Shown here: one piece after another, positions 1 through 64,000 of the stretch
How positions within the stretch are numbered: position 1 is the first letter of the stretch
How the letters are laid out: every line of letters begins with the position of its first letter
Source: Promethearchaeota archaeon
Lineage (GTDB): Archaea > Asgardarchaeota > Lokiarchaeia > Sigyniarchaeales > SOKP01
NCBI GenBank assembly: GCA_016840085.1
Contig: JAEOTA010000018.1
Location: 1-64,000 of the forward strand
Reading direction: 5' to 3'
DNA: 64,000 nucleotides
The notes under the pieces: generated by a model
What the model saw: only the letters and a program-made list of their open reading frames with translations
The model's database searches: none
What the model was told of the DNA's origin: nothing
Translations under genes and position numbers: made by a program

Positions 1-6
1 GAAGAA

Positions 7-3000
7 ATGGGGTTAGCAGATAACACTGAACCTTTTTATCGTCATGATGAATCTCCCGAACTTAATTCAGATCATGATTTAGAACAAGAAACTGAACAAA
101 ACCATGAATATAAATCAGAATTAGAACTAGAAAAGGAATTTGATAATCTGTTAGAACAAGAAGAAAAAGAAGTTTCTATAAATGATCAAGAATTAAAATT
201 TGAGGACGAACTACATCAAGATGGCAAGATAAAAGAGGAAATCGAGAGTCAAGAAACTCAAGAAGAACTAAAAGAGTCTTTACAAGAATCCAATCTAGAA
301 AAACCGCAAGAGTCAAAAGAAAAGATACAAGCTACAGAAAAAGATAACTATGAAATCCTTAAAGAGCACTATCATCAAGAAACAAGAAGGAGAGCAATTT
401 ATGCACAAAAAGAGACTAAAGGTTTTATTGAGTGGAAAGAAAGGAAGGAAGAAAAAGAGTATAAAGAATATGAAGAAAAACAAGAATTAGATAAAAAATC
501 AAAAGAAAAGATACAAGCTACAGAAAAAGATAATTATGAAGTCCTTAAAGAGCAATATCATTGCGAAACAGAAAGGAGAGCAATTTATGCACAAAAAGAA
601 ACTAAAGGTTTTATTGAGTGGAAAGAAAGGAAGGAAGAAAAAGAGTATAAAGAACATGAAGAAAAACAAGAATTGGATAAAGAATCAAAAAAAGAAATTC
701 AAGCACTTAAAGAAGAATCGGTAGAATATTTAATTAACAGCATCAAAGAAACTGCCAGTAATGAAGAAATCTCAGAAAAAACAAGAGAAGAATTAATTGA
801 GTTATTAAAAAAATATGATAAAATTTATGGACTGTATAAGAAATTACAGAATCGAGAAATTGTTAAACAAGAATTTGAGCAAGAAATAGATAAAATAGAA
901 AAAGAATTTGGCGAAAAATTAGGAATTGTAATGCTTTTATTCAAAAATTTCGAAGTATTTCATAAATATTATAATGAAATGGTAAGGAGAGCTGGTAAAA
1001 GAGTAGCTATGCTACAAATCTCACACAAAACCACTAGATTTCTATTAAATATTTCTCGAAGATTAGAACAATACAAGAAAGAAGGAATTTCACAAGATTC
1101 TTTAGAAAAGAATAGTGTATCCCAAGAATGGGCAATATTATTGAAAAATCATATTGAGGAGTCAACAGACCAAGAGATCTCTAAAGAAATTAAAGAAGAA
1201 CTACAATATCTAATTCACCAGTTCACCAATAACCATAAGCTTTTAATTAAGCAATTAAAAGAACATAATCCGAGATTTGATGATTTTTTTAAAGAATTAA
1301 AAAGTTCTCTAGCAATTTATAAGGAATATAAAAGCAGAAACTATGAAAAAAGTTTAATTCCTGAAGGAAAAAGAGTAGCAAAAAAAATAGCTCATCAATT
1401 AGTTGAAATTAAAAAAAAATTCATTTTACAACAAATTTTTAATGAAAATAATCCTGAGTTTCAAAATTTAAAGGAGATTTTAAAGGAAAATCTATATAAG
1501 AGTATAGAGTTAAACATGAATGAAAAATCTAAAATAATTAAAATCCTTCAAAAAAGAAATCTTACAGAAGAAGATAATAGTGAACTTAGACTTCTACTAA
1601 ATAAACTTAGTAGGAAAGAATTATTCTCATTATTAGGAAGAGATTTCGAGAATTATAGTGTAAATCAGGATTTACAAAGCGAGATTGATAATAAAAAAGA
1701 AGAGATTAAGAAAATTCAAGAAAAAATACATTCTTTTGTGAATAATGAAATGAGTAATAAGAAATCTCAAGTGGAATATGATACGGGAGACTTAATTTCT
1801 AAAATAACCGAAAAGAAAGAAATTTTAGAAGAATTTATAAATTTTAATCAGAATTTAGATATGACGAAATTTAGTTTTCCAGAAGAAAAAATTCTCATAG
1901 ATAAAGAAATTTTAAATAGATTCTATAGAGAATGTACAGAAAAAGATCCAAATCTTGCAGAAATTTTCTTAGATATAGTGCGACCTTTATCAAAAGGAAA
2001 TAGTATCTCCTTAAAAGAATTTAAAAAACTAGAAAATCTATTAAGTAAAGTAGTTCCACATAAGAAAATAATTGGTAAGAAGAATCAAGTTTGCATCGAA
2101 GCCAATAAATCTAATGAGATAGCAGAATTATTAGGTCTTATTTGGGGTAGAGGGCGCATTGATATAAAACATCCTAGATATGATTTACTTATCTATTTGA
2201 AGGGAATCCATAAAGATCGTACATTTATTACATATTTAAAAAATATTCTTATGAAAGCTTTAAAAGTAAATGAAAATAAGGTACAGATTAATCCCAATAA
2301 AGAATTTCTAAGATTAAGTAGTAAAGTAATAATATATGAACTTTTGAAGTTAGGGATATTCCCAAAAAAAAGTAAATATTATCATACCATCCCCCTATGG
2401 ATATTTGAAGATACTTCTTTTGTTTCATCCTTTTTGAGAGGTATTCTAGGTATAAATTCAATGTTCTCTTTGCGTATAATTCATGATAGTTCAATCCCAC
2501 GTTATAATTTACAGTTTCTTGTAAATAAGAATTCAAATAAATATCTGAAAGCTGTCCAATTTCTATTTCATTTATTTGATCTTGAAAGTAATATTTATAA
2601 TAATTCACTTGTAATAGATAAAAAATCAGATTTAACTAGAATTATTAACGAGTTTTTGCCTCCTTCTATCTGGAACCTCATGAAGATTTCTTTAGAAAAT
2701 TCATTGGAAGATAAAAATCCTGAATTATCAGATCTTTTAAATTATCATGAAAAAGTGTTGATATCTTATCATAGGGATTTTGCATATAATTTAATCAGTC
2801 AATTTGAACAATTAGGTAGTTTCGAATTAGTTAGTGAGCATATTGGAAAAAATGGCATTTTAGGAATTGATCGTATTATTAATTATGTAAAAAAATTTTT
2901 TAAAGAACCTGATTTGGTAGATGTTTATGGTGACAATGCATATATTCATTGGTATTCAAATAATAAATTGATTCATATCGGAACAGATTTGCAATCATCA

Positions 3001-4188
3001 AAAATTCCATTTAAAATATTAAAAATTATAATTTGTAATATTTATGAAGCCTTAAGGATGAATAATTTCTTAGTTAACAATGAATTCCTAATAAATCATT
3101 TAGTAGATTTTTTTACTACATCTGAATTATTTAAATTTCAAAGTACTAAAATTCCAAATATTCTGAGATTTGGAAGAATTTGTTATTTGTTGAAAAAAAA
3201 TCCGTCAAGGAAACTATTGATTGAATTTTTTGATAATATTATTAAATTTGTAAGAAAAATCCAATTCATTAATGAATCGGGATATACAACTTCCTATACA
3301 AAATTAGCGGAAGAATTTAATTTAATTTTCTATCATCACCAACAAATTAAAGAAATAATTGACGATTTAAACAATGTTTTTAATATAAAACTAAAAATTC
3401 GTAGACAGAATAAATATGGAAAATATAAATGGACATTAAATTTAATATTTAAATGGAATTATAAAAATTTCTATAAAATTAATAATAATTCACTAAAAAG
3501 GAACTTAGGAGAAATACTTAATATAGTTGAAAATGGAAACTATGATGATGAGATATTTGAATTAAGAAATCCTTCTTGTTCACAGTTCTATATTAAAGGG
3601 GATTCATCACATCATTTAATGGATAACGAGATTAATCATTTCAATGATCAGATGATTGATAAAAAGATTATTCTTAATAACCAATTTTCGGAGTTAGGTA
3701 GAAAGCTTATAAATTATGTTAATTTAGCAAGTATTCATTACAGAGATAATAAAAAAGCTTTTAGTGAAAAAGGCAATAGAGTTATTCATGATTATTTACA
3801 ATCATATATTAGAGAGAGAGATAATAATATTATTGTTACTGAGTTATTAATATGGCTACCTATTAATAATCCGTCCATTAATGCTGATTATATTTATGGG
3901 CATATAGACTTTTTATTTTATTTTAATGATACTCTTTATGTTTGCGACTATAAACCATTAGATAAGAATTTTTTTAGATCCCTCCCACAAGTGTGCCTAT
4001 ATGGATTGGTTTTAGAGAAAATGTTAAATATTTCTAATTTAAAAATAAAATGTATCACATTTAATCAAGAGCAGTCTTGGGAATTTTCTCCTTCAATTCT
4101 TAATACCCATGTCAAAGAAATAATCAAGAAGATACAAAAAATAAATCCTAGAGTTAAAATGGAGTGGAATCAATATATAAAATTTTAA
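7..4188 (+). CDS. Large multidomain protein: acidic/coiled N-terminus with 62-aa tandem repeat, degenerate LAGLIDADG-like domain, C-terminal PD-(D/E)XK (RecB/Cas4-like) nuclease; may start upstream of the window
   Basis: 1393-aa ORF, with the frame open to base 1 (GAA GAA ATG). EIAELLGLIWGRG and IPLWIF...SFLRGILG resemble the two LAGLIDADG helices. E..GHIDFL..YVCDYKP..PQVCLYG is a PD-(D/E)XK signature. Confidence 0.75.
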   Translation: MGLADNTEPFYRHDESPELNSDHDLEQETEQNHEYKSELELEKEFDNLLEQEEKEVSINDQELKFEDELHQDGKIKEEIESQETQEELKESLQESNLEKPQESKEKIQATEKDNYEILKEHYHQETRRRAIYAQKETKGFIEWKERKEEKEYKEYEEKQELDKKSKEKIQATEKDNYEVLKEQYHCETERRAIYAQKETKGFIEWKERKEEKEYKEHEEKQELDKESKKEIQALKEESVEYLINSIKETASNEEISEKTREELIELLKKYDKIYGLYKKLQNREIVKQEFEQEIDKIEKEFGEKLGIVMLLFKNFEVFHKYYNEMVRRAGKRVAMLQISHKTTRFLLNISRRLEQYKKEGISQDSLEKNSVSQEWAILLKNHIEESTDQEISKEIKEELQYLIHQFTNNHKLLIKQLKEHNPRFDDFFKELKSSLAIYKEYKSRNYEKSLIPEGKRVAKKIAHQLVEIKKKFILQQIFNENNPEFQNLKEILKENLYKSIELNMNEKSKIIKILQKRNLTEEDNSELRLLLNKLSRKELFSLLGRDFENYSVNQDLQSEIDNKKEEIKKIQEKIHSFVNNEMSNKKSQVEYDTGDLISKITEKKEILEEFINFNQNLDMTKFSFPEEKILIDKEILNRFYRECTEKDPNLAEIFLDIVRPLSKGNSISLKEFKKLENLLSKVVPHKKIIGKKNQVCIEANKSNEIAELLGLIWGRGRIDIKHPRYDLLIYLKGIHKDRTFITYLKNILMKALKVNENKVQINPNKEFLRLSSKVIIYELLKLGIFPKKSKYYHTIPLWIFEDTSFVSSFLRGILGINSMFSLRIIHDSSIPRYNLQFLVNKNSNKYLKAVQFLFHLFDLESNIYNNSLVIDKKSDLTRIINEFLPPSIWNLMKISLENSLEDKNPELSDLLNYHEKVLISYHRDFAYNLISQFEQLGSFELVSEHIGKNGILGIDRIINYVKKFFKEPDLVDVYGDNAYIHWYSNNKLIHIGTDLQSSKIPFKILKIIICNIYEALRMNNFLVNNEFLINHLVDFFTTSELFKFQSTKIPNILRFGRICYLLKKNPSRKLLIEFFDNIIKFVRKIQFINESGYTTSYTKLAEEFNLIFYHHQQIKEIIDDLNNVFNIKLKIRRQNKYGKYKWTLNLIFKWNYKNFYKINNNSLKRNLGEILNIVENGNYDDEIFELRNPSCSQFYIKGDSSHHLMDNEINHFNDQMIDKKIILNNQFSELGRKLINYVNLASIHYRDNKKAFSEKGNRVIHDYLQSYIRERDNNIIVTELLIWLPINNPSINADYIYGHIDFLFYFNDTLYVCDYKPLDKNFFRSLPQVCLYGLVLEKMLNISNLKIKCITFNQEQSWEFSPSILNTHVKEIIKKIQKINPRVKMEWNQYIKF
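313..705 (+). repeat. 186-nt (62-aa) direct tandem repeat, two full copies plus a short partial copy
   Basis: tcaaaagaaaagatacaagctacagaaaaagataa starts at 313 and 499; a partial third copy starts at 685. The copies are near-identical. Confidence 0.95.
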
Positions 4189-4507
4189 TACTTTTTTATA
4201 ATAATACACATCATTAATTTTTATGTTTTTATTAAGACTTAGTCTAATCAATTACTTAAGAAGCCGAGACCTACACTGTTATAGAGATCTATTAGATTAA
4301 AAAAAATCGATACTGGACTTTTTTATTATATATAAACTCTATTGAATTAATCGCTTTTATTAATTAATGGGCTAACAATGATAGAGATCATATTTATATA
4401 ATTCTAATAAATATTTATAAATTGAGGAGTGTCAAAAAGCTTAGACAATATGAGTTTAAGAAAATTGAAATTAACGAAATTATAATATAAGAAATAGAAC
4501 TATTGGA

Positions 4508-5596
4508 TTGATTTATGTAATGAATTTGGATGGTTTACTAAAATGGTTAAAATCAGTAAGAGCTTTTTTATCAAGACACTCGTTTAAAATAAGTGGTTTT
4601 GTTATTGTAGCAGAAGTATGTGCTTTATTTATCCTTTTTTTTCTACTTCCAATTTTCAATTTCCCTACCTTCAGAATTACAGATAATTCATTTGATATTA
4701 ACCTAGATTATAGTGAGGATGAATACTATACAGAAACACTTGAAATAACAAATGATGTAATTTTTCCTTACATGGAGCTAAAAATCATTATAAATCCAGA
4801 CTCTTTTGTAGACCTTTATGTTTTTGATGCAATCCAATATGCTGAATATCAGGAAACAAAGAACCAGATATTGTCTCCAATTAATTTTAATAATATTACA
4901 TCAGAGCATATTTTTCATTCCAAATATATTTTTATTAACATTAAGGAAATAATTTCTCCCATATATATTGTTATAGAACCTGTCTCTAGAGATGTTGAAT
5001 TTTCACTTTACTGTGAATTATTGATATTTGAGCGGATTTATTTTATCATTTCATTTATCATTCAGATATCTCTTATTATAGTCACAGCATCAATTTTTTT
5101 TAAATATTGGAAGACAAATCCTTGGAACAATTTTTCGGATTTTATTAATCAAAATGCTAAAAAGAAATTTAAAGATGCGAATTATGCTGATGCGGTTGAA
5201 ACGGTTTTAAAGCAATTAAATGCTAATCTTAAGAAGATTTATAGGGCGAAAACTGGAGAAGAAAAAGATGGTTGGGACTTAATTCATAATGTATTGTCGG
5301 AATCAAACCCTATTGTTAAAATTGCAGATTTATCAACTGAAAATGGAAGAAATATACAAGAAGGCACACGATTTTTATTAGCAGGCTATTATAAAGCTTA
5401 CAGAAACCCATCTACACATGATGTAATAGAATTGGAAAAATCAGTATCATTAAATGTCTTATATGGTTTGAATGATATTATTCTTAAATTGGAAACTAGT
5501 AATGTTGAGTGTGCTTGTGGAAACGATGTACTATTCTTTGAATTTTTAAAGAATGAAAAATGTGGTATTTGTTCTGAACGTAGTTCAGAAAATTAA
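4508..5596 (+). CDS. Two-TM membrane protein with C-terminal TIGR02391/Ymh (HEPN-like) domain and Cys zinc ribbon
   Basis: Two hydrophobic helices flank a ~120-aa loop. YADAVE...DGWDL...S.SNPIV...NIQEG..FL.AG...AYRNPSTH carries an Rx4H motif. Ends CACG...CGIC. Confidence 0.7.
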   Translation: MIYVMNLDGLLKWLKSVRAFLSRHSFKISGFVIVAEVCALFILFFLLPIFNFPTFRITDNSFDINLDYSEDEYYTETLEITNDVIFPYMELKIIINPDSFVDLYVFDAIQYAEYQETKNQILSPINFNNITSEHIFHSKYIFINIKEIISPIYIVIEPVSRDVEFSLYCELLIFERIYFIISFIIQISLIIVTASIFFKYWKTNPWNNFSDFINQNAKKKFKDANYADAVETVLKQLNANLKKIYRAKTGEEKDGWDLIHNVLSESNPIVKIADLSTENGRNIQEGTRFLLAGYYKAYRNPSTHDVIELEKSVSLNVLYGLNDIILKLETSNVECACGNDVLFFEFLKNEKCGICSERSSEN

Positions 5597-5862
5597 TAAT
5601 AATGATTTTTTCATAAAGATTTAAATTTTTTCCTATTTGCACAGAAGATAATAAATAATTGGATTTGTGAACCAGAAAGGAAAAATCATCTTTTTTAAGG
5701 AGATATAATAAAATATATAAGTACAAGACAAAAAAATATAGGCTTTATCATTTCAACAAATCACTGTGATTTAGAGAATTTAAAAAATAAAAATGTAGTA
5801 TTTATTGCCCCAATATTTCCCTATAGTTTTGATTTTAATGATATGATCATTGAAATGTTTGG

Positions 5863-6387
5863 ATTGTAACTAATGAGAGACGTACTAAATTAGAAATTTT
5901 AAGTAATAAAAAGCTAATGAAAATCTTGAGATTTATTGAAAACAATCCCGGAATTCACGCTCGAGATGAAAGTATCGGAGCTGAATTAAATATTACTCGA
6001 ACACCATTTTTAAAACATGTTATGACTCTTGAGAGATTTGATCTTATAAGAACTAAAAAAATCGGGAAAACACTTCATTATTTTATATCAGATGCCCCTG
6101 ATGAATATGACCGTTATAAGGTTATCTTTTTAAATCCTTTAATCCCTCATATTTTAGAAGAATTCTTCAAAGATGAAACTATTAAAATTTCGAAAATTGG
6201 GGAAAAGCTTGATATTTATTCGGGAACCATACTTTACCATGTAAAAAAATTAAAAGAGTTAAATTTAGTAAGATCTGCAAAAAATTCAGTAAATAAGAAA
6301 ATATTCTTAGTAAATTTTGAATTATTAAAGAAATACAACGAGTTTTTCGACGAACCAGATTTTAGCGAATTACTTAGGGGAATCTAA
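5863..6387 (+). CDS. Double winged-helix transcriptional regulator (probable ATT start at 5863; first ATG at 5917)
   Basis: LSN..LMKILRFIENNPGIH...HV..LE..DLI...KIGK..HYF, followed by a second wHTH (TILYHVKKLKELNLV). The frame is open back to a TGA just upstream of the ATT. Confidence 0.75.
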   Translation: MVTNERRTKLEILSNKKLMKILRFIENNPGIHARDESIGAELNITRTPFLKHVMTLERFDLIRTKKIGKTLHYFISDAPDEYDRYKVIFLNPLIPHILEEFFKDETIKISKIGEKLDIYSGTILYHVKKLKELNLVRSAKNSVNKKIFLVNFELLKKYNEFFDEPDFSELLRGI

Positions 6388-6398
6388 AATAAAATTCC

Positions 6399-7280
6399 CT
6401 ATAATAAATTGTATTTTATTTTTGGTAAAGCTTTAATTAATACCTTGATAGTATTATCAATCCCATTTTCCATATCTGGATGAATTTCTTTTGAATTAAG
6501 CAAATCATACTTTTGATCTCCAGGTAAATCTGTTACTGAAAGAATTGAAGCTGTTTTTAAATTGTATAAGGAACCTAATAAGAATAAAATCGAAGATTCC
6601 ATGTCAATCCCATGAATATTGATTGACTGGAGTGCTCTAACAAAATCCAACGATTCACAAAAAAGAGCATCTGTTGTCCATAAGTTCACATTTCCTTTGA
6701 TTTTATTAGCGAGAAGTATAGTTCCCTCATTTAACAATATATCATGTAGCGATATATTTGGTCGAGATATGAAAATATTTTGATTTCCTGTGAAAAGATT
6801 TTGAAATCTAGCAAATGGTGTATTTATTGAATCCAAATCATTTGCTAAAGATGGATGCTCCCGTATATATTGAGGACTCGTTCCTTCATCACAATAAGCT
6901 AATTCTGGGATTAAAATATCTCCAATATCGATTTTTTTTTCATAGTTTTCAATTCCACCACATACATCTAGCCTAATTATGATTTTTGTTTTGCATCTCT
7001 TTAAACATTCAACAGCTATAGCACAGTTGGGAGCTCCTATTAAGGAACGGATAATGCTAACCTTCACATTGTTTAACTCTCCATTATAAACCCTGCCATA
7101 AATCCTTTTATTCTGAAGTTTTTGTAAAATTTTCTGCATTACCATTTTTACTGCTGGAAGAATAACTATTTCATTTACATTTGAAGGGCTTGTTTCTAGA
7201 ATCATTCGGACGATTTTCTCATCAACACTAATAAACTTTAATCCAAGATTTAATAATTCACTTTTGATTCGATTTAGCAT
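6399..7280 (-). CDS. Nucleoside phosphorylase family protein (PNP/UDP)
   Basis: IGAPNCAIAVE, IIRLDVCGG, DEGTS, WTTDALFCE and IDMESS motifs. Confidence 0.85.
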   Translation of the reverse strand: MLNRIKSELLNLGLKFISVDEKIVRMILETSPSNVNEIVILPAVKMVMQKILQKLQNKRIYGRVYNGELNNVKVSIIRSLIGAPNCAIAVECLKRCKTKIIIRLDVCGGIENYEKKIDIGDILIPELAYCDEGTSPQYIREHPSLANDLDSINTPFARFQNLFTGNQNIFISRPNISLHDILLNEGTILLANKIKGNVNLWTTDALFCESLDFVRALQSINIHGIDMESSILFLLGSLYNLKTASILSVTDLPGDQKYDLLNSKEIHPDMENGIDNTIKVLIKALPKIKYNLL

Positions 7281-7574
7281 TTTGATTATAAAGAATTATT
7301 AATGAAATATGAATAATCTTATATCTTATAATATTTAAAAGTATTATTAAAAACAACTATTTTCTCATTTTTTATACTTTCAAACCTCAGAAAAGAATAT
7401 TTAATTATTTACTTATTATCATAATTAATTCATTGTAAAATTTAATTTATAATTCAAAAGTATTAGACTAATTATTCACGTACTTATAAATTTTAATAAT
7501 ATAATTTAATATCTCGCTAAAATACAATTATTTAGATCAATTAGAGAGAATTTTGAATACAGAGTGTACCTTTA

Positions 7575-8873
7575 ATGAAGAACCGATACCTCATTGATAA
7601 CAAAATTACAAATGAGTTTGTTGAAACTTATACAAAAACAACCTATAGAATTATTGGGGAACATAAACATAGTTCTATTAAACCTTGCTATTGGCTAGAA
7701 CAAAGATTATTGACAGGAAGAGATAATCGTAATTGTTATAAGGGCGTTTTTGGAATACAGAGTCATAAATGTTTGCAAAATACTCCATCATTACCATTTT
7801 GTAATCATCAGTGTGTGTTTTGTTGGAGAGATATTGAACTTGGTTCTCTTGGTAGTGAGTTTATTGTTGAACCTGATGAACCTAAGTCTTTAGTAGATGA
7901 GATGTTACGCCATCATAAAGATATCATTAAAAATCATTTACCATTAAGGAGATATCTTGAAAATTATGAAATAATGATTGATATTTTGTATTATATGCTT
8001 TTAAATAGGGATCAAAATCACAGTATAAACTCTTTAAATCAAAAAATTCATGTATCTAAAAATAAAATTGAACGTGCCATTAATCTATTAAAAAATCAAA
8101 ACTTTGTAAAATCAGAGAATCACACGTTAAATAAATTTGAATTAGACAATGATATACAAGGTTGTATTGATTCTAGAGATGAAATAGAAGTTTTGATTAA
8201 TAGAGAATTAACCACTCCAGATGAGATCATGCAAACTCACAGTGAAGCTTTGCATCCTAATCATGCAGCTATTTCTCTAGATGGAGAACCTTTATTATAT
8301 CCTAAAATATCTGAATTAGTTCACGAATTCAGAAACCTTAATATGACCACATTTATTGTATCAAATGGAACTTTAACAGACAAAATGCTTAATTTGGATC
8401 CATTACCTACTCAATTATATATTACACTTCCTGCTCCAAATGAACAAATTTATAAAAATATTTGTCGCCCAATGATAAAAAGTGGATGGAATAGAATAAT
8501 GGAAAGCTTGGAGTCATTAAATACTCTTTCTTGTAGAACTTTAATACGACTAACTGGAGTTAAAAATCTCAATTTAAATGAGCAATATATTCAAGATTAT
8601 ATTACAATCGTTAAAAAAGCAAATCCCAATTTTTTTGAAATTAAAGGGTTTACCCTACAAGCTAAAGCTTTGCAAATAAAGGATCGCTTGAAAAGTGATA
8701 AACCCTTACAATATTACTTTCCTGATTATGAATATTTGGAGAATTTCGCTTTGAAATTTGGAAAAAAAAGTGGTTTTCCCCTTATTTATAAGAATGAAGC
8801 TAGCAGAGATTTTTTATTTGCTATAAATTGGGATAAGGAAAAAGATCCAAAAATAACTAAACCAGAATTATAA
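7575..8873 (+). CDS. taw1: tRNA 4-demethylwyosine synthase (TYW1/Taw1, radical SAM) with internal insertion
   Basis: HSSIKPCYW, CYK..FGIQSHKCLQNTP, CNHQCVFCWR, HAAISLDGEPLLYP, PTQLYITL, FFEIKG. Confidence 0.92.
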   Translation: MKNRYLIDNKITNEFVETYTKTTYRIIGEHKHSSIKPCYWLEQRLLTGRDNRNCYKGVFGIQSHKCLQNTPSLPFCNHQCVFCWRDIELGSLGSEFIVEPDEPKSLVDEMLRHHKDIIKNHLPLRRYLENYEIMIDILYYMLLNRDQNHSINSLNQKIHVSKNKIERAINLLKNQNFVKSENHTLNKFELDNDIQGCIDSRDEIEVLINRELTTPDEIMQTHSEALHPNHAAISLDGEPLLYPKISELVHEFRNLNMTTFIVSNGTLTDKMLNLDPLPTQLYITLPAPNEQIYKNICRPMIKSGWNRIMESLESLNTLSCRTLIRLTGVKNLNLNEQYIQDYITIVKKANPNFFEIKGFTLQAKALQIKDRLKSDKPLQYYFPDYEYLENFALKFGKKSGFPLIYKNEASRDFLFAINWDKEKDPKITKPEL

Positions 8874-8884
8874 ATCAAAATCAT

Positions 8885-9520
8885 TTACTCTTGAGTTAAG
8901 GACATCATTTTTTTTATGATTTTATTATATTGATCTCCAAAATCCTCAATGCTATCAACCATTTGTCGAAAATATTCCAACCATTTTATTTCCGCTTCAT
9001 TGTGAAATCTCCAATGTGCTAGAGGAAGTAGGTAGAAAGGACTTAGATCATAGAGAGGGCTAGATTTAACTAGTTTCTCCCCCTCATCAGCATGCTTGAA
9101 CATGTTTTTCCTCTCCTTAATTTGGTTATCTATGGAATCTAATATGAATTGTTTTCCCTTAACCGAACCAAAAAGCAGTATAAAAGGAGTTACAGCATCC
9201 ATATCAAAATAAATTTCTTGTACTTGATTAAGAAAAAAAGAAATCTGTTCTTGAAATTCCTTTTTGCCCCTGTTTAATAATTTATAGATAATTTGCTCGG
9301 GACGATTACCTTCTTGCTTAGATCCTACTTCTTTGATGAGTCCATCTCCTTCGAGTTGCTTTAATGCATAATAAAACGATGCATTTGTAGCTTTAATATA
9401 ATGATCATATCGCCATTCTTTTGCTAAAGAAATAAGTTCATAACCACTCATAGGTTTAGGAATTGTACTCATTACCCCCAATATGAATGATTTCAGTGGA
9501 GTATATCTTTTTTTTGGCAT
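8885..9520 (-). CDS. PadR family transcriptional regulator
   Basis: ILG....PMSGYEL...SFYYALKQLEGDGLI...GNRPEQIIYKL...GK; C-terminal amphipathic helix AEIKWL. Confidence 0.9.
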   Translation of the reverse strand: MPKKRYTPLKSFILGVMSTIPKPMSGYELISLAKEWRYDHYIKATNASFYYALKQLEGDGLIKEVGSKQEGNRPEQIIYKLLNRGKKEFQEQISFFLNQVQEIYFDMDAVTPFILLFGSVKGKQFILDSIDNQIKERKNMFKHADEGEKLVKSSPLYDLSPFYLLPLAHWRFHNEAEIKWLEYFRQMVDSIEDFGDQYNKIIKKMMSLTQE

Positions 9521-9577
9521 ATTTTCTCCTCAATTCCTTATATGTGCTTAAATAATTTTATTTTTTATTTTTTAAAA

Positions 9578-9621
9578 TAATCAAATTTGAATAGTTAAAT
9601 TTAAATATTCAACTTTAATTA
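9578..9621. promoter_or_regulatory. Pair of palindromic boxes (TAWTCAA-N2-TTRAWTA) between divergent padR and methyltransferase genes; putative PadR operators
   Basis: TAATCAA-AT-TTGAATA at 9578-9593 and TATTCAA-CT-TTAATTA at 9606-9621, with TTTAAATA between them. Confidence 0.55.
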
Positions 9622-9667
9622 TATTTAGTAACTCTCAATATATAAAATTTTGGGTGATGTTTGAAAA

Positions 9668-10249
9668 ATGTTGAAAAATGAAATAATAAATGATAAAAAT
9701 GAGTTAAGCAATAATATGGTCAACCAAAAAAATGAGACTATTCAACTATCATCTTCTTGGAAAGATTATATTCCTTCAATAATCTATGGTCCAATTATAA
9801 TTGTTCAATTTGTTTTAGTGTTTTTTACTTACAATTTTTATCATCTTGATTTTCTTAATTGGATTGGTTGGGGTTTGATTGTCTTCTTTCTATTATTTGG
9901 AGGATTACCAAGGCAAGCATTTAAAAAATATGGAGAAATAGAAAAAGGAAAAAGTCATATTAATACTACCAAGCTAGTGGATAAAGGTATATATGCTGTT
10001 ATTAGACATCCATATTGGCTTTCATGGATATTACTTAGTATATCTCTGACATTAATTTCTCAATACTGGATTATGGTCATCTTAGGTATTTCAGCATGGA
10101 TTGTTATTTATCTGGAAACTTATCTGCTTGATAAAAGATTAATAAAGAAATTTAGAGAAAATTATGAAGCATATATAAAAAAGGTACCAAGATTAAATTT
10201 AATCTTAGGAATCATTAAATATCTTAGAATAACACAGAAAGGGATGTAA
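9668..10249 (+). CDS. Isoprenylcysteine carboxyl methyltransferase / PEMT family membrane protein
   Basis: TTKLVDKGIYAVIRHPYW, F.E.Y..Y...VPR, multiple TM helices. Confidence 0.85.
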   Translation: MLKNEIINDKNELSNNMVNQKNETIQLSSSWKDYIPSIIYGPIIIVQFVLVFFTYNFYHLDFLNWIGWGLIVFFLLFGGLPRQAFKKYGEIEKGKSHINTTKLVDKGIYAVIRHPYWLSWILLSISLTLISQYWIMVILGISAWIVIYLETYLLDKRLIKKFRENYEAYIKKVPRLNLILGIIKYLRITQKGM

Positions 10250-10299
10250 TAAAGAACAATTTTTTTTTAATAATATTGAATGGAGAAAGGTAGAAAAAT

Positions 10300-10833
10300 G
10301 TGAATAATGAAAAATTTGTTGAAACAAATAGGAAGAAAATTAGTTTAGGAGATATTATCTTTACTACAATATTTACAGTGTCTTTTATAATTCAAATAAT
10401 CTTAATGTTCTTATTCTTTAATGAACTGGGTATTATCATTTTAGTATACATAGGTTATATAATTTGGGGATTTAGTCTCTATTTTGGCCTAATTTCTTTT
10501 TGGATTTTTAAGAGACACGGGGGTGTAGAAAAAGGAAAAAGCTATGTATATACTACAAAGTTGGTTAATAAAGGTCCATATGCTATAATTCGTCATCCTC
10601 AATATTTAGGGGGAATGTTATTCTCTATAAGTATTACGTTTTGGACTCAATTGTGGTTAAGTATAATTCTTAGCATCATTATTATAATTTTAACATATCA
10701 ATGGACATATGCAGAGGATAAAAATCTTATTGAGAAATTTGGTGAAGATTATAAAAATTATAAAGCAAAAGTGCCTCGTCTTAATCCTATACTAGGAATC
10801 ATTAAATATTTCATTCGAAGAAAAGAGGGTTGA
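10300..10833 (+). CDS. ICMT/PEMT family membrane protein (tandem paralog)
   Basis: TTKLVNKGPYAIIRHPQY, ED..L..KFGEDY..Y..KVPR; clearly paralogous to the previous gene. Confidence 0.85.
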   Translation: MNNEKFVETNRKKISLGDIIFTTIFTVSFIIQIILMFLFFNELGIIILVYIGYIIWGFSLYFGLISFWIFKRHGGVEKGKSYVYTTKLVNKGPYAIIRHPQYLGGMLFSISITFWTQLWLSIILSIIIIILTYQWTYAEDKNLIEKFGEDYKNYKAKVPRLNPILGIIKYFIRRKEG

Positions 10834-10837
10834 TAAC

Positions 10838-11485
10838 TTAACTCTTTATTTTGTTTAAGAATTGTTGAATTGTTTTTTTTAATTTTTCTAGATTTGTTTT
10901 TTTTAAAGCTGAAAATTCTAAATAGGGGATTTCTTCTTTGTTATTGAGTATATGTTTGTCTAAATGAACAATATTTAATCCATATTCTTTTGCCGATTCA
11001 ATAAATAAACTTATATTTTTGATTCTATCCACATTAGATAGTTTATCAATTTTATTTATAATTATTATTATTGGAATATAGTTCTCCCGTAAAAAATCAA
11101 TTAACTCAAAACTTAAAGGAATTGTTTTTTTATTTTTAATAAAATATTTATCAATCTCATCATCAATTCTTAAAATATTAATAACAACTAGCCCAAAGAA
11201 ATAATCTTGATGATGGTTTTCTATATGAATCACAATTTGCTTTTTAATATGCTCCTCTCTACGATGACTTGCGGTTTTCATAAACCCAAACCCAGGTAAA
11301 TCCACGATTTGATATGGTAAATTTGGTTGTGACACAGATTTTATTAATAAAGAGCTACCGGGCTTTTTCCCTGATTTTCCTTTAAATTTTCTAGGATTAG
11401 GCATTAATAATCTTGTTATTGCACTTTTCCCAACATTTGAATTACCTATAATTAATAATGAGGGTTTTTCCTTCATTTTAAACAA
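10838..11485 (-). CDS. engB: EngB/YihA family GTP-binding protein
   Basis: GNSNVGKS, GKKPGSS, DLPGFGFM, NKIDK, SALK. Confidence 0.85.
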   Translation of the reverse strand: MFKMKEKPSLLIIGNSNVGKSAITRLLMPNPRKFKGKSGKKPGSSLLIKSVSQPNLPYQIVDLPGFGFMKTASHRREEHIKKQIVIHIENHHQDYFFGLVVINILRIDDEIDKYFIKNKKTIPLSFELIDFLRENYIPIIIIINKIDKLSNVDRIKNISLFIESAKEYGLNIVHLDKHILNNKEEIPYLEFSALKKTNLEKLKKTIQQFLNKIKS

Positions 11486-11525
11486 TTTTTAATAAGTAGA
11501 AACCTGGATATTTAAATAACTACCT

Positions 11526-12443
11526 CTATAATATATCACTAAAGTCCTCTTTAAGAAAATCTTTAAACATTTGTTTTTTTTCTTCTTCTTTAATCACTGG
11601 TCTAGTGCTTATAGGCTCACCCGCATCTTGCAGCATTTCTTTTAAATTATCGACATTAATGCTGATTTTGAACTTTCCATTTCTTAAAAACCGTACAATC
11701 TGTTTATTGTTTAATGTCAATCTTAAAATATATCCTAATCCAAAATAGAACTGGTGTTCTAGAATTGGATCAATAGGAGATTTGCTAGTAACTTCTTTTA
11801 AAACATCATATAATAAAACTTTTGAAGCTGTATGGTCTTCAACATTAAAAGCTAAGTAATAGAGAGCATGATACCAAATTTTATCACGTCTACTTTTAAC
11901 ATAATCTAGAAATTTCTCGGGTGTTATAACTTCCTTTTCTTCAATTTCTTTTCTTTTAAGAAGTTCTTGCTTAATTCGTTCTTCTAATTCTTTTGAAACT
12001 TCGCCAGTTGGTTGAATTTCTCTATCTTCTTCAGGTAATACTGCCAATTCTTCTTGTTTTACTGTATCAATTGCGTCTTGCATTTCTTTTAATTCATCAA
12101 AGTCAATTTCATCAATATCTGAAAAGTCTGAAATCATTGTTTCTTTAAAGTCTTGCTCTTCTTTAAGCTCTTCCTCAATTTCATAATAATCTGCTAATTC
12201 AGATTTGGTTTCATTAGACATTTCTTCAATAATTAATTGATCTCCTGATAATTCTTCACTTTCCTTAACTTTAGCGATAGCATCTTGTATTTCTTGAAGT
12301 TCTTCCATATCTAAATCTTCTAAATCTGAGAAATCTGTCTCTAACATTTCCATCTCTTTCATATATTCTTGTAAATCATCCTTTTCTGATTTTTCTTGCT
12401 TTTTTTCTTGATCTTCAGCTTCTTCCTCTTGATTTTCGGTCAT
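11526..12443 (-). CDS. Hypothetical protein with acidic repeat N-terminus and globular C-terminal domain
   Basis: 305-aa ORF, Glu/Asp-rich, with two DFSD..ELxExQDAI repeats. Confidence 0.75.
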   Translation of the reverse strand: MTENQEEEAEDQEKKQEKSEKDDLQEYMKEMEMLETDFSDLEDLDMEELQEIQDAIAKVKESEELSGDQLIIEEMSNETKSELADYYEIEEELKEEQDFKETMISDFSDIDEIDFDELKEMQDAIDTVKQEELAVLPEEDREIQPTGEVSKELEERIKQELLKRKEIEEKEVITPEKFLDYVKSRRDKIWYHALYYLAFNVEDHTASKVLLYDVLKEVTSKSPIDPILEHQFYFGLGYILRLTLNNKQIVRFLRNGKFKISINVDNLKEMLQDAGEPISTRPVIKEEEKKQMFKDFLKEDFSDIL

Positions 12444-12568
12444 TTTTTATTCAATTTGTATAAATTAAACTTAAACTTCATTCTATTAATATTAATAATA
12501 ACGCTCTAATTCTATAAATGTTAAGATTCGTATAATTAAAATTAAGCTAAATATTAATAGACTTTAGT

Positions 12569-13279
12569 ATGGAAAAAATTAACCTAGATAATTATAAAGG
12601 AATTATCTTCGATATGGATGGTGTAATTTTTAATATCTCTGATGCAATAAAGAAAGCTGTTGATGATTCAGTAGATAAATATCAAATGAATGTTAATCAA
12701 GATGAAGTAATGGAAGAGATCGCCCGTCTAATTGAAGAAATTCAAAATTATCCCGTGCCAAAAATACTTTTAAATTCGTATGAGTTATTAAAGGTAAAAT
12801 TCCTAGAAGGGATAAGCTTTTTCAAGAAATTGCGAATCGCTATTTTTATGTTTAACCAATTTAATAAGTATAAAGATGCTGAATCCTCAATTTATGAAGG
12901 GATAGATAAATTAATTTCAAAACTTGCAAAACATAAGAAATTAGCTATATTAACAAATAATAAAAGTCAGTACGCTGAAGAAGTTTTAGAAAAATTCAAT
13001 TTATCAAGTTATTTTAATACAATAATTGGCTTCAACGATGTTTCGGAAGTTAAACCTAACCCTGAAGGAATTCTAAAAATTCTTAATAAATGGAATCTTA
13101 AACCTACAGAAGCAATCTTCATTGGAGATATGACAACTGATATCGAAGCGGGAAAAGCTGCAAATGTTAAAATGATATGTGTAGCAAGTGGACTTGCCCA
13201 AAAGGAAACATTGCTTAAACATCAACCTGATATCTTAGTAGATTCTACCGAACAATTAATTAAATTATTTAATTTATAA
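12569..13279 (+). CDS. HAD-superfamily hydrolase (phosphoglycolate phosphatase-like)
   Basis: FDMDGV, LTNN, KPNPEG, IGDMTTDIEAG. Confidence 0.9.
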   Translation: MEKINLDNYKGIIFDMDGVIFNISDAIKKAVDDSVDKYQMNVNQDEVMEEIARLIEEIQNYPVPKILLNSYELLKVKFLEGISFFKKLRIAIFMFNQFNKYKDAESSIYEGIDKLISKLAKHKKLAILTNNKSQYAEEVLEKFNLSSYFNTIIGFNDVSEVKPNPEGILKILNKWNLKPTEAIFIGDMTTDIEAGKAANVKMICVASGLAQKETLLKHQPDILVDSTEQLIKLFNL

Positions 13280-13452
13280 ATTTTAATCAATTTTAATTTT
13301 TATTTGTCCTATCATCCATTTTATAATAACAACTATTCTCAAATAGAACAGTGAGATTATGTGATATTAACATATTGTAAAAATTTATAATATCAAACTA
13401 TTACTATTTAAGAAAGTATTATTAAACTAAATTATACACAAATGAATCTATT

Positions 13453-14025
13453 ATGAGTGCTGATGATAAAGGATTTGGGTTTAAAATAACAGTAATTGGT
13501 GATGCTGCCGTAGGGAAAACTTCCTTAATTAAAAAATATACTCAAGGCTCATTTCAAAAGGATTATATCTCTACTTTGGGTACTCAATTTTCTAAATATG
13601 AAGAAGTTATTGATGGGGAAAAAGTAGAATTATTCTTATGGGATATTGCCGGTCAGGATTCATTTGAAGCATTACGCCAAAGATTTTATACAGGAAGTAG
13701 TGGAGCAATAATTGTTTTTTCTCACGCTCTAGAACAAACTAAAAGTTATGAGCATGTGAATAAATGGCTTTCTGATCTAAAAAACCATTGTGGAAATATA
13801 CCAATTGTTCTATTTGGTAATAAAATTGATTTAATTGATGATGGAGAGTTAGAGTCAAATCCAAATTTACCTACTGCGAATGCAACGGTAGAACAGTTTA
13901 CCAAGGAGAATAGATTCATAGCATATTATAAAACGAGTGCTTTAACTGGACAAGGAGTAACTGACGCATTTAAAGCATTAGTTAGAAAATTATATGAAAT
14001 TGCTAAAATTTCAAATTTTAGTTAA
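13453..14025 (+). CDS. Rab/Ras-like small GTPase (eukaryotic signature protein)
   Basis: FKITVIGDAAVGKTS, YISTLG, LWDIAGQ, GNKID, KTSALTG; no C-terminal CAAX. Confidence 0.92.
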   Translation: MSADDKGFGFKITVIGDAAVGKTSLIKKYTQGSFQKDYISTLGTQFSKYEEVIDGEKVELFLWDIAGQDSFEALRQRFYTGSSGAIIVFSHALEQTKSYEHVNKWLSDLKNHCGNIPIVLFGNKIDLIDDGELESNPNLPTANATVEQFTKENRFIAYYKTSALTGQGVTDAFKALVRKLYEIAKISNFS

Positions 14026-14079
14026 ATATAATAAATTTTAAAAAAGATTTTGATTATTCTAAGAAAAAACTGTTGTATT

Positions 14080-16392
14080 TTAGGTACGTTTATAAATAAA
14101 TCGTTCCCAACTTTTTCTGCTTGGCATTTCTAGAGGCATACCCTTCCTTTTGCGTATTTCCATGATTATTTCTTCTTCAAATGAAGCAGGGACACGAGAA
14201 AAACCTTCGAATTCATATCCGAAAAACGCTCTGCCTTGGGTTGATCCTCTAATGTCATCGGCGATCCCGATTGTTTCAGCAGCAGGAATCTGGCCTTGTA
14301 TTCGTACATATTCACCTTCAGGAATGACATTAGTAATTCTACCTCTTCGCTTGGTTATGATTGCAGTGACGCTTCCTTCAGTTCCTTGCGGTGTTTTTAT
14401 ATCTATTCTTTGGATTGGTTCATAAAGATGAGGATCTGCTTCCAGCATTGCTAGGGACATAGCTGAAAAAGCCATTCCTGCAATTTGCCCATATTGAGTA
14501 TGTCTTGGGTCTTCGTGCACTACTAAATCTGTGAAAACGATTTTGAATCCTGTTGCTGGTTCTTTTGCTATAATACAATCACCGAGCCAATCTCTAAAGG
14601 CAGCTGATAAATAAGACTTAACTCTATCAAATCGTTGTAACCCCGCAGCACCATTTACAAGTACGCTTCCATGGTATACATCCACTACACGTCTAGCTTC
14701 TTTTGCATCCCACCCAGCTTCTTCTCTTAGAATCATAGCTCTCTCCTTTTCATTTTGCAAATCATTAACTTTTCCAGTGTCTATTAAGTGTTCAGTAACT
14801 TCATCTAAGGGTTCGACATACAATAAAATTCGATTGTGAGTATTAGCTGATTTGGTATAAAATTCTCGACTCTTTTCTGTAATTTTTTCTCTATATATAA
14901 TAATTGGTTCTCCAATGTCGATTTGAACTTGTTTATTAATCCTTTTAGTCAAGATTTCTATTTGTAACGGATCAATTCCAGAAAGTATAAATTCTCCTGA
15001 CTCATCATCCCTCCTATATTCTGCTTCTGGGTTCGCTTTAAGCCATTTGCCTACTACATCATCTAATTTATCAATTTCATGTGGATCTTTTGGTTTGATA
15101 CTTCTTGACACGACAGCTTCACACGCATATTGAATTTTTTCGAAGGGGTGTAACAATGTCCTTTCTTCTCTATTCTTAGGAACTTTGTTTGTCAGCATAA
15201 ATGTTTCACCAGCGGGGCATACAAATCCAAATAATGCAAATAAGTTCCCTGCAGGTATCTTGGGGATATCTAAAATATCAGTTATTTCCATAACACCGAG
15301 CCTTTTCACTCGATTGCTTGAATCACTATTAATTAAATAAATAGAATCTGTTTGATCAAATGTACCAGAAAAAACACGACCTATAAGGGTGGCTTGAAAA
15401 TTTCTTTTAGGGTCTAAAAAGATCTTAGTAATCATCCCAAAAAGTGGCCCATTTGGGTCACTTCTCTGCAAAGATTGACCTAATTCTGAGTTCAAATCAC
15501 CGCCCCAGATATGTGGGATTCGATATTTAGACGCACTAACGGGATCTGGAAGATGGTCAACAATCATTCTTAACATAGGTTCATCTAAGGGTAAATTATC
15601 CCTTAGCCATTGAATATCTCCTTCATTATATTTCGCAAAGACATCTTGAGGTTTAAGATTTTTCTCAAGTAAAATCTCATAAGTAAACCCCCATCCATGT
15701 TTAGCTGAACCTACAGCTACAGAATTCTTTACAAAATCAATTCCCCAATCCGATCCTTCTGGTCTAACCTTTTTAATTAATTCATTTACTTCTCTTGTAA
15801 TTTTATCTATTTTAGCAAAGGTTTCTTGAGGGCTAAGTTTTAATTCACTTATTAGTCTATCAACCTTATTGATAAAAAGAACTGGTTTGCAGTATTCTTC
15901 ACCAACGGACAATCTAATATTTGTCTCAGTTTGAGTCATAACTCCTTCAAGAGCGTCTACTAAAATTATAGCACCATCACTGCCCCTAAGTGCTCTTGAT
16001 ACTTCTCCTGTAAAACTTATATGACCGGGAGTGTCGTTAAGTTGAATAATATAGGGTTCCTCATCTTTTGGTTTTCTAGAATCTTGAAACGCCAGGAGTA
16101 CTACAGTTGTAAATATCGTGATGCCGCGTTCTTGCTCCTCATCTTTCAGTATATTAAGTATGCCTTAATCTAAATCTGAATCGGTCATTTGGAGCTGCCC
16201 AGCATCTTCTGGTCGCATTAATCCCGCTCTACGGAGCAAATAATCAGTAGCAGTAGTTTTTCCATGGTCAATTTACGCTATAATAAGGAAAACTCAATAT
16301 AGATGCGCAGTTATGGAAAAAATTCGCTTCTTTTCATATGATCCAGAGGTCACGAGTTTGGCGATTTCATCTGGGTTCTTTACTTTAACCAC
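14080..16392 (-). CDS. fusA: Translation elongation factor 2 family GTPase (probably the divergent Asgard EF-2 paralog); spliced CDS join(16303..16392,16174..16272,14080..16143), ~750 aa
   Basis: GTG start at 16392 after AAGTGA. After removing two 30-nt inserts it reads MVKVKNPDEIAKLV...SITAH/IDHGKTT...MTDSD/DEEQERGITIF...NDTPGHISF...NKVDR...GSA...HEDPRH...RGSTQGRA. The ORF track only captured 14080-15939. Confidence 0.93.
16144..16173 (-). other. 30-nt BHB-type intron 2 in EF-2 mRNA (switch I, upstream of RGITI)
   Basis: Sense strand: TCAG AT^T TAGATTAAG GCATA CTTAATATA CTGA AA^G. Perfect 4-bp helix UCAG/CUGA, two 3-nt bulges, in-frame TAA. Removal gives TCA GAT GAT GAG (SDDE). Confidence 0.88.
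16273..16302 (-). other. 30-nt BHB-type intron 1 in EF-2 mRNA (inside the G1/P-loop)
   Basis: Sense strand: GCGC AT^C TATATTGAG TTTTC CTTATTATA GCGT AA^A. 4-bp helix GCGC/GCGU, two 3-nt bulges, in-frame TGA and TAA. Removal gives GCG CAT ATT GAC (AHID). Confidence 0.88.
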
Positions 16393-16603
16393 TGTAAATT
16401 CACTTTAATCTACTTTAATTTAATTTTAATTTTCATGTTATAATTGAAGAAAAGAATACAAGAAATCATAAAAATTTTATGAATTTAAGCTAAAAATCGC
16501 CAAATTTATAAAGGTTTTTCAAGAATAATAGACTAGAAAAACGATATAAACATTATTACTTTTCAAGATTTCGATTAAAACGTATTTTATAAACCTCTAA
16601 CAT

Positions 16604-17272
16604 ATGATTAATCCATTTAATTTAGCTAAAGCTATTGAAAAAGAAGTCTGTAGAAACGGTTCTAAAAAGTTTTATAGGTTCCGTAAAACTCGTTTCTATG
16701 GAGGATGTGCCACTGCTGATTGTTTAGGGTGTAACTTAAGATGTGCTTATTGTTGGGCGCAGAAGAAGGTTTGGAATCCAGCAAGATATGGCGAATTTTA
16801 CACACCAGATGCAGTTAGTGAAAAATTAGATAGGATGAATTTCTCATTGGTTAGAATTAGTGGGGGTGAACCAACACTCTGTAAGAAATACTTGCGTGAG
16901 TTGGTAAGTTTAATCCCAGAAGACAAATTATTCATTCTTGAAACTAATGGAATTCTTTTAGATGAAAATTTTGTTAGGGAGTTAAGCAAGTTTAAAAATC
17001 TGTATGTGAGGGTTTCTTTAAAAGGTGTTGATGAGAGAACTTTCGAAAAAATTACGGGAGCAGAAGGTAAGTTTTTTTATAATCAAATAAATACTCTAGA
17101 TTTACTGAAAAAATATGACATTAAACATAGAGCGGCAATCTTAATTAATTTATTTACTGAATCTCAAATTAATAATTTAGGGATTCCTAACTTAGAATAT
17201 GAAACTTTAATAGATTATCCTTTTGTGCAGAAAAATCTCAAGAAACGAGGAATTGAGGTAATGAGAGTATAA
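16604..17272 (+). CDS. Radical SAM protein (archaeal, PflA/MoaA-like family)
   Basis: FYRFR..RFYGG.ATAD..GCNLRCAYCW, RISGGEP, LETNG. Confidence 0.88.
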   Translation: MINPFNLAKAIEKEVCRNGSKKFYRFRKTRFYGGCATADCLGCNLRCAYCWAQKKVWNPARYGEFYTPDAVSEKLDRMNFSLVRISGGEPTLCKKYLRELVSLIPEDKLFILETNGILLDENFVRELSKFKNLYVRVSLKGVDERTFEKITGAEGKFFYNQINTLDLLKKYDIKHRAAILINLFTESQINNLGIPNLEYETLIDYPFVQKNLKKRGIEVMRV

Positions 17273-17340
17273 TATTACTCTAAATAATAGTGTAAAATCC
17301 TTATAAGATGATTTAAATAATCCCCGAAGCTTCTTGAAAT

Positions 17341-18798
17341 TTAAAGATAAAAAGGTAATACCATATTTATAAGGATATATAAGGTTTTTCTTCCTGATGC
17401 ATTTTGGCTATTAAATGAGTTTGCAATGTTTAATACCTTAAAATTCTCAGGAATTTTACTTTTAATAAAAGATCTTAAAAAAGTTAAGAAATGAGTATAT
17501 TCTCGTTTAGTTTCTACCCATAAATACTCCTTTTTTTCAAAATATTCTGGATTCTTTTTTCTAAATTTGGAAGCATGAGATTCCTCTTTTACTGGAGGTC
17601 CTCTTCGAATATAAGTTTGTGAAATTGTTGGTTTTTCACAATAGAGCGCGAGATTATATTCATTTATTTCATCCTCAAAATAAACTTCAAAAATTACTTT
17701 TCCAAATCTTTCTGCATGTGAAAATTCCTTTTCTGTATTAGCTTTTATTCTTTCTCCAAGCGAATATAATTTATCTCTATTTATTGTATAATGGATTTCT
17801 TGATTTTCGTTTATCAATTCTAATATAAATATTTTTGGAAGTAATGGATCATTTAAATTAGATAAATCTACTTCTGGAATAGGATTTGTTTCGAAAAATT
17901 TTATATTAGGATCTTTTAAAAACTCACTAATTTTGTAATTACAAAATTTATACGCTCGTTCTGATATCGCAGATGCTACATTTCTGTTTTTATCAATAGG
18001 ATCCACTAAAATAAGATAATCATTCTGAAAATGGGTAATACAGTTTAATTCATCTAAGTTCCTGTTATAGTAATCAAGTGGATTATCATTCAAATCTTTA
18101 AAATTCTTAAAAAGATTTATGATATCATTAAAATAGTAAATTAAAAGTTCAGCGCTATATCCAATAAATCCTACTTTTCCTACTGCACTTTTATCGCCAT
18201 AACAATGATTTGCTTTGAAGAATTGTTTTAAAATTCTTACATCATTTTTTTGCTTTTCTGTTAAATTTTTTCTTACAAAATGTCCATGCCAAGGTGATCT
18301 ATCAACAGCAGTTATTGGCCCGTGTTCTTTTATTCTTTCTAAACTTAAAGAAAAGTAAAGAACAATATCAATTTTTATTTGAATATCATCTACCAAATAG
18401 TCTACTGTAACATATGGATGTTCAGCATATAAGAGTCTGGGATTATGAAATTTATCTGATGTTAAACTTTGAATAATCCAATTATTACAGAGTTTTAAAA
18501 AATCTTTTTTAGACTCTTTTTTTAATTTATTCTTGCTTAAATCCTTATATTTAACTTCATATTCCTTATAATCCAATCCAATAAAAAGATCAATGTCAAA
18601 ATCATCTTTTAATTGTGTCTGTTTAATGCCAGTTGAACCTTGAGGTTCGATATGGAAATTTTTAATACTTAGTTCTTTAGCTTTTGAAACTAATAATTTT
18701 TTTAGTTTTTCAGTAATAGTTTCAATTAAAGTTATTTCTTGAGACGTTGGAATAATTCTTTGTAAAACTTCAGTTAATATATCTTTAATAGACGGCAT
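17341..18798 (-). CDS. cca: CCA-adding enzyme (class I tRNA nucleotidyltransferase)
   Basis: GSTG..T.L..DFDIDLF, YAEHPYV, TAVDRSPWH, GFIGYSAELLI, DPID..RNVA.A. Confidence 0.93.
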   Translation of the reverse strand: MPSIKDILTEVLQRIIPTSQEITLIETITEKLKKLLVSKAKELSIKNFHIEPQGSTGIKQTQLKDDFDIDLFIGLDYKEYEVKYKDLSKNKLKKESKKDFLKLCNNWIIQSLTSDKFHNPRLLYAEHPYVTVDYLVDDIQIKIDIVLYFSLSLERIKEHGPITAVDRSPWHGHFVRKNLTEKQKNDVRILKQFFKANHCYGDKSAVGKVGFIGYSAELLIYYFNDIINLFKNFKDLNDNPLDYYNRNLDELNCITHFQNDYLILVDPIDKNRNVASAISERAYKFCNYKISEFLKDPNIKFFETNPIPEVDLSNLNDPLLPKIFILELINENQEIHYTINRDKLYSLGERIKANTEKEFSHAERFGKVIFEVYFEDEINEYNLALYCEKPTISQTYIRRGPPVKEESHASKFRKKNPEYFEKKEYLWVETKREYTHFLTFLRSFIKSKIPENFKVLNIANSFNSQNASGRKTLYILINMVLPFYL

Positions 18799-18889
18799 AG
18801 AATTGAAATATAATCTAGTAAAAAATTAAGTATTCTATGTTATAAAATTACTTCATAATTTTAAAAATCGATAGAAAATTATGATTTCT

Positions 18890-19789
18890 TCATCTTTTTA
18901 AAATAAATCTATCTATTTTAAATTGCTTTTTATATCCAGTAAGAAAAATCTCCTTAAACGATTTTAATAACTCATAATTATACATAGTTGGAGATTTTAA
19001 TCTATTATTAAGCTCTTCTAAAAAAAAAGTTTTTATAATTTCCTTGCTTTTTGAAACTTTTTTAATCAACGGAAAGAAAATATTTTCCAATATGCTTCGA
19101 TTATTCCATATGAAATCAATTGGAAACTCTTCACTAAAATAATTAAAAAAATTTTCTAAAAACCTAATATCAATTTTCTTTAATGAAATTCTTCTAGATT
19201 TTGAAAGATATAACAGTTCAAGTCTATTTAACATGTCTAACCGACCAGAATTAATAATAGGGAATATTTCTTCAAGAGATCTAATACTTAAATTTGAATT
19301 CTCTATTAAGGTTTGTAACTCTTCATAATTTAAATAATTTAAATATCCTTCATTCAATAAATATTCTGTCGTCTGTTTATGATTACTCATAAATCTTTTT
19401 GCTATTTCTTCTTTAAGGACACTCTTAGCTAGAGGATCTCCAGCTTCTGTTAACCTTTTCAATAAAGGAAATGATAAATTTCTATGTAAAAGTCGAGTAT
19501 CATAATCATGTTCATACCATGCTTGCAAATTTGAACAATGACCCCAGAATATTACATCAAGAGGGAGAGAAATAGAGTTATCAGAAGAATTATCTCTCTC
19601 ATATTTTTGATTATCTGAGATTTCGTCAATTGACTGAATTTCATCAAAATCACTAATCTTTGTTATTGGAATATCTAATAATATAATTGTACATTGCCTA
19701 AAATGTTCTCTTTTTACATATATATTCGTCCTACCATCTTCCAACTTAAGTGTAAGATATTTATTTACATGAAACTCTTTCATTTTCAA
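18890..19789 (-). CDS. Lokiarchaeia-type expanded-family hypothetical protein
   Basis: F.VNKYLTLKLE..RTNIYV...F.QC...FWGHCSNLQAW.EH.YDTRLLHRNL.FPLLK.L.EAGDP, an N-terminal domain I recall as recurrent in lokiarchaeal genomes (not checked). Confidence 0.7.
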   Translation of the reverse strand: MKMKEFHVNKYLTLKLEDGRTNIYVKREHFRQCTIILLDIPITKISDFDEIQSIDEISDNQKYERDNSSDNSISLPLDVIFWGHCSNLQAWYEHDYDTRLLHRNLSFPLLKRLTEAGDPLAKSVLKEEIAKRFMSNHKQTTEYLLNEGYLNYLNYEELQTLIENSNLSIRSLEEIFPIINSGRLDMLNRLELLYLSKSRRISLKKIDIRFLENFFNYFSEEFPIDFIWNNRSILENIFFPLIKKVSKSKEIIKTFFLEELNNRLKSPTMYNYELLKSFKEIFLTGYKKQFKIDRFILKR

Positions 19790-19935
19790 ATTTCTATTAA
19801 AAAAATAAATATTTAAAGTTTATGAGTGCCCCAAAAATTCATACTATTTAATATATTTTAAGGTACATGTTTATTAGAATCATAATAACATAATTTAGAT
19901 TATAAGACAAACATAAAATTAATAAAAAGTATGAA

Positions 19936-20139
19936 TTGATTATGGTTAATATTGATAGATTATTAAGACAAGCAATATTTGATGACATGTTGTACTGTCC
20001 TTGTTGTGATTACAGATTATTGGAGCCTGATTATAGGAAATGCTCCCAATGTTATAGAATTAATCCATTAAAGGAAAAGAATTTAATACAAACAGTTACA
20101 TCCCCCACCAGGGATGTTCGAAGGTCCTTTTTAATTTGA
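19936..20139 (+). CDS. Small zinc-finger protein (ATG likely at 19942)
   Basis: CPCC..LLEPDY.KCSQC...NPL; the 3' end overlaps the infB 3' end by 44 nt. Confidence 0.55.
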   Translation: MIMVNIDRLLRQAIFDDMLYCPCCDYRLLEPDYRKCSQCYRINPLKEKNLIQTVTSPTRDVRRSFLI

Positions 20140-21901
20140 TGAATTCTCTTAGAGCTTGTTTTTGATCTGTAGTTAATTCATCAAGAAAATTCCCCATTAA
20201 TTGCCTTACGTGAGACTCTGGGATATTTACATAGAAAACTTCATCTTTTCCGATATCTTTTCCTATTTCAATACCTCGTATAGAAATTGCAACTTCAGAA
20301 TCTTTGGGTGCTTTCTCAATTGTTTGACCTTTATCTTGAATTTGATGGACTCTTCTGACTCTCTTACCGTTTTCAGTGATTAGTGGAACTTTTGGATATA
20401 ATATTCCAGCTTCAATATTTACCCCAAATACAGCAGGATCTGAATTTCTAAATATAAATTCTGGAAGCATTTTAAACTTTGCAGGTAATATTAATTCACT
20501 TAATCCTTTCGCAGTATCTTCAGCTTTTCTAGTTTCGGCGTATTCTATATAATCTTCTAATAATCGATATATAACATTATTTGTAAAAATTCTTATATTA
20601 TCATTATAGGCTTGATCTTCCCCATCAGGTAGAACAGGAACATTAAAACCTAAAACTACTGCACTATAAGGGTCAAAATCTCTAACAATACTTGCATTTA
20701 TTATATCTTCCTTTTTAATAGGTCCTACATCTGCCACACTAATTTTAACTCCTTCCTTAGTAAAAAAATTCTCTAAAGCTTCAAGAGACCCCAGAGTATC
20801 TGCTTTTAATACAACTCCTGCTTTTTCTGTTTTTATACGAATACTTTCTACTTCAGATTCTATTTCGTTATAAACGGTTTCTTCTTCTAATGGATCTGCA
20901 ATACCTCTAAACGGAGACCCTGCTACGACATCTTCAATATTAGGAGCTAAGATTTTAATACCTGCTGCAGCACTAACAGTGTCAACTGAATCAAATCTTT
21001 GTCTTGGATCTCTGATTTCATCCAATGGTTTAGGTATTAATAATGCTCTTGCTTTTGACTTAATTGGTTTTTCTAAACCCCCTACAATGAATTCATCCCC
21101 TTTTTTAATTATTCCATCGTATATTAATACATCTATAGTTTTACCTTGTCCCTTCTCCTTTTTTACCTCCAAAACAACTCCTTTAGCAGAACCCTCAGAA
21201 AATTTAAGATTTGTAGTTAAATATTGTTGGACTAGTCCCATCAGAACTAATAACAATGTTGATATTCCTTCTCCAGTCTTACCGCTTGTAGGCACAATTG
21301 CGACTTTTTTTGTAAAATCTTTTATTTTATCGTATCTATCAATTCCTTTGAAGCCTTCTTCTAAAAAATTTCCCATAATCTGTAAAATTTTTTCATCTAG
21401 AAAGTCTTTTACATGAGGTTTTTGAGTTTTATAAGAATCTAAAAAATCTGCATCTTTTTTTGATTTCCAACCAGATATTCTATCAATTTTATTTGCTGCA
21501 ATTACAAATGGAGTTTTTCTATCTCTTAAAATTCTTACTGATTCCCATGTTATTGGCATTGTTCCCGCAGTAACATCAATGACAAGAATTGCGATATCTG
21601 CAACAGCACCTCCCCGCTTTCTTAAATTTAAAAATGCCGCATGACCGGGAGTATCCACAACTAACATACCAGGAAGTTTAATATCCATTTCAGCAAATTC
21701 TTGTTTGGATTTACTTAAAAATTCTTTAATATCTTTTGTTGGAAAATAAGATGCTCCAATGTGCTGGGTAATACCAGCCGCTTCTCTTTGTTGAACTACC
21801 GTACCTCTTATATAATCTAGAATAGTGGTTTTTCCGTGGTCTATATGCCCTAAGACACAAATAATTGGTGCCCTAATCTTCTTGCTTTCAACTTCAGTCA
21901 T
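20096..21901 (-). CDS. infB: Translation initiation factor aIF5B (IF-2)
   Basis: IRAPIICVLGHIDHGKTT, EAAGITQHIGA, DTPGH, NKID, KADTLGSLEAL. Confidence 0.97.
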   Translation of the reverse strand: MTEVESKKIRAPIICVLGHIDHGKTTILDYIRGTVVQQREAAGITQHIGASYFPTKDIKEFLSKSKQEFAEMDIKLPGMLVVDTPGHAAFLNLRKRGGAVADIAILVIDVTAGTMPITWESVRILRDRKTPFVIAANKIDRISGWKSKKDADFLDSYKTQKPHVKDFLDEKILQIMGNFLEEGFKGIDRYDKIKDFTKKVAIVPTSGKTGEGISTLLLVLMGLVQQYLTTNLKFSEGSAKGVVLEVKKEKGQGKTIDVLIYDGIIKKGDEFIVGGLEKPIKSKARALLIPKPLDEIRDPRQRFDSVDTVSAAAGIKILAPNIEDVVAGSPFRGIADPLEEETVYNEIESEVESIRIKTEKAGVVLKADTLGSLEALENFFTKEGVKISVADVGPIKKEDIINASIVRDFDPYSAVVLGFNVPVLPDGEDQAYNDNIRIFTNNVIYRLLEDYIEYAETRKAEDTAKGLSELILPAKFKMLPEFIFRNSDPAVFGVNIEAGILYPKVPLITENGKRVRRVHQIQDKGQTIEKAPKDSEVAISIRGIEIGKDIGKDEVFYVNIPESHVRQLMGNFLDELTTDQKQALREFIKLKRTFEHPWWGM

Positions 21902-22175
21902 TTAATATCACGTATCTCAGTCGATTTCTTTAAAAACCTCTTTCTATCACTTATTATATAAAAATATTAATCATGTGTTTAGAATTTTTCTTTAAATTTT
22001 AGGAAAAATTTGATAGTTCTTTTAATCAATACAATTACTTCCTAAATTCTTAAGACAAACACTCTTTTTTCTAAATATAATACATGCATATAATCTTTAA
22101 AACCATGTTTTTTCCAAAAAGAGTATCAAATTGGCATTTAAACTTCCTCTCAAATAACTATTAGAATTTAGAGAA

Positions 22176-25046
22176 TTAATTATGATTAAGATACTTTTTT
22201 AAATATTGGGCTGTATAAGAATAATTATCTTTAACAACTTCTTCTGGATATCCTTCAGTTACTACATTCCCTCCCTTTTCTCCGCCCTCAGGACCAAGAT
22301 CTATGATATAATCAACTGATTTTATTATATCCATATTATGTTCAATTATAACTACGGTATTACCTTTTTCTACTAGTTTCTGAAGAACATCTAATAGATA
22401 CTGGATATCGTACATATGCAATCCGGTAGTGGGTTCATCTAAAATATAAAGTGTATTTCCTGTGCTTGTTTTTCTCAATTCTCTAGCAATTTTTACACGT
22501 TGTGATTCTCCTCCACTCAGAGTGGTTGAAGATTGACCCAATTCTAAATAGCCTAGCCCAACGTCTACTACTGTTTTTACGGTTCTCTTTAAATTTGGAA
22601 AACTATCAAAGAATTCTAAAGCTTGATGGAAAGTCATTTTCAAAACATCAAAGATTGATTTTCCACGATACTTAATCTCTAATGTCTCAGCATTATATCT
22701 TTTTCCATTACATAAATCACACTTTATATACACATCAGGCAAGAAATACATTTCTTTCAAGATATAACCAGTACCTTTACATTTTTTACAATGTCCAACT
22801 TTTGTATTAAAACTAAATCTACCTTTTTTATATCCCCTCTCTCTTGATTCTGGTAATCCAGCAAAAATTTCTCTAATATAATCCAAAGCTTTTGTATAGG
22901 TTGCAGGAACAGATCTAGGAGTTCTTCCTATTGGCGATTGATCAATATTAATAATTTTATCAATTTTTTCATAACCAATAATTGTATCAAATTTACCTGC
23001 ATTAACTTTTGAACTCCGCGTATTTATTATATTGTGGAGTCCTTTATATACACAATCAATTATTAAACTAGTTTTTCCAGCTCCTGAAACTCCTGTTACA
23101 CAAGTGAATACACCTAAAGGAATTTTTACATCAATAATTTTTAAGTTGTTTTCTTCTGCTCCTCTTATTTCAATAAATTCTTTACTAATTTTACGTCTAT
23201 TTTTTGGAATTTCAATTTTCTTTTTTTCTGATAGATAATCTCCTGTTAAAGTTTTTGAATTTAAAATTATTTCTAAGGGTCCTTCAGCTACAATTTCACC
23301 TCCCCGTTCACCAGCTAATGGTCCTAAGTCGATAATATGATCTGCATTTCGTATTATTGCTTCATCATGTTCGACTACTATTACAGTATTCCCTAAATCT
23401 CTTAATTTTTTTAACATATTAATAAGACGATTGATATCTCTCTGATGTAAACCTATACTAGGTTCATCTAAGACATATAATACTCCTACTAGGCTAGATC
23501 CTAATTGAGTAGCTAATCGAATTCTTTCAGCTTCGCCCACAGATAAAGTATTTGAACGACGATTTAATGAAATATAATCTAATCCAACATTTTCAAGAAA
23601 AGATAATCTATCTAATATTTCTTTCAACACTTCTTTAACTATTGTCTTTTCAGTTTCAGTTAATTCTAATTCTTTGAAAAATTTTAAAGAATCCTTGACA
23701 GATAACATAGTTAATTCAGAAATGTTAAGATCATTTATAGTCACGGCTAGACTTTCTGGTTTTAACCTTTTACCATTACACTGAGGGCAATCTATCCGAT
23801 TCATAAAACTTTCATACATTTCTCGCGCCCATTCTGAACGAGTTTCCATATACCTTCTATGTAGAATTGGAATTATTCCTTCAAAAGGTCTTACTACCTG
23901 CCAAGATGATTTAAATTCACTATTATGGTTCTTATAGTCATTATTATCACTTTCAAAGTGAAAATCAATTGATTCATTTTCAGAACCGAATAGTATTTTA
24001 TGAAGTTTTTTTGGGTCTATATCTTTAATTGGAGTCTTTTTTGTATTGAATCCATAATGTTTGGCTACTTGAACAATTGTTTGCCAAGAATAGCCATTTT
24101 CAGACCCAAAACCGGGAATATCCCTAATAGGTGTTTCTTGCAGAGGAACCTCTAAATCATCTCCTAATAACAAGGCATAATCAAATTCCATTACAGTACC
24201 TAAACCACTACAATATTTACAACTCCCATGAGGTATATTAAAGGAGAACATTTTATGATCTAAAGGAGGAAACGAGATACCACAATCAACACATGCAAGA
24301 TGCTCTGAATATACTTGTTCTCCTTGATCTACAACCTCAATAATTATAATACCTTCGGTTAAGTCTAAAGCGGTCTCAATTGAATCAGCAAGCCTTGTTC
24401 TTATATCCTTTTTCATTACTAATCGATCTATAATAACATTGATATTATGCTTAACATTTTTATCCATTGAAATATCTTCATCAAGTGTATATTGAATTCC
24501 ATCAACCTCAACTCTTACATAACCTTGTTTTTGAAGATCTTGTAAAAGCTCTTTATATTCTCCTTTTCTATCTCTTATTACAGGAGCTTTAATTAGAAAT
24601 TTCTGAGTTTCTTCAATTGAATCTAAAATAAGTTGGATTATTTGTTGCGGAGTCTGAGGTTTTATTTCTTTTCCACAATTAGGGCAATGTGGAATTCCAA
24701 CATTGGCATATAATAGCCTATAATAATCATAGATCTCTGTGACAGTTCCTACAGTGCTTCTCGGATTTTTTGAAAGCGGTTTTTGTTCAATAGCGATTGC
24801 AGGGGATAAACCTTCAATTGAATCCACATCTGGCTTATCCATTTCACCCAAGAATTGTCTCGCATAACTTGATAATGATTCTAAAAACCTTCTTTGTCCC
24901 TCCGCATACAGGGTGTCCATTGCTAACGATGACTTTCCACTCCCACTAATCCCCGTAATAACTACTAATTCATTACGTGGTATTACTACATCAATATTTT
25001 TTAAGTTATTCTGTCTAGCGCCTTTAATGACGATATAATCAGGCAT
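22176..25046 (-). CDS. uvrA: Excinuclease ABC subunit A
   Basis: GARQNNLKN, GISGSGKSSLA, two ABC cassettes (LS.GE..R, LDEP), zinc fingers. Confidence 0.97.
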   Translation of the reverse strand: MPDYIVIKGARQNNLKNIDVVIPRNELVVITGISGSGKSSLAMDTLYAEGQRRFLESLSSYARQFLGEMDKPDVDSIEGLSPAIAIEQKPLSKNPRSTVGTVTEIYDYYRLLYANVGIPHCPNCGKEIKPQTPQQIIQLILDSIEETQKFLIKAPVIRDRKGEYKELLQDLQKQGYVRVEVDGIQYTLDEDISMDKNVKHNINVIIDRLVMKKDIRTRLADSIETALDLTEGIIIIEVVDQGEQVYSEHLACVDCGISFPPLDHKMFSFNIPHGSCKYCSGLGTVMEFDYALLLGDDLEVPLQETPIRDIPGFGSENGYSWQTIVQVAKHYGFNTKKTPIKDIDPKKLHKILFGSENESIDFHFESDNNDYKNHNSEFKSSWQVVRPFEGIIPILHRRYMETRSEWAREMYESFMNRIDCPQCNGKRLKPESLAVTINDLNISELTMLSVKDSLKFFKELELTETEKTIVKEVLKEILDRLSFLENVGLDYISLNRRSNTLSVGEAERIRLATQLGSSLVGVLYVLDEPSIGLHQRDINRLINMLKKLRDLGNTVIVVEHDEAIIRNADHIIDLGPLAGERGGEIVAEGPLEIILNSKTLTGDYLSEKKKIEIPKNRRKISKEFIEIRGAEENNLKIIDVKIPLGVFTCVTGVSGAGKTSLIIDCVYKGLHNIINTRSSKVNAGKFDTIIGYEKIDKIINIDQSPIGRTPRSVPATYTKALDYIREIFAGLPESRERGYKKGRFSFNTKVGHCKKCKGTGYILKEMYFLPDVYIKCDLCNGKRYNAETLEIKYRGKSIFDVLKMTFHQALEFFDSFPNLKRTVKTVVDVGLGYLELGQSSTTLSGGESQRVKIARELRKTSTGNTLYILDEPTTGLHMYDIQYLLDVLQKLVEKGNTVVIIEHNMDIIKSVDYIIDLGPEGGEKGGNVVTEGYPEEVVKDNYSYTAQYLKKYLNHN

Positions 25047-25334
25047 ATTCTAATATTTTCTTTTAATATATTTTAATTCTGGAGATCAAAAAAGCTTTTC
25101 TAAGATTTTATAAAACCTTATACTGGTATTAACAATTAAAAAAAAATATACAGAATCTGGGTATACAATTTATGAATTATTATTTGCTTCTATCTCTTAT
25201 ATTTTTGTCATCTTTAATTTCTTTTAGAGATTTTAAGGTATTACTTTTCTTCGAGTTGTCTAGTGTATTCATTTGCTACTTTAAAGATGTCGAGTTCACC
25301 CTCTCTTGTCTGACTATCCATTCGAAGATAAATT

Positions 25335-27341
25335 TCATGTTGTTAATTTATAATCATTTTTGATTTCCTTAATTTTATCTCTTAAATAAGCAGCATCCTC
25401 AAATCTTAATTCTTTAGCTGCTAAAAACATTTTGTTTTCAAGATATTCGATAATTACTTCAATATCCCCTTCCTTTTCTAATTGTTCCACTTTATTTTGA
25501 ATATTTTGCTTTAAACGTTTAGTTTCTCTTTCTTTAAATTCTTTCTCCTCAGAAAGAGATTTAAAAATATTTTTCTTGATAGTTTGAGGAGTAATATTAT
25601 TTTTTTCATTATGAGTAATTTGCTTTTTCCTTCTCCTATTTGTTTCATCTATAGCCGTTTTCATTGCATCAGATATTCTATCTCCATATAAAATGGCTCT
25701 GCCTTCTACATTTCTTGAAGCTCTTCCAATGGTCTGAATTAAAGAACGTGTATCACGTAAAAATCCAAGCTTATCTGCATCTAATATTGCAACTAGTTGT
25801 ACTTCTGGAAGATCTAGCCCTTCACGTAAAAGATTAATCCCAACTATAACATCATGAGTTCCATCCCTTAATTGTCTTAAAATTTCAAATCTTTCTACAG
25901 TGTCAACTTCAGAATGTAAGTATTCGATTTTTACTCCCAATTCAGAATAATATTCGGCTATATCTTCAGCCATTCTCTTTGTAAGAGTTGTAACTAAGAC
26001 TCTACCATTGTTGTTTACAATTTTTCTAATTTCACCTAGTAAATCATCAATTTGATTCTTGGCAGGTCTTATTTCCACTTGAGGATCTACAAGACCAGTT
26101 GGTCTAATTATTTGTTCTGCGGAAATACCCCCACTTTTTTTTAACTCGTAATCTCCAGGTGTAGCACTCATAAAGATTATATATTTGATTTTATTTTCCC
26201 ATTCTTCAAATGTAAGTGGTCGATTATCATACGCACTAGGTAAACGCCAGCCGTATTCAACAAGATTTTTCTTTCTAGATTTATCACCGCCTATTTGACC
26301 ATGAACTTGAGGAATTGTAACATGTGATTCATCAGCCACAATAAGGAAATCATCTGGAAAGTAGTCAATTAATGTCATAGGAGGTGAACCAGGTGCCCTT
26401 CCATCTAAATGTCTGGAATAATTTTCGATCCCTTTACAATATCCCATTTCTCTCAGCATTTCTAAGTCAAATTTAATCCTCCTCTCCAATCGCTGCGCTT
26501 CTGCATACTTCTTTTCTTTCTTAAATACTTCAATTTGGCTTCTTAATTCTTCTTCTATCGATTCCAGTGCCTTTGCTTTGTTTTCTTCTGGAATAATAAA
26601 GTGAGTAGCAGGGAAAATACGACAATTAGATAAATCATTTAAAATTTGATTTGAAATTGGATGTATCTCCTGAATTGATTCGATCTCATTCCCAAAAAGA
26701 GAAATTCTTATTGCATTATCCAAATATGCAGGCCAAATATCTATAATATCTCCTCTCACCCTTACTATACCAGGCTTAAAATCAACATTTTTTCGTTCAT
26801 AATTCATACGGATAAGACCTTTCAATATTTCCCGGCGATCAATTACTTGATTAATTTCCAAATTTAAAGACACATTATACCATTCATCAGGATCTCCAAT
26901 ACCATATAGACATGAAACAGAAGCTACAATAATGACATCATTTCGAGTCTTGATTGCATGAGTTGCGGCCAACCGTAATCTTTCTATTTCCTCATTCACA
27001 CTGAAATCTTTTTCGATATACATCCCTGAAACGGGCATATATGCTTCAGGTTGGTAATAATCATAATAAGACACAAAAAAATGTACAGCATTCTCAGGGA
27101 ATAATTCTTTAAATTCGCTATAAAGCTGTGCACATAATGTTTTATTAGGAGACATTACAAGAGTTGGTTTCTGAACATTTTGGATTATATTTGCTATTGA
27201 AAAAGTTTTTCCTGTCCCTGTAGCTCCTAATAATGTTTGAAATCGCTGATTTTCTCTAATATTTTTCACTAAAGTCTTAATAGCTAAGGGTTGGTCTCCT
27301 TTTGGTTTATAATTTAATTTGATTTTAAAATTTGAGCTCAT
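25335..27341 (-). CDS. uvrB: Excinuclease ABC subunit B
   Basis: GATGTGKT, YYDYYQPEAY beta-hairpin, DESH, GINLLREGLD, C-terminal UVR domain FEDAAYLRD. Confidence 0.97.
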   Translation of the reverse strand: MSSNFKIKLNYKPKGDQPLAIKTLVKNIRENQRFQTLLGATGTGKTFSIANIIQNVQKPTLVMSPNKTLCAQLYSEFKELFPENAVHFFVSYYDYYQPEAYMPVSGMYIEKDFSVNEEIERLRLAATHAIKTRNDVIIVASVSCLYGIGDPDEWYNVSLNLEINQVIDRREILKGLIRMNYERKNVDFKPGIVRVRGDIIDIWPAYLDNAIRISLFGNEIESIQEIHPISNQILNDLSNCRIFPATHFIIPEENKAKALESIEEELRSQIEVFKKEKKYAEAQRLERRIKFDLEMLREMGYCKGIENYSRHLDGRAPGSPPMTLIDYFPDDFLIVADESHVTIPQVHGQIGGDKSRKKNLVEYGWRLPSAYDNRPLTFEEWENKIKYIIFMSATPGDYELKKSGGISAEQIIRPTGLVDPQVEIRPAKNQIDDLLGEIRKIVNNNGRVLVTTLTKRMAEDIAEYYSELGVKIEYLHSEVDTVERFEILRQLRDGTHDVIVGINLLREGLDLPEVQLVAILDADKLGFLRDTRSLIQTIGRASRNVEGRAILYGDRISDAMKTAIDETNRRRKKQITHNEKNNITPQTIKKNIFKSLSEEKEFKERETKRLKQNIQNKVEQLEKEGDIEVIIEYLENKMFLAAKELRFEDAAYLRDKIKEIKNDYKLTT

Positions 27342-27464
27342 AAGTACTTAAGAGAGAAATTATTACCAATGAATATTTAAGAGTAAAATTGTTTATAAAC
27401 AATAACTCTGAGAAAATCTAATGAATAATAATTTTTGATTTTTACTAAAAAAAAAGTTAGAGAA

Positions 27465-30400
27465 TTATTTAACAGTCTCTAGATGCGTATATTCTGCACC
27501 TTCTTCTGTGCGGACTAAAATCTCTAATTTATCATCTGGACTAAGAGATCCAAGTATTCCTTCTAGAATTGTTCTACTTAATGTTAATTGAAAAGAAGTA
27601 CCTGCAGTTATATTGAAAGAAGTTTCAAAAAAGCTATTTAAAGAGAAATATGAGCCATTAATTGAGCTATTAATGTAAACTGACTCTATATTAACATCTA
27701 GGAGACCTTCATTATTGATTAAAATTGTTAAATTTCCATTATCAAATGCTGTAGTTCCAGAATCACTTATAGTAATATTATAATATTTGGAATCTACATA
27801 GCCATATAATGTTTCAACCGCTTCAACTGAGGGAAAATTAGTTTCCACTTTTACGTTTACTTCATTTGATTTATTAATCATTAAGTTTGGAATATCAAAG
27901 GAGACCATTGCACATTCTTGTATATCTAAGGAATCATTCCCATAGAGATATACAACATTTTCTGCTAGAGTATTGTTAACATATATGGACTCTATTGTTA
28001 CTTCTTCATTACCCGTATTTTTAATTAACAAACTCCCTGTTTCATTAGCATAAATAAAAGAGGTTGTGTTACCCTCAACAGTTTCTATTATCTTAAGATC
28101 TGCTTTATTTTTAGCAGTATGAATATATCCAATATCTGAGGCTACGGTATCACCAATAAAACTTCCCGTTACACAAATTAATAACTCATCATTCACATCG
28201 AGAGTTATATCATTTTCAGCAAGAGTATCAGTGGCATCTATTACAATAGTTTCATCTTCACCTTTTCCCAGATTATAATCTCCACTTTTAACATAGTAAT
28301 CATGAAAATTAACTTTGTACAATGATTCTGTGAGATAAATAGAGTCTATTCCGAAGATAATTTCCCCTGTGTTTTTAACATTAATCTCTAAAATAGTGCT
28401 CCCATTATCATAGGTATAAGCATGAGTTTGACTGAAACTTATTGGTATATGTTTTCTATAATAACTATCGGATATTAAAGAAAATTCTGGAGAAATAATG
28501 CGGTCTTCACTTAATATAGAAAGTGTAAAATTCTCTTTATTCGATGAAAATAGGATTTCATCATAAAGATCGTTTGTCGTAGCAACACCAATTTTGTTAG
28601 ATGTACTCAAAGGATAAAAACTAGCATTCGCATTTTGTAAATAAATTTTTGCTTTTTCCCCTGGTTTTAATATAGCAGACCCACTGAGATATTCTATTGA
28701 TGTATAAGGGAATCGAAGTGTGTCTGTATCATTATTTACATAAAATCTCTCTAATATTTCAATTGTATTACCTACATTTTCCACTTCAAGAAGTACATCA
28801 GTAGAAGTATTATTCATTTGAATAGCTTTACTATTTTCCTTAATGATTTTAATAGCTCCTTTTTCGCTTTCTTTTACGAAGAAATTGCTTGTAGAGTTTG
28901 AAAATTCGTATTGCTTACCTTCTAAAGCCTCTGATTGTGCGGTAACATCTATATGAACTACGTCATCCTTATCAAATGTTTTTCCACTTGATTTTATATT
29001 GACATAAACAACTTCAGATTCACCACTCTCTACTGTTTGATTGCCTATTCCACTACTCATAATGAAATCATATTCTTCTCCATTGATTTCAACTTTATTT
29101 ATTAGCAAGTCTTTTGTGCCAGTATTTTTCATTTCAAATGTCGCATATCCATCAGTAAAAACTTCAGCATCTTTGATCAAAAACTTGGATTCTAAAGCTG
29201 TATAATCAACTTTATATAATTTGACTAAACCTAACTTGGATATATATGTTGGAACAAATACCTTGAAATCATAGAATCCATTATCGGGAATATAGTCCTT
29301 CCATACTTTACCGTCAGTAGTTTGCCTACTATTAATTTGTTGAGGATAGTTTCTTCTAAAGTCCTTTTCTCCATATTCTTCAAGAGTAGTAGATTGCCTA
29401 TAGAACATTAATTTAGCTAATTGACTTTGAAACCATAACGGCCCCATTCTTCCATCTGTGGCATTTTGATATTCATTTTCATGGAATACTGCATCTTCTT
29501 TCCAGTTATCTTCTTCCATCTCCCAGTTTTTATATTTTGCGTAATTATCATTACAGATTCTTACCATCCAATTCCACTTCCCTTCATCTCCACCTAACCC
29601 CGTTAATAAGAACCCAAAATACACTAAAACATAATCTGCTTTTAACCTACGAAACGCTTTTGCACTATATATCTCATTGGGTTGCATCATTGCCATTCCT
29701 GTTAATCCAATCCTAGTACTATTCTTAGTCATATTATCATTAACAGTAGTAACATTACCAACAGGAGTAAGCCAGTAGCCATAATCCCACCATGAAACAA
29801 CTACATCTGTTCCCTTTAGATTAGATCTCATCCAACTTAGAGATTCTTGCCAATCTGTAATAGCACCTCCAACTACCATTTGACTATAAGAAAACTGTCT
29901 AATTGAAATATCTGTTGAGTGAACAATTTGGGCAATACCTAAAAACCCTATGATGAGATAGATAGCAAATATTTCTGAATTACCAATAGTTCCTTTTAAT
30001 TGTCTCCTCCTTTTCCTACTTATTCCAACTTTGCGTTCCCCAAAAAAGCTACCAAAAATTTTCAAAATACTAACTAATCCGTATGCCCCCATCAATGCTG
30101 CAGCAGGAGCAAATATTAAAATAATACGAATCATGCTTCCTGTGAAGTAAAACATAAGTATAACAAAAGCTATTAAGAAAATATCTGCTGCTATGAGCCG
30201 TTTGAAACAAAAATAAAAACCTAGTGGAATTAAGATTAAAGGGATCAATGTATTATAATAAAATACACTCCATGAACTAGGCATTTGTTCTGCTACTGAA
30301 GCAACAAGAGCTACTTGTTCTCGAAAAAGAGGATTAAGAATAGTTTGAAATCTTGTACCAAAACCAAAAGGTAGTACTTCAGGAGCCACCCAGATAATTA

Positions 30401-31367
30401 TAGCAAAGATAATTACTACAGGAATAAAAACCCATTTTAAAAAGTTAATTAATCCTTGGTAAAAGGTAGGATATTCACTCCTTTTTGATTGGATGATTTG
30501 AAAGAACACTAATATAACTGTAAAAAGAATTAATCCTCCTGTAGTTAAACTAGAAAATAATTGACCATGATTATATGTTACATATAAAGAAAAAATAAGT
30601 AGCCCTGTTCCCTCAACAGCAGCATAAGAAATCAAAACATTTTCATTGAATTTATCAGAAAAAATTAATATTATGCTAATTAAAGGAATAAGTAAATAAA
30701 CAAATTGATACCCGCCCCAGCTAAGAGATAAATATCCTAAAAAAATGCCACTTAGTATTGAATAAGAGAATTTACCTGTTTTTATTGCTTTTAGCCAAAA
30801 TAAGAAACACATTAGAGTAGCAAAAACTCCAATTGTTTCATTATCAAAAAAACCTGCCATTGTACGTTGCATATATCCTGGATTAAACGCTAAGAAGAAT
30901 GCAGCAATTAACCCAGTTCCACGATCAAGGATTTCTTTTCCTAAATAATATATAGTTAAGACCGTAAGACCCCCCATAAATGCAGGAAAGAAAAAGCAAA
31001 CATCATACAATGACACGGGTATTCTAAAAAAGTCGAGAATCTTATAAATAATAACAACAGTAAAAGTAAGTCCTGGGCGTAAACTTCCCCTGTATTGACC
31101 TTCGGGATACCAGCTTTTTAAATCATGCCAATTGAAGTAATCATATATAGAGTGAGTTGATAAATATTCTGCATTATACCATTGAATCCATGGATCAAAA
31201 GCTTTAATTATATTAGGACCTCTGATAATTGGAGAGATTCTTAATAAAATGGCTAATAAGACTACTAAAAAAATTGCTATAAAAAATAAAACATTTCGAG
31301 TTTTTATAGAGATAGACGTTCTAATGCGATCAAATATATTTCTTAGTGAGGCAATGATTTTAACCAT
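27465..31367 (-). CDS. aglB: Oligosaccharyltransferase AglB/STT3 with long C-terminal beta-sandwich repeat extension
   Basis: FDPW, GFFDNE, SVAEQ, SWWDYGY, DNMTKNST, GGDEGKW.WMVRI, many TM helices. Confidence 0.93.
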   Translation of the reverse strand: MVKIIASLRNIFDRIRTSISIKTRNVLFFIAIFLVVLLAILLRISPIIRGPNIIKAFDPWIQWYNAEYLSTHSIYDYFNWHDLKSWYPEGQYRGSLRPGLTFTVVIIYKILDFFRIPVSLYDVCFFFPAFMGGLTVLTIYYLGKEILDRGTGLIAAFFLAFNPGYMQRTMAGFFDNETIGVFATLMCFLFWLKAIKTGKFSYSILSGIFLGYLSLSWGGYQFVYLLIPLISIILIFSDKFNENVLISYAAVEGTGLLIFSLYVTYNHGQLFSSLTTGGLILFTVILVFFQIIQSKRSEYPTFYQGLINFLKWVFIPVVIIFAIIIWVAPEVLPFGFGTRFQTILNPLFREQVALVASVAEQMPSSWSVFYYNTLIPLILIPLGFYFCFKRLIAADIFLIAFVILMFYFTGSMIRIILIFAPAAALMGAYGLVSILKIFGSFFGERKVGISRKRRRQLKGTIGNSEIFAIYLIIGFLGIAQIVHSTDISIRQFSYSQMVVGGAITDWQESLSWMRSNLKGTDVVVSWWDYGYWLTPVGNVTTVNDNMTKNSTRIGLTGMAMMQPNEIYSAKAFRRLKADYVLVYFGFLLTGLGGDEGKWNWMVRICNDNYAKYKNWEMEEDNWKEDAVFHENEYQNATDGRMGPLWFQSQLAKLMFYRQSTTLEEYGEKDFRRNYPQQINSRQTTDGKVWKDYIPDNGFYDFKVFVPTYISKLGLVKLYKVDYTALESKFLIKDAEVFTDGYATFEMKNTGTKDLLINKVEINGEEYDFIMSSGIGNQTVESGESEVVYVNIKSSGKTFDKDDVVHIDVTAQSEALEGKQYEFSNSTSNFFVKESEKGAIKIIKENSKAIQMNNTSTDVLLEVENVGNTIEILERFYVNNDTDTLRFPYTSIEYLSGSAILKPGEKAKIYLQNANASFYPLSTSNKIGVATTNDLYDEILFSSNKENFTLSILSEDRIISPEFSLISDSYYRKHIPISFSQTHAYTYDNGSTILEINVKNTGEIIFGIDSIYLTESLYKVNFHDYYVKSGDYNLGKGEDETIVIDATDTLAENDITLDVNDELLICVTGSFIGDTVASDIGYIHTAKNKADLKIIETVEGNTTSFIYANETGSLLIKNTGNEEVTIESIYVNNTLAENVVYLYGNDSLDIQECAMVSFDIPNLMINKSNEVNVKVETNFPSVEAVETLYGYVDSKYYNITISDSGTTAFDNGNLTILINNEGLLDVNIESVYINSSINGSYFSLNSFFETSFNITAGTSFQLTLSRTILEGILGSLSPDDKLEILVRTEEGAEYTHLETVK

Positions 31368-31569
31368 AATTATTTCATGCGGAATTTTAATAAATTAATT
31401 ATTGAAAATACCATAATTAAATTTAGATTATAAAAAATATCCTTAAGATTAAAATGTTTTTCTTTAATCTAACATTTTATAAAATCCAAAATAATTTAAG
31501 GAGATTCTATGAATATTTGACTCAATATTACTATTTGACAACACTTTTAAAGAAGATGTTATAAAATTT

Positions 31570-32415
31570 ATGGTAAGAAATAGATATCTTTTTAAAATGT
31601 ATTATGTAGGAAACGAAAAATATTTTGGATCTCAAAGACAACTTAATTTTCTAACTATTGAAGAATGTCTTCTGAATGCATTAGTAAGAATGAAGTATAT
31701 TAATGATATCGAGAATTCTGAATTTGAAACAGCAAGTAGAACTGATAGATTTGTCTCTGCTAGAAGTGCTTGTTTCTCATTTATAACTGAAAAGAAGCCA
31801 ATTTTAATGGAAATTAATTCTGCACTACCAATGGAAATGGGTCTATGGGCTTACACAAAAGTACCATCAAATTTCGTCTCAAAATACAATGCCATATTAC
31901 GCTATTATATCTATATTGTCCCTACACCACTCCCAATTCTTCAGAAAGAATATAAAATTAACATAAAGTTGATGGAAAAAGCTTGTAGACTGTTAGAAGG
32001 AAGGCATGATTTTGTTAATTTTTCAAAAAAAGATAAAGAATTACAATTAACTGTACGAGATATGGAATCAGTTAAATTAACAATAAATAATGGTTTTTTA
32101 ATTTTCCATTTTAAAAGTAGAGCATTCTTAAGGCAACAAGTTCGAAGAATGGTTAAAAAGCTTTTAGAAATAGGAGAGGGCAAGATTGAGTATGAAGATT
32201 TTCTCCAATTATTTGATTCCTCTAAGTTTATTTCATATCAACCAGCTAATCCAAATGGATTGATTTTATGGGATATAATTTTTGATGAAAAAATTAAATT
32301 TAATGAAGATCTAAAATCAAAAGAAAGAATGGACAGATTTTTCCGGAATAAAGAACTTTTATTTAATTTTAAAAATCAATTATTCAAAATCTTGCAACAT
32401 AACAATTTTAGCTAA
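31570..32415 (+). CDS. truA: tRNA pseudouridine(38-40) synthase
   Basis: Y.G..YFGSQRQ, SRTD..VSA, GRHDF.NF, AFLRQQVRRMV. Confidence 0.9.
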   Translation: MVRNRYLFKMYYVGNEKYFGSQRQLNFLTIEECLLNALVRMKYINDIENSEFETASRTDRFVSARSACFSFITEKKPILMEINSALPMEMGLWAYTKVPSNFVSKYNAILRYYIYIVPTPLPILQKEYKINIKLMEKACRLLEGRHDFVNFSKKDKELQLTVRDMESVKLTINNGFLIFHFKSRAFLRQQVRRMVKKLLEIGEGKIEYEDFLQLFDSSKFISYQPANPNGLILWDIIFDEKIKFNEDLKSKERMDRFFRNKELLFNFKNQLFKILQHNNFS

Positions 32416-33351
32416 TAATGCTTGTAGTTGTATTACCTCTGTTCCACCTTGACTTAAACGGAATTCAAATTCAGCTAAAAGTTTTGTCAACCCAATTTTT
32501 AATACTTCAGAAATCTCAAGATCATAAATTTCTCTATGAATGTTTTTTATGATATTTAGTCCTGAAAGCCCATAATCATTAATTAAATCATTTAAAAGCT
32601 TTATTGATAGTTGTAACTGGCTTTTTAAGGCAGCATCTAAAATTTCTTTTATTTTTTCTGGAGGAACTTCTCCAGCAACGCGAAAGACGAGTTCCTCATC
32701 TATTTTTTTGGAAATTGTTCCACATGATTGCAAATAATTAATTGCTCTTCTACAATCTCCCCTAGCAACTTCAACCAAAGCGTTTAAGCCACCATTGGTT
32801 GGTGATATTGATTCTATTTGAGCTATATATTTTATTCTTTTTTTTATATCTTCATTATTTAAGCTAGAGAATCTAAATACAACACATCTAGACTGAATAG
32901 GAGGAATAATCTTATTTGAATAGTTACATATCAATATCATTCGACAATTCCTTGTATATTTTTCCATAGTTCTCCTTAATGCTTGTTGCGCTGGAGCTGT
33001 CATATTATCAGCTTCATCTAAAATTAATATTTTAAATGGAATATCTATTGGTGGTCTTGCTTTTGCAAAATCTTTAATATATGTTCTAATTACGTCAATT
33101 CCTCTAGCATCACTGGCATTTAGTTCTAAATATGTTCTATTCACTGCCATTTTTCTCCCATATAATTCTCGGACCATTGCTAATGCCGATGTGGTTTTTC
33201 CTGTTCCAGCAGGACCTGCAAAAATAAGATGGGGCATAGATTTATCTTTTATAAATTGCTTTAAACGCTTGATAATACCTTCCTGATTGACAATATCATC
33301 TAAATGCCTTGGCCGATATTTTTCTACGAAAGGCCTATTCTCAACTGACAT
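32380..33351 (-). CDS. rfcS: Replication factor C small subunit
   Basis: EKYRP, GPAGTGKT, ELNASDARG, LDEAD, AQQALRRTME, IQSRC. Confidence 0.96.
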   Translation of the reverse strand: MSVENRPFVEKYRPRHLDDIVNQEGIIKRLKQFIKDKSMPHLIFAGPAGTGKTTSALAMVRELYGRKMAVNRTYLELNASDARGIDVIRTYIKDFAKARPPIDIPFKILILDEADNMTAPAQQALRRTMEKYTRNCRMILICNYSNKIIPPIQSRCVVFRFSSLNNEDIKKRIKYIAQIESISPTNGGLNALVEVARGDCRRAINYLQSCGTISKKIDEELVFRVAGEVPPEKIKEILDAALKSQLQLSIKLLNDLINDYGLSGLNIIKNIHREIYDLEISEVLKIGLTKLLAEFEFRLSQGGTEVIQLQALLAKIVMLQDFE

Positions 33352-33455
33352 TTTTATTTAAGAACGAAATTTAAATTTTTTAGTATTATATATATTAAGA
33401 ATTAAATTTTCTTAATTCTTTATTAATATTCATATCCATAAAAAAAAACTAAAAG

Positions 33456-34769
33456 ATGTTTATGACTGATTTCAAAATAACGAAAATAAAATCACGTTGG
33501 ATTTTAGATTCACGAGGGAATCCTACGGTAGAAACCGATGTATTTGCTGATAATATCTATTCAAGGGCAGCAGTTCCATCTGGTGCTTCAACTGGTGTAT
33601 TGGAAGCACTTGAACTCAGAGATGGTGGAAAAGAATTTTCAGGTAAACATGTGTTAAAAGCGATTTCAAATGTAAATGATATTATTGGAAGAAAATTAAT
33701 TGGTTTTGATGTAAGAGAACAAAATAAAATTGATGAAGAAATGATATCTCTTGATGGGACTGACAATAAAAGTAAATTAGGTGCTAATGCAGTATTATCA
33801 GTATCCTTAGCAGTCGCAAAATTAGCAGCAAAGTTATCAGAAACACCTTTGTTTGCATATCTTCATAGCTTAGCTTATAATAATACAAGACAAGATTTTT
33901 TACTACCTTTACCGTGCTGTAATATTATAAATGGAGGAGAACATGCTGGTAATAATTTAGCAATACAGGAATTCATGGTATTGCCTATAGGTGCTGCATC
34001 TTTCTCTCAAGCAATACAAAATGCTGCTGAAGTATATCATACATTAAAAAAGTTATTAGCGAAAAAGTATGGATCTTCTGCAATAAATATTGGTGATGAA
34101 GGAGGTTTTGCTCCAAACCTTTCCTTAACATCAGAAGCAGTTGATATAATAATTGAAGCAATAGAATCTGCTGGATTCTTAGTAGGTGCTGATTTTGTCT
34201 TAGGAATGGATGCTGCTGCGAGTGAATTTTATGAAGATGGAGTATATAATATAGATGGGAAGAAATTAAACGAAGAAGAGTTATTAGAATATTATCTGGA
34301 TTTAATTCATGATTATCCCTTTAAATCAATCGAAGATCCTTTTGATGAACAGGATTTTAGAAATTTCTCAAATATTACCGCAAAAGTCGATAAATCTATC
34401 CAAATTGTTGATGACGATCTTACAGTAACCAATATTAAAATTCTTGAAAGAGCTATCAAAGAAAAAGCTGGAAATGCATTATTACTTAAAGTTAATCAAA
34501 TAGGTTCATTAACTGAAGCAATTGAAGCTGCAAAATTAGCTTTTAAAAATGGCTTTAATGTTATGGTCTCACATCGCTCTGGAGAAACTGAAGATACTTT
34601 TATTGCAGATTTAGCAGTTGGTCTTTGTACGGGACAATTAAAGACAGGTGCCACAGCAAGATCTGATCGGAATTGTAAATATAACCAGCTATTAAGAATC
34701 GAAGAACTTTTAGGAGATGATGCAAAATATCCTAAGAATCTAGATTCTTGGAAACAATTTCAATACTAA
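33456..34769 (+). CDS. eno: Enolase
   Basis: [44 protein letters not shown]. Confidence 0.97.
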
Positions 34770-34784
34770 TTCATTAGCTCATTA

Positions 34785-35444
34785 TCATGTGTTCTCTGTT
34801 GTATTTTTGATAAATCTATATACATCTACATCAATTTTTTTTGTTTTTTTAGTATGAAAGGGAAAAGATTTCTCTAAAATCATATTATATGGAAGTATAT
34901 TATCAATTTTCCATTTAAATCTATTAACATAATTAGTAATAAAATTTTGAATCTTTTCACCAGCTAAATGAATAGAATAAACCACGTCTGAAAATGTAAA
35001 AGCCGCCTCTAAAAAAGCTCTATCAGCCGATCTAGTTTTTACACCAAAAGGTGGATTCATGATAGTGGTAATTCTTATGTTCTTAGGAAGGTTTTTATTT
35101 GAAATTTGAAAATATTTGATATCAGAACATATTGGGAAGATTAAATGATCTAAATCAAGTGATCTCACATTTCTTTTAAGAATTTTCAATGCTTCTCGGT
35201 CGATGTCAACACTTAGGATAAAAGCCGCCTCTAAAAAAGCACTAGCTAAAGATAACCTGCCAGTTCCAGCTCCTAAATCAACAACTATAGCATTGCAAAT
35301 ATCATTAAATTCAAAACCAGCAAAATAGATAATATCAACAGCACATTTCGCATCAATGCAATATTGTTCTAATTCGATATTAGGATTTTTAAACGTTTCG
35401 GTGTTTTGTATTATAGAAATCAATTTCTTTTTGCTAAAATTCAT
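34785..35444 (-). CDS. METTL5-like N6-adenine RNA methyltransferase
   Basis: F.NP.IELEQY, DLGAGTGRL, MNPPFG, AD..FL, YSIH, FH.K. Confidence 0.88.
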   Translation of the reverse strand: MNFSKKKLISIIQNTETFKNPNIELEQYCIDAKCAVDIIYFAGFEFNDICNAIVVDLGAGTGRLSLASAFLEAAFILSVDIDREALKILKRNVRSLDLDHLIFPICSDIKYFQISNKNLPKNIRITTIMNPPFGVKTRSADRAFLEAAFTFSDVVYSIHLAGEKIQNFITNYVNRFKWKIDNILPYNMILEKSFPFHTKKTKKIDVDVYRFIKNTTENT

Positions 35445-35558
35445 CCGAAAAAATGTTTTCTCTTTTAAAATTAATACATTAAATTTAATTATTTTATTTA
35501 ATAATATGTACTTAAATTAGAAAGAGATTGAGAAATTAAAAGATTATTGTTGATATTT

Positions 35559-36158
35559 ATGAGTAAGAAATCTAAAGAAAATGATGATATTATATTAACT
35601 GGTCAGTATCTTGGTGTTGTCGAAGAATATCTCCCTGATAAACAATCCACATATATCAGAGATGGGCAAATTTATGCAACTAAATCTGGTTTGATTACCC
35701 TTGATAATAAAAAAAAACAAATTGAAATTAAAACACATCAAGAAAAAGACAGAAAGATTGTTAAAATTGGAGATATTGTCATTGGTACTGTATTATTTTT
35801 ACGACAATACTCTATTGGAATAAATTTCTATACAATAAATCGAAAAATACATTTTAATTCATATTATTTTGGAAATATTCATGTATCTCAAATTGCTGAT
35901 AGATATGTAGAAAAAATCAGTGAAGCATTCCAGATAACAGATATACTCCGCGCTCGTGTAATAAAACAAAAATATAATGAGTTTGAATTAACAACAGCTG
36001 ATAAAAATCTAGGGGTTATTTATGCTGATTGTGTAATTTGTGGAACGCCTCTCGACAAAATCGGATATAATAAATTAAGATGCCAAAGATGTGGAAACCA
36101 AGAATCTAGAAAGTTATCTTCTGATTATAGGAATATTTCTGAGGTTTTAAGATTTTAA
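35559..36158 (+). CDS. csl4: Exosome RNA-binding subunit Csl4
   Basis: G..LGVVEEYLP, S1 domain (IHVSQI...DILRARV), LGVIYA.C..CG...C.RCG..E.RKLS. Confidence 0.9.
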   Translation: MSKKSKENDDIILTGQYLGVVEEYLPDKQSTYIRDGQIYATKSGLITLDNKKKQIEIKTHQEKDRKIVKIGDIVIGTVLFLRQYSIGINFYTINRKIHFNSYYFGNIHVSQIADRYVEKISEAFQITDILRARVIKQKYNEFELTTADKNLGVIYADCVICGTPLDKIGYNKLRCQRCGNQESRKLSSDYRNISEVLRF

Positions 36159-36234
36159 CAATTTTTTTCAAATAAATAAATATTTAATAAATATTAATTA
36201 CATTCAAAAAATTATTGTATAACGGGATTTAAAT

Positions 36235-36453
36235 TTGAAGAAACACGGGAAAAGAGTTATTCATTTTTATAATACTAAAGGTTCAATTGATAATGTAATT
36301 AATTTTCTCGAAAATATTCAAAAAAAGATAGATTACATTAATTTAAATGTATCTGTCGAGGGAAAAACTATAAAAGTCACTTTATTTGGTTCACGAGATC
36401 TCCAATTTCTAGCAATTGAAAGATTAAAAAATTTAGCTCAACAGTATTTATGA
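36235..36453 (+). CDS. Small hypothetical protein between csl4 and rpoL (possibly DUF2067 N-terminal-like)
   Basis: 72-aa co-oriented ORF with an alpha/beta pattern; the family suggestion is from position only. Confidence 0.55.
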   Translation: MKKHGKRVIHFYNTKGSIDNVINFLENIQKKIDYINLNVSVEGKTIKVTLFGSRDLQFLAIERLKNLAQQYL

Positions 36454-36548
36454 TAATTTATTGGCTTTAACAAAAGCATAAAAAATTTATTTTATTTTAC
36501 ATATTTTTATTTAAGATTTTCAAATTTTCATAGTTAAGAGTATTAATA

Positions 36549-37043
36549 ATGGCGAAGAAAAAAGTAGTCAAACCAGAAGAAAATGAAGAGGAGGAATTAG
36601 AAGAATTAGAGGATGATTTATTCGGGGATCATGAAATTGACATTGAATATCCTAAAGTAAAAGAAGATTTATCAAGTTCTCCATCGATTGAAGAAGATGA
36701 TACAGTATCAGAAGAAGAAGAATTTGAACTAGAAGAAGAAGCTAGGTTTCCTGAGTATAAACACTTAGATTTAAGTATAAATAAAAGTGCGGGCAAAAAT
36801 GATTATGAATTGTCAATAGAAGGCCAATCTCACGGTTTCTGTAACATCCTTGTTAATCATTTGCTAAATATAGAGGGCGTTAAAGTTGCAGCTTATAAGG
36901 TAACAAAAATAGAACCCTCAAAATTATTTATTCGTCTAGAAGACTCAAAAAAATTTAAAATTAAGGATATTTTGCTTAAAGCTATTGAATCTTTAAGGGC
37001 AGAAGTTCTAGATGTTCAAAAGCTCTTCCAAAAGCTTATTTAA
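36549..37043 (+). CDS. rpoL: RNA polymerase subunit Rpo11 (RpoL) with acidic N-terminal extension
   Basis: ELSIEGQSHGFCNILVNHLL..EGVKVAAYK; located downstream of csl4. Confidence 0.85.
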   Translation: MAKKKVVKPEENEEEELEELEDDLFGDHEIDIEYPKVKEDLSSSPSIEEDDTVSEEEEFELEEEARFPEYKHLDLSINKSAGKNDYELSIEGQSHGFCNILVNHLLNIEGVKVAAYKVTKIEPSKLFIRLEDSKKFKIKDILLKAIESLRAEVLDVQKLFQKLI

Positions 37044-37100
37044 ATCATGATTCTCATTATATATGAAAATTTATAAGAACTTAAAATTCATCTTATAATA

Positions 37101-37553
37101 ATGGATTATGAGTTTTTAATTAAGGATATAAATCTTAATAGATCTCAAAAAAAAATTGGGACGGATAAAGGTTTAGCTAAAATTGGAGATGGAATTGTAA
37201 ATCTTACATATAGTATTGCTAAATCAGTATTTTTGACTAAAAACAGCTCAAATGAAAAGATTGTAAGAACAGGTGTTAAAGTTAACAAAAAAATATTAGC
37301 AAATGCATTAAAAAATGCTAATATGAAAAATTTTGCAAAAACTAGAGCTGATGCACATGATCTCGCTGATACTACCGAAGCTTTAGTTGCTTATGTATGG
37401 CTTAGTAACCACATATCTTTATATGAACTTATTGATTTCTTATCCAGTAGTTTATCGGGAGATCTTACTCTTAGAAATGAGGAAATAGAAAGTGCTACAG
37501 AAGCTTTTACTAATCTACTTAATTATATTAAGCAATTTCTACCAGAGAGCTAA
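37101..37553 (+). CDS. Archaeal RNase III-like domain protein
   Basis: DKGLAKIGDGIVNL.YS.A, G.KV..K.LA.A, R.DAH.LAD..EALVAY.W. Confidence 0.8.
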   Translation: MDYEFLIKDINLNRSQKKIGTDKGLAKIGDGIVNLTYSIAKSVFLTKNSSNEKIVRTGVKVNKKILANALKNANMKNFAKTRADAHDLADTTEALVAYVWLSNHISLYELIDFLSSSLSGDLTLRNEEIESATEAFTNLLNYIKQFLPES

Positions 37554-37556
37554 AAT

Positions 37557-38117
37557 ATGAAAAATAACCCCATTACTATTGGATTTGATGATGCGACCTT
37601 CGAATTGCACTCAGAGAAAAAATACACTCAATTAATTGGGGTTATCTGTCAAGGAACACGTATGGTACGTGTTATACGAGAAAAAATCATGATTGACGGG
37701 TATGATGCTACTGAAAAATTAATACATCTGGTTAAACAAAATGTAAAGCATATACAATATGTTATCACCCATACCATAACTTTTGGTGGTTTTAATCTTA
37801 TTAATCTAAATGAAATTTATTCGGAGACACAAAAACCCATTATTGCTCTAACAGAAAAAGAAGTGGATTTTGATGCTGTAAAAAAAGCTCTGCAGAATAA
37901 GTTTCCAGATACTTATAAAAGTAAGTTGAATAATATTATTGATGCTGGAAATTTGTATGAAACAGAAATTGAAACAGCAGGGGGGATCTCAAAATTATAT
38001 TTTCATCGTAAAGGTATATCAATTGAGGAAGTAGAGTCTCTTTTAAAAAAAGTCTGTATTGATTCCAAACTACCAGAATCGGTGAGAATGGCCCATTTAA
38101 TAGGGAAAATATTTTAA
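37557..38117 (+). CDS. DUF99/UPF0215 family (endonuclease V-like) protein
   Basis: IGFDDA.F, IDG.DATE, ITFGGFN.I, K.PE.VRMAHLI. Confidence 0.85.
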   Translation: MKNNPITIGFDDATFELHSEKKYTQLIGVICQGTRMVRVIREKIMIDGYDATEKLIHLVKQNVKHIQYVITHTITFGGFNLINLNEIYSETQKPIIALTEKEVDFDAVKKALQNKFPDTYKSKLNNIIDAGNLYETEIETAGGISKLYFHRKGISIEEVESLLKKVCIDSKLPESVRMAHLIGKIF

Positions 38118-38133
38118 AATAATAAGATTCTTT

Positions 38134-38607
38134 TTAATCTGTATCTATTTCGTATTCTAGTATTTTTTGTATTCTGTCTCTTAAATCTAACCTTATTGCC
38201 GACATCCCATAAGTACGAATTCCTAATTCTTTTTGAACTTGTTTAGCACTTAACACATCCGGAAGATCTTGTTTATTCGCTATGGCAATAATTTTAGAGT
38301 TTAAATAATGCGAAAATTTATCACATATCTCTTTTGTCTTCTCAACATTATCTTCGGTAGAATCACATACTACAACAGCTAAACCAGCCCCTCTTAAAAA
38401 ATCTGACCACATAAACCTATATCTCTCTTGCCCCCCAAAGTCCCAAATATTAACTTTCCTCCCGTTAAGGGCCGAATCCTCAATTTCTAATCCCACTGTT
38501 GGATTTTTTTCTTTTTTTACTTCTCGACCTTGAAGCAAGGATACCAATGACGATTTGCCGACCCCAGAAACCCCTAAAAGGCAAATTTTTTGTTTTGTTG
38601 TATAAAC
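38134..38607 (-). CDS. Arf/Rab-like small GTPase; true start non-canonical (GTT at 38607 or ATT at 38586), upstream of the ORF-track TTG at 38547
   Basis: The in-frame upstream sequence encodes KQKICLLGVSGVGKSSL (P-loop), followed by PTVG, WDFGGQERYR, NKQD and SA. Confidence 0.85.
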   Translation of the reverse strand, partial: VYTTKQKICLLGVSGVGKSSLVSLLQGREVKKEKNPTVGLEIEDSALNGRKVNIWDFGGQERYRFMWSDFLRGAGLAVVVCDSTEDNVEKTKEICDKFSHYLNSKIIAIANKQDLPDVLSAKQVQKELGIRTYGMSAIRLDLRDRIQKILEYEIDTD

Positions 38608-38861
38608 TTTATGTCAACCCTTTCTAATGCTAAATTACGTTAATTAGAAAAGGCAAAAATATGTTCAAAAATTAAAATAATATTGACATGACATGGGAAT
38701 TTTATAAGTAAAATTCTAATAAATCAAATCTACTAATGGTATCGAGAAAAAATCCGCCCATATATTTCTCATATAGTCGTATAATATTTAAAAAGGAGAT
38801 CAAAAAATAAATTTTAAATATAATTGTAATCAAAAGAAAAAAATCAAAAAATAAAAACTAT

Positions 38862-40169
38862 TTAAGCCCCAGTTTCAATGTCTTTAACAATACCAACGGC
38901 CACGGTTCTTCCCATGTCCCGTACTGCAAAACGACCCATTTCTGGAATCTCTTCGTACTTTTCAAGACACATTTTCTTAATTGGTTGTAACTCAACTATT
39001 GCAGCTTCATTTCTCTTAAGAAACTTTGGATTATCTTCAATCACAGCACTAGTCTTTTGATCTAATTTTTTAGATAAAGCAGTAAATTTTGCAGCGATTT
39101 GAGCTGTGTGCGCATGAATTACAGGTGTATATCCTTGGGCTATTACTGTTGGATGCCAAATAACTATTATCTGACCTGTCCATTTTCCTTTTGGTGTAAT
39201 AACGGTTGGTGGATTTTTAGGATGCCCTAAACAATCACCACGCCCTGCATCTTGCAACGTGATACCTCTAATAGCAAAACCTATATTATCTCCCGGCACT
39301 GCTTGAGGAATCTCTTCATGATGCATTTCAATACTTCGGATTTCTCCTGTAAAACCAGTTGGCATTATGATGACTTGGTCGCCTTTCTTTAGCACTCCAG
39401 TTTCAACTCTACCAACAGGTACAACTCCAGTACCTTTTATCCTATAGGAATCTTGAATTGGTAATCTCAGTGGCTTATCAAGAGGTTTTTCAGGAACAAC
39501 GAACTTATCAATTGCATCAATTAATGTGGGACCATCATACCAAGGCGTTTTATCACTTTTCTTTGATAAGTTCTCCATTGCCATTCCACTCGTTGGCACA
39601 AAGGGCACATCTTTTAGCTTGAAACCGATATTTCTTAAGAGATCTCCAACTGACTCTTTGCATTCATTAAACCTATCCTCAGAGTAATCGTAAATATCAG
39701 CTTTATTCACAGCTACAACTATTTGTTTTACACCTAATGTTTGTGCTAAATATGCATGCTCTCGAGTTTGTCCATTGGCAGCAATTCCAACTTCCATTTC
39801 ACCTTTCTTACCAGAAACGACGAGAATAGCAGCATCAGCTTGAGACGCGCCAGTAATCATGTTCTTGACGAAGTCTGCGTGGCCTGGTGCATCAATAATG
39901 GTAAAATACCTATTTGGCGTTTCAAATTTTCTAAATGCGAGATCAATTGTAATCCCACGTTGTCTTTCTTCTTTTAATTTATCAAAGACGAAAGCATAAG
40001 ACCATGACTCTCTGTCGTATTCTTTAGCGAGTTTCTCTAACTCTCGAGCCTCTCTATCTGTTACTGCTCCTGTCTCAATGAGGAGCGCCCCCATCATGGT
40101 ACTCTTTCCGTGGTCAATGTGTCCAATAATTACCAAATTTAAATGGTCTTTTTCGGCCATTTTCATCAA
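38862..40169 (-). CDS. tuf: Translation elongation factor 1-alpha (start probably ATG at 40160)
   Basis: HLNLVIIGHIDHGKST, ERQRGITID, DAPGHADFVKNMITGASQAD, NKAD, GRFAVRDMG. Confidence 0.98.
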   Translation of the reverse strand: MMKMAEKDHLNLVIIGHIDHGKSTMMGALLIETGAVTDREARELEKLAKEYDRESWSYAFVFDKLKEERQRGITIDLAFRKFETPNRYFTIIDAPGHADFVKNMITGASQADAAILVVSGKKGEMEVGIAANGQTREHAYLAQTLGVKQIVVAVNKADIYDYSEDRFNECKESVGDLLRNIGFKLKDVPFVPTSGMAMENLSKKSDKTPWYDGPTLIDAIDKFVVPEKPLDKPLRLPIQDSYRIKGTGVVPVGRVETGVLKKGDQVIIMPTGFTGEIRSIEMHHEEIPQAVPGDNIGFAIRGITLQDAGRGDCLGHPKNPPTVITPKGKWTGQIIVIWHPTVIAQGYTPVIHAHTAQIAAKFTALSKKLDQKTSAVIEDNPKFLKRNEAAIVELQPIKKMCLEKYEEIPEMGRFAVRDMGRTVAVGIVKDIETGA

Positions 40170-40401
40170 TTTCTTTAATTTATTTTGAATAAAATTTTCT
40201 AATTTTTAATTATCAAATAAAATTATTTTTATTAGATGTTAATTTTAAATGTTGATGAGTTTATATTTTTTACTATAATTTATGGTGAATTTTTAGAGTT
40301 ATAGGTATTGACCTATATATTTAATATTATAATACTTTCTATTGGTTAAACCAAAAGAATTTTGGGTAGCTCTTTTTTCGAGTTTTTAATGTTATTACAT
40401 T

Positions 40402-40830
40402 TTAACTTTTTATATCGTACAACAGCTCTTGTTTATTTCTTCTTATTAATTGGAAGATTTGGTTAAGTTCTTCTTTAAAATTTACGTCTTTTCCTTCTGA
40501 ATCTGTAATACTAAATGGAATTTTATCTTCTAGAAATTTTTCAAACACAAGCTCAATATCATTAATATCGACGTAAGTCTCTTTAAAGAAATCTAATAAA
40601 TGATGTAAAAATAGAGCTTTAATATAATTATTATTTCTCTTACCTTTTCCATAAAAAAATTTTAATTGCTTAAAGATTAAATTATCATTATTTTCCTCGG
40701 CTTTAATATCTTTTTCTTCATTAAACATCCAATTAAATCCATAATCTACTGCTCTATTAACTAAATTAGCAATATCTTCTGAGATCCCTGCTTTTTTGGC
40801 CCATTTATTATGAATAAACCAATTTGGAAT
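40402..40830 (-). CDS. Hypothetical protein; probable ATT start at 40830 (ORF-track ATG at 40728)
   Basis: In-frame extension (M)PNWFIHNKWAKKAGISEDIANLVNRAVDYG, preceded by AAGTGA; downstream LHHLLD motif. Confidence 0.7.
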   Translation of the reverse strand: MPNWFIHNKWAKKAGISEDIANLVNRAVDYGFNWMFNEEKDIKAEENNDNLIFKQLKFFYGKGKRNNNYIKALFLHHLLDFFKETYVDINDIELVFEKFLEDKIPFSITDSEGKDVNFKEELNQIFQLIRRNKQELLYDIKS

Positions 40831-40955
40831 TTTACGAAATCACTTTAAATATATTTTCTTAGTTAAAAAGATAGTAAAAATAAAAAATTATAGATCTTTA
40901 ATTAAACAAAGGATTCGAAAAAAGAATTAAAATTCACAATAGATTAATTATTATT

Positions 40956-41777
40956 ATGGTCAAAACTAAAACAAAATTACCCAAGGAAGGAGAATTTGTA
41001 GTTGCTAAGGTAACTGAAATTCAAAATCAATATGTTTATGTAGATTTAATAGATTTTGAAGGTTTAGAATCTGAGGAATGTGCTAGAGGGATGATACACA
41101 TATCAGAAATTAGTTCTAGATGGATTAAGAATATCCGAAACTATGTTAGAATTGGACAAAGAATTGTATTACGAGTATTAAGAGTAGATCCTTCCAAAGG
41201 CCATGTAGATTTATCATTAAGAAGAGTAAATTCTGCACAGAGAGAAAACCGATTAAAGGAATGGAAGTATGCTGTGAAATACGAAATGCTCTTACAGTTT
41301 TTAACAGAAACAGAAGCCGTTAACATGACACTTGATGAAGCATATAATTTAATTGGATTTCCTATATTGGAATATTTTGATTCATATCAAGAAGCTATTG
41401 AAAGTTTAAAAGAAGCAGGAGAAGAAATTTTAAGTAATTTAAAAGATCTATCAGATCAGGTTAAATCAGCATTTTTAAAAATTGTAGATGAAAATGTAGA
41501 GATTTCCACAGTTAGTATTTCAGGAAAAGTGAAATTATCATTTAATGCAGAAAACGGGATAGATTATATTAAAGAATCATTATTAGAAGCTTTAAAAGTT
41601 ATTGAACCAAAAAAAACTCGCAATATTAACATAAATTATATAGCTGCTCCATTTTATAGATTAGAGATTGTATCTAAGGATTATTTGGATGCTGAAAATA
41701 TCTTATCAGATGCATTAGAAATTATTGAGCAAAAAACGGATGAATATAACGGTACTTGTGAGTTTATAAGGGAGTAG
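40956..41777 (+). CDS. eif2a: Translation initiation factor 2 alpha subunit
   Basis: LP.EGEFVV, S1 domain GMIHISEISSRWIKNIR, KGHVDLSLRRV, AAP.YR. Confidence 0.95.
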   Translation: MVKTKTKLPKEGEFVVAKVTEIQNQYVYVDLIDFEGLESEECARGMIHISEISSRWIKNIRNYVRIGQRIVLRVLRVDPSKGHVDLSLRRVNSAQRENRLKEWKYAVKYEMLLQFLTETEAVNMTLDEAYNLIGFPILEYFDSYQEAIESLKEAGEEILSNLKDLSDQVKSAFLKIVDENVEISTVSISGKVKLSFNAENGIDYIKESLLEALKVIEPKKTRNININYIAAPFYRLEIVSKDYLDAENILSDALEIIEQKTDEYNGTCEFIRE

Positions 41778-41781
41778 AAAA

Positions 41782-41967
41782 ATGCCTAAATACCTCATGA
41801 AGTGTAAGGAATGTAATCGATACGGATTACTGAATTCTAAATCAAAATGTCGTTATTGTGGAGGACAATTAATAAATCCAAGACCTCCTAAATTTTCTTT
41901 AACAGATAAGTACGGTAAGTATCGTTTACAATACTTTAAGGAGGAATTTGATAAAAAATTTGAGTAA
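41782..41967 (+). CDS. nop10: H/ACA RNP protein Nop10
   Basis: KC.EC..Y.L...C..CGG....P.PPKFS..DKYGKYR; follows aIF2alpha. Confidence 0.92.
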   Translation: MPKYLMKCKECNRYGLLNSKSKCRYCGGQLINPRPPKFSLTDKYGKYRLQYFKEEFDKKFE

Positions 41968-41969
41968 AT

Positions 41970-42638
41970 TTAAGACAGCTCTATTTTTTCAGCAAACTTT
42001 TCATTCACAAGGATTATAGCATTCTGATAAGGAAGACATGCGATATCTTCTTCCGCAAAAGGTCCATAATTTAAAAGATCAATACCAACTAAAGGGGGAG
42101 TTTCCTTTAGAAATCGTACCACTATATATTCAATTTCGTCTTTTTTTTCTAAAATAAATTTATCTGAAATAACAGAAACATCTTCCTTGATAGATAAAGT
42201 AGCATTTTCGACCTTAATTTTCTCATCAGATTTAGTTTCTAATGGTTTTAAATCTTCTGAACTATCAATTTCCCCATAAATTGCGCCAGCTTTTACTTTT
42301 TTATAACCTTTAATAGAACTTATTAGATTTTGATAAAGGAGTTTCTCAGGCTCTATTACATCATTCAAATCTATTTCTTTTAGCACTAAAGCACAATTTA
42401 TTATTTTTCGTTCTCGAATCTTTAAAAGATCATTAAAAAGATAGTCAATGTTAGCTTTATATGATTCAAATATCTTTTCTTTTAAATCATCCTTTTGCCC
42501 TTCTTTGTAATTATTAATAAAACTAACAAATTTTTTATAATGATTGAATAACTCTTGGTTTAATTTTGTGAGTTCTGATTGTAGAAATTCTTTAACCCAA
42601 TGTTGATAAAGGTTCTCATAATCTGTTTTTAAGTCCAT
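41970..42638 (-). CDS. GINS complex subunit (Gins15/Gins51-like)
   Basis: E....ELTKL, L..IRERKII, E..LY, C-terminal B-domain VRFLK.TP.LVG.DL..YGPF..EDIA.LP..NA..L; downstream of priS. Confidence 0.85.
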   Translation of the reverse strand: MDLKTDYENLYQHWVKEFLQSELTKLNQELFNHYKKFVSFINNYKEGQKDDLKEKIFESYKANIDYLFNDLLKIRERKIINCALVLKEIDLNDVIEPEKLLYQNLISSIKGYKKVKAGAIYGEIDSSEDLKPLETKSDEKIKVENATLSIKEDVSVISDKFILEKKDEIEYIVVRFLKETPPLVGIDLLNYGPFAEEDIACLPYQNAIILVNEKFAEKIELS

Positions 42639-42699
42639 GAGTATCGAATCTAGTCACATTAATATTATTAACAAGTGTTTATGTTATTAAATTTTTAAC

Positions 42700-43974
42700 T
42701 CATATAGTTTTTGCTACTTCTCTACATAATAAAAACACCGCAATATGATGAGGAACTTCGATTATTTCACCTTTATTGTAAGGGCCAAATTCCTCTCCCT
42801 TTATTTTAGTCATTGGTACTTTAGTTTCTGTAATTTCTAATTTTTGAGATTTATTACTTTTAAACACAATTGGATCACACTTTTCATTTTTTTCATCTAA
42901 GGGATTAAAATCGTCAAATTCATCTGGGAATATCTCCTGAACTTTAAATCCTGTCTTGCCATGCAATGATCCTGGATATCTAATAAGTCTATGAATATCA
43001 ATCGTTACTGGTGTGTCAATTTCTATTCCAATCTCATGAACTATACCTGTTAAAAATTTATTCCATAAAGTTAATCCAAAACCTTCAATTGTCCATATAT
43101 TTTTATTATTTCTATTAATAATTTTTAAGAAATCATTTTTAAAACTAAGAAAACTTGTTATTAATTTTTGATTAAAATGAAATTTTCTTTTATCTAACAA
43201 TAAATTTTGAATTTCTAAATCAGGTTTTGTTAAGATCTCTTCAATTTTTTGAATAATTTTTTGACTCCATCCAATATTTTGTTTTGAAAAGCCAAATATA
43301 TTACCTCCTTTCTCTTGGAGACCTAAAATTTCAAATGATACATTTTCTCCTGTAAGGTAATCTGTGATTTCTCTTCTTTCTTCTGTAGATAAAGTTCTAA
43401 TCTTTTCATTTTCAATCTTTAAATGATATCCTCGATGACCAGAGAATGTAATTTTCATCTGATCTATGTCAATTCCAAAGTCTGGAATTAAGAAATTATA
43501 AATTAATCTCAGAATTTCATTCTTAGCTATCTTTAAACATTCTTCACATATCCAATTTAATCTACTTATTTTTAATTTATCACAGTATGGACACTTTCTT
43601 GGCATTCCCATCCCGGTTTTTCCACATTCTTTACAAGCCCAGAGATCATGATCTTCCTTACAAGGAGTATAAAAATGATCAACATCAATATCAATGATTA
43701 AATCACATCCTTGATAACCTTTGGATTCCATATTTTGATTTTCTGGTTGTGTATATATAGAACCACTCATATACGCATGACGTGGAGAATTACTTGTAAA
43801 ATAATTTCTTAGTGTTTCTTGAGAATTAAAACCGATATGCCTAATCATAAAGAATTTTTCCCAAGGGATAAAACCATACTCTCGCTGCTCAAAAAGGTTA
43901 ACTATAGGAATCTCAGATTGCTTTTCTTTATAATAAGCTTGAAATAAGCGTCTTAAATACGTTCTATCAATCAT
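42700..43974 (-). CDS. priS: DNA primase small (catalytic) subunit
   Basis: QREYGF, RH..F, DLIIDIDVD, FSGHRGYH, ID..VTIDIHRLIR.PGSLHGKTG. Confidence 0.95.
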   Translation of the reverse strand: MIDRTYLRRLFQAYYKEKQSEIPIVNLFEQREYGFIPWEKFFMIRHIGFNSQETLRNYFTSNSPRHAYMSGSIYTQPENQNMESKGYQGCDLIIDIDVDHFYTPCKEDHDLWACKECGKTGMGMPRKCPYCDKLKISRLNWICEECLKIAKNEILRLIYNFLIPDFGIDIDQMKITFSGHRGYHLKIENEKIRTLSTEERREITDYLTGENVSFEILGLQEKGGNIFGFSKQNIGWSQKIIQKIEEILTKPDLEIQNLLLDKRKFHFNQKLITSFLSFKNDFLKIINRNNKNIWTIEGFGLTLWNKFLTGIVHEIGIEIDTPVTIDIHRLIRYPGSLHGKTGFKVQEIFPDEFDDFNPLDEKNEKCDPIVFKSNKSQKLEITETKVPMTKIKGEEFGPYNKGEIIEVPHHIAVFLLCREVAKTI

Positions 43975-45155
43975 TTTTTCTTTCGGGATTCATTTTTTAT
44001 AAAATTTTTTTTCGAAGATTTAAATTGATTAAATTGAACATAAAATAAAGGATGTGAAATCTGTTTTTGGACTGCTAGTTTTTTAGAAAAATATCCTTCT
44101 AAACAGAGAGTATCCTTATATTGTTTTGCCATGCATAAATTCATAGATTTTAAAGATTGACATGAATAGGGAGTATAACCCTTTTTAATTGCATATCTAA
44201 CTTGATAAGCTGTTTTATCTCTATCAAAATCAGGGAGTGATGAAAAAACGTTAATTATCTCATCTTCAGGATATTTAAGAGCATTTAAAAACCAAGTTAA
44301 AAAAAGTCGCTCAGTGTGTATTAGATTTTGTCCTTCTTTTATTTTAGTATGAATCTCTTTAATACAAGGAGGAAAATCTTTTGAAATATCCTTTCCTTTT
44401 TTAAATCCAACTTCAAAAGAATATTCAAATTCTTCTTTCATTAAATCCCATTTTGCATTTATCTTCTCAAAAATAGTTTTAAAATTTTGATTTTTGAATA
44501 ATTTATCTTTAAACCTACTTAAATTACGATTATCTCTCTTATTATTCATTATAAATTTATTTCGGACGTATTCTTGAATCAATCTATTAAGACTTTTAGA
44601 GGGGATAATTACATAACCATTAGATACAGGATTATTAACTAATTTTCGGAATTCATCTTTTAAACGAGATGATAATTTCAAATAATCAATAAAGTGAATT
44701 TTGAAATTTGTATCTTTTATTTCTATTTGATCTTTTAATATAATTTTCTTGTAAATGATTGGTTCTTGCTCATAAATAACATCTAAATTCAAATCTTGGT
44801 AAATATAATATAAATTATAATCACTTTCTTTATTCAATTCATTATAAGTAGTTTTTGAGTATATATTGGCAACTCTGTTAGTAATAACTTTATTATCTAA
44901 AACATATAATAGAATTCTTAACGATAAGTATAAGTAAATATTTATATCATCTTGGGTATAGTTAGGAAAAATTTCTACATTTTCAAAAGATAATTCGAAT
45001 ATATTTAAGATTCTTTTATTTACATCATAATGATTATCAGATGAGAATACTTCGTTTATAAAGTCGACGGGGTCTTTTGCTTCTATATCAGAATAATATT
45101 CTTTTAAAGAAGGGAGCCAAGGATAATGTTTAACTAATTCAAAAAGACCACTCAT
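43971..45155 (-). CDS. priL: DNA primase large subunit
   Basis: YPWL, FPPCI, G.NL.H.ER..L, PDFD..KT.YQV, Y.PYSC, 4Fe-4S cysteines, HPL.Y. Confidence 0.92.
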   Translation of the reverse strand: MSGLFELVKHYPWLPSLKEYYSDIEAKDPVDFINEVFSSDNHYDVNKRILNIFELSFENVEIFPNYTQDDINIYLYLSLRILLYVLDNKVITNRVANIYSKTTYNELNKESDYNLYYIYQDLNLDVIYEQEPIIYKKIILKDQIEIKDTNFKIHFIDYLKLSSRLKDEFRKLVNNPVSNGYVIIPSKSLNRLIQEYVRNKFIMNNKRDNRNLSRFKDKLFKNQNFKTIFEKINAKWDLMKEEFEYSFEVGFKKGKDISKDFPPCIKEIHTKIKEGQNLIHTERLFLTWFLNALKYPEDEIINVFSSLPDFDRDKTAYQVRYAIKKGYTPYSCQSLKSMNLCMAKQYKDTLCLEGYFSKKLAVQKQISHPLFYVQFNQFKSSKKNFIKNESRKKK

Positions 45156-45308
45156 TGTTCAATAAAATTACTAAATTTAAGAATTATTATTTAGCTTCTA
45201 AAAAATTTGATGCTATTAAACTTTAATAAATTAAGAGTAAAAAGATTTAATGATAATTTTAATGAAACTATTAATTATGTAATAATTGAAAAGTAAAGAA
45301 AAAAACGA

Positions 45309-46112
45309 TTAGAATTCATCCATATCTTCATCTTCGTTAAATTCTTCTTCTTCTACTCGTGGTGCAAGGAAGTAATTTAATTCACCACCCTCAAGAAGAT
45401 CAAAATCCATCTTTAATGGATGATCAGTCTTTAATGATATCTCTAACTTTTCGGTAATTGAAGCAATCTTTAAAATGGCTTTTAGAAAAGTCAATGAATA
45501 TGCTCCTGTGCTAGTGTCGCTCAGGTTGCTTTCGATTAAATCATCTTCATTAAGATCATAGACCATTTCCCCTATTTGACCTGAGGAGCTAAAAACTAAC
45601 CCTTGTCCTTCGGTTGCATTTATATTGAGAATTTCCGAATAAATCTCTGCATCTTTAATAGCTTCAACTAAAAAGTTAGGTTCTATTACCCATTTTGAGG
45701 GATATTCTATTTCTAATAATCTATCCATGGGAATTTCCTCAATATCTATATCCAATAGAGCTAAGCTAAAAGTTCTAGTTCGAGAAACTCCTTCTCTTTG
45801 CATTTTTATTTTTATTTTTTGATCTACCTCTTTAAAATCAATTTCAACTGAATCATTAAGAGCACTTCTTTTTAGAATTTTATCTAAATCATCCAAATTC
45901 AGACCAACTTTAGAGTCTTTACTGCATTTATACTCATCGAAATTTTCTTTTTTAATTGAGAGTTTGAGTAAACATATTCGACTTGGATCCATTGCTGATA
46001 TTGTAAATTCTTTAGGAGTAACTCGAAATTCTGTTTCATCTATAATACTCGCAAGAGTTTCTACAATTCCTTTCAATATCCGACTATTTTCCAACTTTAA
46101 CGTAAAACTCAT
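45309..46112 (-). CDS. pcn: DNA polymerase sliding clamp PCNA
   Basis: AMDPSRI, G.NLDDL.KILKR, YSL.FL, PLK, YFLAPRVE. Confidence 0.96.
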   Translation of the reverse strand: MSFTLKLENSRILKGIVETLASIIDETEFRVTPKEFTISAMDPSRICLLKLSIKKENFDEYKCSKDSKVGLNLDDLDKILKRSALNDSVEIDFKEVDQKIKIKMQREGVSRTRTFSLALLDIDIEEIPMDRLLEIEYPSKWVIEPNFLVEAIKDAEIYSEILNINATEGQGLVFSSSGQIGEMVYDLNEDDLIESNLSDTSTGAYSLTFLKAILKIASITEKLEISLKTDHPLKMDFDLLEGGELNYFLAPRVEEEEFNEDEDMDEF

Positions 46113-46283
46113 ATTCTTTCAGCAAATATATTCAATAATAATTAAGATAATTATGTTTTATTGCCATTATTAATAATATTTAATATTAGTGTTTTAATAA
46201 TACTTATGTTTGGTATTAAATCAATTATTTATACTTATCTTAAATTTTCACATTTATATTAATGATTTTTATATAAAGAAAAA

Positions 46284-46604
46284 ATGTCAAATCAATACGC
46301 AAAGCAAAGAACGATAAAAGATATCGAAAATAATGACGAAAGGATCCAAGTTACAGGATATATTAAGGATAAAACTAATAATGAGAATATAATAATCGAT
46401 GATAAAACGGGAATAATCAAAGTAAAGATAACTGAAATTGAAAAGTTTACTTATGATGTAAATGATTTAATTAATGTTATCGGGGATTTGGAACTACACA
46501 CAGACGGAGAAAAAGTAATCGTTGCCCAGTTTATTCAAGATATGAATAAATTGAACTTTGAATATTATCAGAAATTATATGAACTTAAAAAAGAACTTGA
46601 GTAA
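46284..46604 (+). CDS. Single OB-fold protein (RPA14/RPA3-like)
   Basis: R.IKDI...D.RIQVTG, IIDDKTG.I.V, INVIG, A.FIQD...L.FE.Y. Confidence 0.7.
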   Translation: MSNQYAKQRTIKDIENNDERIQVTGYIKDKTNNENIIIDDKTGIIKVKITEIEKFTYDVNDLINVIGDLELHTDGEKVIVAQFIQDMNKLNFEYYQKLYELKKELE

Positions 46605-46617
46605 TGGAGTATAAAGT

Positions 46618-46956
46618 ATGGCTGATTTTTGTCCTGAGTGTGATAATTTACTCCGAAAGAAAAATGAAAATGGGAAAATATATTTGGTATGCAAATGCGG
46701 TTTTCAAAAAGAGCTAGAACAGAATAGTGAGAAACTTAATTCATCCATTCAAAAGAAAAAAATAGATTTAGAAAAAAATCTTATCATCATTTCAGAGGAA
46801 GATAAAGTTTCCGTGAATCTTAAGACTAAAAAAAATTGTCCTAAATGCGGTTTCACGGAGGCTGAAACCTGGCAAGTTCAAATAAGAGGTGCCGATGAGC
46901 CAATGACTCATTTTTTTAAATGTTTAAAATGTAAATATACATGGCGTGAAAATTAA
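46618..46956 (+). CDS. tfs: Transcription factor S (TFS/RpoM)
   Basis: FCPECDNLL...C.CG and CPKCG..EA..WQ.Q.RGADEP.T.FFKC.KC...WRE, with the acidic DE pair retained. Confidence 0.93.
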   Translation: MADFCPECDNLLRKKNENGKIYLVCKCGFQKELEQNSEKLNSSIQKKKIDLEKNLIIISEEDKVSVNLKTKKNCPKCGFTEAETWQVQIRGADEPMTHFFKCLKCKYTWREN

Positions 46957-47117
46957 AAACTTCTGTTTTAATAAGATTATATTACCCTGTATAGTTAAAT
47001 TATCGTGAAAGGATGGTTTTACGAAGATCGAAGATATTTATTTCTATAATTTAATTAACAAAATCTGATTTCAGGATAATACTTCTGAAGTTATTTAGTG
47101 TTTTCGTGAAAGATTAC

Positions 47118-48581
47118 TTATATCTCTTTTTTAGGCAATCTATTTCTGAAACCTACTGACTTTAGTTTTTGAAAACCAAAAAAGATAATTAATGGAATAA
47201 TGTTCAATATAACAAAAAAAATAAAAATTTCAGGATGAAATATAACTATATCAGGACCAATATTTCTCTCTATTATTATGACTTTCATATCTTCAGGTAT
47301 AATATTACATAAACATAAAATAAGATAAAAATAAATAGTTAACAAAAAAATCACGATATACAATATTAAATTGTTTAATTTTGATAGCTTTCTTTTTTTA
47401 ATTTTTACAATGAAAGACAAATTCTTCTGGATTAAATCATGTCTATCTTCTTTAAAGCCATATATTATGAGGGATAAAATGACTAACAGGAATATTGGGT
47501 ACAAAACTAATAAAAATATTGAAAATTCTTGAAAAATTAATATAATAATATCATCTCCATAGAAGATACATTTAATCAGAGCATAAATCAATAAAATTGC
47601 TATAATACTTTCTAATATTTTTAATAAATGAATTATTTTTGATACTCTGCTTATTTTATGTTCTAAAAACACTTCCTTAAGAGAAATAGGAGCTTTTTCA
47701 AAAAATATAAAACTAAAAATTAGTAATATCAAAATTATTTCAAAAAAGAAGAAATGGGTAATAGTTAATCCAATATCCCAATGTAAAAAATATTTTAAAG
47801 AAAGAAATAATCTTAGTAGAATCATAACAAAATAAATAATTAAAAATGATGGAATTAACGACTTGTATTGATTTTTCGGACTTAAAATCGTAATAGAAAA
47901 CATTACTATAGTTATTAAAATCAAAGAAACTTCGGGATCTGCAATAATGTAAGGATAAAGAGATATTTTAAAATGAATAAAATATATTATGATCGCGGTT
48001 AAAAGTAGTATTGAATAAAGAGAGAAAGAATTTATTTCACCTATTCTTTGGTTTCTGCTTTTTTTTAGCGTTTTTTCATATAAAAAAAATCCTAAAAAAG
48101 AAACACCAATCATAAATAAAATAAGTATTATTGCTATCAAATTTAGGTAATACCCAATTAAATATTGTATATCTGTAATATATACTTCCGGAATACCTAT
48201 ACAAGGAGGACGTGGATATCTATGAAACCTAATTATATATTCAATTATGATAGAGAAACTTAGGATTCCAAAAATTATTAAAGATGAAAAAGTTTGAGCT
48301 TTTTTTTCTTTCCAAGAGAAAATCGATATTATTACCATTAGCAATCCATAGATGCCACCAAATAATAGAGAATAGTAAGTATAATAGTAATAACCATTTA
48401 GGTTAAAAGGATAATAAATAAATCTATCTTTACGAACAAAACCTCCTAATTTTACTAAATACCATGGAAAAAATAATGAAAGTATTGAAAGGGAAAATCC
48501 AATTACTCCTGCAATTAAGGAAGTAATTGTAATAACTTGTTTGATCAATATACTTGATTTTAATATATTTCTGATGGACAT
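47118..48581 (-). CDS. Polytopic membrane protein of unknown function
   Basis: 487-aa ORF with ~12 hydrophobic segments; very AT-rich. Confidence 0.65.
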   Translation of the reverse strand: MSIRNILKSSILIKQVITITSLIAGVIGFSLSILSLFFPWYLVKLGGFVRKDRFIYYPFNLNGYYYYTYYSLLFGGIYGLLMVIISIFSWKEKKAQTFSSLIIFGILSFSIIIEYIIRFHRYPRPPCIGIPEVYITDIQYLIGYYLNLIAIILILFMIGVSFLGFFLYEKTLKKSRNQRIGEINSFSLYSILLLTAIIIYFIHFKISLYPYIIADPEVSLILITIVMFSITILSPKNQYKSLIPSFLIIYFVMILLRLFLSLKYFLHWDIGLTITHFFFFEIILILLIFSFIFFEKAPISLKEVFLEHKISRVSKIIHLLKILESIIAILLIYALIKCIFYGDDIIILIFQEFSIFLLVLYPIFLLVILSLIIYGFKEDRHDLIQKNLSFIVKIKKRKLSKLNNLILYIVIFLLTIYFYLILCLCNIIPEDMKVIIIERNIGPDIVIFHPEIFIFFVILNIIPLIIFFGFQKLKSVGFRNRLPKKEI

Positions 48582-48764
48582 AAAATCTAATTTCTTTCAA
48601 TAGAATCTTTAAAATAAAAGTTGATAATGTGCTATATAAAATTAATCTTAAATGAAAGAAAATTTCATATTATTGAATAACCAAATGTTATAGAATTGAT
48701 CCAATTAAGATTATACAAAAAAAGTATAAATCTAATAGTCATTCTTAAAAACTTTTAATAACTT

Positions 48765-48971
48765 TTAAGAAAGAACTTCTAAGATTTTAGTAAGAATTCG
48801 CGCTTTACCGCCAGTTGACTGGAGTAAAGTCTTTCCACATACCAAACATTCTACATCTGTTGCAGCACACCCAAAAATAATTTGTTGATTCCCACAATTT
48901 AAACATTTTACTCGTAAAAATCTGCTTTTTGGTTGTGGAATAAGTTCTTTTGGTTTTTTATAATGGGGCAT
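48765..48971 (-). CDS. rps27e: 30S ribosomal protein S27e
   Basis: [15 protein letters not shown]...V.C..CG..L...TGGKA.I. Confidence 0.96.
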
Positions 48972-48994
48972 TTATACTTCCTTTTTAATTATAA

Positions 48995-49276
48995 TTATAC
49001 TTCTTGTAATTCAAAACGTTTTACACGATAAGATTTGGCATACTGTTTATTACCACATTCAGTACATTCTAAAATGGGAAGGCTCTTCTTATTAATTTTT
49101 GCATTCTTATGAAAAATTTCTTTAGGGAAACTTCCGTAACCTTTCTTATGACGTTCTACCCTTCTACGGCCTTGATTTAACATCCGTTCTTTTCCCTTTT
49201 TGTACAATGATACATTATGAATTTGATGAGAACGACATTTAGGGCAGTACCGTCGTATAGTCCGCGGGAATTTCAA
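48995..49276 (-). CDS. rpl44e: 50S ribosomal protein L44e (eL42)
   Basis: P....YCPKC..H..H.V..YKKGK, KGYG, K..KK....LEC.ECG. Confidence 0.95.
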   Translation of the reverse strand: MKFPRTIRRYCPKCRSHQIHNVSLYKKGKERMLNQGRRRVERHKKGYGSFPKEIFHKNAKINKKSLPILECTECGNKQYAKSYRVKRFELQEV

Positions 49277-49434
49277 TTTTTCAAACCACCAATATCTAAT
49301 TACCTTATGTAATTATTTATAAATTATAAATTTTATTAGTTCTGCTTCTTTCTTTGAATAACCTTGGTTTAATAAAAAACCATTTAAATCTTATATTCAT
49401 AATGTTAATAAAAACATGTTCAATTAGAATTCAA

Positions 49435-50352
49435 ATGTTCAAAGAGAAATTTAACGAAGGAATAATAAGTGCCAAGCAATTTGATAGGGAAGATATTGAA
49501 TATATCTTAAATAAAGGTAAAGAAATGATTCATATTAAAAATTCAAATCTTCTAAGGGGAAAAATTCTATCTACATTATTTTTCGAACCATCAACTCGTA
49601 CTCGTCTAAGTTTTGAATCTGCCATGTATAGACTAGGAGGTAATGTAATAGGCTTTCATTCTGGGAATGTGTCTTCTATTAAAAAGGGAGAAAGTATTGC
49701 AGATACAATTAGAACAGTAGAAAACTATAGTGATTGTATTGTGATCAGACATTCGCTAGAAGGCGCCGCTACAATGGCTGCTAAATTTGCAAAAGTTCCG
49801 ATAATCAATGCTGGATCTGGAAGTGGAGAGCATCCTACACAAGCATTATTAGACTTACTCACAATAAATGAGGAAGTTGGCTCACTAGATGGATTAAATA
49901 TAGGTTTAATGGGAGATCTTAAGTATGGCAGAACTGTACATTCTCTTTCGATTCTATTATCAAATTTTGATGTAAATATTTACTTCATAAGCCCCTTAGA
50001 ATTAACAATGAGAAATCGGGATAAAGATTTTTTACTCACCCGGCAGGTTAAATATAAGGAAATTACAAATTATCGTAAAATTTTGAACATATTAGATGTT
50101 CTATATATGACTAGGATCCAAAAGGAGAGATTCATTGATTTAGAGGAGTATGAAAAAGTTAAAGATTTCTATAATTTTAGAGAAGATGATCTTGAAGATA
50201 CAAAAGATAATTTTAGATTATTGCACCCTCTTCCGAGAATTACCGAAATTTCTCCTGAAGTAGATAATTCTGAGAAAGCTATTTATTTCAAACAAACATA
50301 CTACGGCATCCCTATGAGAAAAGCAATTTTGGCAGAGTTGATGACGGATTAA
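49435..50352 (+). CDS. pyrB: Aspartate carbamoyltransferase catalytic subunit
   Basis: FFEPSTRTRLSFESA, INAGSG..EHPTQ, GDLKYGRTVHS, RIQKER, HPLPR; ATG at 49435 preferred over TTG at 49354. Confidence 0.96.
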   Translation: MFKEKFNEGIISAKQFDREDIEYILNKGKEMIHIKNSNLLRGKILSTLFFEPSTRTRLSFESAMYRLGGNVIGFHSGNVSSIKKGESIADTIRTVENYSDCIVIRHSLEGAATMAAKFAKVPIINAGSGSGEHPTQALLDLLTINEEVGSLDGLNIGLMGDLKYGRTVHSLSILLSNFDVNIYFISPLELTMRNRDKDFLLTRQVKYKEITNYRKILNILDVLYMTRIQKERFIDLEEYEKVKDFYNFREDDLEDTKDNFRLLHPLPRITEISPEVDNSEKAIYFKQTYYGIPMRKAILAELMTD

Positions 50353-50386
50353 AATTAATGATTCTCTTAATTCTTGATTAAATTTA

Positions 50387-52372
50387 TTACACAGAATAAT
50401 TATTCAATGTAAACGCACTTATTTTTGAATCTATTAATTTGCTGAAGACTTTAGTTAATGAAATTTCATCAATATTGAAATGATTGTTAAAAACTATTCC
50501 ACCATTCAGTATTGTTTCGAATTTTTTGAATAGGACGATCTTCTTATCTAATGATAAGGGGGAATTTTTTCGAATAATTGTTGAAGAATATGATTTGATT
50601 TTTTCTTCATTTAGAGTTATTCCATTATACCATGAGTCTTTTAAATACATATCGTTGTGAGGTTGACTGAGAATATAATAATCATTATCCTTTTCATTAT
50701 TTTCATTAATAATTTGTCTTATAAGAGATAATATTTTTAAGGCGAATGATGTACTATTTTTAGTTCTATCAAGTTCTATTCCACAATGATTTAAAATTGC
50801 TTTATTTAAGCCGAAAAAACTAATTGATTTTACAGCCTGACTATATATTTCTTCTTCAGATTTCTCAAAAATCTGTGAGGTTAGGGAATTCCACTCCCTA
50901 ATAGATTTTAATTTCTTTCTTACCAGTGATTCTTTAAACTTAAATAATTCAAAAATAGAAACTAATTTTTCTTGTAATAATTCAAAAAATAAGTCGTCAT
51001 TGTGGTTTGATTCAACTGAAATCATATGTAAATTTATTAAAATCTTATCTAGTATAATCCTATTTTCTTTAGGATTCTCTATTTTAATTAAGGTCGAATT
51101 TAATAAATCAGAAGAAGTTTTATGATAAAATATTAAATTTTGTTCAAATAATTTTGAAAGATAGTTTTTAACAGAACTATTTTCTAAATCTGATTGAGCT
51201 ATTTTGGCATAATCAAACAATATTAAGGGTTTATTATGGATATTTTTTTGTTTAGTTAAGGAATTAAGAATATTATTATTAATTTTAAAATGAAGAGAAC
51301 TCTCATTAAATGAATCCGCGTTAGAACAAAATTCTAACGATAAATGAATTTTATTATCATCAAGAAAATTATTAAATCCAAACATTTGGAAGGCTAATAA
51401 GTCGAAAAAATATAATTTGTGTTCTGGTAGATCAAAATGTGAAAGAAATTGGTTGTTAAAATCACCTAATAAAAGATCTTCAGAAAAAAATTGTTTTAAT
51501 TGATATAAAAGATGGAAAAATTTAAGGAGTAGATATGAATAATCTCTACTTTTTTCTATTTTAGTAGGGAGAATAGAATTTTTCTTAAAAAGAAAAGACA
51601 TTAGATTTTTAGTATTTAGATACAAACTTAAGGGTCTTAGACTCCAGTAGTTCAAATTTAAAAGCGCAATCTCTCCTGTCAAGTATAAATCTGCTAGGTT
51701 TTTTGGAAGGAGATTTAAGAGTAAAAACTGCTCAGACACATCGGAACCCAATCTAGTAATAAAATTCTCAGGAGTGATCTTGGTAATGTTCGAATCAAAT
51801 AATTGAAATGCTTCGGATGGAGGTGTTCCTAATCGAGTAAGTTTATGTCTAACTTCTTCTAAACCATTTTCTAAAAGAATTGCATTAATATATTCACGCA
51901 TTAATGGTGCTGTCATATAATCTATATTAGTCTTTGAAAGACGTTCTTCTACTTCATGGACAATTTGTTTAGCTAAATAACGCTCTAGTTCACCCTCGTT
52001 TACTAAGTATTCTTCAATTTTCTTTATATCAAACTTTTCTTTAGAATATTTTGAAGTTCTAATCATTCTTACTTTGTTTTGATTAATAAGAATTTGCTCA
52101 ATCGATAAAATATTATTTAAAATTTGCTCTCCCAATAAAGATATTAAATATCCTTCTTCAGAGGATTGAATTAATTTGCTCCTTTTTAAGGTTTTTAAAT
52201 GGAAAGACAAATTAACAGAAGAAAGATTAATTCCTAAAACTTCCTTCTGAAGCTTTGAAAATGGGATTGGTATTTGAGTATTTTTTAATTTTTTTAAAAT
52301 GTCAATCCTAACCTTTTGGCCTAATGTTTTTAATTGTTTTTCTAAAAGGGTTTGGTTTTTGTCGGTATCCAC
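50387..52372 (-). CDS. wHTH + ATP-cone + degenerate class III ribonucleotide reductase (NrdD)-like protein
   Basis: N-terminal ArsR-like wHTH (RIDILKKL..LSFHLKTL...LI), ATP cone (RTS...E.FD..KI...L..E...TAPL.RE.INA.LLE.G), RH.LTRLG, NrdD-like blocks (I...GLN.A...HCG.EL; F...L.GG). Lacks the C-terminal Zn/glycyl-radical segment. Confidence 0.75.
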   Translation of the reverse strand: MDTDKNQTLLEKQLKTLGQKVRIDILKKLKNTQIPIPFSKLQKEVLGINLSSVNLSFHLKTLKRSKLIQSSEEGYLISLLGEQILNNILSIEQILINQNKVRMIRTSKYSKEKFDIKKIEEYLVNEGELERYLAKQIVHEVEERLSKTNIDYMTAPLMREYINAILLENGLEEVRHKLTRLGTPPSEAFQLFDSNITKITPENFITRLGSDVSEQFLLLNLLPKNLADLYLTGEIALLNLNYWSLRPLSLYLNTKNLMSFLFKKNSILPTKIEKSRDYSYLLLKFFHLLYQLKQFFSEDLLLGDFNNQFLSHFDLPEHKLYFFDLLAFQMFGFNNFLDDNKIHLSLEFCSNADSFNESSLHFKINNNILNSLTKQKNIHNKPLILFDYAKIAQSDLENSSVKNYLSKLFEQNLIFYHKTSSDLLNSTLIKIENPKENRIILDKILINLHMISVESNHNDDLFFELLQEKLVSIFELFKFKESLVRKKLKSIREWNSLTSQIFEKSEEEIYSQAVKSISFFGLNKAILNHCGIELDRTKNSTSFALKILSLIRQIINENNEKDNDYYILSQPHNDMYLKDSWYNGITLNEEKIKSYSSTIIRKNSPLSLDKKIVLFKKFETILNGGIVFNNHFNIDEISLTKVFSKLIDSKISAFTLNNYSV

Positions 52373-52687
52373 TTTTCTTTTTGAAATTATATTCTTTCTT
52401 TAAATATGCTTATCTAAATAATATGTTTAATAATTATATAAAAATTTAGGAATTTTCTAAATAGTCAATGATTTTAGATAATATGTGGGTGATATGAACC
52501 TTTCTTTTAAGAGATTAAACATTATAGTTAAATTATTTTCGTCAAAAAAATATTTAACTTCTAAATCTCATCTTTCCACATTATTGTAATTATAAAAATT
52601 GGACTCCTTTTTGATTAAATTTCTTTTTATGTATTAAAAAATTATAAAAATCATTTTTAAAATCTTTGATAAAAGCGTGAAGTTTAA

Positions 52688-54163
52688 ATGACAGATAAAA
52701 AGCAATCTACTGAATTAGTATTAGGAGAAAATGAAAAAGATATTCTGGAGGACAATAGTAAACACTATTTCCAAGTAGATTTTTTAAAAGCGGCGATGAT
52801 ATTTTTAGTTATTTTTGATCATATGGTATCTTGGGGTGTAAAGCGCGATATTGGTGTAACACTTTGGGAACGAATATCTATTCCCATATTTTTAGTGATA
52901 ATAGGATTTAATATGGGGCTTTCCTTTAAAGGGAAAGGGGATCTAACATTAAAGCAATTATATTCCAAAGAGTATTTCAAACGAAAGATTTTACGATACA
53001 TTGTCCCATTTCTTATTCTATATACAGTATCAACTTTTATAGGATTGTTTATGTATGGATTTGATATTATTGAAATGTATGATCGACAATTTTATCCCTC
53101 TCATGGGTTCATGAACTTATTTATAGGAATATTACCTTTTTGGGGTCCAGGAAATTGGTTCATACCTGTGATTTTGCAGTCGATTTTAATATTGCCTTTA
53201 CTTTATAAAGGGTTTACTAAAAAACCTGTTCTGACTTTAATTCTATGTTTTCTTGTGGAAATTGCTATGCAAACAACTGTGTTTTTCTTAATAGGAGAAA
53301 TTTCATCATGGGAAGAAATTCATATTTATAACATGTTTGCGACAAGTATTTTATTCTATCTTTCTGCTGTTGGATTAGGTATGTGGTTCTCATCTGGATA
53401 TAAGCTTGAAGAAAATAGAAACTTTTTTATGTGGTTTTTGTATCCGATTAGTTTAGCGTTTATTATTGCGTATCAATTCTTTGGTTTTAGATTCATGATT
53501 GGCAATGTTTCATTTTTAAGGGGAGATTACCATTTATTAATTTTTCCTTATTCTGCGTTTTTGTTTTTACTCGCCATGAGATTTTTACCGCAAAAATCAG
53601 AAAGGCGAATCTCACGAGCAATAACACTGATAGGGAAATCTACTTATCATATCTTACTCATACAAATTTTAGGATATGGCATGATTACTGCTTATTGGGG
53701 AACTCATTATGGGATAGATGTTGGTTTTGAGCCCGATGTAATATTGGACATGATAACTGCTTGGATCCTTTTCATCTCATTCGGAATCCTATGGTATAAA
53801 ATAGATCAAAACAAGGATATATCAAGACGTGTTCTTTATTATATAAATTTTTTCATCGTATTTACCTCACTATTATTTTTTTCTTTCTGGGCTCAAGGCT
53901 TCTGGATACCGATACCACTTCTAATCATCCTTGGCTATGCAGTTATAGCTTTAATTACTATCTCTATTATTAAAAAGCCACTTAAAACAAGGATTTTGGG
54001 ATACTGGAGTTTATTTTTATTGGTAACTTTCATAATGTTAGTTCTACAGGTATCAGTCTTTCAACGGAGCGAATTTTGGATCTCATTGATTCCTATTGGA
54101 GTTTGCCTTATTTTTGCGATATTAGGGACACTTTTGGTTTATTTTCCAATTAAAAAAAAATAA
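52688..54163 (+). CDS. Acyltransferase-3 family membrane protein
   Basis: DFLKA.MIFLVIFDH, IPIF.VI.GF, GPGNWFI, IGK.TYHI.L.Q. Confidence 0.8.
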   Translation: MTDKKQSTELVLGENEKDILEDNSKHYFQVDFLKAAMIFLVIFDHMVSWGVKRDIGVTLWERISIPIFLVIIGFNMGLSFKGKGDLTLKQLYSKEYFKRKILRYIVPFLILYTVSTFIGLFMYGFDIIEMYDRQFYPSHGFMNLFIGILPFWGPGNWFIPVILQSILILPLLYKGFTKKPVLTLILCFLVEIAMQTTVFFLIGEISSWEEIHIYNMFATSILFYLSAVGLGMWFSSGYKLEENRNFFMWFLYPISLAFIIAYQFFGFRFMIGNVSFLRGDYHLLIFPYSAFLFLLAMRFLPQKSERRISRAITLIGKSTYHILLIQILGYGMITAYWGTHYGIDVGFEPDVILDMITAWILFISFGILWYKIDQNKDISRRVLYYINFFIVFTSLLFFSFWAQGFWIPIPLLIILGYAVIALITISIIKKPLKTRILGYWSLFLLVTFIMLVLQVSVFQRSEFWISLIPIGVCLIFAILGTLLVYFPIKKK

Positions 54164-54281
54164 TTTATAATTCTCTTTTTTTAATTATTAAAAACTGGAC
54201 TACTAATATCTTTAATAACAATTTATTATTTTTTTAAATATCAATTATTTTTAAATTACTAAGTTTGGAACGTGTTTTTTT

Positions 54282-54956
54282 ATGAGTATGAATGTAATTA
54301 AAAAAAAATTTAGTGTAGGAACTATAGGGTTATGGGCAATCTTCTTTATTGTCACTATTGTAATGGTAGGTCTACTAATAGGAGAAGTTTTCTTTGAATC
54401 TGATATTTGGATACCTATTATCCCAATTGGGGTTTTACTAGTTTTAGCAGTTATGGCTACTGCTGTAGAACTTAGATCTGAAAAGAGGGTTAAAATAGGT
54501 ATTATTGGAGCATGGACAATATTTTTAATAACCACAGTTGTAATGGCCGCTCTTATATTCGGAGAAATTTTCTCACCTGATGAGTTTTGGATTCCTATGA
54601 TTCCAGTCGGAACTTTATTTATTCTCGCAATTATCCCCACAATTTTACATTACATCTCAGGAGAAGTAAAATTTTGTCCTAAGTGTGGAAAAAAGTTTGA
54701 AAAAAAATGGGAATTTTGTCAAGAGTGTGGTAAGAGAGTGCTTATGGCCTGTCCATCTTGTGGTACGAAAGTTAAGGGAAATCCTAAATTCTGTCATAAA
54801 TGTGGAACAAATTTAAGCGAAGTTGAAATTGTACAAATTTTTCGACCTCCTACGAAACCAAAAGCTCAGAATCAAGCTAATTTTTGTCATCAATGTGGAG
54901 GCCCTGCAAATCCAGAAGCTAAGTTTTGCGGGTTTTGTGGTGCTCCCAAAACATAA
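54282..54956 (+). CDS. Membrane protein with duplicated TM hairpin and multiple zinc ribbons (DZR)
   Basis: Two ~55-aa hydrophobic repeats, then six CxxCG knuckles (FCPKCG, FCQECG, CPSCG, FCHKCG, FCHQCG, FCGFCG). Confidence 0.85.
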   Translation: MSMNVIKKKFSVGTIGLWAIFFIVTIVMVGLLIGEVFFESDIWIPIIPIGVLLVLAVMATAVELRSEKRVKIGIIGAWTIFLITTVVMAALIFGEIFSPDEFWIPMIPVGTLFILAIIPTILHYISGEVKFCPKCGKKFEKKWEFCQECGKRVLMACPSCGTKVKGNPKFCHKCGTNLSEVEIVQIFRPPTKPKAQNQANFCHQCGGPANPEAKFCGFCGAPKT

Positions 54957-55024
54957 TTACTTTCTATTTTTTTATTGGTTTTAGAAAATTAGAATCAAGA
55001 AAATTAGGATTTTTAGTTAGAATT

Positions 55025-55642
55025 CTATCTTGCAGAAACAGCAATTCTCTCAATTTCATCTTTTCGCTTAACAGCTCGAGAATCTTGACTATTTCTACTT
55101 GCTAAAATTAATTCTTGTGCTATATTCTCTTCTAACATCCGTTCACTTATATGGGATCTTGCACCAATTGCTTGAACGATATATTTGATAGCTAAGTCAA
55201 CTCGTCGTTGGGGCGCGATATCTACTGCTGAAGCATAACTAATGCCCCCCATAGCGATCTTGGTGGTTTCTTCTCGAGGCGCAGTATTCACTATTGCGTC
55301 TATTAAGACTTGAATCGGATTTTGATCAGTATTCAATTCAATTAAAATAAAAGCATTTTTTATATTTCTTAATAATTTTGATTTCTTTCCTGAATGATAT
55401 GAGCTTTTATGACCCTTAATTCTACTTCCAATAAAACCTGGAGAAAGTAATCTATTTGTAAAACGCTCAATAACAGAGACTTTTGAACTTTTCCAAAATC
55501 TTCTATGCTCATGCCTCCCAGCAGAATGAGGAATAATGATAGGTTTTAAGTTGATATAGTTTTCAAGTGTTCTATCTTTTATTTCAATATTATCAAAAGA
55601 CCATCTATTAAATAGTTTTATTTCTTTTTTTGCTTTGCTCAT
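55025..55642 (-). CDS. rps7: 30S ribosomal protein S7
   Basis: KLF.RWS...I.I.D..L..YI, PH..GRH, NPIQVL, APREE, VDIAPQRRVD.A, K.DE.ERIA.SAR. Confidence 0.97.
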   Translation of the reverse strand: MSKAKKEIKLFNRWSFDNIEIKDRTLENYINLKPIIIPHSAGRHEHRRFWKSSKVSVIERFTNRLLSPGFIGSRIKGHKSSYHSGKKSKLLRNIKNAFILIELNTDQNPIQVLIDAIVNTAPREETTKIAMGGISYASAVDIAPQRRVDLAIKYIVQAIGARSHISERMLEENIAQELILASRNSQDSRAVKRKDEIERIAVSAR

Positions 55643-55660
55643 TTTTACTTACCTCTTAGA

Positions 55661-56089
55661 TTATCGTAAGGGTTTCTCCTTCTTTCCTTGAAGTAATGCC
55701 TCTAAGCTTACACCATTTACCTTAACTACCTTGTAACGAACACCAGGAAGATCTCCAATACTTCTCCCTTTTGCACCTCCAATCCCCTCAATTATAACCC
55801 GATCATGTTCTTCTATGAAGTTAAGCGCTCCATCTCCTGGAAGGAAGGCTGTTACACTTTTTCCATTCTTTTTCAATTGAACTCTTACACATTTTCTTAT
55901 CGCAGAATTAGGTTGTTTACTCTCTCTTCCCACCTTTTGTAATACGATGCCTAAAGCTTGGCATGCTCCTTCTAATGGATCTGCTTTTTGTTTTAGCTTG
56001 AGCTTCCTTCTTTTATATTTAGTTTTAGACCATTGAAATTTCTTTCGATTGGCTTTAAGTTTTCTCGCAGAGTAAAGTCCTTTTGGCAC
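55661..56089 (-). CDS. rps12: 30S ribosomal protein S12
   Basis: [40 protein letters not shown]. Confidence 0.98.
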
Positions 56090-56189
56090 TTATTTTACCA
56101 CCAAAATTTAATTAATTATAATGTGAAAAAATACATCCTTAAACTTAAAATTTTTGTATAGAATTTAGTTTTATTATTTTTTTAGCATT

Positions 56190-57437
56190 TTATTCTACTC
56201 GTAAATCAAGACTTTTAATAGCATTATAACAAATATCAATGCAAGCATTTAGATTTGTTTTCGAGCATTTATCAGGAGTATCTCTTTTAGAATGAATATA
56301 TTTTACATCTTTATCTGATATAAAAGCGCTGACCTGAAAACCATCTTTCCCCGCTTTTTTAGCAAAAGTTTGAAAGACTTTATGATCACTGAAATTTCCT
56401 AAAACCATAGTTTCTTTTACAAATGATATTTTTTGATGAGTAGCTGATGCTTCTAAAATATTGTTTAAATTTGTATTTATTTTTTTCTTCTTAAATAATC
56501 CAGCGATATCTACTAGGCCTACGTACGTTCCCACCATGTCGATATTAATGTTATAAGATTTATCTAAATCATAGTCATGATTTAATTCTTCGAAATGTTT
56601 TAAACAATATTGTTTTGAGCCCATGTAGCCCATTTCCTCAGCTCCACACCAAATAAATATGACGTCAGTTTTCTCAAGCGGGTTTTTTTTAATTAATTTT
56701 GCTAATTCTAACAAAATTGCGATTCCACTTGCATTATCGATAGAACCTATTGATTCATCTAATTTTTTATTCTCAAGAATAACAATTATCATGATAAGAA
56801 GAGATCCTCCGATAATTAATGAGATATTTCTTAACAATAAAAAAATATTATCTATTTGAATGATAGAAAATAGAGCTAAAAGAGACCATATTGAAAGAAT
56901 TAAGGTTAAAATAAAATATGCTAAAAAGAGAATAAAAGTGGATATATATAGGACTATCTTCATTTTCATCGAATATCTTTGAGATAAAGTATCATGATGA
57001 GCTGAAAAAATAATAGCAGGTCTTCTTGGATATATGTCTTTAGCATTAATTGTGGCTATAACATTTTTAGACTCTTGTTCTCTGCCAAAATGTAAAATTC
57101 GTGTACTATCGAATAAAAATTTCACCCCGAAATAAATAATGATAATAAATAGAATATCCAGTGGCAAATAAATCCAAGCAATATTTGGGTAAAATGAAAT
57201 TATTCCACAAATAAAAATATAAATAAAGATAAATATAAATCCCAATTTTGTTAAAATTGTTAATGAAATATACCATTCAAAAGTTTCTACAGAAGTTTGA
57301 ATCTTCTCCTTATCTAGGTCCTGCATTATGTAATTTATACTTTTAGTTTCACCTTCTGTTGCTGCCCGTCTTTTAAAAGCAAGATTTTTTACATGATTTT
57401 GTGCTGCTTGCTCGTCATAGAGAGTTAAGGTCGACAT
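56190..57437 (-). CDS. Membrane-embedded M28 family metallopeptidase
   Basis: NVIA, SAHHD, DNASG, GAEE.G..GS, NIDMVG, SDH, IHS..D; TM hairpins inserted in the domain. Confidence 0.88.
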   Translation of the reverse strand: MSTLTLYDEQAAQNHVKNLAFKRRAATEGETKSINYIMQDLDKEKIQTSVETFEWYISLTILTKLGFIFIFIYIFICGIISFYPNIAWIYLPLDILFIIIIYFGVKFLFDSTRILHFGREQESKNVIATINAKDIYPRRPAIIFSAHHDTLSQRYSMKMKIVLYISTFILFLAYFILTLILSIWSLLALFSIIQIDNIFLLLRNISLIIGGSLLIMIIVILENKKLDESIGSIDNASGIAILLELAKLIKKNPLEKTDVIFIWCGAEEMGYMGSKQYCLKHFEELNHDYDLDKSYNINIDMVGTYVGLVDIAGLFKKKKINTNLNNILEASATHQKISFVKETMVLGNFSDHKVFQTFAKKAGKDGFQVSAFISDKDVKYIHSKRDTPDKCSKTNLNACIDICYNAIKSLDLRVE

Positions 57438-57570
57438 ATGAATTAATTTAAATATTAATTATTAGTAGAAAAAGGGGATTATTTTTATTTCTAATGGTTA
57501 AATTCTTATTTCGTTAGAAAAGTGATAAGAGACAAATAATTTAAAAGAGTTAAGGAAATTTTGAATGTAA

Positions 57571-58050
57571 TTAGATATTTTTAGTATTAATAATTACATT
57601 ATCGACTTCAAAATACCTTATAACCAATTCTTTTATTTTCCTTATCATAGAACCTTCTTTACCTATAGCCTTTCCACGATCTTGAGGCCGAACAGTTATA
57701 ATAACTGTTTTCTTTTGGTTTCGACTACTTTCCTTTATTTCAATATTTTGAACTACAATAGAATTTTTGGTAGTTTGCAAAATATTTTTTATGAATTGAG
57801 TAAGGTTTTCAGAGAAGGCTATTACATCTATCTTTTTTTGTAGTTTTGATTTTAAGTCTTTAACATGTTCCCCTGCTTTTCCTATAGCTTTTCCTACATC
57901 TTCATCTTTAACTAAAAAGATGATCACTTCTGCATTACTCTCAAGATTCTTAAATATCAGGCAATCTTTTATTATAGCACCAGAAATATTATTGAATAAT
58001 GAGATAAGTTCCATTGCCTCTCTATCGATTTTAATGTTTTTTTTTAGCAT
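57571..58050 (-). CDS. nusA: Archaeal NusA (KH-domain) protein
   Basis: Two KH motifs, VGKAIGKAG and RGKAIGKEG; follows L30e. Confidence 0.93.
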   Translation of the reverse strand: MLKKNIKIDREAMELISLFNNISGAIIKDCLIFKNLESNAEVIIFLVKDEDVGKAIGKAGEHVKDLKSKLQKKIDVIAFSENLTQFIKNILQTTKNSIVVQNIEIKESSRNQKKTVIITVRPQDRGKAIGKEGSMIRKIKELVIRYFEVDNVIINTKNI

Positions 58051-58082
58051 TTTTAAATTACATTTAATTCTTAATTTTAATA

Positions 58083-58454
58083 TTATCTTCTCAAACTTAA
58101 CAAATCAGAGTCTCCTTCATCAAAAACAGCTATTACTGAGATCATATATGGTTTAGCACATGCTAATCCAAGATCCCAACTAGAACCCTTATATCTATGG
58201 ATATATATCTTATCTTTCATAAGAGCATTATAATGATTAAGTTGACTTTCTAAATTTTTGGGACAATTGTTAGCTATAATTAGCATCTTAATAGTCACAT
58301 CTTGCCTAAAATGTTTTAATATTCGATTTTTGCCATATACTATTTTTCCTGTTTTATAAGCAACTTTAATATTAGTATCAATGTCAAACTCTTTCGTCTT
58401 TTTACGAGATAAATCAAGTTTTTCTGCAACCTTTTTAGTTTTCTTCTTTGACAT
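58083..58454 (-). CDS. rpl30e: 50S ribosomal protein L30e
   Basis: KTGK...G, IIANNCP, YKG...DLG.AC.KPY.IS..AV.D.GDS. Confidence 0.95.
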   Translation of the reverse strand: MSKKKTKKVAEKLDLSRKKTKEFDIDTNIKVAYKTGKIVYGKNRILKHFRQDVTIKMLIIANNCPKNLESQLNHYNALMKDKIYIHRYKGSSWDLGLACAKPYMISVIAVFDEGDSDLLSLRR

Positions 58455-58592
58455 GATCTTTTCAATACGTGTTTATATAATAAGTTATAATGATAAATTC
58501 ATTTTTAATTTTTTTTTGGATTCCTTAATTATTTGTTTTTATTATAAGTTTATGTTTTAAAATTATATATCAATCCAAGTTAACTAAATAGT

Positions 58593-59798
58593 TTATTCCG
58601 TATTTTTTTTCTTCTTTTTCAATATTAACAGATTTGCATCTAGATCAAACATTACACTTACGCGTCCTGAACCAATCGGACTTATTTGACCCACAATAAC
58701 ATTCTCGGGAATTCCTAGGAGACGTTCTTCCTCTCCGTATAACCCTGCATCTAGAAGCTGGTTTACAGTGACCTCAAAAGCAGCACGAGCAAAAACACTT
58801 GATTTTGAACCAGAGATCCCATGTCGTCCTATTGACTGGATTGAACCTGAATAGCACATTAAATCAGCTAAAATAAGTAGATGCCTTAAATCAACATCTA
58901 ATCCTTGTTGTTCAAGAACTTTTTGAGATTCTTGTATTATCATTTGCCGTGCAGCTTCTATGCCATATAATTTTTCAATTTCATGAATATGATTTGAAAC
59001 TGATCTTTTATAATCTACTCCCTCAATTTGAATTACTCCTTGCAAATTTGTCCCTTCTGTTTTAATTACCCATTCTGAACCATCATCTGAGGGAGTTAAT
59101 AAGCCTCTTTTTATGCCTCTAACACCTTTTACAACCTTTTTTAGAATTTTCTCTCTTAATTTTTGTAAACTCTGTAAATCTTCTATTCCGGGATCAATTA
59201 TAATAGAACTTCCCTCACGTTTAATTGTACCTTTTTTCTTATATCGCTTTAATACTTCAGGGATTTCATCTATATCTATTCCTTTCTTTTCGCAGATCTC
59301 AGGAATTAGATTAACAATAATTTGCCAGTTAACAAAATCAAGATCAACATCTGAAGTTATCTGCTCTATACGTATCTGTTCAATACGATTATGGACTTTA
59401 ATCGCTTGATCTTCCTCTTCCCGATATAAATCTTCTAAATATACCTCCATAGCAGGGGTTGATGGAAATCTCCTCGCATCTACTATTTCAATTAGACGCG
59501 GAAGGCCTTGAGTAACGCTGAACTCTTCAACTCCTGCGTAATGAAATGTTCTTAAAGTCATCTGGGTTCCAGGCTCACCAATAGATTGTGCAGCTATGGT
59601 TCCTACGGGTTCTGAAGTTTCTACAACAGCATTATTAAAGTTTATAAAAACTTTGTTAAGTAGATATTCTAATTGTTCTTCCTCTAAATCCTCATCTTTA
59701 ACCTTTTCTCGAATTTTACTTATTAAATCTCCTGGTATCCCATCATCTTGAAGCTCTGTTAATTTTTCCTCTAAAATTTGTTGATTTACTTTAACCAT
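58593..59798 (-). CDS. rpoA2: DNA-directed RNA polymerase subunit A'' (Rpo1C); start ATG 59798 after AAGGAG
   Basis: [65 protein letters not shown]. Confidence 0.97.
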
Positions 59799-59815
59799 AA
59801 TTCTACTACTCCTTT

Positions 59816-62746
59816 TTACATTCTTTGTTCTTTCCACTCTAAATATGCTTTTGTCTCTTTCCCTCGCCATATAGCGTTCTTACCTGTTTCTTCCTCGAAT
59901 TGCTTTTGTAAAGTCTCCTCATCAATAGGTTCTTCTGCTATTTTTTCTTTTTTGGGTTTCTCTTTAAATGGGGTTGTTTTCTTAGCTTTTACTTTTTTTG
60001 CTTTTGAAGGTGTTTTTTTAGGGATAGGTTGTTTTTCAATTTCTTCTCGAATTTGGTCTACATCAAGCGCTTTGGCTTTGAGGAGTAAAACATCTAAATT
60101 CACAGAAGAAGAGTGATCTGTACGCATCGGGTCTATGCCATCATCGCCAAAGCGAAACTGGATGACATTTTTATCTGAGTTTCTAACAGTTCCATCATTT
60201 TCTACGACCATATCTTGTAGGGCATTCACTAACCTACGTTGCATGTACCCAGAAGTACTGGTTCGGACTGCAGTATCCACAAGTCCTTCTCTGCCCCCCA
60301 TACTATGAAAGAAGAATTCTGCTGGCCGTAATCCGTTTCTGTAAGATGCCTCAACAAAACCCCTCGCAAGTGGCGTTAAATCATTTAATTTAAAATGTGG
60401 TAAGGTTCTACTACTATAGCCTCTATTAATTCTTTCACCTCTAATCGCTTGTTGCCCAACAAGCGCAGACATTTGCCCTAGATTTACTATATTTCCTCTA
60501 GCTCCTGACTTAGTCATAATAACAGAGTGAGCTTCATCTCCAATAAAGTCAGCAGCAGTTTCTTCAGCTTTTTTACGTGCTTCGGCTAAAACTTGTCGTA
60601 TTCGTAATTCTAATGTTTCTCTCATAGACCGTCCAGGTGCTCGTTTGAGAATCTTTGTATCATTTTCGTAAAATGCATTTATGAGTCTTCCAGACTCCTC
60701 ATCTGATTCTTTTAAGATCTTCTGGATTTCTTCATATGCATGACCGTGTACATAAACCTCATCTAAGCCCATGGTCATACCATTTTTTCTTATAATATAA
60801 AGTAGCATTTTAGTAGCACTGTCTAAAAATTGTCGTCCACGAGCATTGCCATGATCTTTAATAATGCGTTGTAAAATGCTATTAGATTGCATAGCTCCAA
60901 ATGAATTTTCATCAATAGTTCCGGTCACCAACTTTCCATTTTTAATGACAACATATGCATCATAAGGACAATCATCTTCTGTGCATACATCACATTTCTT
61001 GCAAAATTTCGACTTTACTTTAATATTTAAATCATCTGGAAATAGCGAACTAAATATTTGTTTTCCCGAATACATTGGCTCTGGTTCAGTAACTACAGGT
61101 TTCAATTGATCTAATTTAAAATCAGGTTTATTTTTGAAGATATCACCAGCATATAATAATTTTAACGTGTCTTTTTTATTATATATAGAATCTATACTTG
61201 TAAATTGAAATACACTTGATATAAAATCTTGGATACCTCCTAAGATTGGTCCTCCAAATCGAGGGGATAAAATATGTTCTTGCACTTTAAGCAGTAATTC
61301 TGCTTCTGTTCGAGCTTCCTCACTTTGAGGAACATGTAAATTCATTTCATCTCCATCAAAATCAGCATTATATGGAGGGCACACAGTTAAATTCAATCGA
61401 AAAGTTCTTCCATCCATAATTTTTACTTCATGAGCCATGATAGACATTCTATGAAGAGATGGTTGTCGATTGAATAATACTAGATCTCCGTCACTTAAAT
61501 GCCGTTCAACCGTGAATCCTGGAGCTAACATATCAGAGATAATTTTTCGATTTTTTACATACCGTAAGTCAATTCTTCTGCGATCATTACGAATAATATA
61601 ATTAGCTCCTGGATGTCTGAAGGGTCCATTCAAGACCATTTGTTTCATTTCTTCAATATTCCAATCATTAACATTAGTAGGAATAGTTAAAATTTTTGCT
61701 ATTTCTATTGGGACGCCTACGTCGTTAATGCTGATATATGGATTTGGTGAGATTACACTTCTTGCTGAAAAATCAACTCTCTTCCCACTTAAATTACTCC
61801 TAAATCTACCCTCCTTGCCTTTCAATCGTTGAGTTAAGGTCCTAAGTGCTCGACCTGAACGATGTCTGGCAGGTGGTATTCCTGATACTTGATTATCAAA
61901 ATAGGTTGTTATATGATATTGCAATAACTCCCAAAGATCTTCAACAATTAAATGAGGTGCGCCAGCATCAATATTTTCTCTTAATCTCTGGTTTATTCTG
62001 ATGACATCTACCAATTTATGAGTGAGATCATCTTCAGAACGGATACCGCTATCTAGAGTAATAGATGGTCTCGCGCATACAGGTGGTATAGGTAAGACTG
62101 TAAATATAACCCATTCGAGTCTTGCGTTTTCAGGTGAAATTCCCAAAATCCTAAGATCAACATCACTCATTTTTTTAAGACGTTCTATAATCTCTATAGG
62201 CGTTATTCTACGAGAACCCTTTCCTTCTTCTTCCTCATAAAAAGTAGTAGGTTTTTCTATAACTATTTTTTTTTTCATAGCGCCGCAAAATGGACATGTT
62301 TTGGTCTTTCTTGCCCTTTTGAATACTATTTTAGCGGCATCTTCATCACCTTCGAAAAACAATTTTCGATGCTTAATTTGATCTTGTCTGAATTTTTCTT
62401 TTTCTTCATCAGTAAGCAATAATCGAGAGCATTCAGGGCAAATTGATCGTAAAACTTTTAAAACTTTCTTTGCATAACCCACATGAATGACCGGGCGAGC
62501 AAGCTCAATGTGTCCGAAATGACCCATGCAATTGCTTACAAGATTGCCGCAAGTCTGACAACGTTGTCCTGGTTCTATTGTGCCTAATCTCTGGTCCATT
62601 AATCCGCTCGGTATCGGGAGACCATCCTCATCATAAGTATCAGCTGTAATTATTCTTGCGGCAGACATTTTTCTAATCTCATCTGGGCTTAATAACCCAA
62701 ATTTGATTTTCTCAATCATTTTATTTCGAGAAAATGAATAACTCAT
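59816..62746 (-). CDS. rpoA1: DNA-directed RNA polymerase subunit A' (Rpo1N) with C-terminal extension
   Basis: C..CG...[47 protein letters not shown]. Confidence 0.98.
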
Positions 62747-63040
62747 AAGTTATATACCTCTATATTTATATTTTCAGTCAATTTCAGTGAAGAAGAAGGG
62801 TATGTCATAGGAGAAAACATCCTCTATAATGGTTATAATATACAATATTTAAAAAATAAGATAACAAGTCTTCCACTGTAAATAGGATAAGATAGCAAAT
62901 AATAAAAATTTTATTGTTTTCGGCTTATTTAATATTGTTATTAGCAATCTAAATCTAAATCAATAATTTGTTTTTTCAAAATAAACATTAATTCATGAAT
63001 ATTTAAATACTATTAAATTAAAGTATCCACTTGAGTAAAA

Positions 63041-63865
63041 ATGGGATCAAATAATGAAAAAGAAGAAATGATTGTTAAAAAATATCCGAAAACTCATAAA
63101 TTAATGTTTGATATGCTAGATTTAAGTTTACAACTCCATCATGTTCATGTGATTGCACAAGTCGATGTTGATTTAGTTTTAAGACTCTTAGAACAATATA
63201 AGGATAATCAAAATGAAAAGCTATCCTTTACAGGTTATCTCATTTATGTAATTTCTAGAGCAATCGAGAAATATAAGGATGCTCATGCTATACGAGTTGG
63301 TCTTAAGAGATATATTTTTAATGATGTAGATGTGCACATTATTATAGAAAGAGAAACAAAAGATGGTGAACTAGTTCCAACAAGTCATATTATTCGTCAA
63401 GCTAACCGTAAATCCCTCCTCGAAATTCATAATGAAATCCGAAATGCACAAGAGCAAAGTATTGAGGGGTTAGTAGGTCTTGGAACGAGAAGAGAGAAGC
63501 TGCAAAAGTTATTTAGTTCATTTCCTGGGTTTTTACGGAAAAAAATCTTAAAAAGAATGCTGAAAAAACCTAAAATGATGAAAAAAAATATAGGCACTGT
63601 TTGTGTTACTGCTGTAGGAATGTTAACTAAAGATATAAGGACTATTGGAATGCCAATTCCTGTCCAGCCGTGGCCCATCCAATTCTCAATAGGGTGTTTA
63701 GATAAAAGATTTAAGATGATAAATGGAAAAATGATTGAACGAGATGTTCTTAATGTATCGATTACTTTTGATCATGATGTTATACAGGGAGGTGTTATAA
63801 CGAGGTTCCTTACTGAAATTTATAATATGGTTGAATCTGGTTTTGGATTAAAACAAACACTCTGA
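63041..63865 (+). CDS. Stand-alone 2-oxoacid dehydrogenase E2-type acyltransferase catalytic domain
   Basis: LSFT.Y.I.....A, IIR.A..KS..EI..EI, GT..VT.VGM, SITFDHDVIQG; no lipoyl domain. Confidence 0.85.
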   Translation: MGSNNEKEEMIVKKYPKTHKLMFDMLDLSLQLHHVHVIAQVDVDLVLRLLEQYKDNQNEKLSFTGYLIYVISRAIEKYKDAHAIRVGLKRYIFNDVDVHIIIERETKDGELVPTSHIIRQANRKSLLEIHNEIRNAQEQSIEGLVGLGTRREKLQKLFSSFPGFLRKKILKRMLKKPKMMKKNIGTVCVTAVGMLTKDIRTIGMPIPVQPWPIQFSIGCLDKRFKMINGKMIERDVLNVSITFDHDVIQGGVITRFLTEIYNMVESGFGLKQTL

Positions 63866-64000
63866 AGTTTAGATATATTAGATTTTAAACCCTTAAAAAA
63901 GAATTTTGTAATTATTAAATTGTATCTCAAACAACGCTTTAATTAATTGATATATTTAATTACATAATAATGAAGACAATAGATGTTTTTAGGAGTAAAA

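What the first reader, a model, noticed from the sequence alone, without database searches (positions are those of the whole stretch)
16144..16302. Two BHB (tRNA-type) mini-introns interrupt an Asgard EF-2 mRNA
Seen: the EF-2 frame starts at GTG 16392 but carries two exactly 30-nt phase-0 inserts, both with in-frame stops. Each forms, with exon sequence, a 4-bp helix flanked by two 3-nt bulges: GCGC/ATC...GCGT/AAA and TCAG/ATT...CTGA/AAG. Established: the archaeal splicing endonuclease EndA cuts after the 2nd nucleotide of each bulge and RtcB ligates. Applying that rule with no adjustment removes exactly 30 nt twice and regenerates AH|IDHGKTT and TDSD|DEEQERGITI at canonical spacing. The rest of the ~750-aa gene has no other lesion, which argues against pseudogene decay. 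The well-known archaeal mRNA BHB intron is the single one in crenarchaeal cbf5. Inference: this is non-spliceosomal, multi-intron mRNA splicing in an Asgard archaeon that gene callers miss by truncating the gene. I cannot confirm from here that it is unreported.
Basis: partly seen in the sequence, partly recalled or inferred. Interest (0 to 1): 0.97.

Follow-up and report, generated by a model that had tools for sequence, protein, structure and literature searches.

The report
tRNA-type mini-introns in Asgard EF-2
The translation elongation factor 2 gene of this Lokiarchaeia (Asgard) archaeon, and at least 14 other genes in its genome, are broken by roughly 30-base hairpins shaped like tRNA introns, so their messages very probably must be cut and re-joined by the tRNA-splicing enzymes, something I found published inside an archaeal coding sequence for only one gene (cbf5).

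Summary
Confirmed and extended. The bona fide aEF-2 gene carries two 30-nt stop-containing inserts (16302-16273, 16173-16144). Cutting after the second base of each 3-nt bulge yields a 750-aa protein colinear with intron-less relatives. Intron 2 recurs in 15 of 54 genus genomes and intron 1 in about 4, with compensatory stem changes, fixed exon codons at the splice helix and dN/dS about 0.03. This argues strongly against assembly artefact or pseudogene. A motif-blind comparison with a relative, plus follow-up, finds 18 such inserts (30-38 nt) in 15 genes of this genome, including uS3, Rpo10, PurA, ubiquitin E1/E2 and RNase HII. The PurA insert is 30, 31 or 32 nt at one site, which excludes read-through. 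Relatives encode a crenarchaeal-type (alpha-beta)2 EndA and RtcB; the alpha subunit is missing from this draft assembly. Splicing itself is inferred (no RNA data); confidence 0.9. In papers I could search, coding-region BHB introns are reported only for cbf5; Asgard reports cover tRNA introns only. This scan's notes already record the same phenomenon in at least 14 other genomes (unchecked, not independent evidence).

The parts
16303..16392 (-). aEF-2 exon 1 (GTG start, 30 codons, ends Ala-His of the G1 P-loop)
   Evidence: relatives start with ATG at the same place
16273..16302 (-). intron 1, 30 nt, phase 0, in-frame TGA 16296-16294 and TAA 16275-16273; hairpin 16301-16279
   Evidence: same insert in L233, L248, L256 with compensatory stem changes
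16302..16308 (-). intron 1 5' splice site: central helix strand GCGC (16308-16305) plus bulge AUC, cut AU^C
   Evidence: GCG-CAT codons in 4/4 carriers vs 4/73 non-carriers
16272..16278 (-). intron 1 3' splice site: helix strand GCGU (16278-16275) plus bulge AAA, cut AA^A
   Evidence: invariant in 4 genomes
16174..16272 (-). aEF-2 exon 2 (33 codons, IDHGKTT to TDSD)
16144..16173 (-). intron 2, 30 nt, phase 0, in-frame TAA 16167-16165; hairpin 16172-16150
   Evidence: 15 of 54 genus genomes
16173..16179 (-). intron 2 5' splice site: helix strand UCAG (16179-16176) plus bulge AUU, cut AU^U
   Evidence: helix 100% paired in 14 rows; TCA-GAT in 15/15 carriers vs 26/62 non-carriers
16143..16149 (-). 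intron 2 3' splice site: helix strand CUGA (16149-16146) plus bulge AAG, cut AA^G
14080..16143 (-). aEF-2 exon 3 (687 codons plus stop); gene callers start it at ATG 15939, giving a 619-aa product without G1-G3
14494..14517 (-). domain IV diphthamide-loop motif HEDPRHTQ, marking the bona fide Lokiarchaeia aEF-2 rather than aEF-2p
   Evidence: Narrowe et al. 10.1101/262600

Best explanation
Both inserts are non-spliceosomal mRNA introns removed by the archaeal tRNA-splicing pathway. The pre-mRNA folds locally: four exon bases pair with four intron bases, a 3-nt bulge sits on each strand, and the intron body is a 9-bp hairpin. The broad-specificity (alpha-beta)2 EndA cuts after the second base of each bulge and RtcB joins the exons, giving full-length aEF-2. 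Shown: inserts, geometry, conservation, selection, genes for the enzymes in relatives. Inferred: cleavage and ligation in vivo. The introns belong to a family-wide population of about 30-nt BHB introns (at least 18 in this genome) that are gained and precisely lost repeatedly and survive mainly in the most conserved motifs; best viewed as near-neutral passengers tolerated because EndA removes them.
For: Exact restoration against intron-less orthologs. Intron 2 in 15 of 54 genomes, helix 100% and stem 96% paired, slid controls 29-42%. Intron 1 in three more assemblies with compensatory changes. Exon synonymous codons fixed to keep the helix: 4/4 vs 4/73, 15/15 vs 26/62, and PurA Gly GGA in all carriers vs 4/15. 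dN/dS 0.031 (this genome), 0.032 (carriers), 0.036 (non-carriers). Motif-blind census: 9 of 10 homology-defined 30/31-nt inserts meet the BHB criteria, chance 0.9% per register; first base of the 3' bulge is A in 14/14, in line with the adenine stacked by EndA (PMC12397907). Frameshifting inserts in single-copy uS3 and Rpo10. PurA insert is 30, 31 or 32 nt at one site. Alpha subunit of relatives has Tyr/His/Lys and the crenarchaeal loop; RtcB present; tRNA introns of the same build in this genome.
Against: No transcript, cleavage or proteome data. Catalytic EndA alpha not found in this assembly; its neighbours are missing too, suggesting a gap. Outer exon-exon helix is weak or absent, and uS3 intron 2 has only 2 of 4 helix pairs here (3 of 4 in three other genomes). 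Kin are not independent, so the codon counts overstate significance.
Confidence: 0.9

Rival explanations
1. Translational bypassing or recoding: the ribosome hops the hairpin or reads through the stops; the RNA is not cut.
For: Inserts are stop-containing hairpins; intron 2 here has an Asp codon just before its TAA and an Asp codon at the landing side.
Against: That Asp is Asn in several carriers; intron 1 has no matching landing codon; lengths of 30/31/32 nt at one PurA site; exon-intron helix and 3-nt bulge register are conserved, which hopping does not require; read-through would put 10 residues into the P-loop.
Confidence: 0.03
2. RNA splicing is real but uses another nuclease or is strongly regulated, so that the introns act as an expression switch rather than passengers.
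For: Relaxed motifs; EndA alpha missing from this assembly; targets include EF-2, uS3, Rpo10, E1, E2.
Against: Geometry and bulge adenine match EndA; every gene is intron-less in most close relatives and carriers are scattered on the tree, unlike a conserved control circuit.
Confidence: 0.04
3. DNA-level excision or a mixed population: the insert is removed from some chromosome copies, or an intron-less allele supplies the protein.
For: Precise, patchy absence among sister genomes; MAGs are population consensus sequences.
Against: No second aEF-2, uS3 or Rpo10 copy in this assembly; no flanking direct repeats (slide 0 for both EF-2 introns); the motif works only on the sense strand (0 of 14 antisense).
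Confidence: 0.02
4. Pseudogene decay or assembly artefact.
For: MAG with 7.6% contamination and gaps; raw reads not available.
Against: Same inserts in many independent assemblies; dN/dS 0.03; no other lesion in 750 codons; essential genes affected.
Confidence: 0.01

Closest known systems
cbf5 pre-mRNA intron of Desulfurococcales and Sulfolobales (Watanabe 2002; Yokobori 2009, PMC2738675)
   Same: Short intron inside a coding sequence, BHB or relaxed BHB at the junctions, hetero-oligomeric EndA with the crenarchaeal loop, gain and loss across lineages, similar size (16-39 nt in the rows read).
   Different: cbf5 is one intron in one gene. Here there are two per mRNA (EF-2, uS3, one small gene), at least 18 per genome in 15 unrelated genes, narrow size (mostly 30-31 nt), polymorphic between congeneric species, in Asgard archaea; and splicing is not yet shown.
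Non-canonical tRNA introns of Asgard archaea and Thermoproteales (PMC11291895; bioRxiv 10.64898/2026.10.13.758758)
   Same: Same BHB geometry, repeated gains, similar hairpins; this genome's own tRNA introns are 24-39 nt.
   Different: Those reports cover tRNA genes only; their intron-rich classes are Jordiarchaeia and Atabeyarchaeia, not Lokiarchaeia.
BHB intron in the 5'UTR of Haloferax volcanii HVO_1309 (PMC7714728)
   Same: mRNA substrate of EndA.
   Different: Untranslated region, single case, does not break a reading frame.
HAC1/XBP1 non-spliceosomal mRNA splicing in eukaryotes (own knowledge)
   Same: Short intron removed by an endonuclease and sealed by the tRNA ligase (RtcB in animals).
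   Different: Cut by IRE1 at two stem-loops, not by EndA/TSEN at a BHB; regulated and gene-specific.

Membership tests
archaeal BHB (EndA/RtcB) intron | 4-bp central helix between 5' exon and intron | tested here: met
   4/4 pairs in both EF-2 introns and all carriers
archaeal BHB (EndA/RtcB) intron | two 3-nt bulges, junctions after the second bulge base | tested here: met
   homology-defined junctions fall exactly there and cannot slide; shifted registers fail
archaeal BHB (EndA/RtcB) intron | intron-side helix h' | tested here: met
   9-bp stems, 96% paired, compensatory changes
strict canonical hBHBh' motif | exon-exon outer helix directly beyond the 3' bulge | tested here: not met
   intron 1: 0 of 5 adjacent pairs; intron 2: 1-2 pairs; fits relaxed HBh'
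archaeal BHB (EndA/RtcB) intron | host encodes broad-specificity EndA and RtcB | tested here: inconclusive
   beta subunit and RtcB in this assembly; alpha with catalytic residues and crenarchaeal loop in G006, G022 (intron-2 carrier), G064, but not found in G000
archaeal BHB (EndA/RtcB) intron | cleavage by EndA and spliced RNA in vivo | not testable with these tools
   no RNA data or assay
bona fide aEF-2 (not aEF-2p) | domain IV loop with the diphthamide-site His; Arg to Thr and Gly to Gln/Ser in Lokiarchaeia | tested here: met
   HEDPRHTQ here; the G006 paralog lacks the loop
group I/II introns, inteins, homing introns | ribozyme core or encoded ORF | tested here: not met
   30 nt with stops cannot hold either
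translational bypass elements (T4 gene 60 type) | matched take-off and landing codons | tested here: not met
   absent for intron 1 and in several intron 2 carriers

The most novel reading that the evidence does not exclude
One family of Lokiarchaeia runs routine, genome-wide pre-mRNA splicing with the tRNA machinery: tens of roughly 30-nt introns per genome, several per transcript, in essential genes, still being gained (possibly copied between sites) and precisely lost. It is a living prokaryotic intron proliferation in the lineage nearest eukaryotes, independent of the spliceosome.
Probability: 0.8. Interest if true: 0.93.

Novelty: new variant of a known kind. Interest (0 to 1): 0.88.

Why it matters
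Archaeal coding genes are treated as intron-free apart from cbf5. If confirmed, an Asgard family has multi-intron mRNAs processed without a spliceosome, which bears on how introns spread and on whether transcription and translation can stay coupled when EF-2, uS3 and an RNA polymerase subunit need splicing first. Presence/absence among close species makes intron gain and loss directly testable, the open problem named in the 2026 Asgard tRNA-intron preprint. Practically, core and eukaryote-signature genes (EF-2, E1, E2) are truncated or missed in annotations and phylogenomic marker sets.

Tried and rejected
Sequence-similarity scan for further copies of the EF-2 hairpins in this genome found none; a genus-wide pattern found only EF-2 sites plus three chance hits, so the introns are not one high-copy repeat. 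De novo BHB scans alone are too noisy: 11,904 and 85,782 candidates, with false positives at gene junctions (HdrC/HdrB, OB-fold/thiolase) and inside intact frames; homology was required. A TGA in an HdrA-like gene on C44 looks like selenocysteine, not an intron. The long match in L262 is an assembly gap. Pfam scan of three small genes failed, probably from my frame choices. The bacterial promoter scan was uninformative. Two scripts timed out and six regions were fetched at wrong coordinates. No structure or complex prediction was needed.

Full report
Observation. The minus-strand frame from GTG 16392 to 14080 has three stops, all inside two 30-nt inserts at 16302-16273 and 16173-16144. Removing them gives a 750-aa protein. 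Each insert is a 23-nt hairpin flanked by a 4-bp exon-intron helix and two 3-nt bulges, with the junctions after the second bulge base. Intron 1 lacks an adjacent exon-exon helix, so it is a relaxed motif.

Host and gene. The closest loci are Promethearchaeota (Lokiarchaeia) MAGs. The domain IV loop reads HEDPRHTQ, the Lokiarchaeia form of the bona fide translocase aEF-2 (Narrowe et al.). It is the only EF-2 found in this assembly; relatives also have the paralog aEF-2p, whose region is missing here. The unspliced long ORF starts at ATG 15939 and lacks G1-G3; this 619-aa product is what the protein collection holds.

Comparative evidence at EF-2. Intron 2 is present at the same base in 15 of 54 genus genomes and cleanly absent from the rest. 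Across 14 copies the central helix is 100% paired and the intron stem 96%, with two pairs changed on both sides; slid structures give 29-42%. Intron 1 occurs in three further assemblies with compensatory stem changes. A third site (31 nt, two codons after intron 1) occurs in L275. Stop-containing inserts of the same lengths appear in other genera of the family and were not seen in the aEF-2 N-terminus of 24 genomes outside it. Carriers always use the synonymous exon codons that form the helix: 4/4 vs 4/73 and 15/15 vs 26/62 (kin are not independent). Median dN/dS is 0.031 for this genome, 0.032 among carriers and 0.036 among non-carriers. Carriers are scattered on the EF-2 tree, with sister sequences differing, which implies repeated precise loss, repeated gain or allele exchange; one gene tree cannot separate these.

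The system is genome-wide. I compared this genome with 2.4 Mb (72%) of congener G006 without requiring any motif. Among frame-breaking inserts with well-matched flanks, 30-31 nt is the only length peak (10 of 46; the rest lie mostly at gene ends or in shadow frames). The ten are EF-2 (two), uS3 (two), Rpo10, AMP phosphorylase, a small GTPase, an acyl-CoA ligase, a Zn-finger protein and a small conserved protein. Nine meet the BHB criteria against 0.9% of random positions, about 4.5% if five registers are allowed. The small conserved gene has a second, 38-nt BHB insert. Motif scans added PurA, CdhC, ubiquitin E1 and E2, each then confirmed by shorter uninterrupted orthologs. Three leads from earlier notes were checked: RNase HII (shared with G006, stem covaries), a ubiquitin-like gene and an FAD oxidoreductase (geometry only). 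The total is 18 inserts in 15 genes, a lower bound. G006 has four of its own, e.g. in uL11 and eS31. Both uS3 introns are shared by four other genomes, including another genus, with an exon-intron compensatory pair. Rpo10 matches stop at the intron position in 10 of 48 genomes. The PurA intron is in 15 of 30 loci at 30, 31 or 32 nt. The first base of the 3' bulge is A in all 14 tabulated cases, and the motif fails on the antisense strand.

Machinery. G006, G022 and G064 encode two EndA subunits; the alpha subunit has the Tyr/His/Lys residues and best matches the 186-aa crenarchaeal-type subunit 3p1z_B including its specificity loop, agreeing with PMC5829648 that Asgard EndA is (alpha-beta)2 with the L1 loop. 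This assembly has the beta subunit and RtcB but not alpha; alpha's neighbours are also missing, so a gap is likely but unproven. Its tRNA genes carry non-canonical BHB introns of 24-39 nt, which require such an enzyme.

Mechanism. Shown: inserts, register, covariation, purifying selection. Established: EndA cuts BHB and relaxed motifs after the second bulge base, and a ligase (RtcB) joins the ends. Inferred: these mRNAs are spliced that way (0.9). Bypassing is disfavoured by missing matched codons and variable lengths; pseudogene and artefact by sharing and selection. Origin is open. Introns at different sites are mostly unrelated (median 8 of 23 identical), but EF-2 introns 1 and 2 are the most similar of 78 site pairs (mean 15, best 19 of 23), a hint of copying between sites. 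Concentration in conserved motifs is partly detection bias and fits survival where imprecise loss is lethal.

Literature. Eight searches found no report of coding-region BHB introns in Asgard archaea. Published mRNA cases are cbf5 and the HVO_1309 5'UTR; Asgard intron papers cover tRNAs. The library lacks most subscription papers. Earlier notes of this scan describe the same phenomenon in at least 14 other genomes and elsewhere in this one; they are unchecked and were not counted as support.

Verdict. Real feature; a new variant of a known intron kind, differing in scale, multiplicity and lineage. Interest 0.88.

Noticed in passing
G000 C85:142161 and 142251 (+) (L293): uS3 has two BHB inserts (31 and 30 nt), both shared with G021, G066, G073 and G239; the second keeps an A-G mismatch at helix position 4 in all five genomes.
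   Followed up: yes
G000 C49:147258 (-) (L296): PurA insert in the WG-DEGKGK motif; 30, 31 or 32 nt in 15 of 30 loci.
   Followed up: yes
G000 C69:52816 (-) (L298): Rpo10 frameshifting 31-nt insert; 9 other genomes truncated at the same profile position.
   Followed up: partly
G000 C78:52861 (+) and 56854 (-): Ubiquitin E2 and E1 each carry a 30-nt insert; shared by 1 and 4 other genomes.
   Followed up: yes
G000 C4:202483, C9:138240, C24:30582, C6:14028, C51:58189 and 58260, C49:155064, C83:76533, C19:6047, C47:51446: Further BHB inserts in CdhC, AMP phosphorylase, small GTPase, acyl-CoA ligase, a small conserved gene (two), Zn-finger, RNase HII, ubiquitin-like and FAD oxidoreductase genes.
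   Followed up: partly
G006 (CP070831): uL11 at about 1,129,379; eS31, scramblase-like and CinA-like genes: Four BHB inserts (28-30 nt) absent from this genome.
   Followed up: partly
L275 (CAZBPC010000076.1): Third EF-2 intron site, 31 nt, two codons after intron 1, together with intron 2.
   Followed up: partly
G000 whole assembly: EndA alpha and the aEF-2p region are not in the assembly despite 98.8% marker completeness; neighbouring genes are missing too.
   Followed up: partly
G000 tRNA genes (C2, C19, C81, C83): Many tRNAs carry non-canonical 24-39 nt BHB introns that ARAGORN misses.
   Followed up: partly
G000 C44 near 45030 (+): In-frame TGA in an HdrA-like gene, probably selenocysteine.
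   Followed up: no
G012 and G061 E2 genes: Short open frames (128, 147 aa) may mark further inserts upstream.
   Followed up: no
window 13453-14025 (+), 16604-17272 (+), 17341-18798 (+), 20096-21901 (-): Neighbours: small Ras-like GTPase, radical SAM protein, archaeal CCA-adding enzyme-like protein and aIF5B; ordinary, no inserts seen.
   Followed up: no

What the first reader, a model, noticed from the sequence alone, without database searches (positions are those of the whole stretch)
16273..16302. Intron 1 splits the P-loop and is clamped by an exon-exon outer helix
Seen: the intron lies between His and Ile of AHIDHGKTT. Its inner stem TATATTGAG/CTTATTATA has 8 of 9 pairs and a 5-nt loop. 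Outside the BHB core, exon 1 TTTTCCAT pairs with exon 2 ATGGAAAA (8 bp) beyond an internal loop, so this is a relaxed BHB/BHL-like substrate. The unspliced mRNA would stop at TGA after 32 codons. Inference: it may need an endonuclease with relaxed specificity, and the exon codons may be constrained by RNA structure.
Basis: partly seen in the sequence, partly recalled or inferred. Interest (0 to 1): 0.8.

Follow-up and report, generated by a model that had tools for sequence, protein, structure and literature searches.

The report
tRNA-type mini-intron splitting Asgard EF-2
A 30-base insert shaped like the introns that archaea cut out of tRNAs breaks the GTP-binding loop of the elongation factor 2 gene of a Loki-type Asgard archaeon, and the silent codon positions on both sides let the two exons pair around it, so this mRNA very probably has to be spliced by the tRNA-splicing enzymes.

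Summary
On the minus strand, 16302..16273 is a 30-nt, stop-containing insert between His and Ile of AHIDHGKTT in an aEF-2 gene. Thirty-eight distinct intron-less orthologous sequences read straight through this site.

- **Motif:** the insert forms a 9-bp hairpin, a 3-nt bulge and a 4-bp exon/intron helix (GCGC/GCGU). Cutting after the second bulge base gives exactly the junction that the protein requires. This layout occurs by chance at about 1 in 10,000 positions.
- **Distribution:** the same intron is in three other genomes of the genus (4 of 154 in the order) and on two metagenome contigs.
- **Conservation:** it is far better conserved than silent sites. One stem pair shows a compensatory change, and the central helix is invariant.
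- **Outer helix:** However, five of six carriers have their own strong exon-exon duplex (-11.5 to -15.5 kcal/mol). None of the 38 intron-less sequences reaches -10. Intron 2 of the same gene shows the same pattern.
- **Enzymes:** relatives encode a two-subunit EndA with the broad-specificity loop. This assembly holds only the beta subunit, plus RtcB.

No RNA evidence exists. The scan has already noted such mRNA introns and exon clamps in this genome and in others.

The parts
16303..16392 (-). Exon 1 of aEF-2 (GTG start at 16392; 30 codons ending ...ITAH)
   Evidence: orthologs start with ATG at the same place
16273..16302 (-). Intron 1, 30 nt. Layout: 1 bulge nt + 9-nt arm + 5-nt loop + 9-nt arm + 4-nt exon-pairing strand + AA. 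In-frame TGA at 16296..16294.
16305..16308 (-). Exon strand (GCGC) of the 4-bp central helix. It is followed by bulge bases A16304 and U16303 (exon) and C16302 (intron).
   Evidence: invariant in 6 carriers; Ala codon GCG in 6/6 carriers against 3/38 intron-less sequences
16275..16278 (-). Intron strand (GCGU) of the central helix. The 3' cut is predicted between A16273 and A16272.
16279..16301 (-). Inner hairpin h': arms 16301..16293 and 16287..16279, loop 16292..16288
   Evidence: (94% of cells paired; pair 36:50 is U.U, G-C or A-U)
16313..16321 (-). Exon-1 arm (UUUUUCCAU) of the distal exon-exon helix. A further arm AGCG lies at 16328..16325.
16257..16265 (-). Exon-2 arm (AUGGAAAAA, codons His-Gly-Lys of the P-loop) of the exon-exon helix. 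A further arm UGCU lies at 16252..16249.
16174..16272 (-). Exon 2 (33 codons, IDHGKTT...MTDSD)
16144..16173 (-). Intron 2, 30 nt, same 1+9+5+9+4+2 layout, in-frame TAA. Central helix UCAG/CUGA. Exon-exon helix GCUCC/GGAGC.
14080..16143 (-). Exon 3 (687 codons plus stop): rest of the G domain and EF-G domains II-V

Best explanation
Intron 1 is a real archaeal endonuclease-type (bulge-helix-bulge family, HBh' class) intron in the pre-mRNA of an aEF-2 gene.

**Shown:**
- The six exon bases before the insert, together with the insert, fold into a 9-bp hairpin, a 3-nt bulge and a 4-bp exon/intron helix.
- The rule 'cut after the second base of each bulge' gives exactly the in-frame junction His|Ile.
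- The element is conserved in six alleles.
- A distal exon-exon duplex goes with intron presence.

**Inferred:**
- The heterotetrameric (alpha-beta)2 EndA of this lineage, which carries the loop that allows relaxed substrates, cuts both sites. RtcB then joins the exons and restores AHIDHGKTT.
- Unspliced RNA would give only a 32-residue peptide.
- The exon-exon duplex, written into silent codon positions, substitutes for the missing adjacent outer helix. It most likely keeps the two mRNA halves together for ligation, the job the tRNA body does in tRNA splicing.
For: - **Junction and motif:**
- **Chance of the layout at a pre-defined site:** about 1e-4, and met at both inserts of the gene.
- **Presence and absence:** 38 distinct intron-less orthologous sequences are uninterrupted. 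There are six carriers: G000, G041, G042, G069 and two metagenome contigs.
- **Structure conservation:** the central helix is invariant. The hairpin is 94% paired, with one compensatory and two one-sided changes. RNAalifold recovers H+B+h'.
- **Sequence conservation:** intron identity is 73-90% between lineages, against 41-65% at third codon positions of the flanking exons.
- **Intact gene:** the coding sequence is otherwise intact and is 93% identical in protein to the closest relative. It is the only EF-2 family gene in this assembly.
- **Exon-exon duplex, intron 1:** carriers -13.0, -11.6, -11.6, -15.5, -11.5 and -6.6 kcal/mol, against an intron-less mean of -4.4, with 0 of 38 at or below -10.
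- **Resampling:** synonymous resampling gives p of 0.001 to 0.014 for five of six carriers.
- **Exon-exon duplex, intron 2:** 11 carriers mean -13.8 against 31 non-carriers mean -6.2.
- **Independent contrasts:** 6 go the expected way, 0 go against and 1 is tied, over both introns.
- **Enzymes:** EndA beta and RtcB are in this genome. Of 40 relatives, 35 show both EndA paralogs. Alpha has the Tyr/His/Lys triad and the lysine equivalent to A. pernix K44.
- **Literature:** PMC5829648 states that Asgard archaea have (alpha-beta)2 EndA with the L1 loop, and that only such enzymes cut HBh'/BHL substrates. PMC2738675 gives the cut-site rule and the cbf5 precedent.
Against: - No RNA evidence of any kind. 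A search for the spliced junction in metagenome contigs found nothing.
- The catalytic EndA alpha gene is not in this assembly. Its neighbours from the closest relative are also missing, so an assembly gap is likely but not shown.
- The 3' cut site is not in a closed 3-nt bulge.
- One carrier (G069) has only a weak exon-exon duplex (-6.6 kcal/mol).
- Covariation statistics on six related sequences have no power: shuffle controls are not exceeded.
- The clamp association rests on few independent contrasts. The sign tests for each intron alone do not reach 0.05.
Confidence: 0.8

Rival explanations
1. The insert is a spliced intron, but the exon-exon helix has no function. It would be a by-product of the codons for I/L-F-S-I and H-G-K in an AT-rich genome, or flanking sequence that travels with the intron when it moves by recombination.
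For:
- The helix is not conserved column by column and shows no compensatory change.
- All intron-2 carriers share one flank haplotype.
- The 5' end of the gene looks mosaic between species.
- G069 carries the intron with only a weak duplex.
Against: - Four lineages use four different helices, which hitch-hiking does not explain.
- No intron-less sequence reaches -10 kcal/mol.
- Each carrier's own exon pair beats chimeric exon pairs: rank fraction 0.11 against 0.62.
- Synonymous resampling gives p of about 0.001 for this genome.
- In two intron-2 carriers the GGAGC arm is re-created 6 nt downstream.
Confidence: 0.2
2. The gene is a decaying pseudogene or a dispensable paralog, and the insert is simply a disabling insertion.
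For: - The insert has in-frame stops.
- The protein scores below the curated aEF-2 cut-off: 554 bits against 738, measured without the first 63 residues.
- Relatives have a second EF-2 paralog.
Against: - 687 further codons are open and 93% identical to the closest relative.
- The exon codons flanking the insert are perfectly conserved in six carriers.
- The insert is exactly 30 nt, is structured, and is more conserved than silent sites.
- The other paralog also scores below the cut-off and is not in this assembly.
Confidence: 0.04
3. The ribosome bypasses the 30 nt (translational hopping) instead of the RNA being spliced.
For: The insert is a stable hairpin with a stop codon near its start, as in known bypass elements (this comparison is from my own knowledge of T4 gene 60).
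Against: - There are no matching take-off and landing codons: CAU before the insert and AUU after it.
- The exact fit to the EndA cut rule, the 4-bp exon/intron helix and the exon-exon clamp are not needed for hopping.
- The same genome and its relatives carry many such inserts, according to earlier notes in this scan (not checked by me).
Confidence: 0.03
4. Assembly or sequencing artefact.
For: The genome is a metagenome-assembled draft with 7.6% estimated contamination.
Against: The homologous insert is at the same site in four genome assemblies of different species and on two unrelated metagenome contigs.
Confidence: 0.01

Closest known systems
BHB-type intron of the cbf5 pre-mRNA in Desulfurococcales and Sulfolobales (Watanabe 2002 and Yoshinari 2006 as cited in Yokobori 2009, PMC2738675)
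   Same: - It lies inside a protein-coding sequence.
- It has an unconventional (relaxed) BHB, with cuts predicted between the second and third bulge bases matching the coding junction.
- It depends on a hetero-oligomeric EndA.
- Its distribution among relatives is patchy, read as gain and loss.
   Different: - A different gene (aEF-2, inside the P-loop) and a different phylum (Loki-type Asgard).
- A fixed, compact 30-nt layout.
- Two related introns in one gene.
- An exon-exon duplex in silent positions that goes with intron presence.
- No cDNA proof here, whereas cbf5 splicing was shown experimentally.
Non-canonical HBh' / BHL introns of pre-tRNAs in Crenarchaeota, and the heavily interrupted tRNA genes of Asgard archaea (Marck and Grosjean 2003 as cited in PMC5829648 and PMC2738675; bioRxiv 10.64898/2026.10.13.758758)
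   Same: - A central 4-bp helix made of exon and intron strands.
- One well-formed 3-nt bulge next to an intron hairpin.
- The other cut site is not closed by an adjacent helix.
- Such introns need (alpha-beta)2 or epsilon2 EndA with the specific loop.
   Different: - The host RNA is an mRNA with no tRNA body to hold the halves. A distal exon-exon duplex seems to take that role.
- The exon strand of the motif is constrained by codons.
Unconventional cytoplasmic splicing of HAC1/XBP1 mRNA by Ire1 and RtcB
   Same: - An mRNA intron is removed by a protein endonuclease that recognises local RNA structure.
- The halves are ligated by RtcB.
- Base pairing between the flanks helps to keep the exons together.
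   Different: - A different, unrelated nuclease (Ire1 kinase-RNase).
- A different motif (two stem-loops rather than BHB).
- It is regulated by stress. Nothing here suggests regulation.

Membership tests
Archaeal EndA-dependent (BHB-family) intron | 4-bp central helix formed by the exon strand just upstream of the 5' site and the intron strand just upstream of the 3' site | tested here: met
   GCGC/GCGU (G.U, C-G, G-C, C-G), invariant in six carriers
Archaeal EndA-dependent (BHB-family) intron | Cuts after the second base of each 3-nt bulge reproduce the junction required by the mature product | tested here: met
   The bulges A,U|C and A,A|A give CAU|AUU, which is AH|IDHGKTT as in 38 intron-less orthologous sequences. 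The cut rule is from PMC2738675.
Archaeal EndA-dependent (BHB-family) intron | At least one flanking helix (h' or h) next to a bulge | tested here: met
   The 9-bp h' hairpin lies directly after the 5' bulge. It is 94% paired across carriers, with one compensatory pair.
Canonical hBHBh' motif | An exon-exon helix h directly closes the 3' bulge, so that both bulges are exactly 3 nt | tested here: not met
   - There is no pair next to AA|A.
- In this genome the 3' site lies in a 3 x 8 nt internal loop before the distal 9-bp helix.
- The consensus fold has no h.
- In G041 and G042 a 3-5 bp helix follows a 2 x 4 loop.
HBh' relaxed class | H and h' with one intact bulge, and the other site in a loop | tested here: met
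   class definition from PMC5829648
Archaeal EndA-dependent (BHB-family) intron | The organism encodes a splicing endonuclease able to cut relaxed motifs ((alpha-beta)2 with the L1/CSL loop lysine) and an RtcB ligase | tested here: inconclusive
   - This assembly has only the beta-like subunit, which has no catalytic His, plus RtcB.
- Of 40 relatives, 35 show both paralogs. Alpha from the closest relative has Tyr/His/Lys and the K44-equivalent lysine.
- The alpha region of that relative is absent from this assembly together with its neighbours.
cbf5-type pre-mRNA intron | Spliced mRNA demonstrated (cDNA or RNA-seq junction) | not testable with these tools
   No transcript data are held. The junction search in metagenome contigs gave 0 hits.
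Self-splicing (group I/II) intron or other curated RNA family | Match to a curated RNA family model | tested here: not met
   No Rfam match at E up to 1 in 15900-16600. At 30 nt the insert is far too short for a ribozyme.

The most novel reading that the evidence does not exclude
Loki-type Asgard archaea carry a class of 30-nt mini-introns in ordinary mRNAs. In this reading, survival of such an intron requires an exon-exon clamp written into silent codon positions, which holds the two mRNA halves for RtcB. mRNA splicing would then shape codon choice. The two EF-2 introns would be copies of one module that was retargeted by changing only its 4-nt exon-pairing strand (GCGU against CUGA), and the module would move between species by recombination.
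Probability: 0.4. Interest if true: 0.85.

Novelty: new variant of a known kind. Interest (0 to 1): 0.72.

Why it matters
In the papers I could search, splicing of an archaeal coding sequence by the tRNA endonuclease is documented only for cbf5 in Crenarchaeota. [quoted passage not shown] One of them lies inside the GTP-binding loop.

The comparison of carriers and non-carriers gives a testable rule: an mRNA lacks a tRNA body, so an exon-exon helix in silent codon positions appears to be needed. If the rule holds, it shows how protein-enzyme splicing can colonise mRNAs, and how it feeds back on codon usage. It also means that gene callers will systematically truncate or split such genes in Asgard genomes.

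Tried and rejected
Carriers are 74% paired with no compensatory change. Intron-less orthologs have a mean of 6.1 of 9 pairs. I first read this as 'the clamp is a coding by-product'. I revised that reading after the single folds and the register-free duplex tests.
2. **Genome-wide scans for the layout plus an ORF-fusion filter.** They gave 680 and 124 candidates with no peak at any length. The output is mostly noise and cannot be used without homology checks.
3. **Test for a dispersed repeat.** I asked whether the hairpin arms of introns 1 and 2 are a dispersed repeat in this genome. There are 97 near-matches against about 100 in a Markov control, so they are not.
4. **Search for the spliced or unspliced junction in metagenome contigs.** Using this genome's exact flanks, there were 0 hits.
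5. **Order-wide pattern search for any 24-40 nt insert at the His|Ile site.** It found only the four known carriers. The other 15 matches are intron-less sequences in which an upstream GCTCAT (or GCCCAC in another GTPase gene) fits the pattern.
   - Carriers have either a histidine-kinase-like ATPase gene or a radical SAM gene upstream.
   - Non-carriers have the same neighbours. I found no nuclease.
7. **Attempt to decide which EF-2 paralog is the canonical one.** Both score below the curated aEF-2 cut-off.
Full report
**What is there.** The window is contig C4 (1-64000) of a 4.68-Mb, 89-contig draft genome. Small Ras-family GTPases and the genome's relatives mark it as a Loki-type Asgard archaeon. 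An aEF-2 family gene lies on the minus strand. Its domains are GTP_EFTU, EFG_II, III, IV and C, and TIGR00490 is the best NCBIfam match. The gene is in three pieces:
- exon 1, 16392..16303 (GTG start, 30 codons)
- a 30-nt insert, 16302..16273
- exon 2, 16272..16174 (33 codons)
- a second 30-nt insert, 16173..16144
- exon 3, 16143..14080

Insert 1 sits between CAT (His) and ATT (Ile) of AHIDHGKTT. The unspliced frame ends at TGA after 32 codons.

**The fold.**
- a 9-position hairpin, TATATTGAG/CTTATTATA, with one U.U and a 5-nt loop
- a 3-nt bulge, A,U|C
- a 4-bp helix, GCGC/GCGU, with a fifth U-A pair in this genome only
- an asymmetric internal loop that holds the 3' site, AA|A
- a 9-bp exon-exon helix, extended by 4+2 further pairs in the 90-nt fold

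The energies are -13.5 kcal/mol (z -2.37) for 76 nt and -17.6 kcal/mol (z -2.96) for 90 nt. PMC2738675 states the rule that the archaeal endonuclease cuts between the second and third bulge bases. Applied here, it gives exactly the junction that the protein requires.

**Is it more than chance?** The layout alone is common in this AT-rich DNA. The window has 12 sites against 13 in resampled controls, about 1e-4 per position. Only two of the twelve break a reading frame, and these are the two EF-2 inserts. The meaningful statement is that a site fixed beforehand by the protein alignment meets the layout, and does so twice in one gene. No Rfam family matches the region.

**Relatives.**
- Thirty-eight distinct intron-less orthologous sequences from the order read AH-IDHGKTT without interruption.
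- A DNA search of the 54 genomes of the genus found the insert in three more: G041, G042 and G069.
- A pattern search for any 24-40 nt insert at this site in 154 genomes of the order found only the same four.
- Two metagenome contigs also carry it.

All six inserts are 30 nt and are clearly homologous. The central helix, the bulges and the terminal AA are invariant. The hairpin is 94% paired. Pair 36:50 appears as U.U, G-C or A-U, and pairs 38:48 and 40:46 switch between G.U, A-U and G-C. RNAalifold recovers only the central helix, the bulge and the hairpin, which is the relaxed HBh' class. With six related sequences the shuffle controls have no power. The intron is 73-90% identical between lineages, while third codon positions of the flanking 189 nt are only 41-65% identical. 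The insert is therefore under constraint, or has spread recently.

**History.** On 900 nt downstream of the introns, this genome is sister to G024, which lacks intron 1 (support 99/96). G069 groups with three non-carriers (98/98). An AU test rejects the four carriers as one clade (p 0.0003). The 5' end of the gene looks mosaic:
- Exon 1 of G024 is 86% identical to G041 but only 72% identical to this genome.
- Exon 2 of this genome is closest to G041, at 91%.

Repeated loss, or movement of the 5' segment by recombination, both fit. The segments are too short to decide between them.

**The outer helix.**
It is 74% paired with no compensatory change. Intron-less orthologs already have 6.1 of 9 pairs there, and one has 9 of 9.
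- *Single folds.* These nevertheless showed that most carriers enclose the core in some exon-exon pairing, each in a different register.
- *Register-free test.* I compared the best duplex between the last 24 nt of exon 1 (central-helix strand and bulge removed) and the first 29 nt of exon 2 after the junction base. Carriers gave -13.0 (this genome), -11.6, -11.6, -15.5, -11.5 and -6.6 kcal/mol. The 38 intron-less sequences gave a mean of -4.4 and a best value of -9.2, and none reached -10.
- *Chimeras.* Each carrier's own exon pair beats nearly all chimeric exon-1/exon-2 combinations: rank fraction 0.11, against 0.62 for intron-less genes.
- *Synonymous resampling.* Drawing each codon from the codons seen at that position in intron-less orthologs gives p 0.001 for this genome and 0.001-0.014 for four others. 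G069 is not significant, at 0.10.

The helices differ between lineages, so shared descent does not explain them:

| Carrier | Exon-exon helix |
|---|---|
| This genome | UUUUUCCAU/AUGGAAAAA |
| G041 | GGUUGUUU/AAACAACC |
| G042 | GGCUGUU/AACAGCC plus GAUCA/UGAUC |
| Second metagenome contig (L061) | GCGG/CCGC plus a U-rich run |

Intron 2 behaves the same way. All 11 carriers pair GCUCC with GGAGC, with a mean of -13.8 kcal/mol. The 31 non-carriers have a mean of -6.2 (Mann-Whitney p 3e-6, not corrected for relatedness). The silent-site pattern is CAG CTC / GAG GAG in most carriers against CAA CTT / GAA GAA in most non-carriers. In two carriers the GGAGC arm lies 6 nt further downstream. One strong non-carrier, G041, has a near-identical metagenomic twin that carries intron 2.

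Phylogenetically independent contrasts all point the same way: 4 of 4 for intron 2, and 2 of 3 with one tie for intron 1. They are too few for significance on their own. Ala is GCG, as the central helix needs, in 6 of 6 carriers and in 3 of 38 intron-less sequences.

**Enzymes.** This assembly holds one EndA homolog of 202 aa with both domains. The catalytic His is replaced by Thr. It is the ortholog of the lower-scoring of two paralogs found in relatives, so it is a beta-type subunit. Of 40 relatives, 35 show both paralogs. The other paralog, from the closest relative, has these features:
- It is 198 aa long.
- It has the Tyr/His/Lys triad.
- It matches the A. pernix catalytic alpha subunit best.
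- It aligns a lysine (ISKPR) with K44 of the Crenarchaea-specific loop.

That gene and its neighbours are absent from this assembly, which suggests a gap. PMC5829648 reports that Asgard archaea have (alpha-beta)2 EndA with this loop, and that only such enzymes cut HBh'/BHL substrates. RtcB is present.

**Mechanism proposed.** The steps are transcription, folding of HBh' plus the distal clamp, two cuts by (alpha-beta)2 EndA, and ligation by RtcB. The structure, the junction fit, the conservation and the clamp association are shown. Cleavage, ligation and the role of the clamp are inferred. The most likely role of the clamp follows from the geometry. After cutting, exon 1 is held only by 4 bp to the intron, and exon 2 is held by nothing unless the exons pair. 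A tRNA body does this job in tRNA splicing.

**Literature and earlier notes.** Six full-text searches found no paper on endonuclease-type introns in Asgard mRNAs or in EF-2. A 2026 preprint on Asgard tRNA introns does not mention mRNA. Earlier notes of this scan report many such inserts in this genome, the relatedness of the two EF-2 introns, and exon clamps in other genomes. I reached the last two points independently before reading those notes. They agree with my results.

**Limits.**
- There is no RNA evidence.
- The genome is a draft with 7.6% estimated contamination.
- The catalytic EndA subunit and the second EF-2 paralog are missing from the assembly.
- There are few independent lineages.
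- The gene tree rests on 900 nt of a gene that shows signs of recombination.

Noticed in passing
window 16144-16173 (minus) compared with 16273-16302: Introns 1 and 2 share the same 1+9+5+9+4+2 layout and 19 of 30 bases. Among 1004 same-layout 30-mers in this genome, identity to intron 1 is 9.7 +/- 2.7, and intron 2 is the best match. Across species the mean is 17.9 of 30. The two introns differ mainly in the 4-nt strand that pairs with the exon (GCGT against CTGA). The hairpin is not a dispersed repeat in this genome.
   Followed up: partly
G000 contig C79:3618-4223 (L001:1210-1818, plus strand): The only EndA homolog in this assembly is a beta-type subunit in which the catalytic His is replaced by Thr. 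In G024 the catalytic Tyr is also Phe. The catalytic alpha gene and its two neighbours from G024 have no match in this assembly.
   Followed up: yes
window 14080-16392: Most relatives have a second EF-2 family paralog of about 730 aa at about 32% identity. It is not found in this assembly. Both paralogs score below the curated aEF-2 cut-off (554 and 623 bits against 738), so which of them is the working elongation factor is open.
   Followed up: partly
window 16303-16392 and orthologs L003, L033: The 5' end of the gene is mosaic. Exon 1 of G024 is 86% identical to G041 but 72% identical to this genome, although G024 is this genome's sister over the rest of the gene. This genome also starts with GTG where all relatives have ATG.
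   Followed up: partly
L060:2669-2698 (metagenome contig JABUBL010012382.1): A near-twin of G041 carries both introns, whereas G041 itself has only intron 1 yet keeps the strong GCUCC/GGAGC exon pairing. This looks like a recent precise loss of intron 2.
   Followed up: partly
G000 contig C24, plus strand, 30 nt starting near 30582; also C9 (minus), C78 near 52861, C75 (minus): Further 30-32 nt inserts with the same layout join two open frames and carry an early stop. The one in C24 ends in GCGTAA, like intron 1. They are unverified candidates from a noisy scan.
   Followed up: no
window 13453-14025 (plus) and 17341-18798 (minus): A Ras/Roc-family small GTPase lies just downstream of EF-2, and a CCA-adding enzyme lies two genes upstream, beyond a radical SAM gene.
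   Followed up: no

Follow-up and report, generated by a model that had tools for sequence, protein, structure and literature searches.

Two predicted bulge-helix-bulge introns in the EF-2 gene of a Lokiarchaeon, with probable homing at one site and moderately supported shared ancestry

The window analysed here, a stretch of 64,000 nt, is contig C4 of a metagenome-assembled genome of Lokiarchaeia type (4.7 Mb, 29.5% GC). Its minus strand carries a gene for the translation factor aEF-2 at 16392-14080, in which two 30-nt inserts, read here as introns, interrupt the P-loop codons and the switch-I codons, respectively. The 30-mers lie at the minus-strand positions given for them in an earlier, sequence-only reading. 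The features of the locus, all on the minus strand, are the following.

16303 to 16392, minus strand: aEF-2 exon 1, GTG start at 16392, 30 codons, the last of which is the P-loop His of AHIDHGKTT
16257 to 16321, minus strand: predicted bulge-helix-bulge (BHB) motif 1, span closed by the outer exon-exon helix (16321-16313 with 16265-16257, 9 bp, z = -3.2)
16305 to 16308, minus strand: BHB motif 1, exon strand GCGC of the 4-bp central helix
16273 to 16302, minus strand: predicted intron 1, spliced position 90, 30 nt, phase 0, two in-frame stops; layout 1 nt, arm 16301-16293, loop 16292-16288, arm 16287-16279, guide 16278-16275, 2 nt
16174 to 16272, minus strand: aEF-2 exon 2, 99 nt, 33 codons
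16176 to 16179, minus strand: predicted BHB motif 2, exon strand TCAG of the central helix
16144 to 16173, minus strand: predicted intron 2, spliced position 189, 30 nt, phase 0, one in-frame stop; layout arm 16172-16164, loop 16163-16159, arm 16158-16150, guide 16149-16146
16123 to 16392, minus strand: mosaic 5' tract containing introns 1 and 2, from comparison with the closest relative, L032
14080 to 16143, minus strand: aEF-2 exon 3, 687 codons and stop

Excision of both 30-mers gives a single EF-2 frame of 750 aa that is colinear with intronless relatives and has AHIDHGKTT and ERGIT intact. This copy is the sole EF-2-like gene in the assembly. Its domain IV loop, HEDPRHTQ, retains the His, followed by Thr-Gln, and such an H-T-Q loop belongs to the canonical aEF-2 of Lokiarchaeota and not to the paralog (PMC6143161); identity as the paralog aEF-2p was rejected for this reason. 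As the only EF-2-like gene, with a canonical domain IV loop, it is very likely essential.

Both introns display the same geometry, a 4-bp central helix between two 3-nt bulges with the junctions after the second bulge base. The helix is formed by a 4-nt intron segment and an exon tetramer ending 2 nt before the junction (GCGC/GCGT for intron 1, TCAG/CTGA for intron 2), as the sequence-only reading had noticed in describing a segment complementary to each insert's own upstream exon. The archaeal splicing endonuclease, EndA, acts on bulge-helix-bulge motifs and recognises shape and not sequence (PMC4090602). Because the exon-pairing segment is the central helix of such a motif, both inserts are very probably tRNA-type BHB introns in an mRNA, spliced by EndA and RtcB. 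The pre-mRNA would fold into the 4-bp exon-intron helix flanked by the two 3-nt bulges, an (alpha-beta)2 splicing endonuclease would cleave each bulge after its second base, and the exons would be joined by RtcB to restore full-length EF-2. The outer exon-exon helices are present but offset by internal loops; they are compatible with relaxed motifs and are stronger in intron alleles.

Comparison with about 190 EF-2 loci of relatives supports this assignment. The majority of these genes are intronless, and the inserts of the others occupy five spliced positions (90, 96, 103, 183 and 189), all within P-loop or switch-I codons and all five with exact BHB geometry. Four other distinct variants are known at site 90 and 19 distinct variants in relatives at site 189. 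Across 28 EF-2 variants, pairing holds in 95% of cells and 12 of 13 pairs show compensatory change, against 33-46% in slid controls. The exon tetramer GCGC occurs in 5/5 site-90 intron alleles vs 13/125 intronless ones (Fisher 3e-5), and TCAG in 25/25 site-189 intron alleles vs 48/105 (Fisher 1e-7); the pairing tetramers of intron alleles are fixed at synonymous positions. Every one of 28 phase-0 inserts contains a stop codon, and read-through is excluded because variants of 29 and 31 nt also exist among EF-2 introns. An Rfam search returned no match.

It is very unlikely that the inserts are not spliced but represent ribosome hopping (T4 gene 60 or byp type), miniature DNA elements similar to IS200/IS605, or assembly errors. 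Bypass elements do resemble small hairpins with early stops, and in 13 of 29 contexts the codon preceding the stop is a synonym of the codon that opens the following exon. Only 1/29, however, has take-off and landing codons that match in the byp arrangement, on which ground a translational bypass element was rejected, while the other bypass arrangement fails in 16 contexts and would add one residue. The 2-nt offset helix is kept at all EF-2 sites, no Y1 transposase was found, and the same inserts recur in dozens of independent assemblies. As for the splicing machinery, an RtcB gene is present in this genome. Two EndA subunits occur in 12/12 genus relatives, whereas in this assembly a structural-type subunit was found and the catalytic one was not. 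An assembly gap is likely, as aEF-2p, which most relatives have, is missing from the assembly as well.

The distribution of the site-189 intron among relatives points to lateral spread. On the EF-2 tree it takes 19 changes for 22 rows, no fewer than with shuffled labels, and gain and loss are indistinguishable by these counts. Hosts that are about 20% apart carry an identical intron (L109 and L024/L027). When intron alleles are compared with their nearest intronless relatives, excess divergence covers nt 0-210 and ends sharply just past the intron, with P about 1e-5, a value that is overstated because kin rows are not independent. In this genome, the comparison with L032 gives 40 mismatches in 210 exon nt, followed by 16 over a further 390 nt. 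Intron carriers do not come together in a tree built from the first 176 nt, on which the intron takes 20 changes, the same as with the 3' part, and no single donor tract is thus shown. A gene for a free-standing LAGLIDADG endonuclease, intact or decayed, lies directly upstream of EF-2 in 6/22 site-189 carriers vs 0/101 others, and nuclease-first look-ups found the intron in every close-homolog locus whose contig reaches EF-2. No nuclease lies beside EF-2 in the 64-kb window, and none was seen within about 1.2 kb at the other four site-90 carriers; a search of 61 genomes for the nuclease gave no matches at E<=1e-40 and was uninformative.

From these sequence comparisons, the site-189 intron probably spreads by collaborative homing with the upstream LAGLIDADG, with intron 1 as a passenger. 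The free-standing nuclease would cut intronless EF-2 alleles near codon 63, and repair would copy the nuclease gene together with the EF-2 5' end and the intron; with the intron in place, the site would be protected. The nuclease may afterwards decay or be replaced, as in this genome, and intron 1, inside the same tract, could ride along with intron 2. Copying by reverse splicing, which had been offered as an example of how one intron might have reached a second site, found no support; the spread that can be detected is homing at the DNA level with an adjoining endonuclease.

The interval from cca to EF-2 is a hot spot of variable genes. An HNH gene (L107:2-1090) precedes one double-intron allele of EF-2 and a GIY-YIG gene (L132:3-1172) precedes one intronless allele. 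At another locus (L239:608-2161), a distant homolog of the EF-2-linked LAGLIDADG lies upstream of a phosphofructokinase gene that is split in its GGDDT motif by a 30-nt hairpin at about 2563-2592. One reverse-transcriptase gene was seen elsewhere in this genome (C74:13766-14365, a 487-aa open frame), and no link to the introns was found.

Introns 1 and 2 are identical at 19 of 30 positions (63%), with arms matching at 7/9 and 8/9, i.e. 15/18, exactly as first counted. Likeness of at least 19/30 has P = 9e-4 against pair-preserving hairpin shuffles, and so exceeds chance on the test that the sequence-only reading had proposed, and P = 5e-3 against 471 genomic BHB-like 30-mers. Real introns were regarded as a better null than either. 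Eleven further introns of this genome (nine mRNA, two tRNA) were validated, each with the help of paralogs, Pfam or a conserved motif that could be recognised; against a profile of real mini-introns of this genome, arms of at least 15/18 have P = 0.003. Arms of the validated introns match at a mean of 6.0/18 and a maximum of 12, and the EF-2 pair ranks first of 78 pairs. With relatives included, 17 sites form 136 site pairs, among which EF-2 183/189 (13.7) and 90/189 (12.1) are the top two, while the 130 pairs not within EF-2 average 5.8 +/- 2.4. The 90/189 mean equals the within-site mean of the AMP-phosphorylase intron and is 11.8/18 when the alleles of this genome are left out. The likeness exceeds that of unrelated introns of the same class by a modest margin.

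Several features that had been taken as signs of kinship are no evidence of it. The guide complementarity is the central helix that any BHB intron requires. The 1+9+5+9+4+2 layout is common to other 30-nt introns of this genome, a tRNA-Pro intron included. The shared final AA is not distinctive either; an A at position -2 occurs in 15/17 introns. Insertion after AT holds in only 4/17. The match of 15/18 is itself inflated by two private changes in this genome, because the site consensuses for 90 and 189 match at 13/18 (P about 0.02). Shared ancestry of the introns at sites 90 and 189 is thus moderately supported, with the second rank of 136 in its favour and the consensus match of just 13/18 against it.

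The preferred account is that introns 1 and 2, together with an intron of relatives 6 nt upstream of the second site, descend from one hairpin that on rare occasions was copied to a new position close by within the gene; its 4-nt guide would later have been re-adapted by selection for splicing. This is moderately probable. A direct copy from 189 to 90 would form only 2 of 4 pairs in the new central helix and would therefore need an intermediate or a second chromosome copy.

Less probable, yet a serious possibility, is that separate BHB introns arose independently and are alike because the sequence space of AT-rich 30-nt hairpins with a G-C closing pair is limited, with two GC-to-TA changes in this genome adding to the match. 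The generic layout and -2 A fit such independent origins, as does the modest consensus match. An AMP-phosphorylase variant has drifted to 14-15/18 likeness with EF-2 variants, purA and rpoN introns match at 12/18, and sites 96 and 103 of the same gene hold introns that look unrelated. Copying between sites is also rare in Asgard tRNA introns (1.5% vs 28% in Thermoproteales; 10.64898/2026.10.13.758758). Against this reading, the two highest of the 136 site-pair means both lie within EF-2, the second of them at 12.1, or 11.8 without the alleles of this genome, and the best cross-site pair reaches 19/23 with the loop included.

It is unlikely that the neighbouring introns arose separately and that ectopic gene conversion between them later homogenised the hairpin while leaving the guides untouched. 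The pair in this genome is the closest in arms of all 95 cross-site pairs, and in each of its two alleles one stem mismatch brings the sequence closer to the other allele. Both private changes are nevertheless common GC-to-TA substitutions, and the likeness persists in alleles from single-intron genomes (11.8/18). The further suggestion that all introns are held to one protein-recognised sequence consensus is largely refuted. There is a weak class-wide bias (T or A-rich arms, a G-C closing pair, T at loop position 4), but the eleven other validated introns have the same shape with other sequences (mean 6/18), the pattern of the sequence-only reading matches just these two EF-2 introns at 0-1 mismatch, and EndA, as noted, reads shape.

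One-hairpin descent with later guide adaptation has a clearer case in the relatives than 90/189. Sites 183 and 189 lie 6 nt apart with the exon targets ACAG and TCAG and carry the same hairpin. The site-183 intron of L136 keeps the site-189 guide CTGA, with 3/4 pairs, whereas that of L103 has the adapted guide CTGT. The best cross-site identities are 22/30 (90 vs 189) and 23/30 (183 vs 189), and the threshold of 80% identity used for introns at different sites in Thermoproteales is not reached. The proposal of a retargeted segment thus holds for 183 and 189 in relatives, although the segment itself is a generic BHB helix. Taken as a whole, BHB introns with homing at site 189 and rare local copying form the best explanation, one judged reasonably probable.

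The proposed mini-intron family extends to further EF-2 sites in relatives and has no clear members beyond that gene. A covariance model, which scored only 67 candidates per genome, and patterns were run over 101-135 genomes; they found the EF-2 sites and no convincing member outside EF-2. The weak outside matches, a tRNA D-arm intron and an AMP-phosphorylase variant, are both explicable by chance. The site-90 and site-189 consensus patterns gave EF-2 and chance matches only in 135 family genomes, and no intron was found in 30 loci of the Rab gene adjoining EF-2. Three other matches to the earlier consensus in the window are not introns; they include one that is antisense to uvrA and a palindrome at 9614-9648. 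The palindrome is AT-rich, lies between divergent genes (8888-9529 on the minus strand, PadR-like by eye, and one at 9665 on the plus strand) and is a possible operator.

An unfiltered genome-wide BHB scan gave a flat background and was unusable, so candidates needed validation by a paralog, Pfam or a conserved motif; C82, C88b, C88c and C47 were dropped as family support was absent. Nine more BHB-type inserts of 30-32 nt were seen in protein genes of this genome, mostly in conserved motifs. They lie at C88:-2612, C6:-14028, C24:+30582, C24:-121207, C9:-138240, C78:-56854, C49:-147258, C85:+142251 and in rpoN on C69; the genes concerned are nitronate monooxygenase-like, acyl-CoA synthetase, Rab GTPase, Fe-S subunit, AMP phosphorylase, ThiF/E1, purA, rps3 and rpoN. 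The AMP-phosphorylase intron, in the DKHSTGG motif, is present in 9/30 family loci (L317-L346) at 29-31 nt, with compensatory changes and guides that follow the exon tetramer. In L315 and L316, a multi-intron tRNA gene has a 30-nt D-arm intron with the target tetramer and guide of EF-2 site 189 and a hairpin weakly similar to it (8-10/18). Only about 23 tRNA genes were seen in the assembly despite 98.8% marker completeness, and many of its tRNAs have non-canonical introns that ARAGORN misreads.

The closest known counterpart in a protein gene is the BHB intron of cbf5 pre-mRNA in Desulfurococcales and Sulfolobales (Watanabe 2002; Yokobori 2009, PMC2738675). Like the EF-2 introns, it is short, lies in a catalytic motif, is cut after the second bulge base and belongs to a lineage with an (alpha-beta)2-type enzyme. 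EF-2 differs in that a single essential translation factor carries two introns, relatives have five sites, the host is an Asgard archaeon and lateral spread has probably been repeated, where cbf5 shows one gain and some losses; splicing has been demonstrated for cbf5 and is predicted for EF-2. In the literature that could be searched, cbf5 is the only coding sequence for which EndA splicing is described, and a single Haloferax 5' UTR is the one further mRNA case (PMC7714728). In Thermoproteales, tRNA introns have been transposed, and similar intron sequences occupy several positions, in each case with a BHB helix that fits the site (Fujishima 2010, reviewed in PMC4090602); those are families of at least 80% identity in tRNA genes, whereas here the sites are protein-coding, overall identity is 63% and the family is confined to one gene. 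Collaborative homing of a free-standing endonuclease and an ORF-less intron is described for T7-like phages and a cyanophage (PMC10448857), again with a nuclease beside an intron-bearing essential gene and a polar co-conversion tract ending near the intron. The EF-2 case instead involves an archaeal chromosome, a LAGLIDADG enzyme and a 30-nt intron, predicted from sequence to be protein-spliced, in place of a group I ribozyme. Published Asgard introns concern tRNA genes only, with no general arrival route or link to mobile elements (PMC11291895; bioRxiv 10.64898/2026.10.13.758758). They share BHB class and lineage with EF-2, and the tRNA-Pro intron here the same 30-nt layout, whereas the EF-2 site shows a probable arrival route. 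A literature search, with most subscription journals outside its reach, found no paper on Asgard protein-gene introns.

If the EF-2 introns are spliced, an essential translation factor depends twice on EndA splicing. New here are the essential host with five sites, the measured conversion tract and the half-adapted copy. There is also a practical consequence, as Asgard gene calls are truncated at such introns; EF-2 appears as pieces of 65 and 619 aa in public records. The 2026 census of Asgard tRNA introns leaves arrival open, and because the EF-2 locus supplies a nuclease, a target of 20-30 bp, a conversion tract and a half-adapted copy, intron arrival becomes directly testable. The full proposal, about as likely as not, is that a mobile 30-nt protein-spliced intron of Lokiarchaeia EF-2 homes by means of a free-standing LAGLIDADG and occasionally seeds sites in the same gene with a re-adapted guide. 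If true, a route by which introns are gained and slide would have been caught in the act, in protein genes of the lineage closest to eukaryotes.
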